Shown: positions 1 to 64,000 of the stretch, in pieces | Numbering within the stretch: position 1 is the first letter of the stretch | Layout: the number at the start of each line of letters is the position of its first letter | Assembly: GCF_011386835.1 (NCBI RefSeq) | Contig: NC_088798.1 | Location: forward strand, 11,408,001-11,472,000 | DNA length: 64,000 nucleotides | Source: Chrysemys picta bellii | Taxonomy: Eukaryota | Direction of reading: 5' to 3' | Translations under genes and position numbers: made by a program | Notes under the pieces: model-generated | Databases searched by the model: none | What the model saw: only the letters and a program-made list of their open reading frames with translations | What the model was told of the DNA's origin: nothing

Positions 1-339
1 TGTGTCAACCTACTTGGGGGAGAGATCATCTTAACAACATTAACTTAGCACAGAGCCAGCTTTTGAGAGCCTGGATAAAAATGGAGAGAAATTATTTGTT
101 GAAAGATTCTGTACATGGAAAAGAGTAAAACCTGTACGTTCTTTAGTTATCTCAAGTGCATAGCAAACTGTTGATACTAAAATAATAAGAAATTATCATT
201 AACTCCAAGATGAAACGGAATGGGCTGAGTCTCTCTAAAAGGGAACATACATGTGGCAGGATCATAGGCACAAGTTATGGCAAGTTTCAGACTTTTGACC
301 ATTTAAATTGCTATCCTGCCAGCACTTACCCACTAATAA

Positions 340-830
340 TAATAATAGTAGTAGTTATATAGCACTTTTCATCAGAATATCTCAAGGCACTTTGCAATCT
401 TTAATTTATTTACCCTCAAAACCCCCCTGTGAAGTAGGAAAGTACTGTTATCCCAGTGGTATGGATGAGGAATTGAGGCACAGAGGATATGTCTACACAC
501 CCCGCAGAAACGAGCCTCCCAGCCCAGGTCAATGGATTTGGGCTAGTAGAATTCATGCTAGTGCTCTAAAAATAACTGGGAGATGGGCTTCAGGGCCCAA
601 GTTCGAGCCCAAGCCACAACTTCAGAGTGCTATCTAAAGTTATTTTTAGAGCACTAGTGTGAGCCCCACTAGCCCAAATCTATTGGCCCAGGCTAGGAAG
701 CTCGCTGCCGAAGGCTGTGTAAACATACCTAGAAATGCTAAGTGACTTGCCTAAGGTCACACAGGAAGTATGTAGCAGAGCAGAAAAGTGAACCCTACTC
801 TCCCAAATCCTAACCTAGTGCCCTAACTGT
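340..830. mobile_element. MIR-like CORE-SINE interrupted by a Harbinger-type MITE (about 484-730)
   Basis: MIR-like text (GAGGCACAGAG ... AAGTGACTTGCCTAAGGTCACACAG) split by an insert with GGATATGTCTACAC / GTGTAAACATACC ends. Confidence 0.65.
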
Positions 831-1850
831 TGGACCATCCTTCCTTCTTTCTCTTTGAACTCAATGGGACTGCATATACATGTATAAACATTTGGAGAAC
901 TGGAGTCTGTATTTGTGACTGCATTAAAAAGTTTGTCCAATCAAGCAGGAAGAGAGCTGGACTGAAAAGGCCCAGTTCTGCTGGTACTTACACTGGTGTA
1001 AATTTGGATTAAATCAATTGAATTGAATCGGACAGAACCTCAGCTAATGGAAATCCGCATAGCTCTATTTTTAAGTCAATGGAACTATGCTGATTTGTTT
1101 CAGTTGAGGTTCTGGCCAAATGAAGTTACCTTAGAGTAACACTGGTAAAATGAGAGGAAAATTTGGCTCATAGTGTATAACGTATAGTAATATCATTGGA
1201 ACATACTAACAGCATTATTTCCATTATCATGTTTATTTGTCTTCAAACAGCAAGTTATTCAAAGGTAAATGCAAAAAGCAGTGTGATAAGTACCATGACC
1301 ATAGGAAAATTAATCAAAGACTAGACTAGGTTGGGACATAAGAAGATGGATCAAAGTAATTAAATCACTGTTAACTTATACAATGATGGGCAAACATTTT
1401 AAAAACGTCTAGTTTACACTGTCTAATGCCCTCTCTCAACCACAGAATTTAAAAGAATAGTGATCTTTCGGCATATATCATTAGTGTCTGTTATTCAACA
1501 TGCAATCTTGCTACATGAATTGCACCTGGTCTCAGTGCACAAGTTTGACTATCATCACTTCTGCAGTATAGACAGCAAATGTTTGCCCGGAAGTTTTACA
1601 TTAGCACTAACTAATATAATGAGATGGTGCTGACATGTCAGGCAGTCCTGAATATCTGTTCCCCTCACTTATAAGGGCAGCACTTAAGGTATCTACAAGA
1701 CACAGAGGTGTCTGCTGTAAACCTGGCTTAATTAAACATGTCAATTATTAATGAGAGACTGAAAATGATTCCTATATCATTCCAAACTATCCATTCATCC
1801 AGGGAGCATTAGCTGTGTGGGAGGGAAACAAGTCAAAAATTAAAAAATAT

Positions 1851-3154
1851 TAGGGCTGTGAAGCGATTAAAAAAATTAATCGTGCGATTAATCACACTGT
1901 TAAACATTAATAGAATACCGTTTATTTAAATATTTTTGGATATTTTCTACGTTTTCAAATGTATTGATTTCAATTACAACACAGAATACAAAGTATACAG
2001 GGCTCACTTTATATTTATTTTTGATTACAAGTGCTTGCACTGTAAAAAACAAAAGAAAAAGTATTTTTCAATTCACCTAATACAAGTACTGTAGTGCAAT
2101 CGCTTTATCATGAAAATTGAACTAACAAATATAGAATTATGTAAAAAAAAATTGCATTAAAAAATAAAACAGTGTAAAATTTTAGAGGCTGAAGTCCACT
2201 CAGTCCTACTTCTTGTTTCAGCCAATCGCTCAGACGAACAAGTTTGTTTACATTTGCAGGAGATAATGCTGTTTGCTTCTTGTTTACAATGTCACCTGAA
2301 ATTGAGAACAGGTGTTTGCATGGCTCTGTTGTAGCCGGCATCGCAAGATATTTACGTGCCAGATACACTAAAGATTTATATGTCCCTTCATGCTTCAACC
2401 ACCATTCCAGGGGACATGGATCCATGCTGATGATAGGTTCTGCTCGATAACAGTCCAAAGCAGTACAGACCAATGCATGTTCATTTTCATTATCTGAGTC
2501 AGATACCACCAGCAGACGATTGTTTTTCTTTTTTGGTGGTTCGGGTTCTGTAGTTTCCGCATCAGAGTGTTGCTCTTTTAAGACTTCTGTTTAGCATATC
2601 TGGCATGTAAATACCTTGCAGTGCCGGCTACAAAAGTGCCAAGCAAATGCCTGTTCTCACTTTCTGGTGACATTGTAAATAAGAAGAGGGCAGTATTATC
2701 TCCTGTAAATGTAAACAAACTTGTTTGTCTCTTAGTGACTGGCTGAAAAAGAAGTCGGACTGAGTGAACTTGTAGGCTCTGACGTTTTACATTGTTTTGT
2801 TTTTGAGTGCAGTTATGTAACAACAAAAGAATCTACATTTGTAACTTGCATTTTCACGACAGAGATTGCAGTACAGTACCTGTATGAGGTGAATAGAAAA
2901 ATACTGTTTCTTTTATCATTTTTACAGTGCAAATATTTATAATAAAAAATATGCACTTTGATTTCAGTTACAACACAGAATACAATATATATGAAAATGT
3001 AGAAAAACATCCAAAATATTTTATAAATTTCAATTGGTATTCTATTGTTTAACAGTGCAATTAAAACTGCGATTAATTGCAATTAATTTTTTAAAATTGT
3101 GATTAATTTTTTGAGTTAATCGCATGAGTTAACTACGAATAATCAACAGCCCTA
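1851..3154. mobile_element. Non-autonomous hAT transposon with foldback structure and transposase C-terminal dimerisation remnants
   Basis: TIRs TAGGGCTGT/ACAGCCCTA; exact 8-bp TSD AAAAATAT (1843-1850, 3155-3162); ORF 2108-2509 PLEWW...LARKYLAMPAT...LFSISGDIVNKK is a hAT dimerisation domain. Confidence 0.92.
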
Positions 3155-3671
3155 AAAAATATGTCTCATATTTAAGTCAATTCAGAGAGATGAGACCTTT
3201 TCTTGTCTTCTGGGTAGGCACGGAGGTAGCACTCGCATAGCATTAAAAAATACCCTAGAACATCTTATTGAAATGTGTTTTTAATGCAGCTGAATGAGTG
3301 TGAACATTCATGTTGTCTAGCTAGCAATTAGAAATGTACATAGCCTTCTAGAACAGAGCCATCTGCTGGGGGAAGCCGTGTAATACAGAACTAAACAGGT
3401 CAAGGGACTACTTATTTATACTGTAATAGTTTCTTGGTAAATTTAAACACTGAGTCAGATACTCAGCTGGTATAAATTAGCATAGCTGATCTGGGCCCAA
3501 ATTTCTTAAACATATTAGGGGGCTAATAAACATAAAATAAACATTCACATTTCCCATTCATCTCAGTTACAGCCATGTATGCGTGTGCTTATCTGAATCA
3601 GAGACTGGCCCCAAGATTTTTACTGTAATATTTTGCATATAAATAGTAAATATATTTTGTACTATTAATAA

Positions 3672-3790
3672 TTATTATTATTATTACTTGCATTCTGATA
3701 GCACTCAAAGATCTCAATCAGGATCAAGCCCCATTATGCTAGCGACTCTACAAACACAAAGTAACAGACAGTCCCTGGCCCAAAGAACAG
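3672..3790. mobile_element. L2/MIR3-like 3' end remnant (similar remnants near 7430-7520, 29056-29150, 58035-58125)
   Basis: (ATT)n tail followed by GATCAAGCCCCATTATGCTAG...CAGACAGTCCCTGGCCCAAAGA pattern. Confidence 0.5.
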
Positions 3791-5372
3791 AAGTCAATGG
3801 AAGTTTTGGCTGAGTAAGAACTGAGTAAGGGAGACAGATCCTCTGTTGCAGAATATCCTCCATGGCCCAAATTCAGTGGGTGGATCCACCTGGTAGAGTG
3901 GTATAAAGGGCCAGAGCACAGTCCAGGTTTGGGGTTACTGAATTCCAAGATCTGGCTCAAATCAGTTGTCTGTTACAATCCGCTTTTCCTTTAATATTCC
4001 TTTAATATTCCCATTCCTTTTTCTCGTTAAGAAAATAAAAAGGTTTTAAACTCAGTGCCCTATGTGTATATGTACGCACACAGTGTACAACACAGTAGAC
4101 AACTACAGCAACATTCATCAGTGTCTAACATCTGGTCTTGTAGCATTTCACTACTGAGTATTTCAAGAACAAATTGCAAATTCTTTCAGACCTATTTGTT
4201 TTCCATGTATTACCTCCTCATGCCTGGCAATTGCTTCTCAGAAAGTCTTGACATTTCTTTACAATGTCTTAAAATAATATTCTTTGTGACTAACAAGCTT
4301 CAACTGTTAACCCATTGGTTATTTCTGGGGGGATTTTTTTTTAGATTTGAGCCATCTGCTAAATCATATAAAGCCCAATCATGCTCCATGACAATTTCAG
4401 TGACAGCCAGATTAGGTCCATAGTCTAACAGACAAAGGAGGATTTCCTTTATGAATACTACTATAAACTATTTATAAGATTTTTAGCCCCAAATTTTCTT
4501 GATTTCAGGCAGTCTCAGAAAATGCCTTTGCAATTATTTGTCCCTTCATACATTACTGTCTTGCAATCTCAATTTACTTAGACTTTTGAGATCTAATATA
4601 GTTTGTGAAATATTGTCTCTTAATCTTAATGTAATGATTTTAATGGTCAAGTAACATTTTCCCCATATCTTCAGGTGGCAAGTCTCTTTCTTAACATTCA
4701 TGATATTGTATACTATGGTTTTCCCTTGTAAATTTTATCACTGATTGAATACAGTGATCCTATTACAGCTTTAGAAAGAGTGAATGAGACATTGCTACAT
4801 TGATGGGAGATTAATAAAAACAAAGGAAACACATAGTTTAGCTCATTTTCTGTCATCAGGATTTGCTTGCTTGTTTTTGAATTCTGCATATTTCTATTAA
4901 TTCTCCCTTCTCCAGGCTCCACCTCTTTCTTTAAAAAGTTACTTTTTGTGTGTGCAAATTATGGTGTACAAATGCATAATTAGTTTATGTCTGAATATGG
5001 GCTCTTGTTCTCCTGCGGTGAACAGCGGAGGAGGCAGGGTGCAGCAGACTCTGTGGATATGTCTACACTGCTAAAAAAGACCCCCAGCAGCAAGTCTTAG
5101 AGCCTGGCTGTACAGACTTGGGCTTGTCCTACAGCACAAAAAATAGCCGTGTAGATGTTCCCACTTGGTCTGGAGCTCGGGCTGGTGTCTACATTGCTAT
5201 TTTTAGCCCCGTAGCAGGAGCCCCCTTCTATCCTTGCCTCACCCCTTCCCCACATATAATTGACCTTTTATTTTCAGTTTTCCCCTGAACACGTCTCTTT
5301 TCCTTTGTCTATGCCCATTGAGTCCCCTCTATAACAATTATGTGCTGTGTATAACTATATTTAATTCTATAG

Positions 5373-6995
5373 CAGTACTGACAACCCCAAGGTTTCAAAA
5401 ATAATGAATCAGGCTTCCAAATAATTATGAGATGGAGTTAAAAACCACGAGATTGTAAAAAATATTAATGTTGATGAGCTCCAGCGGCTCCTCCTTGAGC
5501 ACCCTCATAGGGTTGTCTGCCTCAGTTTCCCCGTTCAGAATCCCCAATAGCTCCACTTCAGGCTCTCTTGCTTGAATAACAGCTCTTCTTGAGCCCGTCT
5601 TCAACAAAAGTCCCAAACATAGTCCATTTCCCACACTCAGTGTATATAGTGCTTAAAACCCTACTCTTCTCAGTGGGAACCACACCGCACCCGTGCAGCA
5701 TTTCTGCTGGGTGTCCTTCCATACCATACTCCAGTGTTTTCTGCCACACTTAGACTCCTTGTCAGTTTTCTTCTCTCTCTCTGCTAGGACAGCCACTCCA
5801 GCCCTTCCAGCTAGAATGGAACCCCACTTTTACCAGCAGGAACCCCTACAGCCTCTTTGCTAGGAGATCATCCTCACCAGCAGAGCATTCCTGGGTTCAG
5901 CTCTCTGGCACTAAGACATCAGCAGGTGAGCCGCTCCGCTGTTCCCCTGTCTTCATCCCAGGGCTGGCTCTAACATTTTTGCTGCCCCAAGCATCAAAAA
6001 AAAGTGCCACCCCCCAAACCCCCGCCGAGCATCGTGCCGCGCCACCTCCCCCCCAGCGCTGCCCCCCCGCCGAGCGCCACGCCGCCAGGAACCCCCTCCC
6101 CCGAGCGCCACGCCGCCAGAGCCTGCCCCCCCCGCCAAGCACCGCCGGAATACCTCCCCCCGAACACCGAGCCCCGTGCCACCCCCCACCGAGCCCCCAG
6201 AGCCCACCCCCGCCCCCCACCGAGCACCGCCGGACCCCCCCAGCGCCATGCCCACGCCGCCCCCCCACCAAGCACCGCACTACCAGAGGCCCCCCCCCAA
6301 GCACCACGCCGCTGGAGCGCCCCCCCCCCCACAGAATGCCACACTGCGCCGCGCTCCCCCCGCCGCCCCTTACCAGGTGCCGCCCCAAGCATGTGCTTAG
6401 GTGCCTGGTGCCTGGAGCCGGCCCTGCTTCATCCTCTCCAGCCCTCAGCTTTGGCTCTCCAGCTTAAAAATCGGAAGGCAACTCCCTCTGTTGCTCTCTG
6501 GCCTTTAGCTCTCTCCAGCCCTTGCTCTCTAGCTTGGGGAAGTTAGCCAGCAAATGCCTATTATTATTACTGCTCTCCTATCGTCTGGCGTCCCCCGAAA
6601 CCACCTACAGTTTCCATCAGGGACCTTCCAGAGTCTCCCGGGTCCCTCACCTGCCTTTTTCCTGAATTGAGTCTGTATGCTAGGGCAACCCTAACTCACC
6701 AGGTCTCTCACCTTCTAGGGCCCAGCTGCCCTCTTTTAAACCCAACTGGGAGGCAGCTGATGAATCACAGGTGCACTGAGCCTACTCCCTCTTAAAGGGC
6801 CGGCGTCACCCTGTGGCAGTGGGGTTCTGTTTATTTACCTTGTTGTGTCTGAGCTTTTAGGAGTCACATTTTTAAGCTGTTCTGTGCAACCATGAGACTC
6901 AAAACTTATTTTTGTTTTTAAACGAAAGCTGAGATTGTGATGTATTCACCTGACTCTAGGAGGTGGTGCTTTAAGAAAAACACCAAATATTGCAA
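5373..6995. mobile_element. Old MITE split by an LTR-like insert (about 5470-6818)
   Basis: Halves at about 5373-5470 and 6819-6995 read as one AT-rich MITE; the insert ends ...CTTAAAGGGCCGGCGTCACCCTGTGGCA, resembling a Gypsy LTR terminus. Boundaries approximate; no clean TSD. Confidence 0.5.
5959..6426. mobile_element. hAT MITE with GC-rich internal tandem repeats
   Basis: TIRs CAGGGCTGGCTC / GAGCCGGCCCTG; exact 8-bp TSD CTTCATCC (5951-5958, 6427-6434). Confidence 0.92.
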
Positions 6996-7685
6996 GAGAT
7001 ATTGGCTCAGATCCTACTCTGTAGTTTGGCCACTTTGCTTTGCACCGCCAGCAGATTCTGGCCCTGTATACAGGATAGCTGTCCATGGAAGGACCACCCC
7101 AGGCTGGGAGGGCCATCCACTGGGGTGGGGTGTTAGTATAGTAGCTCCTACATGTCCCCACTCTACGGCTGTCAGCGCAGGGAATATGGCAGAGGTTTTC
7201 TTTCCTATATCCTACTAATCTTTGGCTGTTATATCAGTCCTTTGCAGCCACTGGCAGATAGAATGATTTTGAGTAGATGAAAGGCTGTTCTACATTATGT
7301 CAGGGAGCTGCACTGGCGCACAGCTGGCCCAGAACAGCGGGAGTGCAAACGTCACCTTTGTACCCCTCTCCTGAGCTGTGCTGTGCATTTCTCAACCATA
7401 ACTAAGGATCTGGGCCATTCTGTCTACTGTTATTATTAAAGCATTTGTACAGCAGGAGAGCTATGCCAAACAAATTACAGGTTACCTGTCCAAAAGAGTT
7501 TACAGTTTAAGAGCACAATATAGAACAATACAACATGAAATCAGAGTGGAACATACTTATTATAAATGTGTGATATAATTATATTTGGTATGGGGGAAAA
7601 TGCGATAGCATATATGTACATGAGTAGGCTTGGAAGGATTAGATTTTTATCAGTAAATGTTGGTAAATGTTGATATCACCACACA

Positions 7686-10288
7686 CAAGAACATACGAAT
7701 GGCCGTACTGGGTCAGACAAATGGTCCACCTAGCCCAGTACCCTCTCTTCCGAAAGGTGGTTGGTGCCAGATACTTCAGAGGTAGTGAACAGAACAGGGC
7801 AATTTATCAAGTGATCTACCCCCTATCATCCATTCCCAGCTTCTGTCAGTCAGAGGTTTAAGGACACCCAGAGCATGGGGTTGCATCTTTGACCATCTTG
7901 GCTAATAGCCATTGACAGACCTATCATCCATGAACTGATCTAATTCTTTTTTTAACCCAGTTATACTTTTGGCCTCCATAATATCCCCTGGCAACCACAA
8001 GGGTGTGCATTGTGTGAAGGACTTCCTTATGTTTGTTTTAAATCTGCTGCCTATTAATTTCATTGGGTGATCCCTGATTCCTGTGTTATGTGAAGGGGTA
8101 AATAACACTTTATTCACTTTCTCTACATCATTCACAATATTGTAGACCTCTGTCATATCTCTCCTCAGTCATCTCTTTTCCAGACTGAACAGTCCTAGAC
8201 TTTTAAATCTCCCATCATATACAAGCAGCTCCATACCCCTAGTCATTTTTGTTGCCCTCTGTACTTTTTTCCAATTCTAATATATCTTTTTTGAGATGGA
8301 GTGATCAGAACTGAATGCAGTATACAAGGTGTGGGTCTACCATGGATTTATACAGTGGCAATATGATGTTGTCTGTCTTACTATCTATCCCTTTCCCAAT
8401 GGTTCCTGACATTCTGGGGTTTCTTTTGTACTGCTGCTGCACATTTAATAGGTGTTTTCAGAGAACTATCCATGATGACTCCAAGATCTCTTTCTTGAGT
8501 GGTAATAGCTAATTTAGACCCCATTGTTTCGTATGTATAGTTGGGATTATGTTTTCCAATGTGTATTACTTTGCATTTATCAGACCTAGTACAGACTCTG
8601 CTATTTACCTCTCTCCACTGTGAAAACTGGACGTTTATTCCTACCCTTTGTTTCCTGTCTTTTAACCAGTTACTGATCCATAAGAGGACCTTCCCTCTTA
8701 TCCCATGACCCTTTACTTTGCTTAAGAGACTTTGGTGGGGATCTTGCCAATGGCTTTCTGAAAGTCCAAGTACACTACTTCTACTGGATCACCCTTTCCA
8801 CAAGTTTCTTGACCCCCTCAAAGAATTCTAATATATTGGTGAGGCATGATTTCCCTTTACAAAAGCTATGTTGACTCTACCCCCGAACATATTGTGTTCA
8901 TCTATGTGTCTGATAATTCTATTTTTTACTATCGTTTCAGCCAATTTGCCTGGTACTGAAGTGAAGCTTATTGGCCTGTAATTACCAGGATCACCTCTGG
9001 AGCCTTTTTAAAAAATTGGCCTCACATTAGTTATCTGCCAGTCATATGGTACAGAGGCTTAGTCATAACTTACATACCACAGTTAGCAGCTCTGCGATTT
9101 CATATTTAAATTCCTTCAGAACACTTGGGCGAATACCATCTGGTCCTGGTGACTTATTTCTGTTTATCAATTTGTTCCAAATCATCCTCTATTGACATGT
9201 CACTTTAGGACAGTTCCTCATATCTGTCACCTAAAAAGAATGGCTCAGGTGTGGGAATCTCCCTCACATCCTCTGCCCTGAAGACCAACGCAAAGAATTC
9301 ATTTAGCTTCTCCGCAACGGCCTTTCGCACCTCGATTGTCCAGTGGCCCCACTGATTGTTTGGCAGGCTTTCTGCTTCTGCTGTACTTAAAAACTAACAG
9401 CAATTTTTGTTGTGTCTTTTACTGTTGCTCTTCGTTTTTGGCCTCCCTAATTATACTTTTACACTTGACTTGCGAGAATTTATGCTCCTTTCTATTTTCC
9501 TCAGTAGGATTTAACTTCCAATTTTTAAAGGATGTCGTTTTGTCTCTAACTGCCTCTTTTACTGTGTTGTTTTGCCATGATGGCATTTTTTTTTTTGGTC
9601 CTCTGTTTTTTATTTTGGTTATACAGTTAGTTTGAGCCTCTGTCATAGTGTTTTTAAAAAGTGTCCATGCAGCTTGTGACTGTTCCTTTTAATTTCTGTT
9701 TAATTGGCTTCCTCGTTTTTGTGTAGTTCTCCTATTTGAAGTTAAATGGTACTGTGCTGGGTTTCTTTGGCATTTTCCCCCATACATGGATGTTACATTT
9801 AATTCCACTATGGTTGCTATTACTAAGAGCTTCAGCTATATTCACCTCTTGAATTAGATCCTGTGTGCCATTTAGAACTAAATCAGGAATTGCCTCTCCT
9901 CTTGTGGGCTTCAGGGTTAGCTGCTCCAAGAAGCAGTCATTAATGGTGTCTAGAAATTTTATGTCTGCATCCCATCCTGAGGTGACATGTTCCCAGTTAA
10001 TATGTGGATAGTTGAAATCCCCCATTATTATTGGGTTTTCTGTTTTTGTGGTCTCTCTAATCTCCCTGAGTATTTCACAATCATAGTCACCATCCTGATC
10101 AGGTGGTCGTCAGTATGTTCCTACTGACATAATCTTCTTATTCAAGCATGGAATTTCTATCCATAGAGATTCTATGGTATTGTTTGATTCATTTAAGATT
10201 TTTACTGTATTTGACTCTATGCTTTCTTTCACATACAGTGCCACTCCCCCACCAGTGTGACCTACTATCATGCCTACATATTTTGTAC
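7686..10288 (-). mobile_element. CR1 LINE, 5'-truncated, decayed ORF2 (RT C-terminus back to APE endonuclease)
   Basis: 3' tail AAGAACATA; fragments MGDFNYPHINWEHV...FLEQLTLKPTRGEAIPDLVL (APE endonuclease) and HPMKLIGSRFKTN. Confidence 0.92.
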
Positions 10289-12124
10289 CATAGAATCATA
10301 GAACTGGAAGGGACCTTGAGAGGTCATCTAGTCCAGTCCCCTGCACTCAAGGCAGGACTAAGTATTATCTAGACCATCCCTGACAGGTGTTTGTCCAACA
10401 TGCTCTTAAAAATCCCCAATGATGGAGATTCCACAACCTCCCTAGGCAATTTATTCCAGTGCTTAACGACTCTGACAGTTAGGAAGTTTTTTCTAATGTC
10501 CAACCTAAACTGCCCTTGCTGCAATTTAAGCCCATTGCTTCTTGTCCTATCCTCAGAGGTTAAGGAGACCAATTTTTCTCCCTCCTCCTTGTAACAACTT
10601 TTATATACTTGAAAACTGTTATCATGTCGCCTCTCAGTCTTCTCTTCTCCAGACTAAACAAACCCAATTTCTTCAATCTTCCCTCATAGGTCATGTTTTC
10701 TAGACCTTTAATCATTTTTGTCGTTCTTCTCTGGACTTTCTCCAATTTGTCCACATCTTTCCTGAAATGTGGCGCCCAGAACTGGACACAATACTCCAGT
10801 TCAGGCCTAATCAGTGCGGAGTAGAGCGGAAGAATTACTTCTCGTATCTGGCTTACAATATTCCTGCTAATATATCCCAGAATGATGTTTGCTTTTTTTG
10901 CAACAGGGTTACACTGTTGACTCATATTTAGCTTGTGATCTACTATGACCCCCAGATCCCTTTCCGCAGTAGTCCTTGCTAGGCAGTCATTTCCCATTTT
11001 GTATGTGTGCAACTGATTGTTCCTTCCTAAGTGGAGTACTTTGCATTAGTCCTTATTGAATTTCATCCTATTTACTTCAGTCCATTTCTCCAGTTTGTCA
11101 AGATCATTTTGAATTTTAATCCTATTCTCCAAAGCACTTGCAACCCCTCCCTGCTTGGTATCGTCCACAAACTTTATAAGTGTAGTCTCTATGCCATTAT
11201 CTAAATCATTGATGAAGATATTGAACAGAACCAGACCCAGGACCAATCCCCCCACTTGTTATGCCCTTCCAGCATGACTGTGAACCACTGGTAACTACTC
11301 TCTGGGAATTATTTTCCAACCAGTTATGCACCCTCCTTGTAGTAGCTCCATCTAGGTTGTATTTCCCTAGTTTGTTTGTTATGCAAGACAGTATCAAAAG
11401 CCTTACTAAAGTCAAGATATACCACATCTACTGCTTCCCCCCATCCACAAGGCTTGTTACCCTGTCAAAGAAAACTATCAGGTTGGTTTGACACGATTTG
11501 TTCGTGACAAATCCATGCTGACTGTTATTTATCACCTTCTTATCGTCTAGGTGTTTGCAAATTGATTGCTTAATTATTGCTCCATTATCTTTCTGGGAAC
11601 AGAAGTTAAGCTGACTGGTCTGTAATTCCCCGGGTTGTCCTTATTTCCCTTTTTCTAGAAGGGCACGATATTTGCCCTTTTCCAGTCTTCTGGAATGTCT
11701 CCCCGTCTTCCATGACTTTTCAAAGATGATTGCTAATGGCTCAGATATCTCCTCAGTCAACTCCTGGAGTATTCTAGGATACATTTCATCAGGCCCTGGT
11801 GCTTTTCTGTTATTGTCTTTCCCCCCTCATTGAGTAACAGGCCTACTCTGTCCTGGGTCTTCCTCTTGCTTCTAATGTATTTGTAGAATGTTTTCTTGTT
11901 TCCTTTTATGTCCCTAGCTAGTTTGATCTCGTTTTGTGCCTTGGCTTTTCTAATTTTGTCCCTATATACTTGTGTTATTTGTTTATATTCATCCTTTGTA
12001 ATTTGACAGAGTTTCCACTTTTCATAGGACTCTTTTTTGAGTTTTAGATCATTGAAGATCTCCTGGTTAAGCCAGGGTGGTCTCTTGCCATACTTCCTAT
12101 CTTTTCTACACAGTGGGACAGTTT
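10289..12124 (-). mobile_element. Second CR1 LINE (different subfamily), 5'-truncated, RT domain
   Basis: 3' tail CATAGAATCATAGAA; ORFs with LFNIFINDLD...KFVDDTK, ERDLGVIVDHKLNMSQQC, LIRPELEYCVQFWAPHFRKD. Confidence 0.93.
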
Positions 12125-13636
12125 ACACCCACAAAACAACAAAAATATTTCCATTGATAGTAATCCAAATTTACAGATGGGCAAAGTAACAAAAAATACT
12201 GCTTGAGAACTAATTAGAGTTTGATTTAAGAATCTTTATTTTGTATATTTTGACATGATGGTGACAATTTGGGTTTTAACGGTTACAAAACTTTAATTTT
12301 TTTGAATCACAATGTCTCCTCTCATTAAATAATTACTGTCTGACTCACTAATGTCTGACCCCCCACATAACTTCCCACAACTGTGAAAACTTAAATAAAT
12401 ATAGGAAAAGGTGCTTAAAATAAACATGGATATTAGCCATTGAAATTATTTTAAAAAGTTGAATTTTGCCAAGCTTGGCAAAGGCACTATATAAAATTAG
12501 TTATGGTATTGTTTCCAGAAGGGATTAATTAAGCTGGAAGTTCATCAGGGATGCCATTTTCCATTCAATGCATGTTAGTTTATACTTGCCTTTACTGATT
12601 AGTAATGCCTCGGAGGTAAAAGCTATGTGAGCTTACATAATAGTGCTCTGCTAACACTGGAAGTATACAGTGCGTCCAGAGTAAGAGACAAATTAACATT
12701 AACTTTGTCTCAACTGTGGATAAGCTGTCCTAGTCGTCTTTGTGAAAACGAATGTACATTCCAATGGGAAAAAAAAATGTTTTCAGTTTGGAATCCCATT
12801 TCTCCTTATTACACTTGTCATTTCTCTTAGTACGTCTGACTGACAGGCTCAGAGCAAGGTTTGGCAAATACCGCTCTTGAGATTTCATACCTACTTTACA
12901 GTTTTCTCTCAATAAACAAAAGGTCTCCAATAAAGTCATTTTTTATTTGAGTGAGTTTATAAGTGATCTGGAATAAACACCACTATGCAGCCAGGACATT
13001 AGACACATACATTTGTATTTCATGAACTCTTGGAAAGAGACAGAGGTAATATTTTGAGCACATAATCTAGTCTATATAATGCTTTTTTCAAAGCATTATG
13101 GACCTGATTGTCAGAACACCCACATCTCCAGTTGAAGTTAATACAAAACACATGCTAATTTAGTGACCACATATATTCTTTCATTATTCATCATACTACA
13201 GCAAGTCTCTCTCTCAAAATATGGCAAAGAACTGTAAATTGTGGTGTTTTGTATGACTTGCAAGTTACATTCTTTCAACTGATTAGATTTAGTTTATGGT
13301 ATGGTGGCTGATTCATACTAATTTGTTTAGTTTCAATAAAAAATCATTTTTTTAAAAATGAAAAATATAAATTCATTTCAAAAGGTAGCTTGTAAGCAAA
13401 CAATATTTCTGTGGGTTATTCTAGCAGGATGTCCCTATTGATCCAGAACTCTCTTCAGCTAAAGCCATGTTTTTCTAACCATGTTCATAAATCCATCACA
13501 AATATTAATGCATTACAGCGCTGTCTACAATAGTCTTTGCACTTACACAACAACTTAGTTACAATGAAAAGGTGGTTTTGTTGCCTCATTTAGAACACTA
13601 GATCTATTTTTTGAGCAAATCGTCGCACTCACTTAC

Positions 13637-13716
13637 CTTGAGACAACCAGTGGTAGAATCAACATTTTCAGCATCCTCATCAATAACTCCCCAGGGAATT
13701 GGAAATAACTAATTTC
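13637..13716 (-). CDS. SLC1A7: EAAT5 coding exon 2 (80 bp); later exons lie left of the window
   Basis: [40 protein letters not shown]; in frame with exon 1. Confidence 0.95.
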
Positions 13717-15028
13717 CTACAAATATACGGAGAGATGTGTTTATGGTTTTGATGTGTAAGATTGTCTTTCTTCACAAAGCACCTTACAGCTGCTGGTAAA
13801 ACTGAATGATCTCATAAAATTGTACGATCAGTTTATATTACTTGCAACTACTGCATATCATTTCAAGTGGTACAGATGGAAGAAGTTGGGGATTTTTTTT
13901 TAAATGACTAAGGCAAAGTAATGTGTTCTGATTCCGGAGAAAATAAAATAAGCTTTGCTTCACTCAGGGACACTTTGAAATATTGTGGATCTAAATAAAC
14001 AAACAAACAAAAAACAATTCTGCCTTAGCAGTACAATGAAATAGGTGCTAGGGATAATTCATTTGCCACAAACACATGTCCTAATGATCAGTAAAATCTC
14101 CATCCCCTTCAATGGTTTCTCCATATTAATGGAATTGCATTGTGCATCTGCGTGCCAAAGCAGTCAAAAATTAAATAAATAGGCCCTTTATGGGCCACTA
14201 TTAATAGTTTTCGCTGCATAATCTCTTTATTCTGCATTTTGTACATTTCACTCTATGTGCATGAAGCTACTGTTTGGACATAGAAGATTTTCAACTCAGG
14301 GCCAGCAGCAGAAGATGACAAAACTGGTTTAATGATCACATATTTTTGAAGTACCATAACTTGTTTAAAATATTAAAATTTATATTCTTGGGGAAAAACA
14401 TGTTCAGCAATGCATTTGTCACTGCCTGTCTGGTCTGTCAGGCTATTCTGGATAGGAAGAATTGAGCACCTACAAACAGATTAGTAGAGGTGTATTTGAA
14501 GAGAAATCCCCTGGTGAATGTAATAACTTGTGCTTTTATTAATGGGACATCCCAGTTCAGTTCTTATAAAATATACTCAGTGTGAAATAAATATCTGTAA
14601 CTCTGGATATGTTAATCATAAAAAGTTCCCTAGTGTTTTAATTGGAAATACATGTTCTAATACAAATTCAAATAGAATGTACTCTGATACCAGTTAACAT
14701 GCTACACTGTTTCCATTTCCATACAGTACAATGCAGCACTTCATTCAGTTTCAGAAGCCAGTATTTTTATTCATACATGCAACATTACAATGTGCTTCTT
14801 AAGGTAGACTTGCAGTGTCTTATTGACAGTTTATCAACATATATTGGATATAAAATCTATGGAAGGACCCAAAGAAAATAAGGTAGGCTCCTATCAAAAT
14901 ACTACCACACTAACAAATTAATTTTTATCTTGAAATACCCATCCTTGAAGTTCCATAGGTTGTTTTATCTCCTATTTTGTTACAGAACTGACATTTTCTG
15001 CCCAGTGTCACGCTCATTTGTTACTGAC

Positions 15029-15169
15029 CTGCTGAGAGAGCCGCCTGGTCCTGAGGAAGAATCCAAGAAGACATCCCACTATGACAGACAGTACTGACAG
15101 AATGAGCAAACCATTTCTTTTACAAACATCCTTGACCCGAGCCAGCATTGCATCAAAAGCCACTGCCAT
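15029..15169 (-). CDS. SLC1A7: Excitatory amino acid transporter 5, coding exon 1 (141 bp)
   Basis: Minus strand translates MAVAFDAMLARVKDVCKRNGLLILSVLSVIVGCLLGFFLRTRRLSQQ, then donor CAG|GTCAGT. Matches recalled EAAT5 N-terminus (RNGLLILSVLSVIVGCLLGFFLRTRRLS). Confidence 0.95.
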
Positions 15170-16470
15170 GCTGTCCTCAGTGCTCTTTGGAGAAGAATCA
15201 GCATCCCATGGAGAGAGACCTCACTAGCTTCCCTTGTTAGAATAGACAGCTCTAGCTCTGTATAGATCAGATCAAAGCACTTCCAGGACTGCTTAGCTGA
15301 CCTGCAAGGTCACCCCTCTGCCAATAGCCACGAAGCATGCAGCTGGCATTATTGTTCCAAATTAATACCAACAATCCTATTATTGACTACATCATTAAGA
15401 ACCTGGAAGAAGATTAAGGAGCTCTGGAAAATTAGAACAGAATGTAGTAGTATTCCTAAAACAAGAGTGAGTCAAAACAGAGTGACACCCACATGAATGA
15501 AAAATAATATTTTCATGCATTCCTCAACCCTTGCAGCATGGTCTCCTAACATCCAGGCCTAGAAAGGAAGTAGTGAAAGTTATGTATTTAAATGGACAGA
15601 AATTATGTTTTTCATACAGTACATATACTAAAGGGCAGGGCAGATAACACTTTGAACTGGACTATCATAACAGGGCAGGGCAGGTGAGACTGAACTTCAT
15701 TAACTAAAGCTGGTCTGGTTTATACTTTTAGTAAATGTGGTTAGCAAAAGGCTGGGCAAGTACAATAATAAACTGCATTAACAAACTGAATATTACTGGA
15801 GAAAAACATAAAAGGGGACTCTACAGTACTTTGCATTTTTTATCTTGGGAATGAAATGATTTCACTTTCCCCCCTTCCACTGTGTTGATTAGAGCAGGGG
15901 CCAACTTACTTCCAGAGGATTATCAGCCTAACCCACATGGATCTTTCCTTTCTTTTGGTATGTCTAATCATCCCATTCATTCAATTCAAACATAGATTTT
16001 TATGCTCTATAATGAATGTCTTGTAAAACTATACTATCACAACCATCCACTAAACTATAGCATACCATATTGTTAGTACAGTGTTTGGATCATAACTCTA
16101 GCATTCTGAAGTGTTTCTATAAACAATCTATAACACTGTACAGTATATTTGGGGGATTTATAAGATTATATTTAGCACTCATATTATAGATGAGCATACT
16201 CTATACATGATCACTGTAGAAAATCCCATGACAAAATTAATAATTATGTATTCAGTAGAAAGTTTGTATGGTAAATATGGCCTGGGGCCATACGCTGAAT
16301 GATGAGACCAAAAAGAAATACTGAATATAAATAAATAAACTATAAGTATAGTAATGAGCAGTGAGCAGCCTCCCTCCATCTAGTGCACTGAATGAGGCAA
16401 GATCCCCGGGGGAAAGTGTAATTATGTAATTAAAGACTGTATCACAAAGCATATGCACAAGAAGGCCAAA

Positions 16471-17693
16471 TTAAGGTTACACAAGCAACCTTAATTCTGG
16501 AGTAACCTAATTTTTGAGTGCTTGACTTTGCAATCTTAATATTCTTTTAACTTAGATTTTTTAAAATGTAATTTTTTATGTTTTTTTAAAAAAGCAAACA
16601 GAAAAAACACACAGAAATTCTACTGTGTGGAACCATATTGATCCTCACATGGGTCACTGAAGAGCTGGAACTTAGCTCCAAAGCACACACTTTTGTCACT
16701 TGAGCTAACAGTGCAATCAATAGCAGTAGCAGGTTGTTATCTGCGATGTGAGCCAGCAACTAGAAGGGGACGTGACACACACTTTAGCAGTGGGTTTTCA
16801 CAGTTATTTACCAGACAGAAGAGTAATGCTGAGACTCAGGACTCCTCGATTCATTTCAGGTTCTGGAAGAAAGTGTATCTAGTGGTTACAGACCCTTCTT
16901 TTCCTGTCCACCCACCCCTAGTATGTGTCATAACAGCCTTTCTCTTCCTCATCTCTGCCCTTGCCACTGCCTCTATCCCCCGCAAGCTTGTCTCTGCCCG
17001 TTCTGCCCCATCCTATTCCACCTCTGTCCTCCTTCCCACTGCCTGTCTCTACTCCCATCGCCCTATGGCATTCCAGATAGGCAGCTTCCTCCTTCTCCAT
17101 GCAGCCCCTGGGCACCATCAGCAGGATCACTGACAGCACAGAAAAGACAGTTTCCCTACTCTCAGTTCCTGCATCTGATGTTACAGCGACTCCTCAGTGC
17201 TTGGAGGAGCAAATGCAGAGAAAGTTGTGCGCAGACCAGGTTTTGAGCATGCCCAGTACAGACAATCATCTGAGAATTTAGCTGCCAAACTAATTAGTTT
17301 CTCCTGAGTATGTGCAAAATTCCATTATTTTTTTCCAGAGGCTTATAACTTGGCCAAATTTGGATGGATTTTTACAGGGATGGGAAAAAGGCCAATCCCC
17401 GACACAAGGGTGAATCCCCATGCCAAATTTCATGTCTCTGCTCTAAAGCCTGGAGGCACTAGAGCTCAATGAAACAGTTGTAATAATTTTTTAATATGGG
17501 CTAAAAATCCAAAATATTTCCCCCAATATCATTTTGGGAAATAGCTAAATCATTTTGCTGAAACATTAAAAAAATATTCAGCCTCAAGACAGACACCCGG
17601 CATAGAAAATTTCAGACCACATGATTAAAGTTTGGCAGAGTTATAAACAACTAAAACCAAGGTCTTATAATGGAAGATGTTGGGCAGCCTTAA
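16471..17693. mobile_element. Ancient DNA-transposon-like element bounded by TTAA-GG...CC-TTAA (Kolobok-like, tentative)
   Basis: TTAA|GGTTAC at 16471 and GCAGCC|TTAA at 17690-17693; the internal sequence is degenerate. Confidence 0.3.
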
Positions 17694-18771
17694 ATAGGCA
17701 TCATTACCTGCACCACCCATCATAAAGAAAGCTACAGGGCCTGATTTTCAGAGGTGTAGATAGCACCCACACTTTCCATTGTCTTCAACTGGATTTGTGG
17801 GTGCTTAACTCCTCAGAATATCATGTCCACATAGGCCATCGTCAAATGGTCTATGTGGAATCCAGGCTTCTCCCACTCATATTCCTGCCTGCCTACTCAC
17901 CGTCCCCATGTGGGCAGGGGACTAGCTGTCACATGGCAGCTGTTCTCTCCCCCATACTGTAACTTATGAGACTGATGGCATGTGCAGGGGAATAAGAAGG
18001 CCCTTTATACCCTCTAAATCACCTACCACATATCACAATTTGGTTCCATTATATATAGTTTGTTTGTTTTCCCTCTTTGTTTCCCCTTTGTTTTCCCTCT
18101 TTGTTTCATCCTCTAGGGTGAAATGCACCCCAGTGCAAAATTCTAGTACAAGACTTTCAAAATAGGGCTAATTTGGGATATAAGTAGTGCATGGGCCTTG
18201 TGCAGGTCCACTATAGAGAGGGGAATTTTATTCCTAGTGAGTAACAGTAATAAAACATATTAAGGACAACTGTATTTTAACTAGGTGCAGTTACCACCAT
18301 GGTCCCCCCCTACCCCCAGAAAAGTTGTTGCAGCAACATGAACTTTCATAAAGGTTTTTGGAAGAATGTTAGATGTTCTGAATATAACACCTGTAAAGGA
18401 GTTAATTTCTAGAGCCAGCACTACTCAGTTGTTGCTATCTATCAGTGTCATCTCTGCCTATAACCAGTAAATAAGAATTTGTTCTGATAATGCATTGATT
18501 ATGAGCCTGATTTTGAATTCCTTGTGCACTTAAAATTGTCACAGATTTCAACAATATTGATTGCACTGAGGTGGAGTTTCTCTGAAATCATTCTAAATGG
18601 TCTTTCTTCAGGTGGGAGAAGGTATTCTATCTCTTATGCTTGTGTAATTTAATTTAATATTTAATAAAATTTATTATTTTTCTACCTCATCTTACGCCAA
18701 ACACAAAAAAGATACTAGATTAAATTAATGTTTCAGCTCTACAAATGCAGAATTAGAACACAGATCTCTGA

Positions 18772-19345
18772 ATGAACATAAGAACAGCCATACTGGGTCA
18801 GACCAAAGGTTCATCTAGCCCATTAGCCTGTCTTCCGACGGTGGCCAATGCCAGGTGCTTCCCAGGGAATGAGCAGAACAGGTAATCATCAAGTGATCCA
18901 TCCCCTGTTGCCCATTTCCACCTTCTGGCAAACAAAGGCTAGAGATATTATCCTTGCCCATCCTGGCTAATAGACATTGATGGACCTATGCTCCATGAAT
19001 TTATCTAGTTCTTTTTTGAACCCTGTTATAGTCGTGGTTGACTGGGTGTTGTGTGAGGAAATACTTCCTTTTGCTTGTTTTAAACTTGCTGCCTATTCAT
19101 TTCATTTGGTGACCTCTAGTTCTTGTGTTGTGAGAAGGAGTGAATAACACTTCCTTATTTACTTTCTCCACACTAGTCATGATTTTATAGACCTCTATCA
19201 TATCCACCCTTAGTCATCTCTTTTCCAAGCTGAAAAGTCCCAGTTTGATTAATCGTTCTTCATATGGAAGCTGTTCCATACCCCTAATCATTTTTGTTGC
19301 CCCTTTCTGAACCTTTTCCAATTCCAGATGGGGTGACCACATCTG
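18772..19345 (-). mobile_element. CR1 3' fragment
   Basis: AACATAAGAAC tail, CR1 3' UTR and ORF2 C-terminal remnants. Confidence 0.88.
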
Positions 19346-19559
19346 CACGCTGTAATTTTAGCATCAAAGATGTTAAGAGATGGAAAAGGCCCATTACTAG
19401 CAGATCATCTTGCTCACATCCTTACCTATCGAGGATTACTCTTAATACTGTACCCTGTTGTGTCCAGTTACAATATTTCCTGTCAAACATACTTTAAGTT
19501 TGTCTTACTTTTCTGCTTAGGTATGCTCCAAATTAATGCATAGGATTGCAAATAAATCT

Positions 19560-19760
19560 TTGCTCTAGTCTCAATTCTGCTACTGACTCGTATGACTTTG
19601 GGCAGGTGACTTAATTGTGTAGTGCCTCGGTTTCCCCAAATATAAAATGACAGGATGATACTTCCCTACTTCGGAGGGGCAGAGTGAAAATTAGTTTATG
19701 AATGTTTGTACATCCTCGGATGGAAAGCCCCAGGGAGTGCAAGGTATTATTGTTGTTGTT
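19560..19760. mobile_element. MIR CORE-SINE (similar copies near 47450-47600, 56075-56300, 58795-58890)
   Basis: GACTTTGGGCAGGTGACTTAA...GCCTCGGTTTCCCCAAATATAAAATG core motif. Confidence 0.7.
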
Positions 19761-19940
19761 ACAAAGTAGTCTGTAGCTAACTTCATGTATCCTTGCTCTT
19801 ACTGCTTCAAAACTAAGCTGAAAGCTACTGAACACATTAGCCAATCCCCTGTAATGACTTGCCCTGAGTACCGGTTCAAGCTGTGATCATAGGGTGGCTT
19901 TGCTTTCAGAGCAAGAACGGTGCACAAGCACTGGCACAGT

Positions 19941-21074
19941 TTTAAAAATGTTATTAAGATGTTAAAAAATACTGAACAGAGTTTGAGCATAGAAGTTTTT
20001 GGTTATCAGGGAATAACATACAGATTAGCGAGGGTGCAAAATTTGGTTTAAGATCAGGTGGCATAAGGAATACATAATCTGCAATATCCCCGATTGGGGG
20101 TAAAAGGTTCATGGGTCAAAGTACAGGCATTGAGATATGAGGGTATGAAATTCATAGAGTGGCTATTTTCGGGTGTGGAGTATAATGAGTGGATATGATG
20201 ATGAGGATGGATTGACCCTCATTTGATGAGTTTTAATGTTCAGGAAGTTTATGGTTCCAGTTCATATGATCCAACGGAGAAGGTCACTTGGTCCCTTTCT
20301 CGTAGTGGGAGAATGATGTCACTCTGGCTCACGCCTCCTGGTACTGTCGGTGGCCGGTGATGTGCTCGATGTAGATGTCCCTGAACCATCGGATGGCGTC
20401 TGAGACCATGAGGCGCCGCATGAGCCGTGCGTAGCGATGACCGATCCCGCAGGTCCACAGCACACGCTTGTTGCAGGGGTCCCAGGCGCCCAGGGCTCCG
20501 ACAATCAGGACGTCCATCTGCACCTCGTAGCCCTTTGCTCTCAGGGTGTCAGCCAGGGGGGCGTACTTTTCCAGCTTACGAGCTCGGGCTTCGCGAAATG
20601 CCGGGATTCTGTTCTCAAAGGAGACTGTGACGTCGACGAGGATGATCTTTTTCTGGGCCTCGTCAGTGATGACCACGTCAGGTCGTAGCTGGCTGTCGGT
20701 ACCGGGGATGGTGCAGTTCACGGAGATCTCCCCCAGGCGTGGTGCAATGGCTTTCCCCAGGCGGCTCTGGATGACGTTGTGGTGCAGCTGCCAGGCTCTG
20801 GAGTGAGGTTTGCAGCTGCACAGGACGTGGAGCAGGGTCTTGTTGGAATAGCCGCACTTCTGCAACGCTTGTCTCGGTTCCCATGGCGGACGGCTCCGTT
20901 GAGCGGGACGCAGTTGAGCCGGGCATGGTGGATGAACCGCCAGGCAGCAAAACGGGTGAAGCCGCCCCCGTCGAGGAAGTGGTTGCTGGCGTCCCACTTG
21001 CTGGTCAACTCAAAGGCTTTACTCTGGTCTGGTTTACGCTTCAGGGTTTCCACGTACAGCGAGTGGATGGTGGC
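19941..21074 (-). mobile_element. 5'-truncated RLE-type non-LTR retrotransposon (NeSL/Utopia-like)
   Basis: ORFs 20718-21053 and 20329-20997, joined across a 1-nt frameshift near 20860, encode a CCHC knuckle (C-x-KCGYSNKTLLHVLCSC) and a PD-(D/E)xK restriction-like endonuclease (RPDVV...LVDVTVSFE...ARKLEKY), followed by a 3' UTR. Confidence 0.88.
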
Positions 21075-21229
21075 CCGTACCCCAGGCTTTTAAACAGACC
21101 TAGCATCATACTGACTGTTAACCCTCACCTTAGTTTTACTTTCACTGCCGCCCATCAGCTACCCCACACTTCACTGACCAACCCGTCTTTGCACGGGGAG
21201 GCCACAAGCCACAGAGCTCGGCGAAGGGG

Positions 21230-21900
21230 CAGCGTGTTGCACGCACAGTGCTAGAGGCAAGGGGAGGCAGCAGCCCCCTACAGCAGGGGGCAGATTACAC
21301 CGGGCTCAGCCCCCACAGGGCGGATGAAAGTCCGGTCACAGCCGGGGGTAGGAGCCCCGCTCCCTGCACAGGAAGGCGGCGGGACCCCCCAGGAGGGGGT
21401 GTAAAGCTCCCTGCACAGCGCAGATCTCCTCAGAGAGGGGTTCAGCCCGCCCGGGCGCGAGGGCGCCACACAGAGGAGGATGAATCCCCGCCCCAGGGCG
21501 GCCTTTGCCCTCCGGGAACGGCGGGTGCGGGCAGGCGCTGCGGCCCGGAAGCCGGCTACTGAGCACCGGGGAAGAGGGAGCGGGCGGCGTCGCAGTGACT
21601 GAGGCTCGGCTTGGAGATCATGGCGACCCGGCGGCTGCTGCTCTCCCCTGCCTCCTGCCTGAGGCGGACTAAGGCCCTGGGCGGTCCCGCGGCCCCCGGG
21701 CTGCGGAGGGGCTACAGCAGCGCCGACTCCTTCCAGTACCTGCACCGCAGCATCGTGCCCACCATGCACTTTCAGAAAAGCCTGCCCAGGTAAGGCGGCC
21801 GCTGCCCTCCCCGCCCCTGAGCCAGAGCGCGCGGCACCCCTCTGAACCGGGGCCCCCCGCAGCAGAGCTCCCCCCGGGACCCCCACCAGCTCCGAGATCC
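21230..21900. promoter_or_regulatory. CpG island / CPT2 promoter
   Basis: High GC and CpG density with GGGCGG boxes around the CPT2 ATG; bounds approximate. Confidence 0.85.
21620..21789 (+). CDS. CPT2: Carnitine palmitoyltransferase 2, exon 1 (mitochondrial presequence)
   Basis: gatcATGG strong Kozak; [57 protein letters not shown]; donor AG|GTAAGG; Arg-rich presequence with R-G-Y/S cleavage-like motif. Confidence 0.96.
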
Positions 21901-22312
21901 CCGCAGCAGAGCTCCCAGCCCCTCTCTGAGCCCCCCTGAGCCGGGGACCCCCGCAGCAGAGCTCCCCCCGGGGCCCCCACCACCTCCGAGATCCCCGCAG
22001 CAGAGCTCCCCCCGGGACCCCCACCACCTCCGAGATCCCCGCAGCAGAGCTCCCCCCGGGACCCCCACCACCTCCGAGATCCCCGCAGCAGAGCTCCTCC
22101 CGGGACCCCCACCAGCTCCGAGATCCCCGCAGCAGAGCTCCCAGCCCCTCTCTGAGCCCCCCTGAGCCGGGGACCCCCGCAGCAGAGCTCCCCCCGGGGC
22201 CCCCACCACCTCCGAGATCCCCGCAGCAGAGCTCCCCCCGGGGCCCCCACCACCTCCGAGATCCCCGCAGCAGAGCTCCCAGCCCCTCTCTGAGCCCCCC
22301 TGAGCTGGGGAC
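21855..22312 (+). repeat. Two-unit C-rich minisatellite in CPT2 intron 1
   Basis: 44-bp unit A and 50-bp unit B sharing CCCCGCAGCAGAGCT; order A B A A A A B A A B. Confidence 0.95.
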
Positions 22313-23820
22313 CCCTGCATCAGAACCCCCAGTTCCCCTTTGAGACCCATCACACACCAGAGCCTCTGGTCCTCCTTTCAGTCCCCCGGGGATCTCCACA
22401 CTAGAGACCTTGCCCCCTTCGGAGTGCCTCACCACCACCCTAGGGATCCCCACACTAGAGACCTTGCCCCCTTCTGAGCCCCTCACTGCTACCCCAGGGA
22501 CCCTGCACCACAGACACCTCCCCATCTTCCTTTGAGCCCCACAATCACCCTGGGTTCTTCCTCTGAGCCATCCTCTCCATCACCCTTAGAGCCACTCCAC
22601 TCTAGGACCCCCTACCCTACCCCTTTTGAGTCCCCCATACCGGTAAGGGAGCCCTAGGCATCCTTCTGAGCTCCCAGAAACTCCTCCCTCTCTGCTACTC
22701 CTCCATCCCCTGTGCTAAGAAAACCCCCATCTCCTTTCCCCTGCCCAGCTAAGGGAGCTCCTTTCTCCCATGATTGCTGGCATCTAATGCCCATTTTCTC
22801 CTTCTCCTTTGTCTAGGTCAGTCCTTTTCCCCTGGTAAGGGAGTCCCATGTCTCTACATTTCAGAAATGGTGACTGCTGGCTTTAAAGGCAGCAACATTC
22901 TTCCACATCAGAGAGGAAATGCACTCTGTACAAACAAACAAACAAACAAACAAAAAAACCCTGCTCCAATGCAGAGTAGGCAGCCCTGTGCTATGGGTGA
23001 CTAAATACACAGCTTAATTGCTGGGTCCAACTTTCTTATGGTGAACAACAGGTTTTATGGCTCATGGTGAAGCCTTAATAGCACACTACTAGATCAGGTC
23101 TGCTTTGGGAAACTACCAGTACACAGCAGGTGGTGGGGTCAACAGACCAGTCGATATGTATTGGTTTCAGATTGCTCGCTACACCCCTAATGAATGAGGT
23201 TTGGTATATGCTGAAAGTGCAGGACATGGAGAAGGGTACATTGTCTTTGGGATGGGATACAGTGTATTATGTAGGTGAAAGGTTATTGCTAACAGAGGGT
23301 TGTGACTTTGATCTTTGCTAGTAGTATTCAAGTGTATACTGCCAGTTTAAAAATTATAATCTAATTATAACCTTCTGTCTCAAATCTCTTATCTACCATT
23401 GTTTAAGTAACACATATGATTATTACAAAGGAAAGGGATTAGAGAAAACACCCCCCCCCCCATTTGTTTACTTTGTGCATTGGACAGCACTTCCTGTATA
23501 GTTAATTTCATTGTTTCATTATACTGTAGTTAGTTTCCCCATTTGTTTGTGTGGCTCTTTCACAGAGCAACAGGGGAGAAAGAAGCATTTAAAAAAAATA
23601 GAAATATGGCAGTAAAAACAACAAAAATCAAACTATGTATCAAGGTGAAAACAGCTTTCATGTTTAGGCTAAGATGAGCATTGGAAAGAAATTTGTTCGA
23701 ATTTCCAACAGGAATCAAAATACAGAAAACATTCTATGCCTAGCAGTATATAAAATTATGGAGGATCTGTGAGTTGGCTACTTGTAAAACAAGTTCCTGT
23801 TTTTCTGTCATGCTTACTTA

Positions 23821-24105
23821 GGCCAGGGCTACACTAGCGGGGGGGTTCGAACTAAGATACTTCGACTTCAGCCACGCGAATAGTGTAGCTGAAGTTGCGT
23901 ATCTTAGTTCGACTTACCTGGCCGTCCTCACGGCGGTGAGTCGACTGCTGCGGCTCCCCCGTCGACGCCGCTTCCTCCTCCTGCCGAGGTGGAGTACGGG
24001 CGTCGATTAGCGGATTGATTTATCGTGTCCAGACGAGACACGATAAATTGATCGCCGATACATCAAACACTACCCACCGATCCAGCGGATAGTATAGACG
24101 TACCC
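23821..24105. mobile_element. PIF/Harbinger-type MITE in CPT2 intron 1
   Basis: 15-bp TIRs GGCCAGGGCTACACT / AGTATAGACGTACCC; TTA TSD on both sides. Confidence 0.9.
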
Positions 24106-24216
24106 TTATAAAAAAAGCATAGGAATTAACTTACAAACAATATGGTATTTTAAGAATCTTTACTGTCAGAGCTTTAACAACAACATTTTAGTTTGCTTTT
24201 TTTTCTTTCCCCTCAG

Positions 24217-24297
24217 GTTGCCAATTCCCAAACTAGAAGATACTGTTAGGAGGTATTTGAATGCCCAAAAGCCTCTCTTAGACGATGATCAATTCAG
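24217..24297 (+). CDS. CPT2: CPT2 exon 2 (81 bp)
   Basis: ttccccTCAG|(R)[27 protein letters not shown]|GTATGG. Confidence 0.97.
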
Positions 24298-24441
24298 GTA
24301 TGGATACATAGAAAACCAAACAGTGCTTCAGTGTACATCAAATCTTTCACTCCAACTCCTACATATTAGAAGATGCATCTTTTTAAAAAAATGCCTGGAG
24401 ACAGCATTTTGATCGTCTGATTGATTGATTGATTGTTTTAG

Positions 24442-24548
24442 GAAAACTGAAGAACTTGGTCGCAGCTTTGAACATGGAATTGGAAGAGAATTGCATGAGC
24501 AGCTGGTTGCTCAAGACAAGCAGAACAAACATACTAGTTACATCTCAG
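24442..24548 (+). CDS. CPT2: CPT2 exon 3 (107 bp)
   Basis: TTTTAG|[35 protein letters not shown](G)|GTAGGA. Confidence 0.97.
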
Positions 24549-25790
24549 GTAGGAAGGTTTATAGTGGGATAAAGAAGAGACTCATTTTGAGGAGAGACTT
24601 GCTTGATGACAGTCAGCTCATAATGCTATGAATAATAGATTAAAGTTTAAGCTCCTTATTATTGTTTACACTCAGAACAAGATGTGAAAACTCCATTTGA
24701 CAATGTCTGAGCTAATTAGAAGACCGTCTCTGGTGGAAAAAAGAGGGCACTTCACAAAATGTTATCTTTAATATACCAAATACTTTAGGATCTCTTATTG
24801 TCACCTAACAGAAATATCAACCACAGCAAGATTTCCTCAAAGATGTTTTCATTTGGAAGAAAGTAACTTAAACCAGTACATTAGCAAATTATAGTGGTAA
24901 AAAAAAAAAAGTGTAGTATAGGAAGAACAATGGTGCTATCAAAATCAAAGATGGAGGGCCAGCCACAACACTCTTAGTATACAGATTTTTATTAAAGTGA
25001 GCAAAAGATTTGTGTCTGTCTATATAATCAGAACACATTGGTGAAAAGAACATTTGCTCAGTGATATACAGTATCATTTTGTACTGTGGTCCACTCTGAT
25101 AGAATGCTGTGTATGTTGTAGTGCCTCTGTGTAAGGGGAATTAGTTAAGGTTAATGTGGGATCCTTATATCAAAATATCCTTAAGTGTGGAGCATCTTGC
25201 TCAAGTGCAGGACATGTTGGTATCTGTGTAGGAAGATCTTGTGTCCTGGATGTTCTTTCCCCTGGTGGAGAAGAAAGATCCTGCTGCTATAGGAGGTTGA
25301 GGGATATTGGAAAAACAATAGTGAAAAATATTTACTGTTTATTTTTTAAAAGAGTAATTACAAATATAAATTCAAGTATATTCCCGTGTTTAGACTCCTC
25401 CATGCCTCTAAAGCTAGTAAACTAACCCAGGTCTAGTTACAGTCATGAATCTGTTTGAAAGTGCTTGATTGGAAAACTGAATTCTCAGAAAAGTTGGGCA
25501 AGATGACTGAACAGTGGGGGATGGAAGGAGACACTCCCCCAGCCTTAAAAAAATGCGGAGCATTATTCTTTTAAAGAACAAGAAAAGGAAAGACTCAGAA
25601 AGAGGAAGACCAGAATAAAGAAAAGGCGAGAGAGAACATAAGACAAAAAGAAGGAGATGAAATTCAGACAGAGAGAGAAAGAAAAGAGGGAAAGAAAAGC
25701 AAGAGAAAGCATGTAGCTTTTAGGTTAGTGAATTTTATTTATTTATTTATTCATGTTACTTCCAGTGGCTTTCAAATGTAAATGATTATA

Positions 25791-26040
25791 GTGTTTGTGG
25801 AAGGCAGATGCTGGGTGGACAGCAATGGAGACTGAGATAATATATCCAGTACAGCACAAGCAGCATCAGTGTAATCTTCTCCCCATACTGTCCTGCCATT
25901 GTGCTTCAATCATTGCTCTCTGCTGAGACTACCAGTAAGGGTGCCAACGGTGGTAGTTTACCAGACATGTATTTGAATTGCACTGAGAACCACCAACTTC
26001 TCACATAGGCCAGCTTGATCAGCCTTTTGATAGTAATGAC
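25791..26040 (-). mobile_element. LF-SINE remnant in CPT2 intron 3
   Basis: Reverse complement contains GGCCTATGTGA..AGTTGGTGGTTCTCAGT, TTGGCACCCTTACTGGTAGTCTCAGCAGAGAG and GCACAATGGCAGGACAGTATGGGGA, collinear with the LF-SINE consensus as recalled. Confidence 0.75.
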
Positions 26041-26840
26041 TTTCACTCGTTATTGCCATCCTGTCACCCCAGTATTTCCCTGGCGGAAAGCCCACCTAAG
26101 CTTAATGTTGAGGGGAAATGTGGCAGATTATTATCGTTAACTGGTTTTCTTGAGCATTATTATGTAAATGGATGTGCTGCAGCTGCAACCGGCCCTCTTT
26201 CCCCCGACTTTCAAGTCCTGTTCATTTTTGTTGTTGTTTCCATAAGTGTAACAAAACATCATTATTCCTATGAGGAGGAAGAATGAGTTAAGAGGCTTAT
26301 ATACCATGGTGAGGAGTGGGTTATAAAACCCAACTTGTATGCTAGCTAGTCTTTCAACTCTGGAGATCTGGACTTCAAATTCTGACTTAAGTCATAGCTG
26401 AAAATGAGTGTGGTTTTACTGAGTCCCCAGTGGGAATTAGGGGTTGCTGCAGGGAAGGAATTCAGAAGGGAAGAACAAAAGACACAGGCAGAAGAAAGTG
26501 AGAAATAGAGAAAGAAGGATGAGAAAGGAAGGTAAATGGGACAGAAGTAATGGTGGTCCCAAAGGTGAGCATGTTTTCCCACTGAGTGATGCAACCTAAA
26601 GGCCATGCTGCACTCTAGATCTTTGTGCAAAGCTCCCACGGACATCAGTGGGAGGTCCATTTCTGATTTGGTGGGAATATGTTGCCCTAATGTACCCCAG
26701 TCCATGGATTGTAATTAAATACAGATATTGGAGCTCTCTACCGAATGACTTTGACAGATAATATAGATGGTTCTAAACAGTGCTTTCACAATTAGCCAAT
26801 TTTACCTGTATTAATCTATTTCTCAACTCTCCATTTTTAG

Positions 26841-28145
26841 GTCCCTGGTTTGATATGTATCTAAGTTCACGTGACTCTGTTGTTTTGAATTTTAACCCAT
26901 TTATGTCTTTCAACCCTGACCCAAAAGCTGAATACAATGATCAGCTCACACGAGCAACGAACATGACTGTTTCTGCTATGCGTTTTTTGAAGACTCTCAG
27001 GGCCGGCTATCTAGAGCCAGAGGTTTTTCACCTCAATCCAGACAAAAGTGACACTCAAACCTTTAGGAGACTCATTCGATTTGTGCCTTCATCTTTCTCA
27101 TGGTTTGGTGCCTACATGGTCAATGCATACCCCTTAGATATGTCTCAGTACTTCCGACTTTTCAATTCCACACGATTGCCTAAGCTCAGTCAAGACGAGC
27201 TTTTTACAGATGAAAAAGCAAAGCACTTGCTGGTGCTCAGAAATGGGAATTTTTATGTATTTGATGTCCTTGATAGAGATGGGAATATAGTGAAGCCTTC
27301 TGAAATACAAGCACACCTGAAATACATACTTAGTGACAATAGTCCAGCCCCAGCCTTCCCTCTTGCATATTTGCCCAGTGAAAACCGAGATATATGGGCA
27401 CTACTGAGAGAGAAGCTACTCGATAATGGCAATGAAGAAGTCCTCCAAAAAGTGGATTCTGCTGTCTTCTGTCTATGTTTAGATGACTTCCCCATTAAAG
27501 ACCTTGTGCACTTGTCCCACACCATGTTGCATGGAGATGGTATTAACCGCTGGTATGATAAGTCCTTTAACCTTATCCTAGCCAAAGATGGCAATGCGGC
27601 CATCCATTTTGAACATTCCTGGGGAGATGGTGTGGCTGTATTAAGATTTCAGAATGAAGTATTTAAAGACAGCACCCAGAAGCCAGCTGTCACCCCACAA
27701 TCTCAACCTGCTGCAGTTGACTCTTCCAGCGCTGTGCAGAAACTCAGCTTTAAGTTGAATGATGCCTTAAAAGCAGGAATTACCAAAGCCAAACAGAACT
27801 TCGATGCCACTGTGGAAACCTTGACTCTCGATTTTATTCAGTTTAAGAAAGGAGGCAAGGAGTTTTTAAAGCAGAAGAAGATCAGTCCTGATGCTGTGGC
27901 TCAACTTTCTTTCCAGATGGCTTTCCTTCGGCAGTACGGCCAGACCGTTGCCACATATGAGTCTTGCAGTACGGCAGCTTTCAAACACGGTCGCACAGAG
28001 ACCATCCGTCCTGCCTCCATCTATACAAAGAAGTGCACGGAAGCTTTTGTCAGGCAACCTTCCAAACACAGCACAGAGGAGCTTCAGCAGATGATTGTTG
28101 AGTGCTCAAAGTACCACAGCCAGTTGACAAAAGAAGCTGCTATGG
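26841..28145 (+). CDS. CPT2: CPT2 exon 4 (1305 bp), carnitine acyltransferase catalytic core
   Basis: TTTTAG|GPWFDMYL...[14 protein letters not shown] (catalytic His motif)...[18 protein letters not shown]...KEAAM(G)|GTAAGT. Confidence 0.98.
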
Positions 28146-28314
28146 GTAAGTGTGAGTGTCAGGTCATGGTGATAGAACGTTCGCATTGCTTCACAAAATG
28201 AATCTCATCAGCTTATTTGCTCGTTAATGCTAAACTTTTACAGAAGTCTCACTAAATGTAATTTAATCTAGCTGGAGGGCCTATGCTCATTCAAACTTTG
28301 TAGAATGCCAACTA

Positions 28315-28470
28315 CACCTCTACCCTGATATAACACGGTAAAGCAGTGCTCCGGGGGGGCAGGGCTGCGCACTCCGGCGGATCAAAGCAAGGTCGATATA
28401 ACGCGGTTTCACCTATAACACGGTAAGATTTTTTGTCTCCCGAGGACAGCGTTATATCGGGGTAGAGGTG
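28315..28470. mobile_element. Tc1/mariner-type MITE (TA TSD)
   Basis: TA|CACCTCTACCCTGATATAAC ... GTTATATCGGGGTAGAGGTG|TA. Confidence 0.9.
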
Positions 28471-29289
28471 TAATAGCAGGGCTTTCCAAGTTAAAAAACA
28501 TATTGTTCTTGTGACATTCTTCTTAAGAAGGGAGTGTCTTTGAGTTCCCCTTATTTGCTTCAGACCCACGCACATCAAGATTTTTCCTATACGGTAGATA
28601 AATTACTGTTATACTAGCCCACATGTGGCAGCTAACTGGCTGATGCCCTGGAGAGTGCAACACAAAGCAGGATTTTGGGTTGCTTCATGTATCTGCCTGC
28701 AGGTGGTACTGAGGCCACTGTGCAAACTGGTCTTGGTTCCTTCTGCTGCACCAGTGATAAATTTTCCCAAGTGGCTCTATCTGACCTGACCCTATTGCAT
28801 TTTAAAATAAATCAGAATTAGAGCTTGCTAACTTCTTCTAGATTTTTAGTAAAATGTAGCCTACAGGGCCTTGTCCAATTTTATTGTAATCTCTTTACTG
28901 TTGGTTCAGTAGCCTTTTCCTCTGTAGTTCCTGCCATTTGGAACATGCTATCTCAGACTCTCTTTTAAAGTAATATGAAAACATTTATTCCTTTTTCAAA
29001 CCTCATCTTTTGATCTTCTCCATTTAACTTCTTAACTATTGTTAAAAACCCTTTTTATTAATATTGCAGTAGTGCCTAGATGTCCCAGAGATCATGGCCC
29101 CATTATAGTAGTTGCTAGCTAAATCAGTAAAATAGAGTTCCTGTCCCAGAGAATGGATGTGCTAAAAATGCATTGCAATTTCCTTCTGTAAGGCATATTA
29201 CCATAACTTGTAAGAAAGCTGCTACAGAAAAAACTCTTGTAAGTTTTGTGGCTTTGAAGAGGTGTGATATTTAGTGTGTTAAATAACTA

Positions 29290-29463
29290 CACCTCTACCT
29301 CGATATAACACGAATTCGGATATAACGCGGTAAAGCATTGGTCCGGGGGGTGTGGGGCTACGCACTCTGGTGGATCAAAGCAAGTTCAATATAACGCAGT
29401 TTCACCTATAATGCGGTAAGATTTTGTGGCTCCCGAGGACAGTGTTATATCAAGGTAGACGTG
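29290..29463. mobile_element. Tc1/mariner-type MITE, second copy of the same family
   Basis: TA|CACCTCTACCTCGATATAAC ... GTTATATCAAGGTAGACGTG|TA. Confidence 0.9.
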
Positions 29464-29511
29464 TATTTTCTGTAGAAAAGCAGTGGTTTTCTGTAGTGTT
29501 TTGTATTTTAA

Positions 29512-30181
29512 TGCCACTATATAAATCCATGGTATGCCCATACCTTGACTACTGAGTGCAGTTCTGGTCACCTCATCTCAAAAGATATATTAGAATTGGA
29601 AAGGGTACCAAGAAAGGCAACAAAAATGATTAGGGATATGGAACAACTTCCATATGAGCGGAGATTAAAAAGAATGGGACCCTTCAGCTTTAGAAAAGAG
29701 ACGACTAAGGGGGGATATGATAGAGGTCTATAAAATCATGGATGGTGTGGAGAAAGTGAAAAGGGAAGCATTATTTACCCCTCCACATAACACACAAACC
29801 AGGGGTCACCCAATGAAATTAAGAGGCAGCAGGTTTAAAAACAAATATAAGGAAGTATTTCTTCCCACAACGCACAGTTGACCTGCGAAATTCATTGCCT
29901 GGGATGTTGTGAAGGCTAAAAGTATAACTGGGTTCAAAAAAGAATTAGGTAAGTTCATGGATGATGGGTCCATCATTGGCTATTTAGCCAAGATGGTTAG
30001 GGACACAACCCCATGCTCTGGGTGTCCCTAACCCTCTGACTGCCAGAAGCAGGGACTGGATGACAAGGGATGGATCACTTGATAATTGCTTTGTTTTGTT
30101 CATTCCCTCTGTATCCTCTGGCATTGGCAGTTTGCCTAAGTGAACCATTAGTCTGATCCATCATGGTCATTCTTATGTTCT
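29512..30181 (+). mobile_element. CR1 3' fragment in CPT2 intron 4, sense orientation
   Basis: LPLYKSMV...LERVPRKATKMIR remnant; tail TTCTTATGTTC; 8-bp TSD TATTTTAA at 29504-29511 and 30182-30189. Confidence 0.92.
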
Positions 30182-30192
30182 TATTTTAACAG

Positions 30193-30524
30193 GTCAAGGA
30201 TTTGACCGGCATTTGTTCAGTTTGCGTTATTTGGCAGCATCAAAAGGTATCCCATTACCTGACATCTACCAGGACCAAACCTACGCTCAGCTGAATCACA
30301 ACATTCTGTCCACAAGCACATTGAGCAGCCCAGCTGTGAATATGGGAGGATTTGCTCCAGTGGTGCCGGATGGCTTTGGTGTAGCCTATGGAGTGCATGA
30401 TGATTGGATTGGCTGCAGTGCCTCTTCTTACCCAGCCAGGAATGTACACGAATTCGTCCAGTGTGTGCATAAGTCACTGGAAGATATTTTTCATGTTTTA
30501 GAAGGTAAGCATATCAGTAGGTAG
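30193..30524 (+). CDS. CPT2: CPT2 exon 5 to stop (332 bp); full CDS 1995 nt = 664 aa
   Basis: TAACAG|[16 protein letters not shown]...[16 protein letters not shown]...LEGKHISR*; phases of all five exons join without frameshift. Confidence 0.97.
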
Positions 30525-31214
30525 GCACAACAGGGCTGGGATACTTTTTTTTAATGCACAATATAAAATGTTTGGATCAAGATCACTTCTGATCATGTGT
30601 GGCTGAATGTGGAAAAATGTTGCTAGTGCTAATTTACTAAGCATTTTGACTGGGATTTTCAAAGGAGTCTATAAGAATTAAGTGACCAACTTGCACTGAA
30701 TTTCCATGGGAGTTAAGCACCTTTTGAAAATCTTAGCCATATAAAGAAATTAAGTGCAAGCGCCTGCATGCGATATTCAGGAAATACTTAATTCTGATAT
30801 TCTGAACTGTTAGATAATGGAATATAAAATGTTCTTAAAATATAACAGAGGCATTAAATATTCATTTCTAGAAAGGAACTTTAGTAGTGTACTGATTAAA
30901 CTTGAGCTTAAGATCTATGAGTGTTCATGTTTACATTGGGAACGAGAAACTACATTTGAACAATGTTGTAACATCTACAAAAGTTGTATTCAGTTGTAAA
31001 TCCTACACATGTGATATGCTCACTTACTAGATCAGTCATCTTTATTTTTCTTGTTAAATTTGAATCAGTGTCAAACTAACTGCCTCTTCTGTTGGAAGCA
31101 TTTCCAATATAATGATTGGTTTAAATGAAAACGTGAGACTTTAACAATACCAACAACTGTAATCATGTGTTAAATCTTCAAACTGTTAAGAAATTGGTTG
31201 GACAATAATGTTTA

Positions 31215-31220
31215 AATAAA
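31215..31220 (+). terminator. Candidate CPT2 polyadenylation signal AATAAA
   Basis: AATAAA about 690 nt after the CPT2 stop in AT-rich sequence; usage not demonstrated. Confidence 0.45.
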
Positions 31221-31674
31221 GCTACCTATGACATGGTTGAAGAAATGTTTTAGTAGTATCTCAGGATTAGGGATTTGAGAGTTCCTGGTGTGAAGAGTTT
31301 ACACTTTTAAAATAAGCATACAAAGGCTGATAGAGGAATACAGTCAAATGCATATACTTTTTAGATAAACTTAATTTATAAAGTGTCAATTATTTCTGTT
31401 TGTACATCTGCCCTATAATCTGTTTTGTGTTCCCTTGCATAAGCCTGTATCTTTAATACTGAAAAATCATTTCTCATTAACTTCTCCATAGGCTAGTGCT
31501 GCTTTTCTTTCCCAAATATCTCTCTCCTATGGTGGAGAAGGAATCACCATCAGCCATTCTCCTTAATGACTATTTCCTACCTCCTCTAGAACTCTCCAGA
31601 CTTCTTGATGGCACCACGAGTATCTGTTGGAACCTTTCAGCCTATTTGCCAAGGCAAGTGGCAGGGATGTCTTA

Positions 31675-31958
31675 GGGCTTGTCTATACTTACGCGCTGGT
31701 TCGGCGGCAGGCAATCGAACTTCTGGGTTCGATTTATCGCGTCTTGTCTGGACGCGATAAATCGAACTCAGAAGTGCTCCCCATCGACTCCGGTAATCCT
31801 GCTCGCCGCGAGGAGTACGCGGAGTCGACGGGGGAGCCTGCCTGCCGCGTCTGGACCGCGGTAAGTTCGAACTAAGGTACGTCGACTTCAGCTACGTTAT
31901 TCACGTAGCTGAAGTTGCGTACCTTAGTTCGATTTGGGGGTTTAGTGTAGACCAAGCC
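31675..31958. mobile_element. Young Harbinger-type MITE with three internal hairpins
   Basis: TIRs GGGCTTGTCTATACT / AGTGTAGACCAAGCC; CpG-rich; about 11 differences from the copy at 43103 by manual alignment. Confidence 0.9.
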
Positions 31959-33520
31959 CTAGTATTTGCAGATTTAAGATGTCTCTGAAATGAAGGCATT
32001 GGGCTTGAGGTGGGAGAGGTTCAAGGAGCTTTCCAACAGGCACAGTAGAATTTCCTGAAGGACAGCAGCAGCATCTGCTAGATTTAGTCCAGATCTTGTA
32101 ACTCTAGAGTCACATTAATTTGATGCCAAAAATCTGATGTGACACCCAATGCAGCAGAATTCATACAAAAGACATAAGAACGTTTGCTCTCCAGGAGTGC
32201 CCCCTCCCTTCAATTGTTGAGTACTGTCACTGGTCCTTGCTTTGGGGCTCTATCTTTTGCATTAGCATCTCTATTAAAAACACGCTTACCCATCTCAAAA
32301 AAAAAAAAAAAAAAAGTTGGTGGCTGCTCTGGAGAGGGAAAGTATCTCTATGCCTCAACCCCATCCCGTCTATTTTGAAAGCGCAAAAGACAATTCTCTT
32401 CCCTGTTGAATAGCAGTGGTTCCTTCCTCTGCTGCCAGCTTTTCAAAATAGCACTAAAAGTGTCCATTTCACAGCTGTGTGAACAGTACCAAAACATAAC
32501 ATGTTGGTAGACGGTATATTCTAAGTGCATGGTGCTAGGATGTCACTGATAAGATTCATAGGACCAGAAGTTTAGTTGCCTTCAGTTTTTCTTTGTGTCA
32601 TATAGTTTCCCCCAGTTCTTTGTTTTATCAGAAAGTGATACAGTATGAGTGCAACTAGTGAACACAAGATGCTATAACTTATGTATAAAATGAATCACAG
32701 TTACCAGGGTGAAGCAACCCTAAACCACAGGCCTCTCCAGACTCCTATCTATCAATATGTAGCAGGGCTTTTTATCCCTCTGCAGGCTGCTGCTAGAAGG
32801 CAGGACACTAGATGTGCTGCACTTACTTTGCTGTTGAGACTTTGGTGAATGATGATTTCCTAGGGCTGAAGAGTACATTTGGGTTTGGGGAAAAAACCTT
32901 ACAGAACAGATAGGGAAAGACTAGGGGTTTTTAGGGGTGGGGGAAGGTATTAATAAATTCAAAACCTCTGAAGTACTTGGCTGTTTCCTTTAAATGAAGA
33001 TGTCAACTATTCAAGAGGGAAAATATTTGCATACGGAGTGGGGTAAAAAAATTGATGACTGTGTAAAGATCATTTGGTTTTCAGAAGATAGTTATACATA
33101 AATGTAAACAAATACAAACTTTAAGCTAAAACGTTAACTAAGTTGTCACTTAGCATTTAAAATACAAGTCAGTTGGCAGGAAATGGTAACAGCAGGTTTA
33201 CTTGAACTAGCAGGAAACTATTACAAGGATGTACTTCTGGCTTCAAGCCCTAACACCTGCAATTACCTAATGTGCCAATGACGAAGATCAAGACTGAAAG
33301 TTATTTATATAATAGGGTATTTTGCCAATGATAAATCCTTCCATGTTGTCTTTAACCCTGAGGCCAATGACTATTTAGTATATGTTGTTAAATCTGTCTC
33401 CAAAGGGCCAATGTGTTAGTCAAGAAATACAGCAAGGCCTTCCAATATTAGGTTTGGCTGTACTGAGTTTCATCTGAGTGAATTACTTGAACACAACCAA
33501 TCAGACTGGTGGAAAATGAC

Positions 33521-33526
33521 TTTATT
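33521..33526 (-). terminator. Candidate CZIB polyadenylation signal AATAAA (a second at 33659-33664)
   Basis: TTTATT on the plus strand about 150 nt after the CZIB stop. Confidence 0.45.
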
Positions 33527-33674
33527 AGTCAGTCTTGGAACAGCAAGTACAACTCAGCTGATATTATATTTGATTGTTGAAGTACAGCCATACAGAAAGT
33601 CACTCCAGAGGAACTTCTATAATGACTACAGCCCATTACTTGGCCAAGGTGTCAAGATTTTATTAAAAGCAGTT

Positions 33675-33752
33675 TTAGCATTTTAGAAACTTATGGATAA
33701 CTTCATAGATTCCAACAGACTCCTTTATTTTTTCATCATAGTCATTCCAGTC
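33675..33752 (-). CDS. CZIB: CZIB exon 8 to stop (78 bp); full CDS 483 nt = 160 aa
   Basis: CCTACAG|DWNDYDEKIKESVGIYEVIHKFLKC*. Confidence 0.95.
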   Translation of the reverse strand, partial: DWNDYDEKIKESVGIYEVIHKFLKC

Positions 33753-34167
33753 CTGTAGGAATTCAAATTTTACAGCATTAATACAAAACAAAATGGGGTA
33801 GTATTTAAAATCACAAATTGGAATATCAATTAACCTTATCAGCATTCCGAATTTGGGTTCTACACTGTCTGCAGGAAGGGTTTATGCCCTTAACCCTTTC
33901 CAGTTCTATGTCCAACAGAAGTGAACATCAAACAAATTAAATTAGCTTCAAGCTTCTTAGTAGTTTTAGCTTAAGGAATCAGATTTTCTGTATCTGAAGA
34001 CTGTAGCCAGTAACAGACACGCTAGCAACCATGGTGCGTGAAAGGATTATTTACACTACTTATTCTCATGAGTCAGACAAGCCAATCTTCCTGTCATGTG
34101 GAATACCAAAGACAGGAACTGAGCCTGAGATATTTGCTCACGGCCAATGAAGATTTGGAGCATCTAT

Positions 34168-34308
34168 GGGCTTGTCTACATGGAACAGCAATAGGTCAAA
34201 ATGCACTATGGAATTTTTACTGTGCAGTAGCAGGATGTGCATGCCTGGCTACTGTGCTGTGGTTCACACCCAGCCTGCTGTGCCCTAAGTCTCTGTGTAC
34301 GCAGGCCC
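34168..34308. mobile_element. Degenerate Harbinger-type MITE in CZIB intron 7
   Basis: GGGCTTGTCTACATG ... TGTGTACGCAGGCCC ends; no matching TSD. Confidence 0.5.
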
Positions 34309-34714
34309 AAAGAGTCTTATGCTGAGCTTCAAAGCAGACTGCACATCACTATTCAACACCTGGAAGAGTTCTCAGGAGTTGTCCCAATAGTTTTAGAGCA
34401 AAAGAAAACCAGTGCCCCCATAAAAATCTGCCACTTGATCAAGAGACCATGATTTGGGTGTCCTGCCAACATTTTTTCAAGAGCAAGCTGCAATTATACC
34501 ATGACTATTCAAAATACTGAAGATGTGCATCCTAGACACTTCCAAATAAGCACCCTGAGGTACACACTAATGCTGAGCACTCATGTTTGAAGGTTGTTTC
34601 CTCCTCCACTTAAGATTTGTGCATGCATGCCACTTTAAAGCACATAAAGCCAGACTTTTAAATGGGTGATTGCTATTTCTGGGGATAGGGATACTGAGGA
34701 AAAATAAGTTGTAC

Positions 34715-34780
34715 CTTTTCCAGCAAGTTTATTTCATTAAAAGGTGTGCCAGACTCTGCACCTTCCGCAGCAAACCCAGC
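34715..34780 (-). CDS. CZIB: CZIB exon 7 (66 bp)
   Basis: TTTGTAG|AGFAAEGAESGTPFNEINLLEK|GTACAA. Confidence 0.94.
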
Positions 34781-36443
34781 CTACAAAAGCAGAATTAAAA
34801 TAAATTTAGGTATGAGTTGTAATAAGTCTTAAATATGTTTAAAATAGTTCAACAAACAAGGTTATCCAGTACAAGTATTTATTTTAGTGGAGCTAGCGGT
34901 CTTACAAGTAGGTATAAAGAGTGACCAAATTATTATGTGACCTATGGTTTCAATACAGGGTATGACCCTCTGTTTAATAATCAAGGAGAGTTTAAGCCTG
35001 ACTGTTCATGCCCAAGTTTTATTTTTACATATGTTCAATTCCAAAGGATACAATGGATGTAGAGTTCGGTTGTATCCGGAAGCTATAGGAACATTACTAA
35101 AACTATACAAGTAATATTGTAAAGCAAGGAAACATCAGTTTTCCAGAACACACCTGTTTTTCCTGCAAATTATTTTTTCTAACTTGTTTTTTCCCCAAAA
35201 AATCTCTATGGCATGACAGGTTTCTAAGCGTATCCAGTACGTCTGTTAGCAGTGAATGCATTAGATTAAAATTGTCACCAAGATACTTCAAGGCATTTTA
35301 GAAACAGTGTACTCCATTTTAATAGCAAGCTAACAATGGAAAGCAAGAGAGGAAAAAAGACAAGTCTTCAGTTTTGGTTTAAACAGCATGAGAACCCAGA
35401 CATCTCTGGCAAAAGGTGCCAAGTGTTTGTAACTATCATCATCCTGTGTAGTTCATTTAGTTACAGAGGAGTCAAGCAAACTCCCACAAGGAGGCGAATC
35501 AACTAGATTTTAATTGTAACTAGATTAGATTCCACCCAAGCAGCACAATTTCAGAGTGAGATCTGCATGATTCTTTGTCTACGTAACCTATCCTTTCTAG
35601 CAGAAACTGACCTGAGATAACTACACTTAAGTCTCCACAGGTGCACGCATGAGCAGTGACAATGCTTCACTCATCCAGTCTCACCATCCCCCCCTCCCCA
35701 AACAATGAAACTAAAGGGAATTACTGGGGAATAGAGAGATCAGCCAAGGTGGCTGCAACTCTGGGATCCAGCACATAAAGCAATGGATGCATTTCCAAAG
35801 AAGGTACAGTTGGGGTTAAAAAAAATATTGGTATTTAAATTACAGATTAATGTTTTGTTGGTCAACAAAATTCGTCAAGAATTTAAGAACAATGACACAA
35901 ATTAAAGGATGGACAACGTAAGAAGCCTTCCTGTGAGCTACTTGGATTCTTTTTATTTTTATGTTTATGTTTAAACAAACAACTGTCTATGGTATAAGGA
36001 GAACTCTTTCCCGGTTTTGCAAACTGAAACGCATATCGGACCTGCTCCTTGTAGACATAAATCCCCACTAGCTTCCATGAGAAGTTTGAGTGTACAAGGA
36101 ATGTGCTCTCTGGCCATAAACTTTGAAATGTTTTGGGAATCTGTGAAAATTAAGAATTCAGTCATACACATCCCACAATGCGTGACAAATGTCAATTGGA
36201 GTGGTGCATTTAGATCAAACGTTGTACGCAGCATTTACACGAGCAGAATCACAAACCCATGTGGGGGGGAGGAGACAGCAGTACAAGAGAAGATGCATCT
36301 CCACCAGCCACAATACAGAACTGCAACAGAGCAAAGAATGGAAGTGGAAGGGATACAGAGCCAACATCACCCAGTACACATTTAACAGAGATCCATGGAA
36401 CATTAAATCATGTGACAGGCTGTTGTAATTCCAGCAGAACTTA

Positions 36444-37700
36444 CTCCTGGGGGAATTCTGCACCACTGCATGCACAGAATTCATGTCCCCCGCAGATTTC
36501 TTCGCATCCCTGCAGAACAATGACTTACTGACAGGGAAGCTGTAAGAGCAGTCATGCACCACTCCCTTGCAGTGGGAGTACATCATTTAAGGCACACGGA
36601 GCAGCTGGTGGAGAGAGAAATCACCACAGGACTGGGGATTCCTCAGCCAGTGGCTCCTACCCTGAGCTGGGATCAGCTGCTAGTCCAGACTGCTGGAGGC
36701 AGGAGAGGACGGCACTTTCTCTTCCCCTGCAAGCAGTGCCTGGGACTGTGTCAGACTCACCCCCAGGAACCTCCCCCAGGTGCAGGAAGCTCAGAATCCT
36801 CCCCTGCTTCTTGCCCCCATTGCTTCTCAGCTGTGGGGGGAGAGGTCACTATCCAGGGAGCTGCTCCCCCATCCATCCGTACCGCCCATACCCAGACACC
36901 CCTGCCAAGCCTCACCCAGTACATCCAGAACCCCCCTAGCCCTCCATACCCAAACCCCACCAAACCTCAACCCTCGCATCTGGAGCCCCCCTGCACCCAG
37001 ACCCCCACCCCTGTGCCCAGACCAAACTCCCACTGAGCTCCCTGCACTCAAATCCCCATTCTGAAGAGCCCCAACACCCCAAGCCCCCACATCTAGACCC
37101 CCATGCCACTGACCTCCAACTAGCTGCATGCAGGCCCTCAGGTCACCAAGCCTCACTCCCCCAGCACCCAGACCCCTCTGCTGAGACCTCCACACCCAGA
37201 CCCTCTGCTGAACCCCAACCACCTTCACCTGGAAGCCCCTGCAGAGTCTCATTACCCCTGTACCTGGAACCTCCCCCCCCCCCAACAAGCCTCTGTGCAT
37301 CCAGATCCCCCCCCCGACCCCCCCTCCCCGAGCTGCCTGTACCCAGATTGTCCCACGCAGAATCCTCTCACCCCACAACAAGATCCCTCCACACTGAGCC
37401 CCTCCACACTTGGCTCCTGCCTGCCCCACACCTGGTGCAGAGGGGCAGGGCCCCAAGGTGTTTCTGGGGCAGACCCATGCCTTGTGCTGTGTTAGGGTCA
37501 GGTGCAACCTCACCACTGAGTCCGTGCCCCCGGGGTGGGGGAACTGCAGGGTGATCTCCCTCCTTCGTGCAGCCAGTGGCCTGTCCTCCCCCCTGCCATG
37601 CTGGAGCCTCTGCATTTATTTATTGACAAATCAAACTTGCAGAATTTTAAAATATTGTGTGCAGAATTTTTAATGTTTTGGCACAGACTGTTCTCAGGAG
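36444..37700. mobile_element. TA-flanked non-autonomous DNA transposon with C-rich interior
   Basis: TA|CTCCTGGGGGAATTCTGC ... CAGACTGTTCTCAGGAG|TA; interior has ACCCC-rich repeats that generate spurious ORFs. Confidence 0.7.
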
Positions 37701-38892
37701 TAAGGACTTTCATTCTTACAGCTTGTGGCATCACAGTTGATACTCTAATTTAATCTCTGATAAATGGAGCTGAGTAATGAAGTGACTTGTCTGCCCTCTG
37801 CTGACTGGCTAAGGAGCAACAGTAGCTGAAGCTTAGAACAAAACAGAAATTCTTATCAACCAACTTTCCAATATAGTGGATCATCATGCAGTTATTCTGC
37901 TTATCACTATAAAGTGTCATATCTGCCACAAAGCAAGGGAGCTACAGTTGGATGAAAAGAAACTTTGTAAAGATGCATCTATTTTTCAGCTGAAGGATAA
38001 TACTTCTATGGTGCGGGGAAGAAGGAGACCATACAGAATTAATACAGGTAAAGAGACATATATTGGCATTTTTGATAGCTACAGCAGCTCAGGAACCTTA
38101 AATGAAAAGCATAATTAAAAGCTAAAACTAAGAGACTTCTTACCAAGCAAGAAATGTACAAGCATCTTAATTAGATTTTTCCCCACGTGGTAAAAAACAA
38201 AACAAAAACATCCCTGGGATTTTCCAAGGGGAAAGATTTTCTTTTTGTCATGGAGGGACCTAGAGGGTATTTTCCCCTTTAAGAATGCAGTGAGAATTCT
38301 GGTGATTTTATGGGGAGACAGACAGATATCAGTGGAAATAATTCTCATTAACTTCAGCTAAGTTTTAACTATATTTATTAAAAATAATTTCACATTCTTA
38401 TGACCTATTCTATTCCATCGCTGTTTCTGACAGAACTGAAACTTGAGCTGGAGAAGCCAGGCTGGCTTCAACTGTATATGAGAGAGTTGAATGTAAAATA
38501 ACTGTTGGATTTGTAAGGAACAGGGGTAAGTCTCTTGATTTATTTATTGAAGCATCATAATGTAATGAAATATCTAGTCAGGACTATCCTTCATACACAC
38601 TGCTTCAGACTTAACTTTGAGACTATTAGGTTAAGAGTTATTATAGCCTCCCCTCTGTTGGTATTGATTGAAATCAATAGCCTCCCACTTCTTACAAAAT
38701 GAGCCAGAATAATAATAAATGTAGCACGTCACTGCAGTCTGCAGGAAGGATAAAGCACAGGTTTTTATTTGTCAGTCTACGCAATTTACTCCTAATCCTA
38801 CTGGAATAATAGGTTAAATATAGCAGGGAGTTAGCTTACGTGGATCATGACCAGACACAAGAAACCAACAGCTGACAGCAGAAGGAGAACTG

Positions 38893-41800
38893 TGGATTCC
38901 AAGGCCTGAAGGGACTATTATGATCATCTACTTTGACTTCCTGTATAATACACACTATTGAACTTCCCCAAAATAATTCCTAGAGCATATATTTTGGAAA
39001 ATAATATAATCGTTATTTTAAAGTGATCAGTGAGAGAAAAATCCACCACAACCCTTTGTAAATTGTTCCAACGGTTAATTACCGTCACTTAAAAATGTAA
39101 GTTTTGTTTCCGCTCTGAATTTATCTAGCTTCAACTTCCAGCCTTTGGATTGTGTTATACCTTTCTCTGCTAGATTGAAGAGCCCATTATCAAATATTTA
39201 TTCCCCATGTAGGTAGTTATAGATCAAGTCACCCCGTAAAGTGAAGGTTAAGATAAATAGATTGAGCTCTTGGAGTCTGTAATTATAAGGCATGTTTCCC
39301 AATCTTTTATTCATTCCTGTGTCTCTTTTCTGAACCCTCTCCAATTTGTCAACATCCTTCTTGAACTATGGACACCAGAACTGGCCACAATATTCCAGCA
39401 GTGCTTGCATCAGTGCCAAAAATAGTGGTAAAATAACCTCTCTACATCTACTTGAGATTCCCCTTTTATGCATTCAAAGAACGCATTAGACTTTTTGACC
39501 ACAGCTGATTATCCACCATGATCCCCAAATCTTTTTCAGAATCACTGCTTCCCAAGATAGAGTCCCCCATCCTGTAAATATGGTCTACATTCTGCGTTCT
39601 TAGGCATATAACATTTAGCCGTATTAAAATGCATATTGTTTGCTTGTGCCCAGTTTACCAAGTGATCCAGATCACTCTGTATCAGTGACCTGTCTTTTTC
39701 ATTATTTACCTTCCTTCCCCCCACCATTTTTGGGTCATTTGCAAACTTTATCAGTGATGATTTTTTCTTCTTCTAGGTCACCGAAAAATGTTAAATAGCA
39801 TAGGGCCAAGAACCGATTGCTATGGTACTCCACTAGAAACACCTGCTCAATCATGATTCCCCATTTACAGTTACCTTGTGAGACCTATCAGTTAGCTAGT
39901 TTTTAATCCATTTAATATGTGCCATGTTATTTTTCTGTTCTTCTAGTTCTCAAAATGTGGGGTACCAAGTCAAACACCTTACAGGAGTCTAAGTATATTG
40001 CATCAACACTAGTACCATTATAACCAAACTTGTTTTTATAATGAGATTACAAGTTAGTTTGACAGGATCTATTTTCCATAAACTCAAATTGCCATTAGTT
40101 ATGTTTCCCTTCTTTAATTCTTTATTAATAAAGTCCTGTATCAGCTGCTCCATTAGCTTACCCAGGAACCATGTCAGACTGACAGGCCTACAATTACTCA
40201 GATCATTCTAGTTACCCTTTTTAAATATTGGTACAACATTAAGCTTTCTTCCAGTCTTCTGGATCTTGCCCAGTGTTCCAAGACTTATTGAAAAAAATCA
40301 ACATTAACCAGCCCACAAGTGCCTTAGCCAGCTCTTTTAAAACTCTTGGAGTCACATTATCTGGACCTGCTGTTTTAAAAGGTCTAACTTTAGTAGCTGT
40401 TATTTCACATCCTCCCGAGATACTAGTGGAATGGAAAGAGTTAACATATATTACATCGTCTGTTTTCCCCTCCAAATACAGAACAGAAATATTTATTGAA
40501 CACTTGTGTCTTTTATGCATTATTACTTATAATTCTACCATTCCCATCTAGTAAGGGACCAATACTTTTGTTAGTATTCTTTTTGTCCCTGATATACTTA
40601 AACTCCTTATTGTCCTTAACTCCTAACTACAATTTTCTTCTTGTGTCACTTTGCATCCCTTATCAATTGTCTACAATTCCTAGCTTTTGATTTATATTAG
40701 TTACTATCAACTTCCTCTTTCTTCCATTTGTTAAATATTATTATTTTTCTATGGTTGCCTTTACTTCCCTTCTAAACCAGGTCAGTTTTTTAAGCAGTAT
40801 GGCTGCCTTCCTCAATTGTGGTATTGTGGCTTTTTGGGCATCTAGTAAAGTGTTCCTAAACAATTCTCAATTATCATTCACATTTTTCTGATTAAGTTCT
40901 TCCTCCCAGCCAGTGTGACTCAATTGTTTTCAGCTTTGTGACGTTAACCCTTTTAAAGAACCAAGTATTTATCTATCACTGATTTGGACTTTATTCTGTT
41001 TGCACATTATAAATGTGATCAAGTCATGATCACCTGTACCTGTTACCTCTTTATCTGTCAAGACGAGGTCCAATATAAAACTCCTATGTTGGGAACAATA
41101 CTTTGAGTTAGGAAAACTATCTATAATATAAAGGAAATTCCAAGGATGTTTTCATACTAGCAGCATGAGACCTCCAGAATGTCACTCAAACTGAAGTCCC
41201 TATGCTCACACAGCTTTTCTTCCTTCACATTACAGATAGGTGCTGAAGAAGTTGGTCATCCTGTGATTTGGTGGTCTGTAGCAGACTCCGACTAATAGCC
41301 CATCTTGTGCTTTATCTGTTAGGACACTGATCCATAAGCATTCAAGATAATTTTCCCACAAGTTGCCAGTGACTTGGAAACAGGTAATGCCATTTTTGAC
41401 AGAGTGCCACTCCTCCTTCCTTTGGCCACTCAGTCCTTCCTACATAAGTCTTCATAATAATTGCTTTTAACATTCCAATCATGCAGTTCATCCCATCAGC
41501 TTTCAGTAATACTAGATCAAATTTATACTCATAAATGAGCCATTCAAATTCTTCTTGTTTGTTACTCAAGCTCCTAGTATTGTTGTACAGGCAAGTAAAA
41601 AATTTTCTTCATGTCTTTTGGTTCCTTGATTTTGTTCTCAACAGCTCGATTTTGTACTAAATGAATGCGATCTTCCCTCTTTTTACCCTCCCAATTTATT
41701 AGTTTAATGCCCTCCTGACTACTCTAGCCAGCTTGTGTTGGAAAAGTCTGGTTACACATCTACTGAGGTGTCCAAACCATAGAGCACCCTCTCCCCATAG

Positions 41801-42900
41801 AACATGGACCAATGTTACACAAACTCAAAACCCTCCACATTTAGCTAGCCAACAGTTCTCTTCCAGAATCTTCTGCCTTCTGTCTCCCTTCACTCGTGGG
41901 ACAGGAACAATCTCTAAGAAGATCTCTTGGACATTCTTTTTCTTCAGCATGCTTCCAAGTTCCCTGAAGTTATCTATTATCAAAGAGACACCCATGGCAC
42001 AGGGTCATTAGTATTTACATTGAACCATCAGTGGATCTTTGCCTGTTAATTTCAGAAGAATGACATCTTAGGTCTTGGTTCCGGGAAAACAGCATTCTGT
42101 CCTGTTGTCTGTCCCTTGCAGAATGTTCTTTCTAGTCTTCAGAGTACTGAATCCCCAAGAAGGATCATCTGTCTTGCTTGGGAGGTTAGAGACCTCTCTG
42201 TAAGCAGGCTTAATTTTCTTGCAAGGGTGTCTTGAGCTGCCATCCACAGGCATGCCCTGTCCATCTCTCTGTTCCTTTAGACCAGGTGGATCTTCAGAGT
42301 TGCCTTCCACAGTGTCCATATTGAGGACCTGCTAGTGATTGGAAACTTGTAGTTGTGTGGAATTCCTCCCAGTCCACTTCTCTGTGGTGGCAACAGCCTG
42401 CCCATCCTCATCTGTGTCCAGCCTTGTAGAATGGCCACCTTGCCTCTTATGAGCTGCTGCGCCGCTTTTCCAACTTCTTTCTCCAATTCCTTGGTGGTCA
42501 GCTTCTTTCTTCCTTGAACTTGGGGTACTCATATTTCCCAAATCTCTGTGTCTAGAAATTCATCAGCTTCTTAGATTCTCAGTAGCAGCTCCACTTCCCC
42601 TTCCAGTTCAAGAATCTTTTCTTCCAATATAGCCATCAACTTGCACTTTGTGCACAGCAAGTCCCTTCTGGCTTCAGGCAGGAAAGAAAACATGGCATAT
42701 CTGTTGCAGGTCACCACCACTGTTATATCACTGGCTGTCTTGAAACTGCACAGAGCTGAACCTGGAAGGAAAGCTCTCTCCCACCCCCCCAGCTCCCTCT
42801 GAAACTCTGTCAGTTGCCTTAGTTTGTGGCTCTCAATATTGCTAGCAAGTGACTCTCATTACCCAAATCTCTCTGTTTAGCTCAGCTCGGCCCCACCCCA
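38893..42900 (-). mobile_element. Decayed near-full-length CR1 (ORF1 zinc-finger/leucine zipper, ORF2, 3' UTR) in CZIB intron 6
   Basis: CR1 3' end near 38893; RT and EN remnants (GPDNVTPRVLKELA, IYEYKFDLV); ORF1-like VTCNRYAMFSFLPEARRDLLCTKCKLMAILEEKILELE at about 42570-42730; many stops. Confidence 0.85.
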
Positions 42901-43102
42901 TCAGGGAGCAATTAACCATTCAGACTTCAAGCAACAGGGCTGATCAATGTTCCAAGGGTCAAAACCACACCGCCTCACCAAGACATGAAACAGACCTGAT
43001 CCAACTACTTACTCAGGGGCCCATGGCCCAGCTACACAGCCTGTACACAGAGAACAAACAGCCAAACAAACTCACAGTTGGACCAAACAACCCAGTCACT
43101 AA

Positions 43103-43386
43103 GGGCTTATCTATACTTACGCGCTGGTTCGGCGGCAGGCAGTCGAACTTCTGGGTTCGATTTATCGCGTCTTGTGTGGACGCGATAAATCGAACCCAGA
43201 AGTGCTCCCCGTCGACTCCGGTAATCCTGCTCGGTGCGAGGAGTACGCGGAGTCGACGGGGGAGCCTGCCTGCCGCGCCTGGACCGCGGTAAGTTCGAAC
43301 TAAGGTACGTCGACTTCAGCTACGTTATTCACGTAGCTGAAGTTGCGTACCTTAGTTCGAATTGGGGGGTTAGTGTAGACCAGGCC
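43103..43386. mobile_element. Young Harbinger-type MITE, sister of 31675-31958
   Basis: Same 284-bp structure; perfect 25-bp internal stem. Confidence 0.92.
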
Positions 43387-44031
43387 CAAGTCTCACTACC
43401 TCCAAGCAAAATCCATAGCTATCCCCTCTGAAACTCTCTTAGCTGTCTCAGTTTACAGCTCAGAGACCCTTTAACTCAGTATCTTCAGCTGTATTTTGCA
43501 ACAGAGACTATTGATGCCTTCAGCAAGTCTTGCTCTGCCTTTCAGTCTCATTTTGTTGTGGATACACGTCTACGTTTGTAGAGATGGATGAACTTCAGAG
43601 TTTGGTTGAGCACAGCAGTCAAATACTGATCAGTGTCCAAAAATCAGGCTTGTTAACTCTCTATACCTTGTACAGTAGCCCACCCAGACTTCTTCTTCCC
43701 ATCAGTGACCCCTAATTAGGCAATCCAAGATGTGACTGCTTTAGGACTCCTCTCTTCCTCCTGTTGCCCTACTCTAAAGATCCACCAAATGAATTCAAAT
43801 CTGCAGTGCTTACAAGGTACTTCAGGGGGCACAGCTCCAAAGGGTAAGTAACTTTAATTAGATGGGTAGGATGACGTAAGAAAGACAACTGCAGAGAGGG
43901 GAGACTATTGGAGAGTCACAGGTTGTCCAAAATGAGCAGTGCAATTCTCAAAAGAGTGTGTGCTACATCAATGTAGACTTCAGCAGAAAGACACCTAAGA
44001 GATGTCAAATAAATCATTAATAAGAACTTGC

Positions 44032-44109
44032 CTGTGGTTGAAAGTCAACTGGCTCAAGACCTCGGCACTCAAACTCCACTATTGTCTTAAACTTCTCACT
44101 GTCTTCAGC
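44032..44109 (-). CDS. CZIB: CZIB exon 6 (78 bp), followed by a GC donor
   Basis: TCCTAG|[26 protein letters not shown]|GCAAGT. Confidence 0.94.
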
Positions 44110-44689
44110 CTAGGATTGAGTCAGAATAGCATTTAGTTTGTATCTAATGAAAGGGAAACACCTTTTAGTCTAGGCATAAAATTCAATAAAGTTTTTAGAA
44201 GCAGCAAACTCTGGACCAAAACATTTGAATTATTTTACATGATTGATAACTAACCAGAATTTCTTAAACTTAGAGACTGGTCAGGGGAAGTGTCTAAGCC
44301 CTTCAAAGGTAGGCTCTCCGATACCAGGGTAAAACTATTACATATTTGCTTAGAATGTGACTAATCCAGTGCCTGATGTTGACTGTGAAATATTTAAACA
44401 AATGATTTGATATTTGAGTCGGAAGCAGAAGGGACAAAGCAAGATATTAATTGGCTGCCGCTGTCCACATTATTTAAAATATACTTTCCTAAATGCACAG
44501 CTTCACTTTTGGAGCATCCAGCATCCCATTTGCGGTGTGTTTCTATCAGGCGATACCTGAGTGTATTTTCCACTGTACTTCTGGGAGGAACATGATCGCA
44601 AAAATTGGGAAGCCTTGTAATAAACTAACACCACATTAATGATGCTTATTTCAGTTATATCTGCAATATCATAGAGAAAATAAACTTAC

Positions 44690-44721
44690 ATTATAAGGCT
44701 TGATTGTGTCTCTTAAGATAT
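44690..44721 (-). CDS. CZIB: CZIB exon 5 (32 bp)
   Basis: CTTTTAG|(D)ILRDTIKPYN|GTAAGT; restores frame after exon 4. Confidence 0.93.
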
Positions 44722-45055
44722 CTAAAAGAGAAGGGGGTAGAATTAAAATACTTCAAATTTTCCAGCCCTCAACACAAACCCAAGAGCCCTCCTTCCAAAC
44801 ACTGTTTATTCAAAAATCAGCCAACATTCCTGGTTAGTCCATCAAAATCTAAGACCCATTTTTTGCCAGTGCTACCAAGAATTTCATCTCCTGTTTTGTT
44901 TTCCTCTTAAGGAAGAAAAAGCAATGCATACTCTTGTAACATGGCTTTAAGGCTCCAACCCTACAATTGTTGCTCATACAGATTTCCCAATGTCAATGGG
45001 AGGGTTGAGTGCAAATTACTTACAGGCTTGAGCCGACAGGACGCCGTTATTTGTA

Positions 45056-45276
45056 CAGGTCTGTCTCATCTTACGCGGGGGTTCTGTTCCACGGTTAGCA
45101 CGTAAAGCGAAAACCGCGTATAGCCAAAACCCCATTGAGTTCAATGGCGGGCGAAATCGCCCGCACTACAGGTATAGTATTAAAACTGTTGTTTTTCTCT
45201 CTCTCTCTTTTTTTCCCCCCGACTGCGTAAAGTTGAAATCGCGCATGTTAAATGCGCGTAAGATGCGACAGCCCTG
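45056..45276. mobile_element. Tc1/mariner/pogo-type MITE (TA TSD)
   Basis: 22-bp TIR CAGGTCTGTCTCATCTTACGCG with 2 mismatches to the right end; TA on both sides. Confidence 0.88.
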
Positions 45277-46952
45277 TATCTATCTCCCATAAATGTAGAT
45301 TTGGGGGATAGTCACTGTATAGGGCAGCACAGACCTTGTAAATACCTTCCTATATTTTAACTAGTTTATCACTGTTGTATTTATTTCACAGGAAATGCCT
45401 TTCATATCAGACACATTTTTAATACCAATTTCTCTTTTCCTTCATGTTACTGCAGTATTTACATGGATATAGCTTTACAACACAGCTCAATCCCAGGGGG
45501 AAAAAAATCTAATCTGGGATGGCTATGAAATGGGCAGAACTTTGTAGGAACATCCCAAGAACCAGGCCAATGCAAACAGCTGGCAGCTCCTTAGATGAAA
45601 CTAGTTTCTAATATCTTGAGAGGAAAATGAACACTTGACACAGACACTTGTGTGGATGCTATTAATTTTCCAAATACCAGACAGGCTTTTAGATTTTTGG
45701 GGCCCAATCTTGAAACTCTTACTCCTAAAAGTAGTTCCATTGAAGTTAATAAGTGTACTTGTGCAAGTATAAGGGTCTCAGGATTAGTCCTTATTTTTGT
45801 GAAAAAAGTTAAGTGATTAAGAGACAATGAATGGGACTGTTTTGGTTGGGAAGGCAAAGGGCACAGAAAATATAATAAAGGATGAGCCAGGTGCTCCTTT
45901 TTACCCTTCCCCCATAATACAAGTATGAGCCATCACACAATGAAGCTAAAAGGCTTTAAAAAGATAAATGGAAATATATATTAATGTAATAGATAATCAA
46001 TCAGTTTAACTCTCTGCTATAGGATAATATTGAGGCAAATAAATTAATACAATCTAAAAAGGGTTAAACACTCCTACAAATAAGAACAGCTGAATTACAC
46101 AGTAGGCCAGAGTTGCAATGGCTGTCAATAGTCATGTTAGGGTGTAGATGATCACCAGCTTCAGGGCAGAAAAAAATACTTTCCTTCCCATAGTAAGATA
46201 CTACTGATTTATGAACTTTATGGGGGGCTTTCCTTAAGAACCATCCCAAACTAGTCAGATACTGACTAGATGGACCATCATTCTTCTCTGCTTTGTGAAT
46301 CCCTACATTAATAACAAAAAGACAAAGAGTTTGATAACTGAAAGAAAAAATGTCTAGCAAGTACAGAAATTGCCCAGGAAACTCTTTGCTACTTGTTACT
46401 TTTCATTCTTCTCTTAAAAATAACTGGCATCCCATTTTTTTCCAAAAAGGTTAACATCTTAAGTGTACACTCAAATGTAATGCTACAAAGTACAATAATT
46501 TGTTTCCAAATAACTTTATAGAAGAAAAGCAAGCATTTTAAGAGAGACACCATTAACTTCAGAATCATGTTTCTGTTGGAAAAATTTGAACATACTATTG
46601 TTTTAGCACCTACAATTACTAAAATTAAAGTTGGCAAAAATTAATTGCCTTTATTGTTCTAGTGTTTACACACTTTCTGCATTTGCATGTGTAGTCAGTC
46701 TCATTCTTTTGTTGATGATCAGTTGCATTTCCTGTCTCATGCACAAAACATGAGGACAAACATATTGATGCTTTAAGACAAGCACCAGCAAGTAGGAGAA
46801 AGTAAACCCTTATAAACACTGGTAAAAAGCAACTTACAACAGAAATTCAGGACATATTATTTAAAAGATACTCTTTTAGAATGTTTTCGTAAATTAGTTA
46901 AAAAAAAAAAATCAAGTTGACAGCATCCCTTAAATCATGTGAAAGAGCCTAC

Positions 46953-47034
46953 CAATGGAATTCTCTCTGGAGCACAGCTTGCATTTCTGCACCATAGTGG
47001 CACTCCCTCTGCCTCCCTTAAGAGGAGCACTGTC
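46953..47034 (-). CDS. CZIB: CZIB exon 4 (82 bp), second CxxC
   Basis: TTTTAG|DSAPLKGGRGSATMVQKCKLCSRENSI|GTAGGC. Confidence 0.96.
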
Positions 47035-48119
47035 CTAAAAAAATTACAAATGGAGCCATCACTGTGTGTCAATTTTTTCATGTTCCGATTGAGCAACTAA
47101 AAACCTCTGTAGTGACAAAGTAGTTTTTACAAGGACAATGGCAAACTAACATGATTTTATATATTGTAAGGGGAAGGTAGGTTTCTTTCAGTACGAAGAA
47201 TATTTATAATTCACAATACTATGGTTATCAAGGGATAATGTACATTATATACTAAATTTTAAATAATAAATTATGTATAGAATGTGCCTTGACAATACAG
47301 ACACATTCTAGCCATTCCATAGGATATTTATTTAATCTTCAACCAGCATGATTAGAGCCCTGATCCTGCACACTGTTGTGCCTACATGCAACAAGTTGCA
47401 GGACCGGGGCCTGCAAGGATAGAAGAAGGGTCTTGTGGTTCAGGATGAGAGTCTGAGGTTCTAATTCCAAACTAAACCACAGACTTCCTGTGTTACTTTG
47501 GGCAAATCACTTCACCTCTCTGCCTCAGTTTCCCCATCTGTAAAGTGGGGATAACACTTCTCTATTTAAATTCATTAACATCATGAGGCAGTCAGATAGT
47601 GTTCTGTCATGCACAACACCAGTACCTTGCATAAGTTAATTTATTATCATTATTCCCCTTCCCTCCCCCCCCCCCCCCCGATTATCTAAACTTCCATAGA
47701 ACTTGTTTTATCATTAGCAAAGAGGAAATGCACTGCTGGCAAAACCCTATTGTAATACCACTTCAAATCCATTTTCTTGGCTGTGGAAACTTACTGGCTT
47801 TAATGAGGGATGACCTTTCAAGGTCCCTTCCAGTTCTAGGAGATGGGATATCTCAATTATATAGATGGGAGGGGAGGCTTTTCAAGAAAGTCTTAAAATA
47901 ATAAGCACCTCCACCAACCATTCCTATAGCACATTTCATTCAAGGATCTCAAAATACTTTGTGAACATAAAGTCTGACAGCAACCCCGATGTAGATAATT
48001 ATTCAAAGGCTGCTTTATACAGCATATCCCCCATTTCATCAAAGTCAATTTTACATAATATGCACTGGGTTTTTTGGGTTCTTTGTTTTTAATGCACATC
48101 TTGCAGTTCGGCAGTTTAC

Positions 48120-48176
48120 CATTAATCGCAGGTATTGCCATTTTTCAGAAATCTCACCACAGTTCCCACATTTCAT
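48120..48176 (-). CDS. CZIB: CZIB exon 3 (57 bp), first CxxC
   Basis: TTTCCAG|MKCGNCGEISEKWQYLRLM|GTAAAC. Confidence 0.96.
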
Positions 48177-48316
48177 CTGGAAAAGAAAAACATACACCAA
48201 AGAATCTTAAAGTTGTTAGTAAGCTGATCAATAAAATAGCTCAAGCCATTCTTAGACTTAAGTTTAACCATTTTGTAGTTGAAAAGTCATGGGATAGCTG
48301 CCCTTAAAGAATGGAG

Positions 48317-48403
48317 GGCCAGATCCTCAACTGGGGTCCATTTTCATAGCCCCATTAGCTTCACTTGAGCGATGACAATTTACGCAAGTTGAGGATCTGT
48401 TCC
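48317..48403. repeat. Short palindromic ancient repeat (similar ones near 966-1118, 3452-3500, 7325-7415)
   Basis: GGCCAGATCCTCAACT ... AGTTGAGGATCTG inverted ends; family not assigned. Confidence 0.5.
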
Positions 48404-48822
48404 AGAGAATATTAGGTAGAAAGAAAACAGATTACATGTAGGAGCCAATACATAAAGCTGGGAATAATACATCCCAACAGTTTGTCAACCAAGCGAGTCT
48501 TCCACCAATTATACTTAAAAAAAAAAAAAAAAAATCATAACCACAAAAGAGAGGGTGGTGGATATTATATGGATTGAGGAATAGCCATGATTTTACTTCA
48601 TCGTAACTGATCTTTTAATGCAAACATACATACATTTAACAGTTACTCAACTTCCAAAACGTGCTTAAATTTAACAAACAAACAAAAACCTGCACAACTT
48701 TCGGATCACATACATTCATCTTACTTTTATTTAGATTACACAATGAACCATGCTTGAAATGTGCCATACCACCACTAACATTGTGTATATAACCAACTGG
48801 ATACTGGCAAAACTACATCTTA

Positions 48823-49089
48823 GGCTTGGTCTACACTGGGGGGAGGGGATTGATCTAAGATACGCAACTTATCTTAGATCTTATCTTAGATCAAATTAAA
48901 ATTACTTACTTTGCGTCCTCACGGCACGCCGCAGCTCCCCCGTCGACTTTGCTTCTGCCTCTCTCCGAGCTGGAGTTCAGCAGTCGACGGGAGAGCAATC
49001 GGGGATCGATTTATTGCATCTATGCGATAAATCGAGCCCCAATAGATCGGTCACTACCCGCCGATCCAGAGGGTAGTGTAGACGTACCC
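48823..49089. mobile_element. Harbinger-type MITE in CZIB intron 2 (family of 23821-24105)
   Basis: TTA|GGCTTGGTCTACACT ... AGTGTAGACGTACCC|TTA. Confidence 0.9.
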
Positions 49090-49146
49090 TTAGATTGCAA
49101 TGAAATACCACAATGATGATCGTAGTATAGAAACCATTCTCCAGTG

Positions 49147-49364
49147 TCAGAGGGGTAGCCGTGTTAGTCTGAATCTGTAAAAAGCAACGGAGGGTCCTGT
49201 GGCACCTTTGAGACTAACAGAAGTACTGGGAGCATAAGCTTTCGTGGGTAAGAACCTCACTTCTTCAGATGCAAGAGAAGTGAGGTTCTTACCCACGAAA
49301 GCTTATGCTCCCAGTACTTCTGTTAGTCTCAAAGGTGCCACAGGACCCTCTGTTGCTTTTTACA
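49147..49364. mobile_element. Penelope-like pLTR fragment plus inverted copy (89-bp arms)
   Basis: Arms 49176-49264 and 49276-49364 with one mismatch; TSD CATTCTCCAGTG at 49135-49146 and 49363-49374. Confidence 0.9.
49232..49272 (-). ncRNA. Minimal hammerhead ribozyme motif, intact core
   Basis: GCAU CUGAAGA A GUGAGG-UUCUUA-CCCAC GAAA GCUU AUGC; activity not shown. Confidence 0.65.
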
Positions 49365-49833
49365 TTCTCCAGTGGTTTGCATTGCAGGATTCCATTAGAT
49401 ACCAATACTTCGTGTAATGGAAGCCTGCAATACAAACCACTGTAGGATGGAATGCAAAATATCATGCAAAAGAAGCCTGTGATACAACACCATGCAACTC
49501 AAAATCATAGAAATGCAGGGCTGAGGGGTCCCCTAGTCCCACCCCCTGCTGATGCAAATTTACACACGTTTCAGTGGTGGGGAGGCTAGAGGACCCCTCG
49601 AGGTCCCATCCAGGCCTCCATTTCGATAATCACTGGTTTTCAGTCTGATACTTTTATATCGTTTTTACTGCATGCTATTTTGTACTGTATTCTAGTTAGA
49701 ACTACAGGCTTGTATTGTGTAAAAAAAAAAACGACTGGGGCTTTTAAAGTACATTGCGTTTCATTGTCCTTTGCTTAGCCCTGCGAAGGGGTGGCAGGGT
49801 GCGCGGCGCTGCACCTCCCCTGGCCCGCCATAC

Positions 49834-49917
49834 CTTCAGGTACCAGCGAAAATCTTCCCCCACCGGCCTGAGGTTTGTAACATTTTCCAGAGTGGCTTTC
49901 AGCTGCAGCCCGATCTT
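49834..49917 (-). CDS. CZIB: CZIB exon 2 (84 bp)
   Basis: TTTACAG|KIGLQLKATLENVTNLRPVGEDFRWYLK|GTATGG. Confidence 0.96.
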
Positions 49918-50010
49918 CTGTAAAGCAGGGGGCGGGGGACAGAGTCAGTGTGTTACAGCCAAGGCCACCCCCTCCCCCAGCACTGGCAGCGCCGCGCCCC
50001 CCTTACCCAC

Positions 50011-50016
50011 CCCCAT
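50011..50016 (-). CDS. CZIB: CXXC motif-containing zinc-binding protein (C1orf123), coding exon 1 (ATG GGG)
   Basis: ctgagcATGG strong Kozak; donor GGG|GTGGGT gives M-G in frame with exon 2 (MG|KI, as in the recalled human protein). Confidence 0.8.
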
Positions 50017-51836
50017 GCTCAGGGCCTGGCGCGCTGCGGGGCCGGCTGTAGCTGGAGCCCAGCAGCTGCCCCCAAGTCCCGCGGCGCAGGCAGCGGGCGG
50101 ATGCCGCCCTGGAGGCGGGAGCAGCGCTAACAGATTCACAGACACCTCCGCCCTCCCGCTACAGGCCGGCCTCCAACTCTCGCGATAGGGGGCTTTTTTT
50201 TTTTAATCGACTCCTGGTATGTGGCGGCTTTCCCGGGAATGGTTGCCCTTAGACAAAATGGGCACCTCATCCCGTTACTTTCGCAAGGCGCTGCCCGTAG
50301 CCAAGATGGCCGCCATCTGTTACTTTCGATGGGACTGAAGCTTCAGTCAAGATGGCCGCCAACTCTGCTGATTGCAGCGAGGCTGCCCCTAATCATGATG
50401 GCCGCCATCCTCCATTGTAGTTAAGGACATAAGAAGCCAAGTCAGGCCGCTCTGTCCCGCTCATCCTCTCTATGGTTCGTGAACTAAACAAGGAAACGTG
50501 GGGAGAGAGGAGGGAACCTGAAGTGGTTGCAGAGACATATGGGGTGCAAATAAGAGAGTAACGAGGGCAGGGCAGATGGATGATTCCTTTTTCTCCCAAA
50601 GGGTGATCGCTAGAACACATTGGAACCTGAAAATTATGAACTCAATGTACCTTTTAATGGATTAGTATTCATACAAACTACTTCCCAAATTGCTTTGTAG
50701 AGTTACAGTTTCAAAACTAGGGCTAATTCTGGTTCCTGGGTACAGTGTAAATTAAAAGGTGTACATAGGAGAATTACAGGTGGGAGGAGAGATTCCTCCA
50801 CCCACTGGCGATCAATTGGGGCTCTCACCCTCTCTCTAGTCATTATTAGAGTCTCCTCTCTGGCCTACTATATTGTACAGACTCATGGATTTGGGGGATC
50901 AGGGGAACTGAATAATGATTTCCATAGCCACATTTCCAAATCCCTTTACTGCTAAGAGATACTGTAAGTCATTTGAGAAAAACACTGTTCTGATTTGGGT
51001 TTGAATTCTGGAGTCAGTACTAAACACTGTAATTTCTGGAGTGTTTAAAGAATGCACATAAGTACGTTTCCAGATTGGCTCCTCTTTCTTGGTAGGATGA
51101 TGTTCAAGAAAGGATATGTCTGCAAACAGAACAAGCTTAACCATAAAGACATTTCAAAAGATTTGAGGGCTCTTTTAGGGACTTGCAGAGAGCATTAGAA
51201 TGCTTAAAAAAAAAAAAAAGTTTCAAAGTTATACCAGTTCTAATTACTCCCTTTGATCAATTAAATCACAACCACTGATGGATCTAGGGATCTCTTTCCT
51301 AGCAGAAGCTGAAGTAGGATTCTAGCTCCACCTCCTACAAGAAAATGGGGGGGGGGGGGAGGGAAGGAAAGCAGCTCTGTTTTCACGGCAGTGTTTTGCT
51401 GCACTTACATGTTACCTTTTTCCCCCCTCATAGAATAAAGCTTACTTCTGGGAAACAAAGGAAAATACTGTCAGTAATAGCAAAGTGGGTTGTTATAGTG
51501 TATTTGGTTTCTATTATTTGTATTCCGTTCCCTTAGGAGCAACTTTGCCATTGGGTTTCTGAAGTGAAAAGAGGAGTTCCATACAGCACTTGGTCTACAG
51601 TGGAACTATATTTTCAGTTCAGTGGAAATTATACAGCAGTTTAACTGAGGGTGTAATTAGTCATTTGAGTAGAAAACTGTTGCTACATTTGACAACGGTC
51701 ATTATTAAAATTTAACAATGTTGGTCAGTAACAGATTCAAATTTGCAATGGTAGGGGAAAACTGTTTGTTTTCTGAGTATAGCAAAAAAGGAATGGATTA
51801 TAGTAAAAATAAATTAAATATGTTTTTAAGATATCT

Positions 51837-52227
51837 TCGGGTTACCATACATCTGGATTTTCCTGGACATGTCCGGCTTTTTGGGCCTCAAATCCCCATC
51901 CAGGGGGAAATCCCAAAAAGCCAGACATGTCCGGGAAAATAGGGAGGGAGGGAGGGAGGGCCCGGTGGTGCTCGGCTGGGGCTGGGGCCGGCAGTGCTCG
52001 GCTGGGAGCCTCTTGGCCTGGGCCGGCTGGCCGCCAGAGGGAGCCGCTCGGCCGGGGGGGCCGGACTGGGCCGTGCCGCACCCCGCCCCAGCTTACCTGC
52101 TGCCTCCCTGTTTCAGGCTTCCCGCGAACATTTGATTTGCGGGAAGCAGGGGAGGGGGAGGAGAAGGGGCGGAGTTGGTGCCCCATGGAGTGTCCTCCTT
52201 TTTAAAAATTAAAATATGCTAACCCTA
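51837..52227. mobile_element. hAT MITE with GC-rich interior
   Basis: T(C)GGGTTACCATA / TATGCTAACCCTA ends; AGATATCT duplicated on both flanks (register ambiguous by 1 nt). Confidence 0.8.
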
Positions 52228-53309
52228 GATATCTACATACCCTTTCAGATGTTGCAGCTGTAAGTATTAAAAGTGTATGTTCTACACAGTATTTAATATA
52301 ATGTCTTTAAATAGTTATTTTGAAAAAGATGAGTTATCAGAGCCAAAAACAGATTTTTGGAGAAACATTATATTCTCTACTCGTTGTCTTAGATAAATAT
52401 GCAAAACTTTTTTTAGTGTATATAAAGATACAAAACATCATGTCTAAAACAAAAATAGGAAGGTTCTTTTAAACACCCTTCTTTACACAGTAGGCCATCT
52501 TAATGTTTACATAGATTTCAAATATATTTTTAAAAAGGATAGTTTTTAAATACATGCAGCTGATTTACCACCTGAGAAACAGATGTAAAGCTGGTCACAT
52601 TTTCAACCTAAAATACTTGATGTAACTAGACAAACATTTATATTCCCCACATGTATGGTCATATTATAATTTGCCTAAAATATACTTTGTTTGCATGGCC
52701 AAAGTTACCTCAAAGTGGGCTACTGTGTCACATGTTTACAATTATATCCTTAGCAAATGAATTTTGCAGACTTACGGGGTATATAAGAGTATTTTAAAAA
52801 TATTTTTAAGATAATGATAAGAATTTGAAGATTGATCCATATTTAAGAAATAGATTATCAATCCTTCATGTAAAAAGCAAATAATCTTGTAAAGCTTCCA
52901 TTCAGAGGAATAAGAGCAGGTATCAGGAAAAACTGTCAGTTTTAATAGCGTGTCAATCACCAAGACAGCTAAAACAAAGCCAGCACAGAACCAGGGCTTC
53001 GGTTCTTATCTGATCATTAACTGATGTTCAAAGCATCCATTTAAAGATTGGGACACAAACTTATCTTAAGAGGTCTGACAAGCGTTTTAATTCCAGGGAT
53101 CTACAGAACTTCATTTGTTCTGCCCCGGAGTGCTATATGGATAGAACAGTTAAAATATTCTTTTTTCTAAAACTAGATATTGAACTGATCTACAGGAACT
53201 CAAAGCCACTCATCTTGGATATACAGTAATGAAAGTAAATGGTGTTCAGAGATTGAGACCTCGATTACATGGACAACTTTTAAATTAAAAAAATACAGGT
53301 TTCACCATT

Positions 53310-53315
53310 TTTATT
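53310..53315 (-). terminator. Candidate MAGOH polyadenylation signal AATAAA
   Basis: TTTATT on the plus strand about 130 nt after the stop, in a U-rich 3' UTR. Confidence 0.6.
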
Positions 53316-53443
53316 AAAGACATTCACTTACAGTTTGTAAAAAAAAATTCTAAACATACATAAAAGTTCTATCCAAGAAGAGATAAGGAATGAAAGTGTC
53401 CCACCCCTTGCAACATTACAATACAAACTCAAAATTATACAAT

Positions 53444-53543
53444 TTAAATTGGCTTAATCTTGAAATGTAATCCAATGAGACTGAAGACTAGACACTTAAG
53501 GTCCTGCACCAGATAGTAAAACACTCGTAACCCTTCCGGATCC
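53444..53543 (-). CDS. MAGOH: MAGOH exon 5 to stop (100 bp); full CDS 441 nt = 146 aa
   Basis: TTTTAG|[32 protein letters not shown]. Confidence 0.98.
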
Positions 53544-54081
53544 CTAAAAGACAAAAAACAAACATTAGTTTTCAAATTTTAAGAGTAGTTTCTAAAACTA
53601 AAGCCATAAAAAAAAGCCATAGTGCCAAGATTGTTCTTTTTCATCAGACTGACTTAAAACGCCATGGTTCAGTCTGGTACAGCTTTTTACTGTGGTAAAT
53701 TGATAGTTATATGCTTAGACTGAAGGTCGTATACTGTAAGTTTGGCCCACATTCACTACTTTACTTTTACAATGTACAGCCTTTTTGTTCCATATATTAG
53801 TTTAATATTGTCACTAAGACTTTTAGAAACATGTGTTACAGAATCTTTTTAGTTTAGTTTAGGGGTGAACTACTGTTCGTGTTGAAGTAAATGGGAGTTT
53901 TGCCATAGACTTAACAGGGCAAGGATTTCACTGTAAGAGTTTATAATTTTTTCAGACTCTTAATACATTTTGGGGGTTTTATGCACAAATAATATTTTAT
54001 AATTCACTGAGGTAGTGTTCAAAATACTTTGCAGGTCATTTTGCTACACTACAAAAGAATGAAATTCTGCAGTGTAATAGT

Positions 54082-54370
54082 ATCAGGGGGTAGCCATGTT
54101 AGTCTGGATCTGTAAAAAGCAACAGAGTCCTGTGGCACCTTTAAGACTAATAGATGTATTGGAGCATAAGCTTTTGTGGGTGAATGCCCACTTCGTCGGA
54201 TGCATGTAATGGAAATTTCCAGGGGCAGGTATAAATATGCTGGTAAGAATCAGTCTGGAGATAACTAGGTTAATTCAATCAGGGAGGGTGAGGTCCTCTG
54301 CTAGCAGTTGAAGTGTGAACACCAAGGGAGGAGAAACTGCTTCTGTAGTTGGCTAGCCATTCACAGTCTA
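54082..54370 (-). mobile_element. Penelope-like 3' fragment in MAGOH intron 4 with degenerate hammerhead motif
   Basis: ATCAGGGGGTAGCCATGTTAGTC...GTGGCACCTTTAAGACTAA...GCATAAGCTTTTGTGGG pLTR pattern. Confidence 0.85.
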
Positions 54371-54547
54371 ATAATTAACAGAGGATCCTCCAAAAGAGGC
54401 AGTATGAGACAACAGAAGTTTTTGAATGATAATGGTCATCATGTATTAATGAGTGCTCCCAATGTAGATTTATAAATTGGTTGTAGTTACAATAGACATT
54501 CCTTATTAATGACACCATTTTGGCAAAACGGGAATTAGACTACATAC

Positions 54548-54630
54548 TTGGATTGATTTACATCAATAAGTGATCCGATTTTTGATGTGGTAAAAGAGAT
54601 GTGTTCATCACCGATTACAATTTCAAGCTC
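54548..54630 (-). CDS. MAGOH: MAGOH exon 4 (83 bp)
   Basis: TTCTAG|[27 protein letters not shown](K)|GTATGT. Confidence 0.98.
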
Positions 54631-54972
54631 CTAGAAAATAAATAAAAAAACCCAGTCAAATAGCAGAACTGCTTGAAAATTATGCTGGTTCATTCATAGG
54701 AACAGTTTAAATGTAAAACCATTTTATCTCACTGCTTAAAAACAACAAATCTCATTATACGTGACTTAAATGCCCAGGCACTCATACTTTCAGAGTAAAC
54801 TGCTCTACTACTCAAAGTTTTAAGTTTCACATATTTACCTATCTGTTAAAAATAAGATTCTAATGGATCTTTCAGTTTACAAAAAAAATGTTAAATACCC
54901 AGTTATGCTTATGACAAGCAACCAAATCCAAATTAATACAATGTTAATAATGCAAGTGGAAAAGCTACTAAC

Positions 54973-55083
54973 CTGCCGACCAACTCTGTCAGGTGGAGGC
55001 CATAAGGCATCGTCTTCTTTTGTGATTTCACTGTCATCAATTATTCTCTTCAGTTCCTCCATCACACTCTTGTGTACATAGGC
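54973..55083 (-). CDS. MAGOH: MAGOH exon 3 (111 bp)
   Basis: TTGTAG|[37 protein letters not shown]|GTTAGT. Confidence 0.98.
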
Positions 55084-56468
55084 CTACAAGCAACATTTAA
55101 ACTTATCTTAATATATACCAAAGAGCTGATGCATAAGCACAGAAAACTACTTAATGTTTGAAAGTTGACATGTTGAAGACATTTTTAAAGTATTTCAGAC
55201 CCCTGAATCTCTGAACAAGAACACATGCTTTCCAAAATTCAGAAAGCTCTTATGAGGATTTTCAATAATCATATGCATACAACTTATAAGATGATGAACT
55301 ATCAGCTCCCAGAAGAAGTTAGAGAAACTGTCAAGACAGTTCTCCATATTACAAATATATATGACCAGAAGTCCCAGTTCTGAAAACCCTTATTCAGTTG
55401 AGTAGCCCTTGCTGGGGCATGAGATCAATGGGCATAAATGCATAATAAGGAATTTTCAAGCATGTAAGGGTTTGCAGAAGCAGGCTATTATTCTATTCCA
55501 AAAATTGGGTGTAGAAAAGTTGTCATGTCTAATCTATTTACAAAAGTTAATCTTCCTTATTGTATCTAGGATGGACCGAGCATGAATGAAGTGCTCTTTT
55601 ATTAGCCTTCTTGTAGGTTACAGAAAGCATTAACAAAACAGATTTTTTTCAGATGTTACCACTCTAGAAGTGTTGAATGCACACAGATAAATAGCTGACA
55701 CCAAGCATTTAGTTCATCCTGGTCAACTCTTCTAATCATGAAGAAGTAAAAGGCCCAGTCGCCTTTTCTGGAAGAGACCCAAATTAGGAGGATCAAGTCT
55801 CAGGGGAGAAGAGAAAAGTGCATGTATGGGAGTAGTGGCTCTATGGCATGTTCTCTGCTCCCCATCCCCTGTTGACTAGGGTGTATACCTAAGCAAGAAA
55901 CAATAATGAAGAATAACCTTTAAAAAAAAAATTAGATGTGAAAACTTTTTTACAATCAACAAATATTGCAACACCATTTATGCCAGATAAAACTAATTCC
56001 TAAAGTAAATAAGAACACAGGGAGAAAGGTGCATCAGAAAAGGAAACACAACAGAAAGGATGATTAAAGCACTGGACTAGGAATCAGGTAACAAGGATTC
56101 AATGCATGGCTTTGGCACAAACTGTGTGACCTGACTGAATGACCAAAGTCAATTGGAAACTTCCCTATGACTGCAATGGGCTTTGGATGAGGCCCTTAAT
56201 TTTTCTGCATCAGTTCTCCATATGTAAAGTGGTGATAATCTGTCATAGAGATGGTAAGAGGATGAATTAATTAAATCAATTCCTGTTTGTGGGGTGATTA
56301 GATATTATGGTGATGGAGCCATAGAGGGTAACTATAGCTAAAAAGGAATGCTCACTTTGATTAAGTGTTAAAAGCCAATTATATCAATTCATGAAAACCA
56401 TTTATTTGGTTTAGCTTTATTTGCAGAGTATTCAAAGATATGTTTACTAAAATACACAAATACCATAC

Positions 56469-56527
56469 CTCTTTTCTGATCATTACATCATTTTTGTAAT
56501 TGCTGTTGTTGGCATATCTCAGTTTTC
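56469..56527 (-). CDS. MAGOH: MAGOH exon 2 (59 bp)
   Basis: TAACAG|(G)[19 protein letters not shown]|GTATGG. Confidence 0.98.
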
Positions 56528-57046
56528 CTGTTAAAATAAAGATGAGTATTAGATTCAAACTACAATAGACAAAGTACTGCGATGGTCAATACGTAATGAT
56601 TGTAAAACGTAATAAAATAATGAAACACGTGTATGTTTGTATGGGAAGCCACATAAAAAAGGAAGAGAGAGACACTGTTAGTGTGTGTTAAGTAGGCTGA
56701 CTCAGCCTTTTATCTTTCCAGTGCTTAAATTGGATAATACTTCTACAAACTGAGGTTCTATTATATAATGGTAAATGTTGTATTTTTGGTACTTGTATGG
56801 TAGTGATTTTCTAGGATTGCTAATACTTCCTAATTAAACAGCTATAAAAATAAATCAATTAAAATGTTGCATAAAGGTTTCCTCCAATGCCCTTGTCTAA
56901 AATTCCTATTCTGTCCTCCCTGTTGTGGGGACAAGTTGCTGGTCTGGCTGCCATTCCCCCATCTTAGAGGGTGCTGTATTTTGATTCTGAATCATTTGAA
57001 AGTCATTTTGGATACTGGATATGAAAGCTGCTATATAGATGTGGGC

Positions 57047-57225
57047 CAGGGGTAGTCAATTATTTTTTGTCAAGGTCCAAATTTCTTGGTCAATGTATAG
57101 TCAAGGTCCAGACTCCAGAAAAAATAATGAAATAATGATAATACGTAAATAAAAAGATTTCTGGGTCCATTCAAAAGTGTCAGGTGGTCCAGATTTGGTC
57201 CGCTGTCTGACTATTGACTACCCCA
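57047..57225. mobile_element. Small hAT MITE in MAGOH intron 1
   Basis: CAGGGGTAGTCAA / TTGACTACCCC ends; TSD ATGTGGGC vs ATGTAGGC (7/8). Confidence 0.75.
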
Positions 57226-58139
57226 ATGTAGGCCATTTTTTCCCCCCTGAAGTTTTTCAACAAAGGGACTCAGTTTATTCTAGGGTTCATACAGGTGGAC
57301 CCATTCACAAGATAGCTATTAGCTGACTACTCATCTGTAAGAGTCTTGCAGCTGCACAAGACTCCCATAGTCTCTTCTCTGCTGAGAGGAAGAGCTGTAA
57401 CTAATAAAGTGGGCAGTCCTGGCCAGGGAAGGGATGTAGCCAGGTTACCCAGGAAGATGCAGATTCAGGGTATCTCCAGGCAGCCTATGCTGGTAGGCTT
57501 CCATAAGAACCCCATCTATACTTCAAAGCTGCCCTTACCTTGCTAGGTGGAGCTCCCTCAGCGGATTCAAATTGTGCGCAATTTAGAACCTCCGGTGGTA
57601 ACAGAGCCCAGTAAGAGAAATCAAATACATCTGTGTATTAAATATTTACTAAGAAACTAAATCTGTTCCTAAATCATTATTTTAGCAGACTCTGACTGAC
57701 GTATAAAGCATTGGGAGGCAGGAGTTATAAATGTTTAAATAGCTGCCATGGACTTTATTTGTATTTTCCATTATTTCAAAACTATGCAACTGGTTAGAGG
57801 GCTTGCGCTATAGTTATACTGGGAAATACGTCAATTAACTGCACTAGCAACATTTATTTATAACTTCTGAATTAGCTAGGAACAAGATTTTTTTGTGGTA
57901 GATTAATATAATTGTGACCAACACTTTGACAATATTTAGTCACAGAAATCAGATTTTACCTATTATTTTAAGGGACACCACCAAGTGAAGATAAAATATC
58001 ACTTTTGAATTTTTAGAATTTCTCTTATTTTTATTTTGTATTACAATAGTACCCCATCACGACTGGTACCCAAATGTACCAGGTGCAGTTTAGAACCTCC
58101 TGGACATAGTACATATACAGTAACAATCAGTCATCAGCA

Positions 58140-58725
58140 CTGGAATACGGGGGGCCAGGGCTCTCCCACTTTTGATAAGTAGATGGGCCTGGCCCATCCA
58201 TTTTTCACCATGGGTACCCCATCTCTTCCTCATAGGGCCCCAGCCCTGCCCCTGTGGTCAAGCCAGCAGCTGGAGCCTGGCTGGGGAGCCTGGGCAGCGG
58301 GGTTGCCGCAAACCCTCCAACTGCCCAGGGTGCAGTGGGACAGGTGAGCGCTGCCCCCAGCCTGTGTCCCTCCCTCCCCCCATCTAGGGCAGGTGGAGGG
58401 CCCACGGCTTCTCACAGCTGCCTGGCCGCAGCTCTTACCATGGCCAGGCTGCAGCCCTGAGGCCCCATCCCCCAGGTGGAGCTGGATTGGGGATAGAGCT
58501 GCGGAGGCAGCTGTGGGGAGCCGCGAACCCTCCACCTGCCCTGGGCAGGGGGACCGCAGAACAGGGATACAGGCCGGGGGCTGCTCTCGGCTCCCCAATC
58601 CCAGGCAGGTGGAGGGTCCATGGCTCCCAGCCCACTCCTGTTTCCACTTGGCCAGGGGCGGGGCCTCAGGAAGAAGGGGCAGCACCTCTGGCCCCCTGAC
58701 TTTTGGGAAGGCTCCAGTGGAGCTA
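58140..58725. mobile_element. GC-rich non-autonomous DNA element in MAGOH intron 1
   Basis: Abrupt GC-rich block with internal repeats (GGCAGGTGGAGGG x3) in AT-rich intron; termini not resolved. Confidence 0.5.
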
Positions 58726-59079
58726 CAATCAGTACTTGCAGATTAAAAACCCCCAAACAGTCAAAGGATGGAGAAAAGACAGTATTCTCTCTATTTTACT
58801 GACAGGGAACGAAGGCCCAGGAAGATTAAGTGACTTGCTCAAGGTCACACAGGAGGATTCCGTGGCAGCACCAGAAATTGAATCCAGATCTCCCAGTGCC
58901 GCCTTAGCCTGTTTACAGCCTGCATTTGACAGCACTTCCTGTATAGCCCTGCTCAGTTTCCCCTGGACAGTCCATTTCCCCCCTTTGTGTGGCAGCAGAA
59001 GAGAAAAACCTCTAAAAATAAGAGACGGTAGCAGTGAAAGCACAACAATTGCCAGGGAGGCTTGGGGCAGCTTCGTACC

Positions 59080-59720
59080 CGAGGCGACGTTTTAATGACT
59101 GTTTAACCCTGTCTGAGCTTCAAGCTGGTGCCCGTGTAGCAGCCACAACTCGGGACTTGGCGGTCCCTGCCCGGGCAGTGCCAGCAGACGCCGCCTTTCG
59201 TTCCGCGCGCGCGCACCTCGCCCGTCTCCTGGCCACCCCCCGGAATAGCCCCTACGAGCCATGTGTCCCCCCCACCCCCTTCGCCATGAAGCCAATGCGC
59301 TTCGCCCCCCTCCCCAGCTCAGACCCCGGCTCCCCCTCCCCCGCGGGCCCCAGGCCCTCACCGTCCGGCCGGAACTCGAACTCCAGGAACTCGTGGCCGA
59401 ATTTCCCCTTGTGCCCCACATAATAGCGCAGGTAGAAATCGCTCCCCATGGCCACCGACCGCCGAGAGACCAGAGTGCACCGCGCGTCCGGCCTGGGAGA
59501 CCAGACGGCCCGACCACAGCGCGCGGGCGGGCGCGGAGTAATTACGCAAAGCCGGAGGCTTGGCGGCTGAGGTGAGCATGCTCAGTAACAGCGACTGAAG
59601 CCGCTGCCCTCACTCTGCCGGGGCTTGGACTCAGGGTCTGCGGGTGCTTCTTAGCGGAGTTCAAAGGGGGGCAAATCGGAGGGGGGAATGGGCAGGGGGC
59701 GGAAAGATACTGGCTGGCGG
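59080..59720. promoter_or_regulatory. CpG island / MAGOH promoter
   Basis: CpG-rich region around MAGOH exon 1. Confidence 0.85.
59362..59449 (-). CDS. MAGOH: Mago nashi homolog (exon junction complex core), exon 1 (88 bp)
   Basis: ggccATGG; [29 protein letters not shown](G)|GTGAGG. Confidence 0.98.
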
Positions 59721-60065
59721 GGGTCAAGAAACGGGGGCCAGGAGATCGGCTGCAGGGCAAAATCAGGGATGGGGCGGGGTTAGAAACCGGGGTTAAGCCC
59801 AGAAGGTGGCGCTGCCAGAGTATGACATGGGGCAAAACCCTGGCTTAGGGAGAGGCAGGGGGGTCACAGTTACCCCCGCTGAGATAAGCCACCTGCTGTG
59901 TTTGCAAAAATAGGGGGGCAGAGGGGCTTTTTTATTTCCCCTCTCACAGGAGAGTACATCTCAGCATGGGCTTCCCAAGGCTGGGGTCTTAAAGGCACAG
60001 GCATCCCAATATGTAGACAGGGCAGCTCCTCTCTAGCTGATATAATGTGCTGAGGTGCTACAGGA

Positions 60066-60425
60066 CAGTGGCTCTCAACCTTTTCAGGTTATTGTACCCC
60101 TTTAAGGAGTCTGATTTGTCTGGTGTACCCCTAAGTTTCACCTCACTTAAAAACTACTTGCTTATAAAATTAGACATAAAATAAAAAAGTGTAATAGCAC
60201 ACTATTACTGACAAATTGCTTCCTTTCTCATTTTCACCATATAATTATAAAATACATCAATTGGAATATTAATCTCATACTAAAATTTCAGTGTATAGTA
60301 TATACCCGGCCCTCCCCGCACACGGGACCCATATACAGCAGTATAAACAAGTCATTATCTGTACGAAATTTTAGTTTGAGGCCCTGTCAAAATTTACTAC
60401 CCCTGGACCAGAGATTGTGACAAGT
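60066..60425. mobile_element. hAT-Charlie-like MITE
   Basis: CAGTGGCTCTCAACCTTTT left end; degenerate right end. Confidence 0.6.
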
Positions 60426-60449
60426 GAGTTGTAGCAAATACTGAAGAAA

Positions 60450-61155
60450 GTAAAAACAACGAGGAGTACTTGTGGCACCTTGGAGACTAACAAATTTATT
60501 TGGGCATAAGCTTTCGTGGGCTAAAACCCACTTCATCAGATGCATGGAGTGGAAAATACTGTAGGCATGTATAAATATACAGCACATGAAAATCACTTTT
60601 GTAGCAGTAATGAGGCCAATGTAATCAGGGTGGCCCATTTCAAACAATTGACAAGAAGGTGTGAGTAACAGCAGGGGGAAATTAGTATGGGGAAATTAGT
60701 TTTTGTAGTGATCCATCCACTCCCAGTCTTTATTCAGGCCTAATTTGATGGTGTCCAGTTTGCAAATTAATTCCAGTTCTGCAGTTTCTCGTTGGAGTCT
60801 GTTTTTGAAGGTTTTTTTGTTGAAGAATTGCCACTTTTAAGTCTGTCATTGAGTGTCCAGAGAGACTGAAGTGTTCTCCGACTGGTTTTTGAATGTTATA
60901 ATTCTTGACATCTGATTTGTGTCCATTTATTCTTTTGCGTAGAAACTGCCTGGTTTGGCCAATGTACATGGCAGAGGGGCATTGCTGGCACATGATGGCA
61001 TATATCACATTGGTAGATGTGCAGGTGAACGAGCCCCTGATGGTGTGGCTGAAGTGGTTAGCTCCTATGATGGTATCCCTTGAATAGATATGCGGACAGA
61101 GATGGCAACAGGGTTTGTTGCAGGGATAGGCTCCTGGGTTAGTGTTTTTGTTGTG
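60450..61155 (-). mobile_element. Penelope-like retroelement 3' part: GIY-YIG endonuclease and pLTR
   Basis: ORF 60730-61161: PCNKPCCHLCPH...NVIYAIMCQQCPSAMYIGQT...RKRINGHKSD, with a frameshift near the end; followed by pLTR. Confidence 0.93.
60504..60543 (-). ncRNA. Minimal hammerhead ribozyme motif, intact core
   Basis: GCAU CUGAUGA A GUGGG-UUUUAG-CCCAC GAAA GCUU AUGC: helix I GCAU/AUGC, perfect 5-bp helix II, palindromic AGCU in place of helix III. Confidence 0.75.
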
Positions 61156-62309
61156 CAACAAACCAGAGCTATGGGACTAAATTCAGAGCTGAGGGGGAAT
61201 TTTCCCTGAGTAAAAACTGCACAGGCATCTCAGGATTTCATCCACATGTGTTAGGAGTAAAACATCTATTCCTAGAGGAACTAGCTCCTCCCTGAAGAAT
61301 TGCTCCCTATAATACTATATGTTATCTAGGGATTGGTACAGGGTATTCCTAATGAAGATCAAGTGTTTGACACAAGTTCCATTAGTTAGAGTGCAAACAA
61401 AAATAAAAGCCACTTCTTTCATTTTGAGCCCAGTTACAGAAATTGTTAAGTCCATGACCAGAGCCAGCAGCCTTGTTGTATGTTTGAAAGCTCTCTTGCA
61501 TATGAAGACTTTTCCACTTGACCAATGCATTCCCTTCAATGAGGCTCTAGTTAATAGGATAATGAAATGCTGCTGGCTAGCATTAGGCTGTAAATTAGCA
61601 CTGGCTGTTAGGTTGTAATGTGAGAATGTTTCTATTTGAACTTTCCCTAGCTATCTCAGATACTAGGCTCTTGAGAGCCTATCATGTGCAGGCATTTGTT
61701 AACATCAGGCACCCTGGAATATCAGGGCCACTAAATTCCTATTTCTTTACAGCACTGTGTAATGAAAAAAGTTGTCTGTTGACAAGCACCCATTCTCTTC
61801 TTGAAAGTGATGCTTTTCCAAGTGCAAGGAAGGATTACTTCTGCTTGGGAAGGAGTTCTGCAAAGTGCTTTCATTTCAGATATATAAAGGCAAAAATCAG
61901 AGGTTGCCCGCTAGATGTCTTCTGGCTATGAAAATTGCTTGCACTTTACCAAACTCCCCAGTTCAAGCTGTACCCTGAATCTTTCTCTGCAAAGCCACAA
62001 TGCTTATAGCCTCTGGCATTATACTGCTGCTGACTGGGTAGACATCCTGTCTCCTAGTGAGGATTACACAGCCCAGCACTCGCTAACCCCCTGTTGGGTA
62101 GACACCTCTGTACTAAGGGAGTGAGCTCCCTAATCTGTGGGCAAATGGTACCCACATCACACGCAGGCCTACCTGAGGCCTCTATCTCTTGAACTCTACT
62201 CAGTTAAGTTTCACTGAATTGACACATCTCTCTGCCCCATTCCCTGGACTCCCCACGTGGAATGCTCCCCCTCTCTCAGCATCCAGGGACTTGGCCTCTT
62301 CCACGCATG

Positions 62310-63200
62310 CTCACTCGTTCCGCGGACAGTCAACGACAGCTCATTGAACCAGTGGGAGAGATCATTTGGAGAAAAGCCCCGCCTCCTCCAAAACCGTATG
62401 TGGAAGAGTCCAGCGCGGCATGTGGGGGGATGTGTGTGTCAGTGAACCAGTCCGAACCCTGAAATATGGGCGTGGGGAGGCTGAGACCTTAAAGCCTCGT
62501 CTCTATTCTAGCTCCTTCTTCGCTGCTATTTCAGCTCCGTGGGGCGCCGTGCGTTCCGCCCCCCACGCTCACCATGGTTTGCTCCCCCCTCTCTGACGCT
62601 GGTTTGATTTAACCGTCATAGGGGGCGATAAGGTACGTCATCGCGCAGCTGAATGTTCATTGGTTGGGGAGGTAGCCGAGCTGGTCCTGACCATTAGTCC
62701 AACTGTCTCTGTGGGGGTTAGGTGCTGATCCCGGCTGCGCTAGGGCTGGGGGGGCCTCGCGGGTCGCGCTAGGGAGGCGGGGCCCGGGAAGGAGACAGCG
62801 GGCCGGACCCCCCGTAGCGCTGGTCGCGGCCAGCCGTCGCGAGCCGGTAACGGCGCCTGAGCCCACACTATGTCCGGCAAGAGTAAGCCCTTGTCTAGCT
62901 GCAGCTGCCCGGAGCTGGCCGCGGGGCAGCGAGTCGGAGCGGGCGGCCGAGGTGCTGCAGCCCGACTGCCCCAGGAGGAGTCTGAGGCGCAAGGACGGGG
63001 CCGCAGGGCTCACCCCAGCCTGGGCGACCCTGCCATTGTCAAGTCCCCCAGTGACCCCAAGCACTACAGGTGAGGGGGAGGGGCCCAGCACTAAACGGGA
63101 CCGCAGGGGGGGGGGCGTGTGGGGAAGAAGGTGGAAGGGATTCCCCCCCCCGCCCCCAGCGTCACGGGGATGGTGCAGAGGGTCTAGGCGCTTCCCCGGC
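62310..63200. promoter_or_regulatory. CpG island / NRDC promoter
   Basis: CpG-rich; ATTGG (reverse CCAAT) near 62660 and TACGTCA CRE-like site near 62636. Confidence 0.8.
62870..63069 (+). CDS. NRDC: Nardilysin (M16 metallopeptidase), coding exon 1; remainder right of the window
   Basis: actATG; MSGKSKPLSSCSCPELAAGQ...LGDPAIVKSPSDPKHYR|GTGAGG. Resembles recalled mammalian NRDC MPGRNKAKSTCSCPDL...GDPEIVKSPSDPKQYR. Confidence 0.9.
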
Positions 63201-63344
63201 CTTACAGTAACCCTGGAAGAAGAAACTAAAACAAACGATTCCCCCCCCCCCTTCCTCCCTCATACATTTCCAGTTGCTTCCATATCAGCAGCAAACGTGA
63301 ACTCAAGGGTTGAATGAATACTTTTAAAATGTACCATGGGTACG

Positions 63345-63545
63345 AATTGGGCTGTAGCCCACGAAAGCTTATGCTCAACTACATTTGTTAGTCTCTAAAG
63401 TGCCACAAGCACTCCTGTTCTTCTTCAAGTATCAGAGGGGTATCTGTAAATAGCAACAGAGGGTCCTGTGGCACCTTTAAGACTAACAGAAGTATTGGAC
63501 CATAAGCTTTTGTGGGTGAATGCCCACTTCAGCAGATGCAAGTTC
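63345..63545. mobile_element. Two Penelope pLTR fragments tail-to-tail in NRDC intron 1
   Basis: Plus copy CCCACGAAAGCTTATGCTC...GTGCCACAAG, then minus copy CAGAGGGG...GTGGCACCTTTAAGACTAAC...CATAAGCTTTTGTGGG. Confidence 0.85.
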
Positions 63546-63842
63546 TTGGATCCTATTCACCAACCACATACATTGTTAACATTAAGAAATTTTAACTCCG
63601 TTGGATGATACCTCTACAGCCTGTAGAGAAATGCTTGTCTCCTTCAGCGAGGGTTATGATTTTTCACATTGGGCAAGTTGTTTCTAACTTGAACTTTTGA
63701 GCCTGGATAATTGACATAAAATATTATTTGAAGGCCCTTGCTAGCAGCTGCAGAGTAATGCACTTGTCTGTGCACAGAAAAAAAATATCACCAAATTCTT
63801 GTGACTTTACACTATATAACCAAAGCTAACTTATGGCAAATA

Positions 63843-64000
63843 GGCCCTGATCTATACTACAACTTTAGGTTGGTGTACGTTGCCTTTTGTCAACCTGTTT
63901 TGTGCATGTGTCTATACTCAGATTTGTCTCTGGCAGACATAAGCACCTAATTATTGCAATGCAGTAAAACCACCTGCCTGAACAGTGTAGATAAATGGGT
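63843..64000. mobile_element. Possible Harbinger-type MITE running toward the window edge
   Basis: GGCCCTGATCTATACT left end resembles the GGCC..GTCTACACT TIR; right end unresolved. Confidence 0.4.

What the first reader, a model, noticed from the sequence alone, without database searches (positions are those of the whole stretch)
29480..30195. CR1 insertion 3 nt before CPT2 exon 5 now supplies the upstream part of the splice acceptor
The TSD TATTTTAA (29504-29511 and 30182-30189) places the insertion immediately before CAG|exon 5 (seen). Removing the element restores a plausible ancestral acceptor, GTGTTTTGTATTTTAACAG. The ancestral branch-point region is displaced about 680 bp upstream, and its copy is followed by TG, not AG. 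Upstream of the duplicated 8-mer, the acceptor region is now CR1 sequence: the tail TTCTTATGTTC as pyrimidine tract and CTGAT (30153-30157) as candidate branch point. This would be exaptation of a LINE tail at the last exon of an essential metabolic gene (inference).
Basis: partly seen in the sequence, partly recalled or inferred. Interest (0 to 1): 0.7.

Follow-up and report, generated by a model that had tools for sequence, protein, structure and literature searches.

The report
Old CR1 fragment rebuilt CPT2 acceptor
In turtles an ancient jumping-gene fragment landed within a dozen bases of the last exon of the fat-burning gene CPT2, and its tail now supplies most of the signal used to splice that exon: a clean, very old example of a known kind of event.

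Summary
The window is Chrysemys picta bellii CPT2.

- **Shared by turtles.** The same insertion is in Emys, Natator and Carettochelys.
- **Absent from outgroups.** Alligator, stork, tinamou, Elgaria and Gekko lack it. In them, sequence orthologous to the turtle flank upstream of the CR1 abuts exon 5 directly, so this is a true empty site.
- **Acceptor in use.** Spliced contigs from three studies join 28145 to 30193 exactly.
- **Consequence.** Everything upstream of position -12, including any usable branch point, is CR1 sequence. The best candidate is GTCTGAT at -37, kept as GTCTAAT in Carettochelys. The rival is TTCTTAT at -18.

- The 8-nt "TSD" is probably not a true duplication. All five outgroups carry ATTTT twice before AACAG, the CR1 tail is a TTCTTATG repeat, and CR1 is reported to make no or <6-bp duplications. 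A no-TSD insertion at about -9 to -12 restores the outgroup sequence without a gap.
- The CR1 tail shows no measurable extra constraint (33/40 vs 288/360 invariant columns), so "exaptation" is functional replacement, not shown selection.

It is a new member of a known kind. The scan noted a like case on other DNA of this genome (VPS4A).

The parts
26840..28145 (+). CPT2 exon 4; the last base, 28145, is the first base of a split Gly codon
   Evidence: ORF and translation. 435/435 identical to P0126, Chrysemys CPT2. GT at 28146.
28146..30192 (+). CPT2 intron 4 (2047 nt, GT..AG)
   Evidence: Spliced contigs of runs X1, X9 and X10 skip exactly these 2047 nt.
29464..29511 (+). Displaced ancestral acceptor flank: the old branch-point region and pyrimidine tract, now about 680 nt from the exon
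   Evidence: It aligns to the last ~50 nt of alligator and stork intron 4, 0/500 shuffles as good. The position of the outgroups' -24 branch A is G here.
29504..29511 (+). Upstream copy of TATTTTAA, followed by TG
   Evidence: Conserved as TATTTTAA or CATTTTAA in the four turtles.
29512..30181 (+). 5'-truncated CR1 LINE 3' fragment in sense orientation. True limits may be 29509/29511 to 30181/30184.
   Evidence: 80% identical to the 7687-8363(-) copy and 72% to 18844-19324(-). The sibling continues into an RT-like ORF. Octamer tail.
30151..30157 (+). Best branch-point candidate GTCTGAT; the A at 30156 is position -37
   Evidence: Perfect nnyTrAy match. GTCTGAT in Emys and Natator, GTCTAAT in Carettochelys. 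No AG between it and the acceptor. Motif and usual distance from PMC8531310.
30170..30184 (+). CR1 tail microsatellite: TTCTTATG plus TTCTTAT. It is the present pyrimidine tract. The A at 30175 (-18) is the rival branch-point candidate.
   Evidence: The same unit is repeated four times in a Gekko CR1 tail and about twice in the window copy at 7692. 2-4 copies of an 8-bp repeat are typical of CR1 (PMC2817409).
30182..30192 (+). Last 11 nt of the intron (TATTTTAACAG), identical to the outgroup-type acceptor end. Holds the downstream TATTTTAA (30182-30189) and the AG (30191-30192).
   Evidence: Invariant in the four turtles. The same ATTTTAACAG ending is in stork, and TTTTAACAG in alligator.
30193..30524 (+). 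CPT2 exon 5 coding part, the last exon; stop at 30522-30524
   Evidence: 109/109 identical to P0126. The MGQGFDRH junction is the same in all orthologous proteins.

Best explanation
After turtles split from archosaurs, and before softshell-type and hard-shelled cryptodires split, a CR1 LINE copy was reverse-transcribed into the pyrimidine tract of CPT2 intron 4. It was truncated to its last ~670 nt and lies in the sense orientation. It landed somewhere between 3 and about 12 nt upstream of exon 5, most likely at -9 to -12 with no true target-site duplication.

The insertion pushed the old branch point (about -24 in the outgroups) and most of the old pyrimidine tract about 680 nt away. Splicing survived because the CR1 3' end happens to carry what an acceptor needs:
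- a T-rich octamer microsatellite (TTCTTATG TTCTTAT), which fuses with the remaining TTTTAACAG into a 15/20-pyrimidine tract;
- about 20 nt further up, a conserved 3'-UTR heptamer GTCTGAY that fits the branch-point consensus, with no AG downstream of it.

Shown: the insertion, its age bracket, the empty site, and use of the acceptor. Inferred: which A is the branch point, and that the CR1 tail binds U2AF.
For: - **Identity.** Chrysemys CPT2; exons 4 and 5 are 100% identical to P0126.
- **CR1 nature.** Homology to sibling copies that carry RT remnants, plus the octamer tail.
- **Same insertion in four turtles.** Emys, Natator and Carettochelys carry it at the same site.
- **Empty site.** Alligator, stork, tinamou, Elgaria and Gekko lack it, and their acceptor flank aligns to turtle 29464-29511 (0/500 shuffles as good).
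- **Acceptor used.** Contigs from three studies join 28145 to 30193, and the protein junction MGQGFDRH is conserved.
- **Branch point.** GTCTGAT/GTCTAAT at -37 is conserved in all four turtles and fits nnyTrAy perfectly. There is no AG in 30152-30190, against 45 AGs across the CR1.
- **Tract strength kept.** 15/20 pyrimidines now; 15/20 in alligator and 14/20 in stork.
- **Usual branch-point range.** 18-37 nt upstream of the acceptor (PMC8531310).
Against: - No branch point has been mapped. Only assembled contigs were available, so lariat reads could not be sought.
- The last 40 nt of the CR1 are not more conserved than the rest: 33/40 against 288/360 invariant columns.
- The -37 position is at the far edge of the usual range, and a second candidate lies at -18.
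- No pleurodire or Pelodiscus genome could be reached, so the lower age bound is crown Cryptodira only.
Confidence: 0.85

Rival explanations
1. The CR1 integrated 3 nt before the exon with a true 8-nt target-site duplication TATTTTAA, and the pre-insertion acceptor ended GTATTTTAACAG.
For: - The two 8-mers are exact and flush with both ends of CR1 homology.
- The upstream flank ends in AA, which in the outgroups occurs only just before CAG.
Against: - All five outgroups have two ATTTT units, so this model needs an extra 5-nt loss on the turtle stem. Its alignment score to alligator is 26, against 33 for the no-TSD model.
- The TAT of the downstream copy is accounted for by the second TTCTTATG tail unit.
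- The TA.TGCC at the 5' end resembles the sibling CR1 sequence TATTGCC.
- CR1 is reported to make no or <6-bp TSDs.
Confidence: 0.3
2. The branch point is the A at -18 (30175), inside the first CR1 octamer TTCTTAT, not the CTGAT at -37. It would still be CR1-derived.
For: - It matches yTnAy, and its distance is inside the usual 18-37 nt range.
- The A is conserved in all four turtles.
Against: - Position 4 of the heptamer is C in Carettochelys (TTCCTAT). That T is the most constrained position in cattle and human.
- Only about 14 nt of pyrimidine tract would follow it.
- It scores lower than GTCTGAT.
Confidence: 0.25
3. The displaced ancestral branch point near 29480-29495 is still used over about 700 nt.
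For: Very distant branch points exist in some genes (general knowledge).
Against: - 45 AG dinucleotides lie between it and the acceptor. Under the first-AG-downstream rule quoted in PMC8531310, one of those would be chosen instead.
- The base orthologous to the outgroups' branch A is G in Chrysemys (TCTGTAG).
Confidence: 0.02
4. The CR1 is ancestral to sauropsids and was lost precisely in archosaurs and lepidosaurs, or it is an assembly artefact.
For: None found.
Against: - It would need at least two independent, exact deletions that restore a collinear acceptor.
- The element is present in four independent assemblies.
Confidence: 0.02

Closest known systems
Canine merle allele: SINE inserted at the PMEL intron 10 / exon 11 boundary (PMC7349775)
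   Same: A retroposon sits right at a splice acceptor. The original acceptor end is kept next to the exon. The element's T-rich end becomes part of the pyrimidine tract, and the old branch point is pushed away.
   Different: Merle is recent, polymorphic and harmful. It is in the antisense orientation, its tract is a poly(T) made from the poly(A) tail, it has a 15-bp TSD, and it causes cryptic splicing. The CPT2 CR1 is fixed, older than the cryptodire radiation, in the sense orientation, has an octamer tail, and contigs show only the normal junction.
Antisense Alu exonization, where the poly(A) tail read as poly(U) serves as pyrimidine tract (reviewed in PMC7349775)
   Same: Transposon sequence supplies the pyrimidine tract and branch region of a working 3' splice site.
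   Different: Alu cases create new, mostly alternative exons. Here the signals of an existing constitutive coding exon were replaced and no new exon arose.
Fixed transposons inside the intronic 'underrepresentation zones' next to exons (Zhang, Romanish and Mager 2011, PMC3088655)
   Same: A LINE fragment in the sense orientation, less than 20 bp from a splice acceptor. That is the class the paper calls very likely harmful and strongly depleted.
   Different: That survey covers human and mouse L1, Alu and LTR elements. It does not describe replaced branch points, and no CR1 or reptile case is treated.
   Same: Same genome, same element class, same outcome: old signals pushed away and the CR1 tail used as acceptor signal.
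   Different: It is a different gene on other DNA. I did not examine it, so it counts as a lead only.

Membership tests
CR1 LINE (5'-truncated 3' fragment) | 3' end made of 2-4 copies of an 8-bp microsatellite (ATTCTRTG type), with no poly(A) | tested here: met
   The tail is CATTCTTATG then TTCTTAT at 30168-30184. The same TTCTTATG unit is repeated in other tails of the window and of Gekko. Definition from PMC2817409.
CR1 LINE (5'-truncated 3' fragment) | Homology to copies that encode a LINE reverse transcriptase | tested here: met
   80% identity over 620 nt to 7765-8363(-). That copy runs on into ORF pieces which hit RVT_1-bearing turtle proteins at E down to 5e-42. Pfam on the pieces themselves was weak: RVT_1 at E 0.008, below the cutoff.
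CR1 LINE (5'-truncated 3' fragment) | [quoted passage not shown] | tested here: inconclusive
   An exact 8-nt repeat flanks the element. It can be explained without duplication by the ancestral ATTTT-ATTTT repeat plus the octamer tail.
CR1 LINE (5'-truncated 3' fragment) | Conserved 3'-UTR hairpin before the microsatellite | tested here: inconclusive
   The fold of 30100-30200 shows a small stem (GAUCC/GGUC region), but the energy is no better than shuffles (z 0.13). The copy is about 20% diverged.
Transposon-derived functional splice signal | Element absent at the orthologous site in outgroups, with an alignable empty site | tested here: met
   Five outgroups lack it. Their flank aligns at 47/59 identity, 0/500 shuffles as good.
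Transposon-derived functional splice signal | The splice site next to the element is the one used in mature RNA | tested here: met
   A 28145-to-30193 joint is seen in contigs of three studies. The annotated protein junction agrees.
Transposon-derived functional splice signal | Branch point mapped inside the element | not testable with these tools
   Only Logan contigs were served, with no raw reads, so lariat reads could not be sought. Geometry and AG counts make it very likely.
Exaptation in the strict sense (selection on the transposon-derived part) | Slower divergence of the element's functional part than of its neutral part | tested here: not met
   Last 40 nt: 33/40 columns invariant in four turtles. 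CR1 body: 288/360. Unique intron: 582/751. Only the last 19 nt of the intron are fully invariant, and 8 of those are CR1. Power is low with four species.

The most novel reading that the evidence does not exclude
The CR1 3' end may be a ready-made 3' splice-site module that lacks only the AG. A branch-point-consensus heptamer (GTCTGAY) sits about 20 nt before a T-rich TTCTTATG repeat. The heptamer was present in all nine CR1 tails I looked at; four of these are orthologs of the CPT2 copy, the other five come from the turtle window, Gekko and stork.

The tail also resembles pyrimidine tracts (TTCTTAT against ATTTTAT). Microhomology-primed reverse transcription could therefore even favour acceptors as targets. 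Sense CR1 insertions into acceptors would then be self-healing and recurrent in turtles, crocodilians and birds.
Probability: 0.2. Interest if true: 0.6.

Novelty: new member of a known kind. Interest (0 to 1): 0.4.

Why it matters
A LINE landing within 20 nt of a splice acceptor is usually a disease mutation. Here one was fixed in the last exon of a gene whose loss causes a severe fatty-acid oxidation defect in people (general knowledge). It has been kept since before the softshell / hard-shell turtle split.

It gives a dated natural experiment on how much of an acceptor can be swapped at once: branch point moved from about -24 to about -37 or -18, and the tract replaced from -12 upward.

It also points to a testable general property of CR1 tails. 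It corrects the tempting reading of a flanking repeat as a TSD when the target is itself a short tandem repeat.

Tried and rejected
- **Failed ortholog look-ups.** Trachemys, Mauremys, Chelonia and Chelonoidis proteins gave nothing because only a gene's longest product is on record.
- **No pleurodire or Pelodiscus locus.** Neither appeared among the named cluster members, so presence in all turtles is untested.
- **Pfam.** The two ORF pieces of the CPT2 CR1 copy gave nothing. The sibling's pieces gave only a sub-threshold RVT_1 match.
- **Rfam on 28100-30600.** One chance-level miRNA match, E 0.45.
- **RNA fold of the tail.** No better than shuffles.
- **Sequencing runs.** Only assembled contigs of runs guessed to be RNA were served. 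They give no strand, depth or lariat information and no rare isoforms.
- **Constraint test on the tail.** Negative.
- **TSD survey of other CR1 copies.** Too few copies for a statistic.
- **Readings rejected.** Loss in the outgroups, an assembly artefact, and continued use of the displaced branch point.
- I did not build a joined CDS. Exons were searched one by one, by reference.

Full report
**What the window holds.** The + strand carries CPT2. A long ORF gives exon 4 (26840-28145) and a second gives the last exon (30193 to the stop at 30522-30524). Both translations are 100% identical to Chrysemys picta bellii CPT2, XP_005284889.2 (P0126). Trachemys, Emys and Terrapene come next. Exon 4 ends ...ATGG|GTAAGT and exon 5 starts after ...AACAG|. 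The protein junction MGQGFDRH is the same in turtles, alligator, stork and lizard. The window has no N. I searched the exons one by one by reference and built no joined CDS.

**Checking the observation.**
- TATTTTAA at 29504-29511 and at 30182-30189;
- CAG, then the exon at 30193;
- CTGAT at 30153-30157;
- TG after the upstream 8-mer.

The 670 nt in between are 80% identical to a minus-strand element at 7687-8363 and 72% identical to another at 18844-19324. The first sibling runs on 5' into broken ORFs. One 135-aa piece of it hits many RVT_1-bearing turtle proteins, with E down to 5e-42. The 3' end is the CR1 hallmark: an 8-bp unit, here TTCTTATG followed by TTCTTAT, with no poly(A). The same unit is seen four times in a Gekko copy. 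The definition comes from PMC2817409. So this is a 5'-truncated CR1 3' fragment in the sense orientation.

**Is it an insertion, and how old?** I fetched the orthologous gene from Emys, Natator and Carettochelys. All three carry the same element at the same place, with the same ends. Alligator, stork, Elgaria, tinamou and Gekko lack it.
- In alligator and stork the last ~50 nt of intron 4 align to turtle 29464-29511, the stretch that now lies upstream of the CR1.
- With the element removed, the turtle sequence aligns to alligator at 47/59, and no shuffle out of 500 does as well.
- The present-day last 60 nt align poorly to alligator (score 9; 20 of 500 shuffles do as well); against stork they still beat every shuffle (score 14), less than either reconstruction (15 and 20).

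This is a proper empty site. The insertion dates after the turtle-archosaur split, whose common ancestor lived more than 230 Ma according to PMC4316615. It dates before the split of Carettochelys-type and hard-shelled cryptodires, which is Jurassic by general knowledge. Pleurodires could not be reached.

**Is the acceptor used?** Contigs of three runs from three studies (X1, X9, X10) skip exactly 2047 nt with GT..AG ends, joining 28145 to 30193. One 2628-nt contig covers all of exon 4 and exon 5. The runs are only guessed to be RNA, but spliced contigs can hardly be anything else. No other joint into exon 5 was listed. Contigs do drop rare forms, so minor isoforms are not excluded.

**The "TSD".**
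- All five outgroups end the intron with two short units: [T/C]ATTTT ATTTT, then AACAG or a close variant.
It therefore needs a 5-nt loss on the turtle stem in addition to an 8-nt duplication.
- If one removes 29511-30183 instead (673 nt, no duplication), the flanks ...GTATTTTA and TTTTAACAG join to give exactly the stork's ending. They line up with alligator without a gap: score 33 against 26.
- The TAT at the start of the downstream 8-mer is what the second TTCTTATG unit of the tail would give anyway.
- The TAATGCC at the 5' end resembles the sibling's TATTGCC.
- CR1 is described as making no or <6-bp duplications (PMC3265382) or none at all (PMC2817409).

I put about 2:1 on "no true TSD, entry at about -9 to -12" against "8-nt TSD, entry at -3". 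The functional outcome is the same under either model: the last 11 nt are of the original type and everything from -12 upward is CR1.

**How the acceptor works now (inferred).**
- The outgroups have a good branch heptamer at -24: CCGTGAT in alligator and CTCTAAT in stork. In Chrysemys the orthologous displaced heptamer reads TCTGTAG, with G at the old A.
- 45 AG dinucleotides lie between that region and the acceptor, and none lies in 30152-30190. By the first-AG rule cited in PMC8531310, the branch must lie inside the CR1.
- The top candidate is GTCTGAT (A at 30156, -37). It fits nnyTrAy perfectly, is present in Emys and Natator, and reads GTCTAAT in Carettochelys, a change that keeps the consensus.
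- The rival is TTCTTAT (A at 30175, -18). Its key T is C in Carettochelys.
- The tract is as pyrimidine-rich as before: 15/20, against 15/20 in alligator and 14/20 in stork.

**Constraint.** In four turtles the last 40 nt of the CR1 have 33/40 invariant columns, the CR1 body 288/360 and the unique intron 582/751. Only the last 19 nt of the intron are fully invariant, as at any acceptor. With four species the power is low. "Exaptation" should be read as forced functional replacement, not as shown selection.

**Comparison with what is known.**
- Transposons within 20 bp of an acceptor are strongly depleted and often mutagenic, LINEs in the sense orientation especially (PMC3088655).
- The dog merle SINE sits at an acceptor, keeps the original site beside the exon and lengthens the tract, but it is recent and damaging (PMC7349775).
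- Alu tails supply tracts for new exons.
- The CPT2 case is the benign, ancient, fixed counterpart, on a constitutive coding exon.
I did not test it.

**A wider lead.** All nine CR1 tails I collected carry GTCTGAY or a close variant about 20 nt before the octamers; four are orthologs of the CPT2 copy, the other five come from the turtle window, Gekko and stork. The CR1 3' end thus looks like a portable branch-point-plus-tract module, which could make such insertions tolerable and recurrent. This is untested.

**Verdict.** The feature is real.

Noticed in passing
window 28313-28472 and 29288-29465: Two copies, 88-90% alike, of a ~160-175-nt element with terminal inverted repeats (TACACCTCTACCC.GATATAAC at one end, its complement at the other). 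It looks like a MITE. Both copies lie in the same orientation in CPT2 intron 4. They are present in Chrysemys and Emys and absent in Natator and Carettochelys. Logan contigs pile up on them in the tens of thousands, so the family is very abundant.
   Followed up: partly
window 29946-29954: A perfect donor consensus TAG|GTAAGT lies inside the CR1, about 245 nt before exon 5. The G that makes the GT is shared with Emys. Natator and the other CR1 copies read GATAAG or similar. No joint from it was among those listed.
   Followed up: partly
window 30133-30134; L002 about 9700-9725; L003 about 9110-9135: Chrysemys and Emys lack about 19 nt of the CR1 3' UTR (CACTGTCGGCAGACAGGA-like). Natator, Carettochelys and the sibling CR1 copies keep it. 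Natator has an extra ~52-nt partial duplication just upstream, and much of the CR1 body is replaced or rearranged in Carettochelys.
   Followed up: no
window 7687-9600 (-) and 18774-19324 (-): Two more decayed CR1 copies. The first is longer, with broken reverse-transcriptase ORF pieces and an internal deletion.
   Followed up: partly
window about 21280-22530: A GC-rich stretch (62% GC) just after the likely CPT2 exon 1 (an ORF at 21611-21793 reads ...[19 protein letters not shown]). Its minus-strand ORFs show a repeating peptide pattern, so it looks like a tandem repeat in intron 1.
   Followed up: no
P0131 (Gopherus evgoodei CPT2 isoform X2): The annotated isoform has a different, longer C-terminus after ...DIFRVLE. 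This suggests an alternative donor inside exon 5 in tortoises. It is unrelated to the CR1.
   Followed up: no
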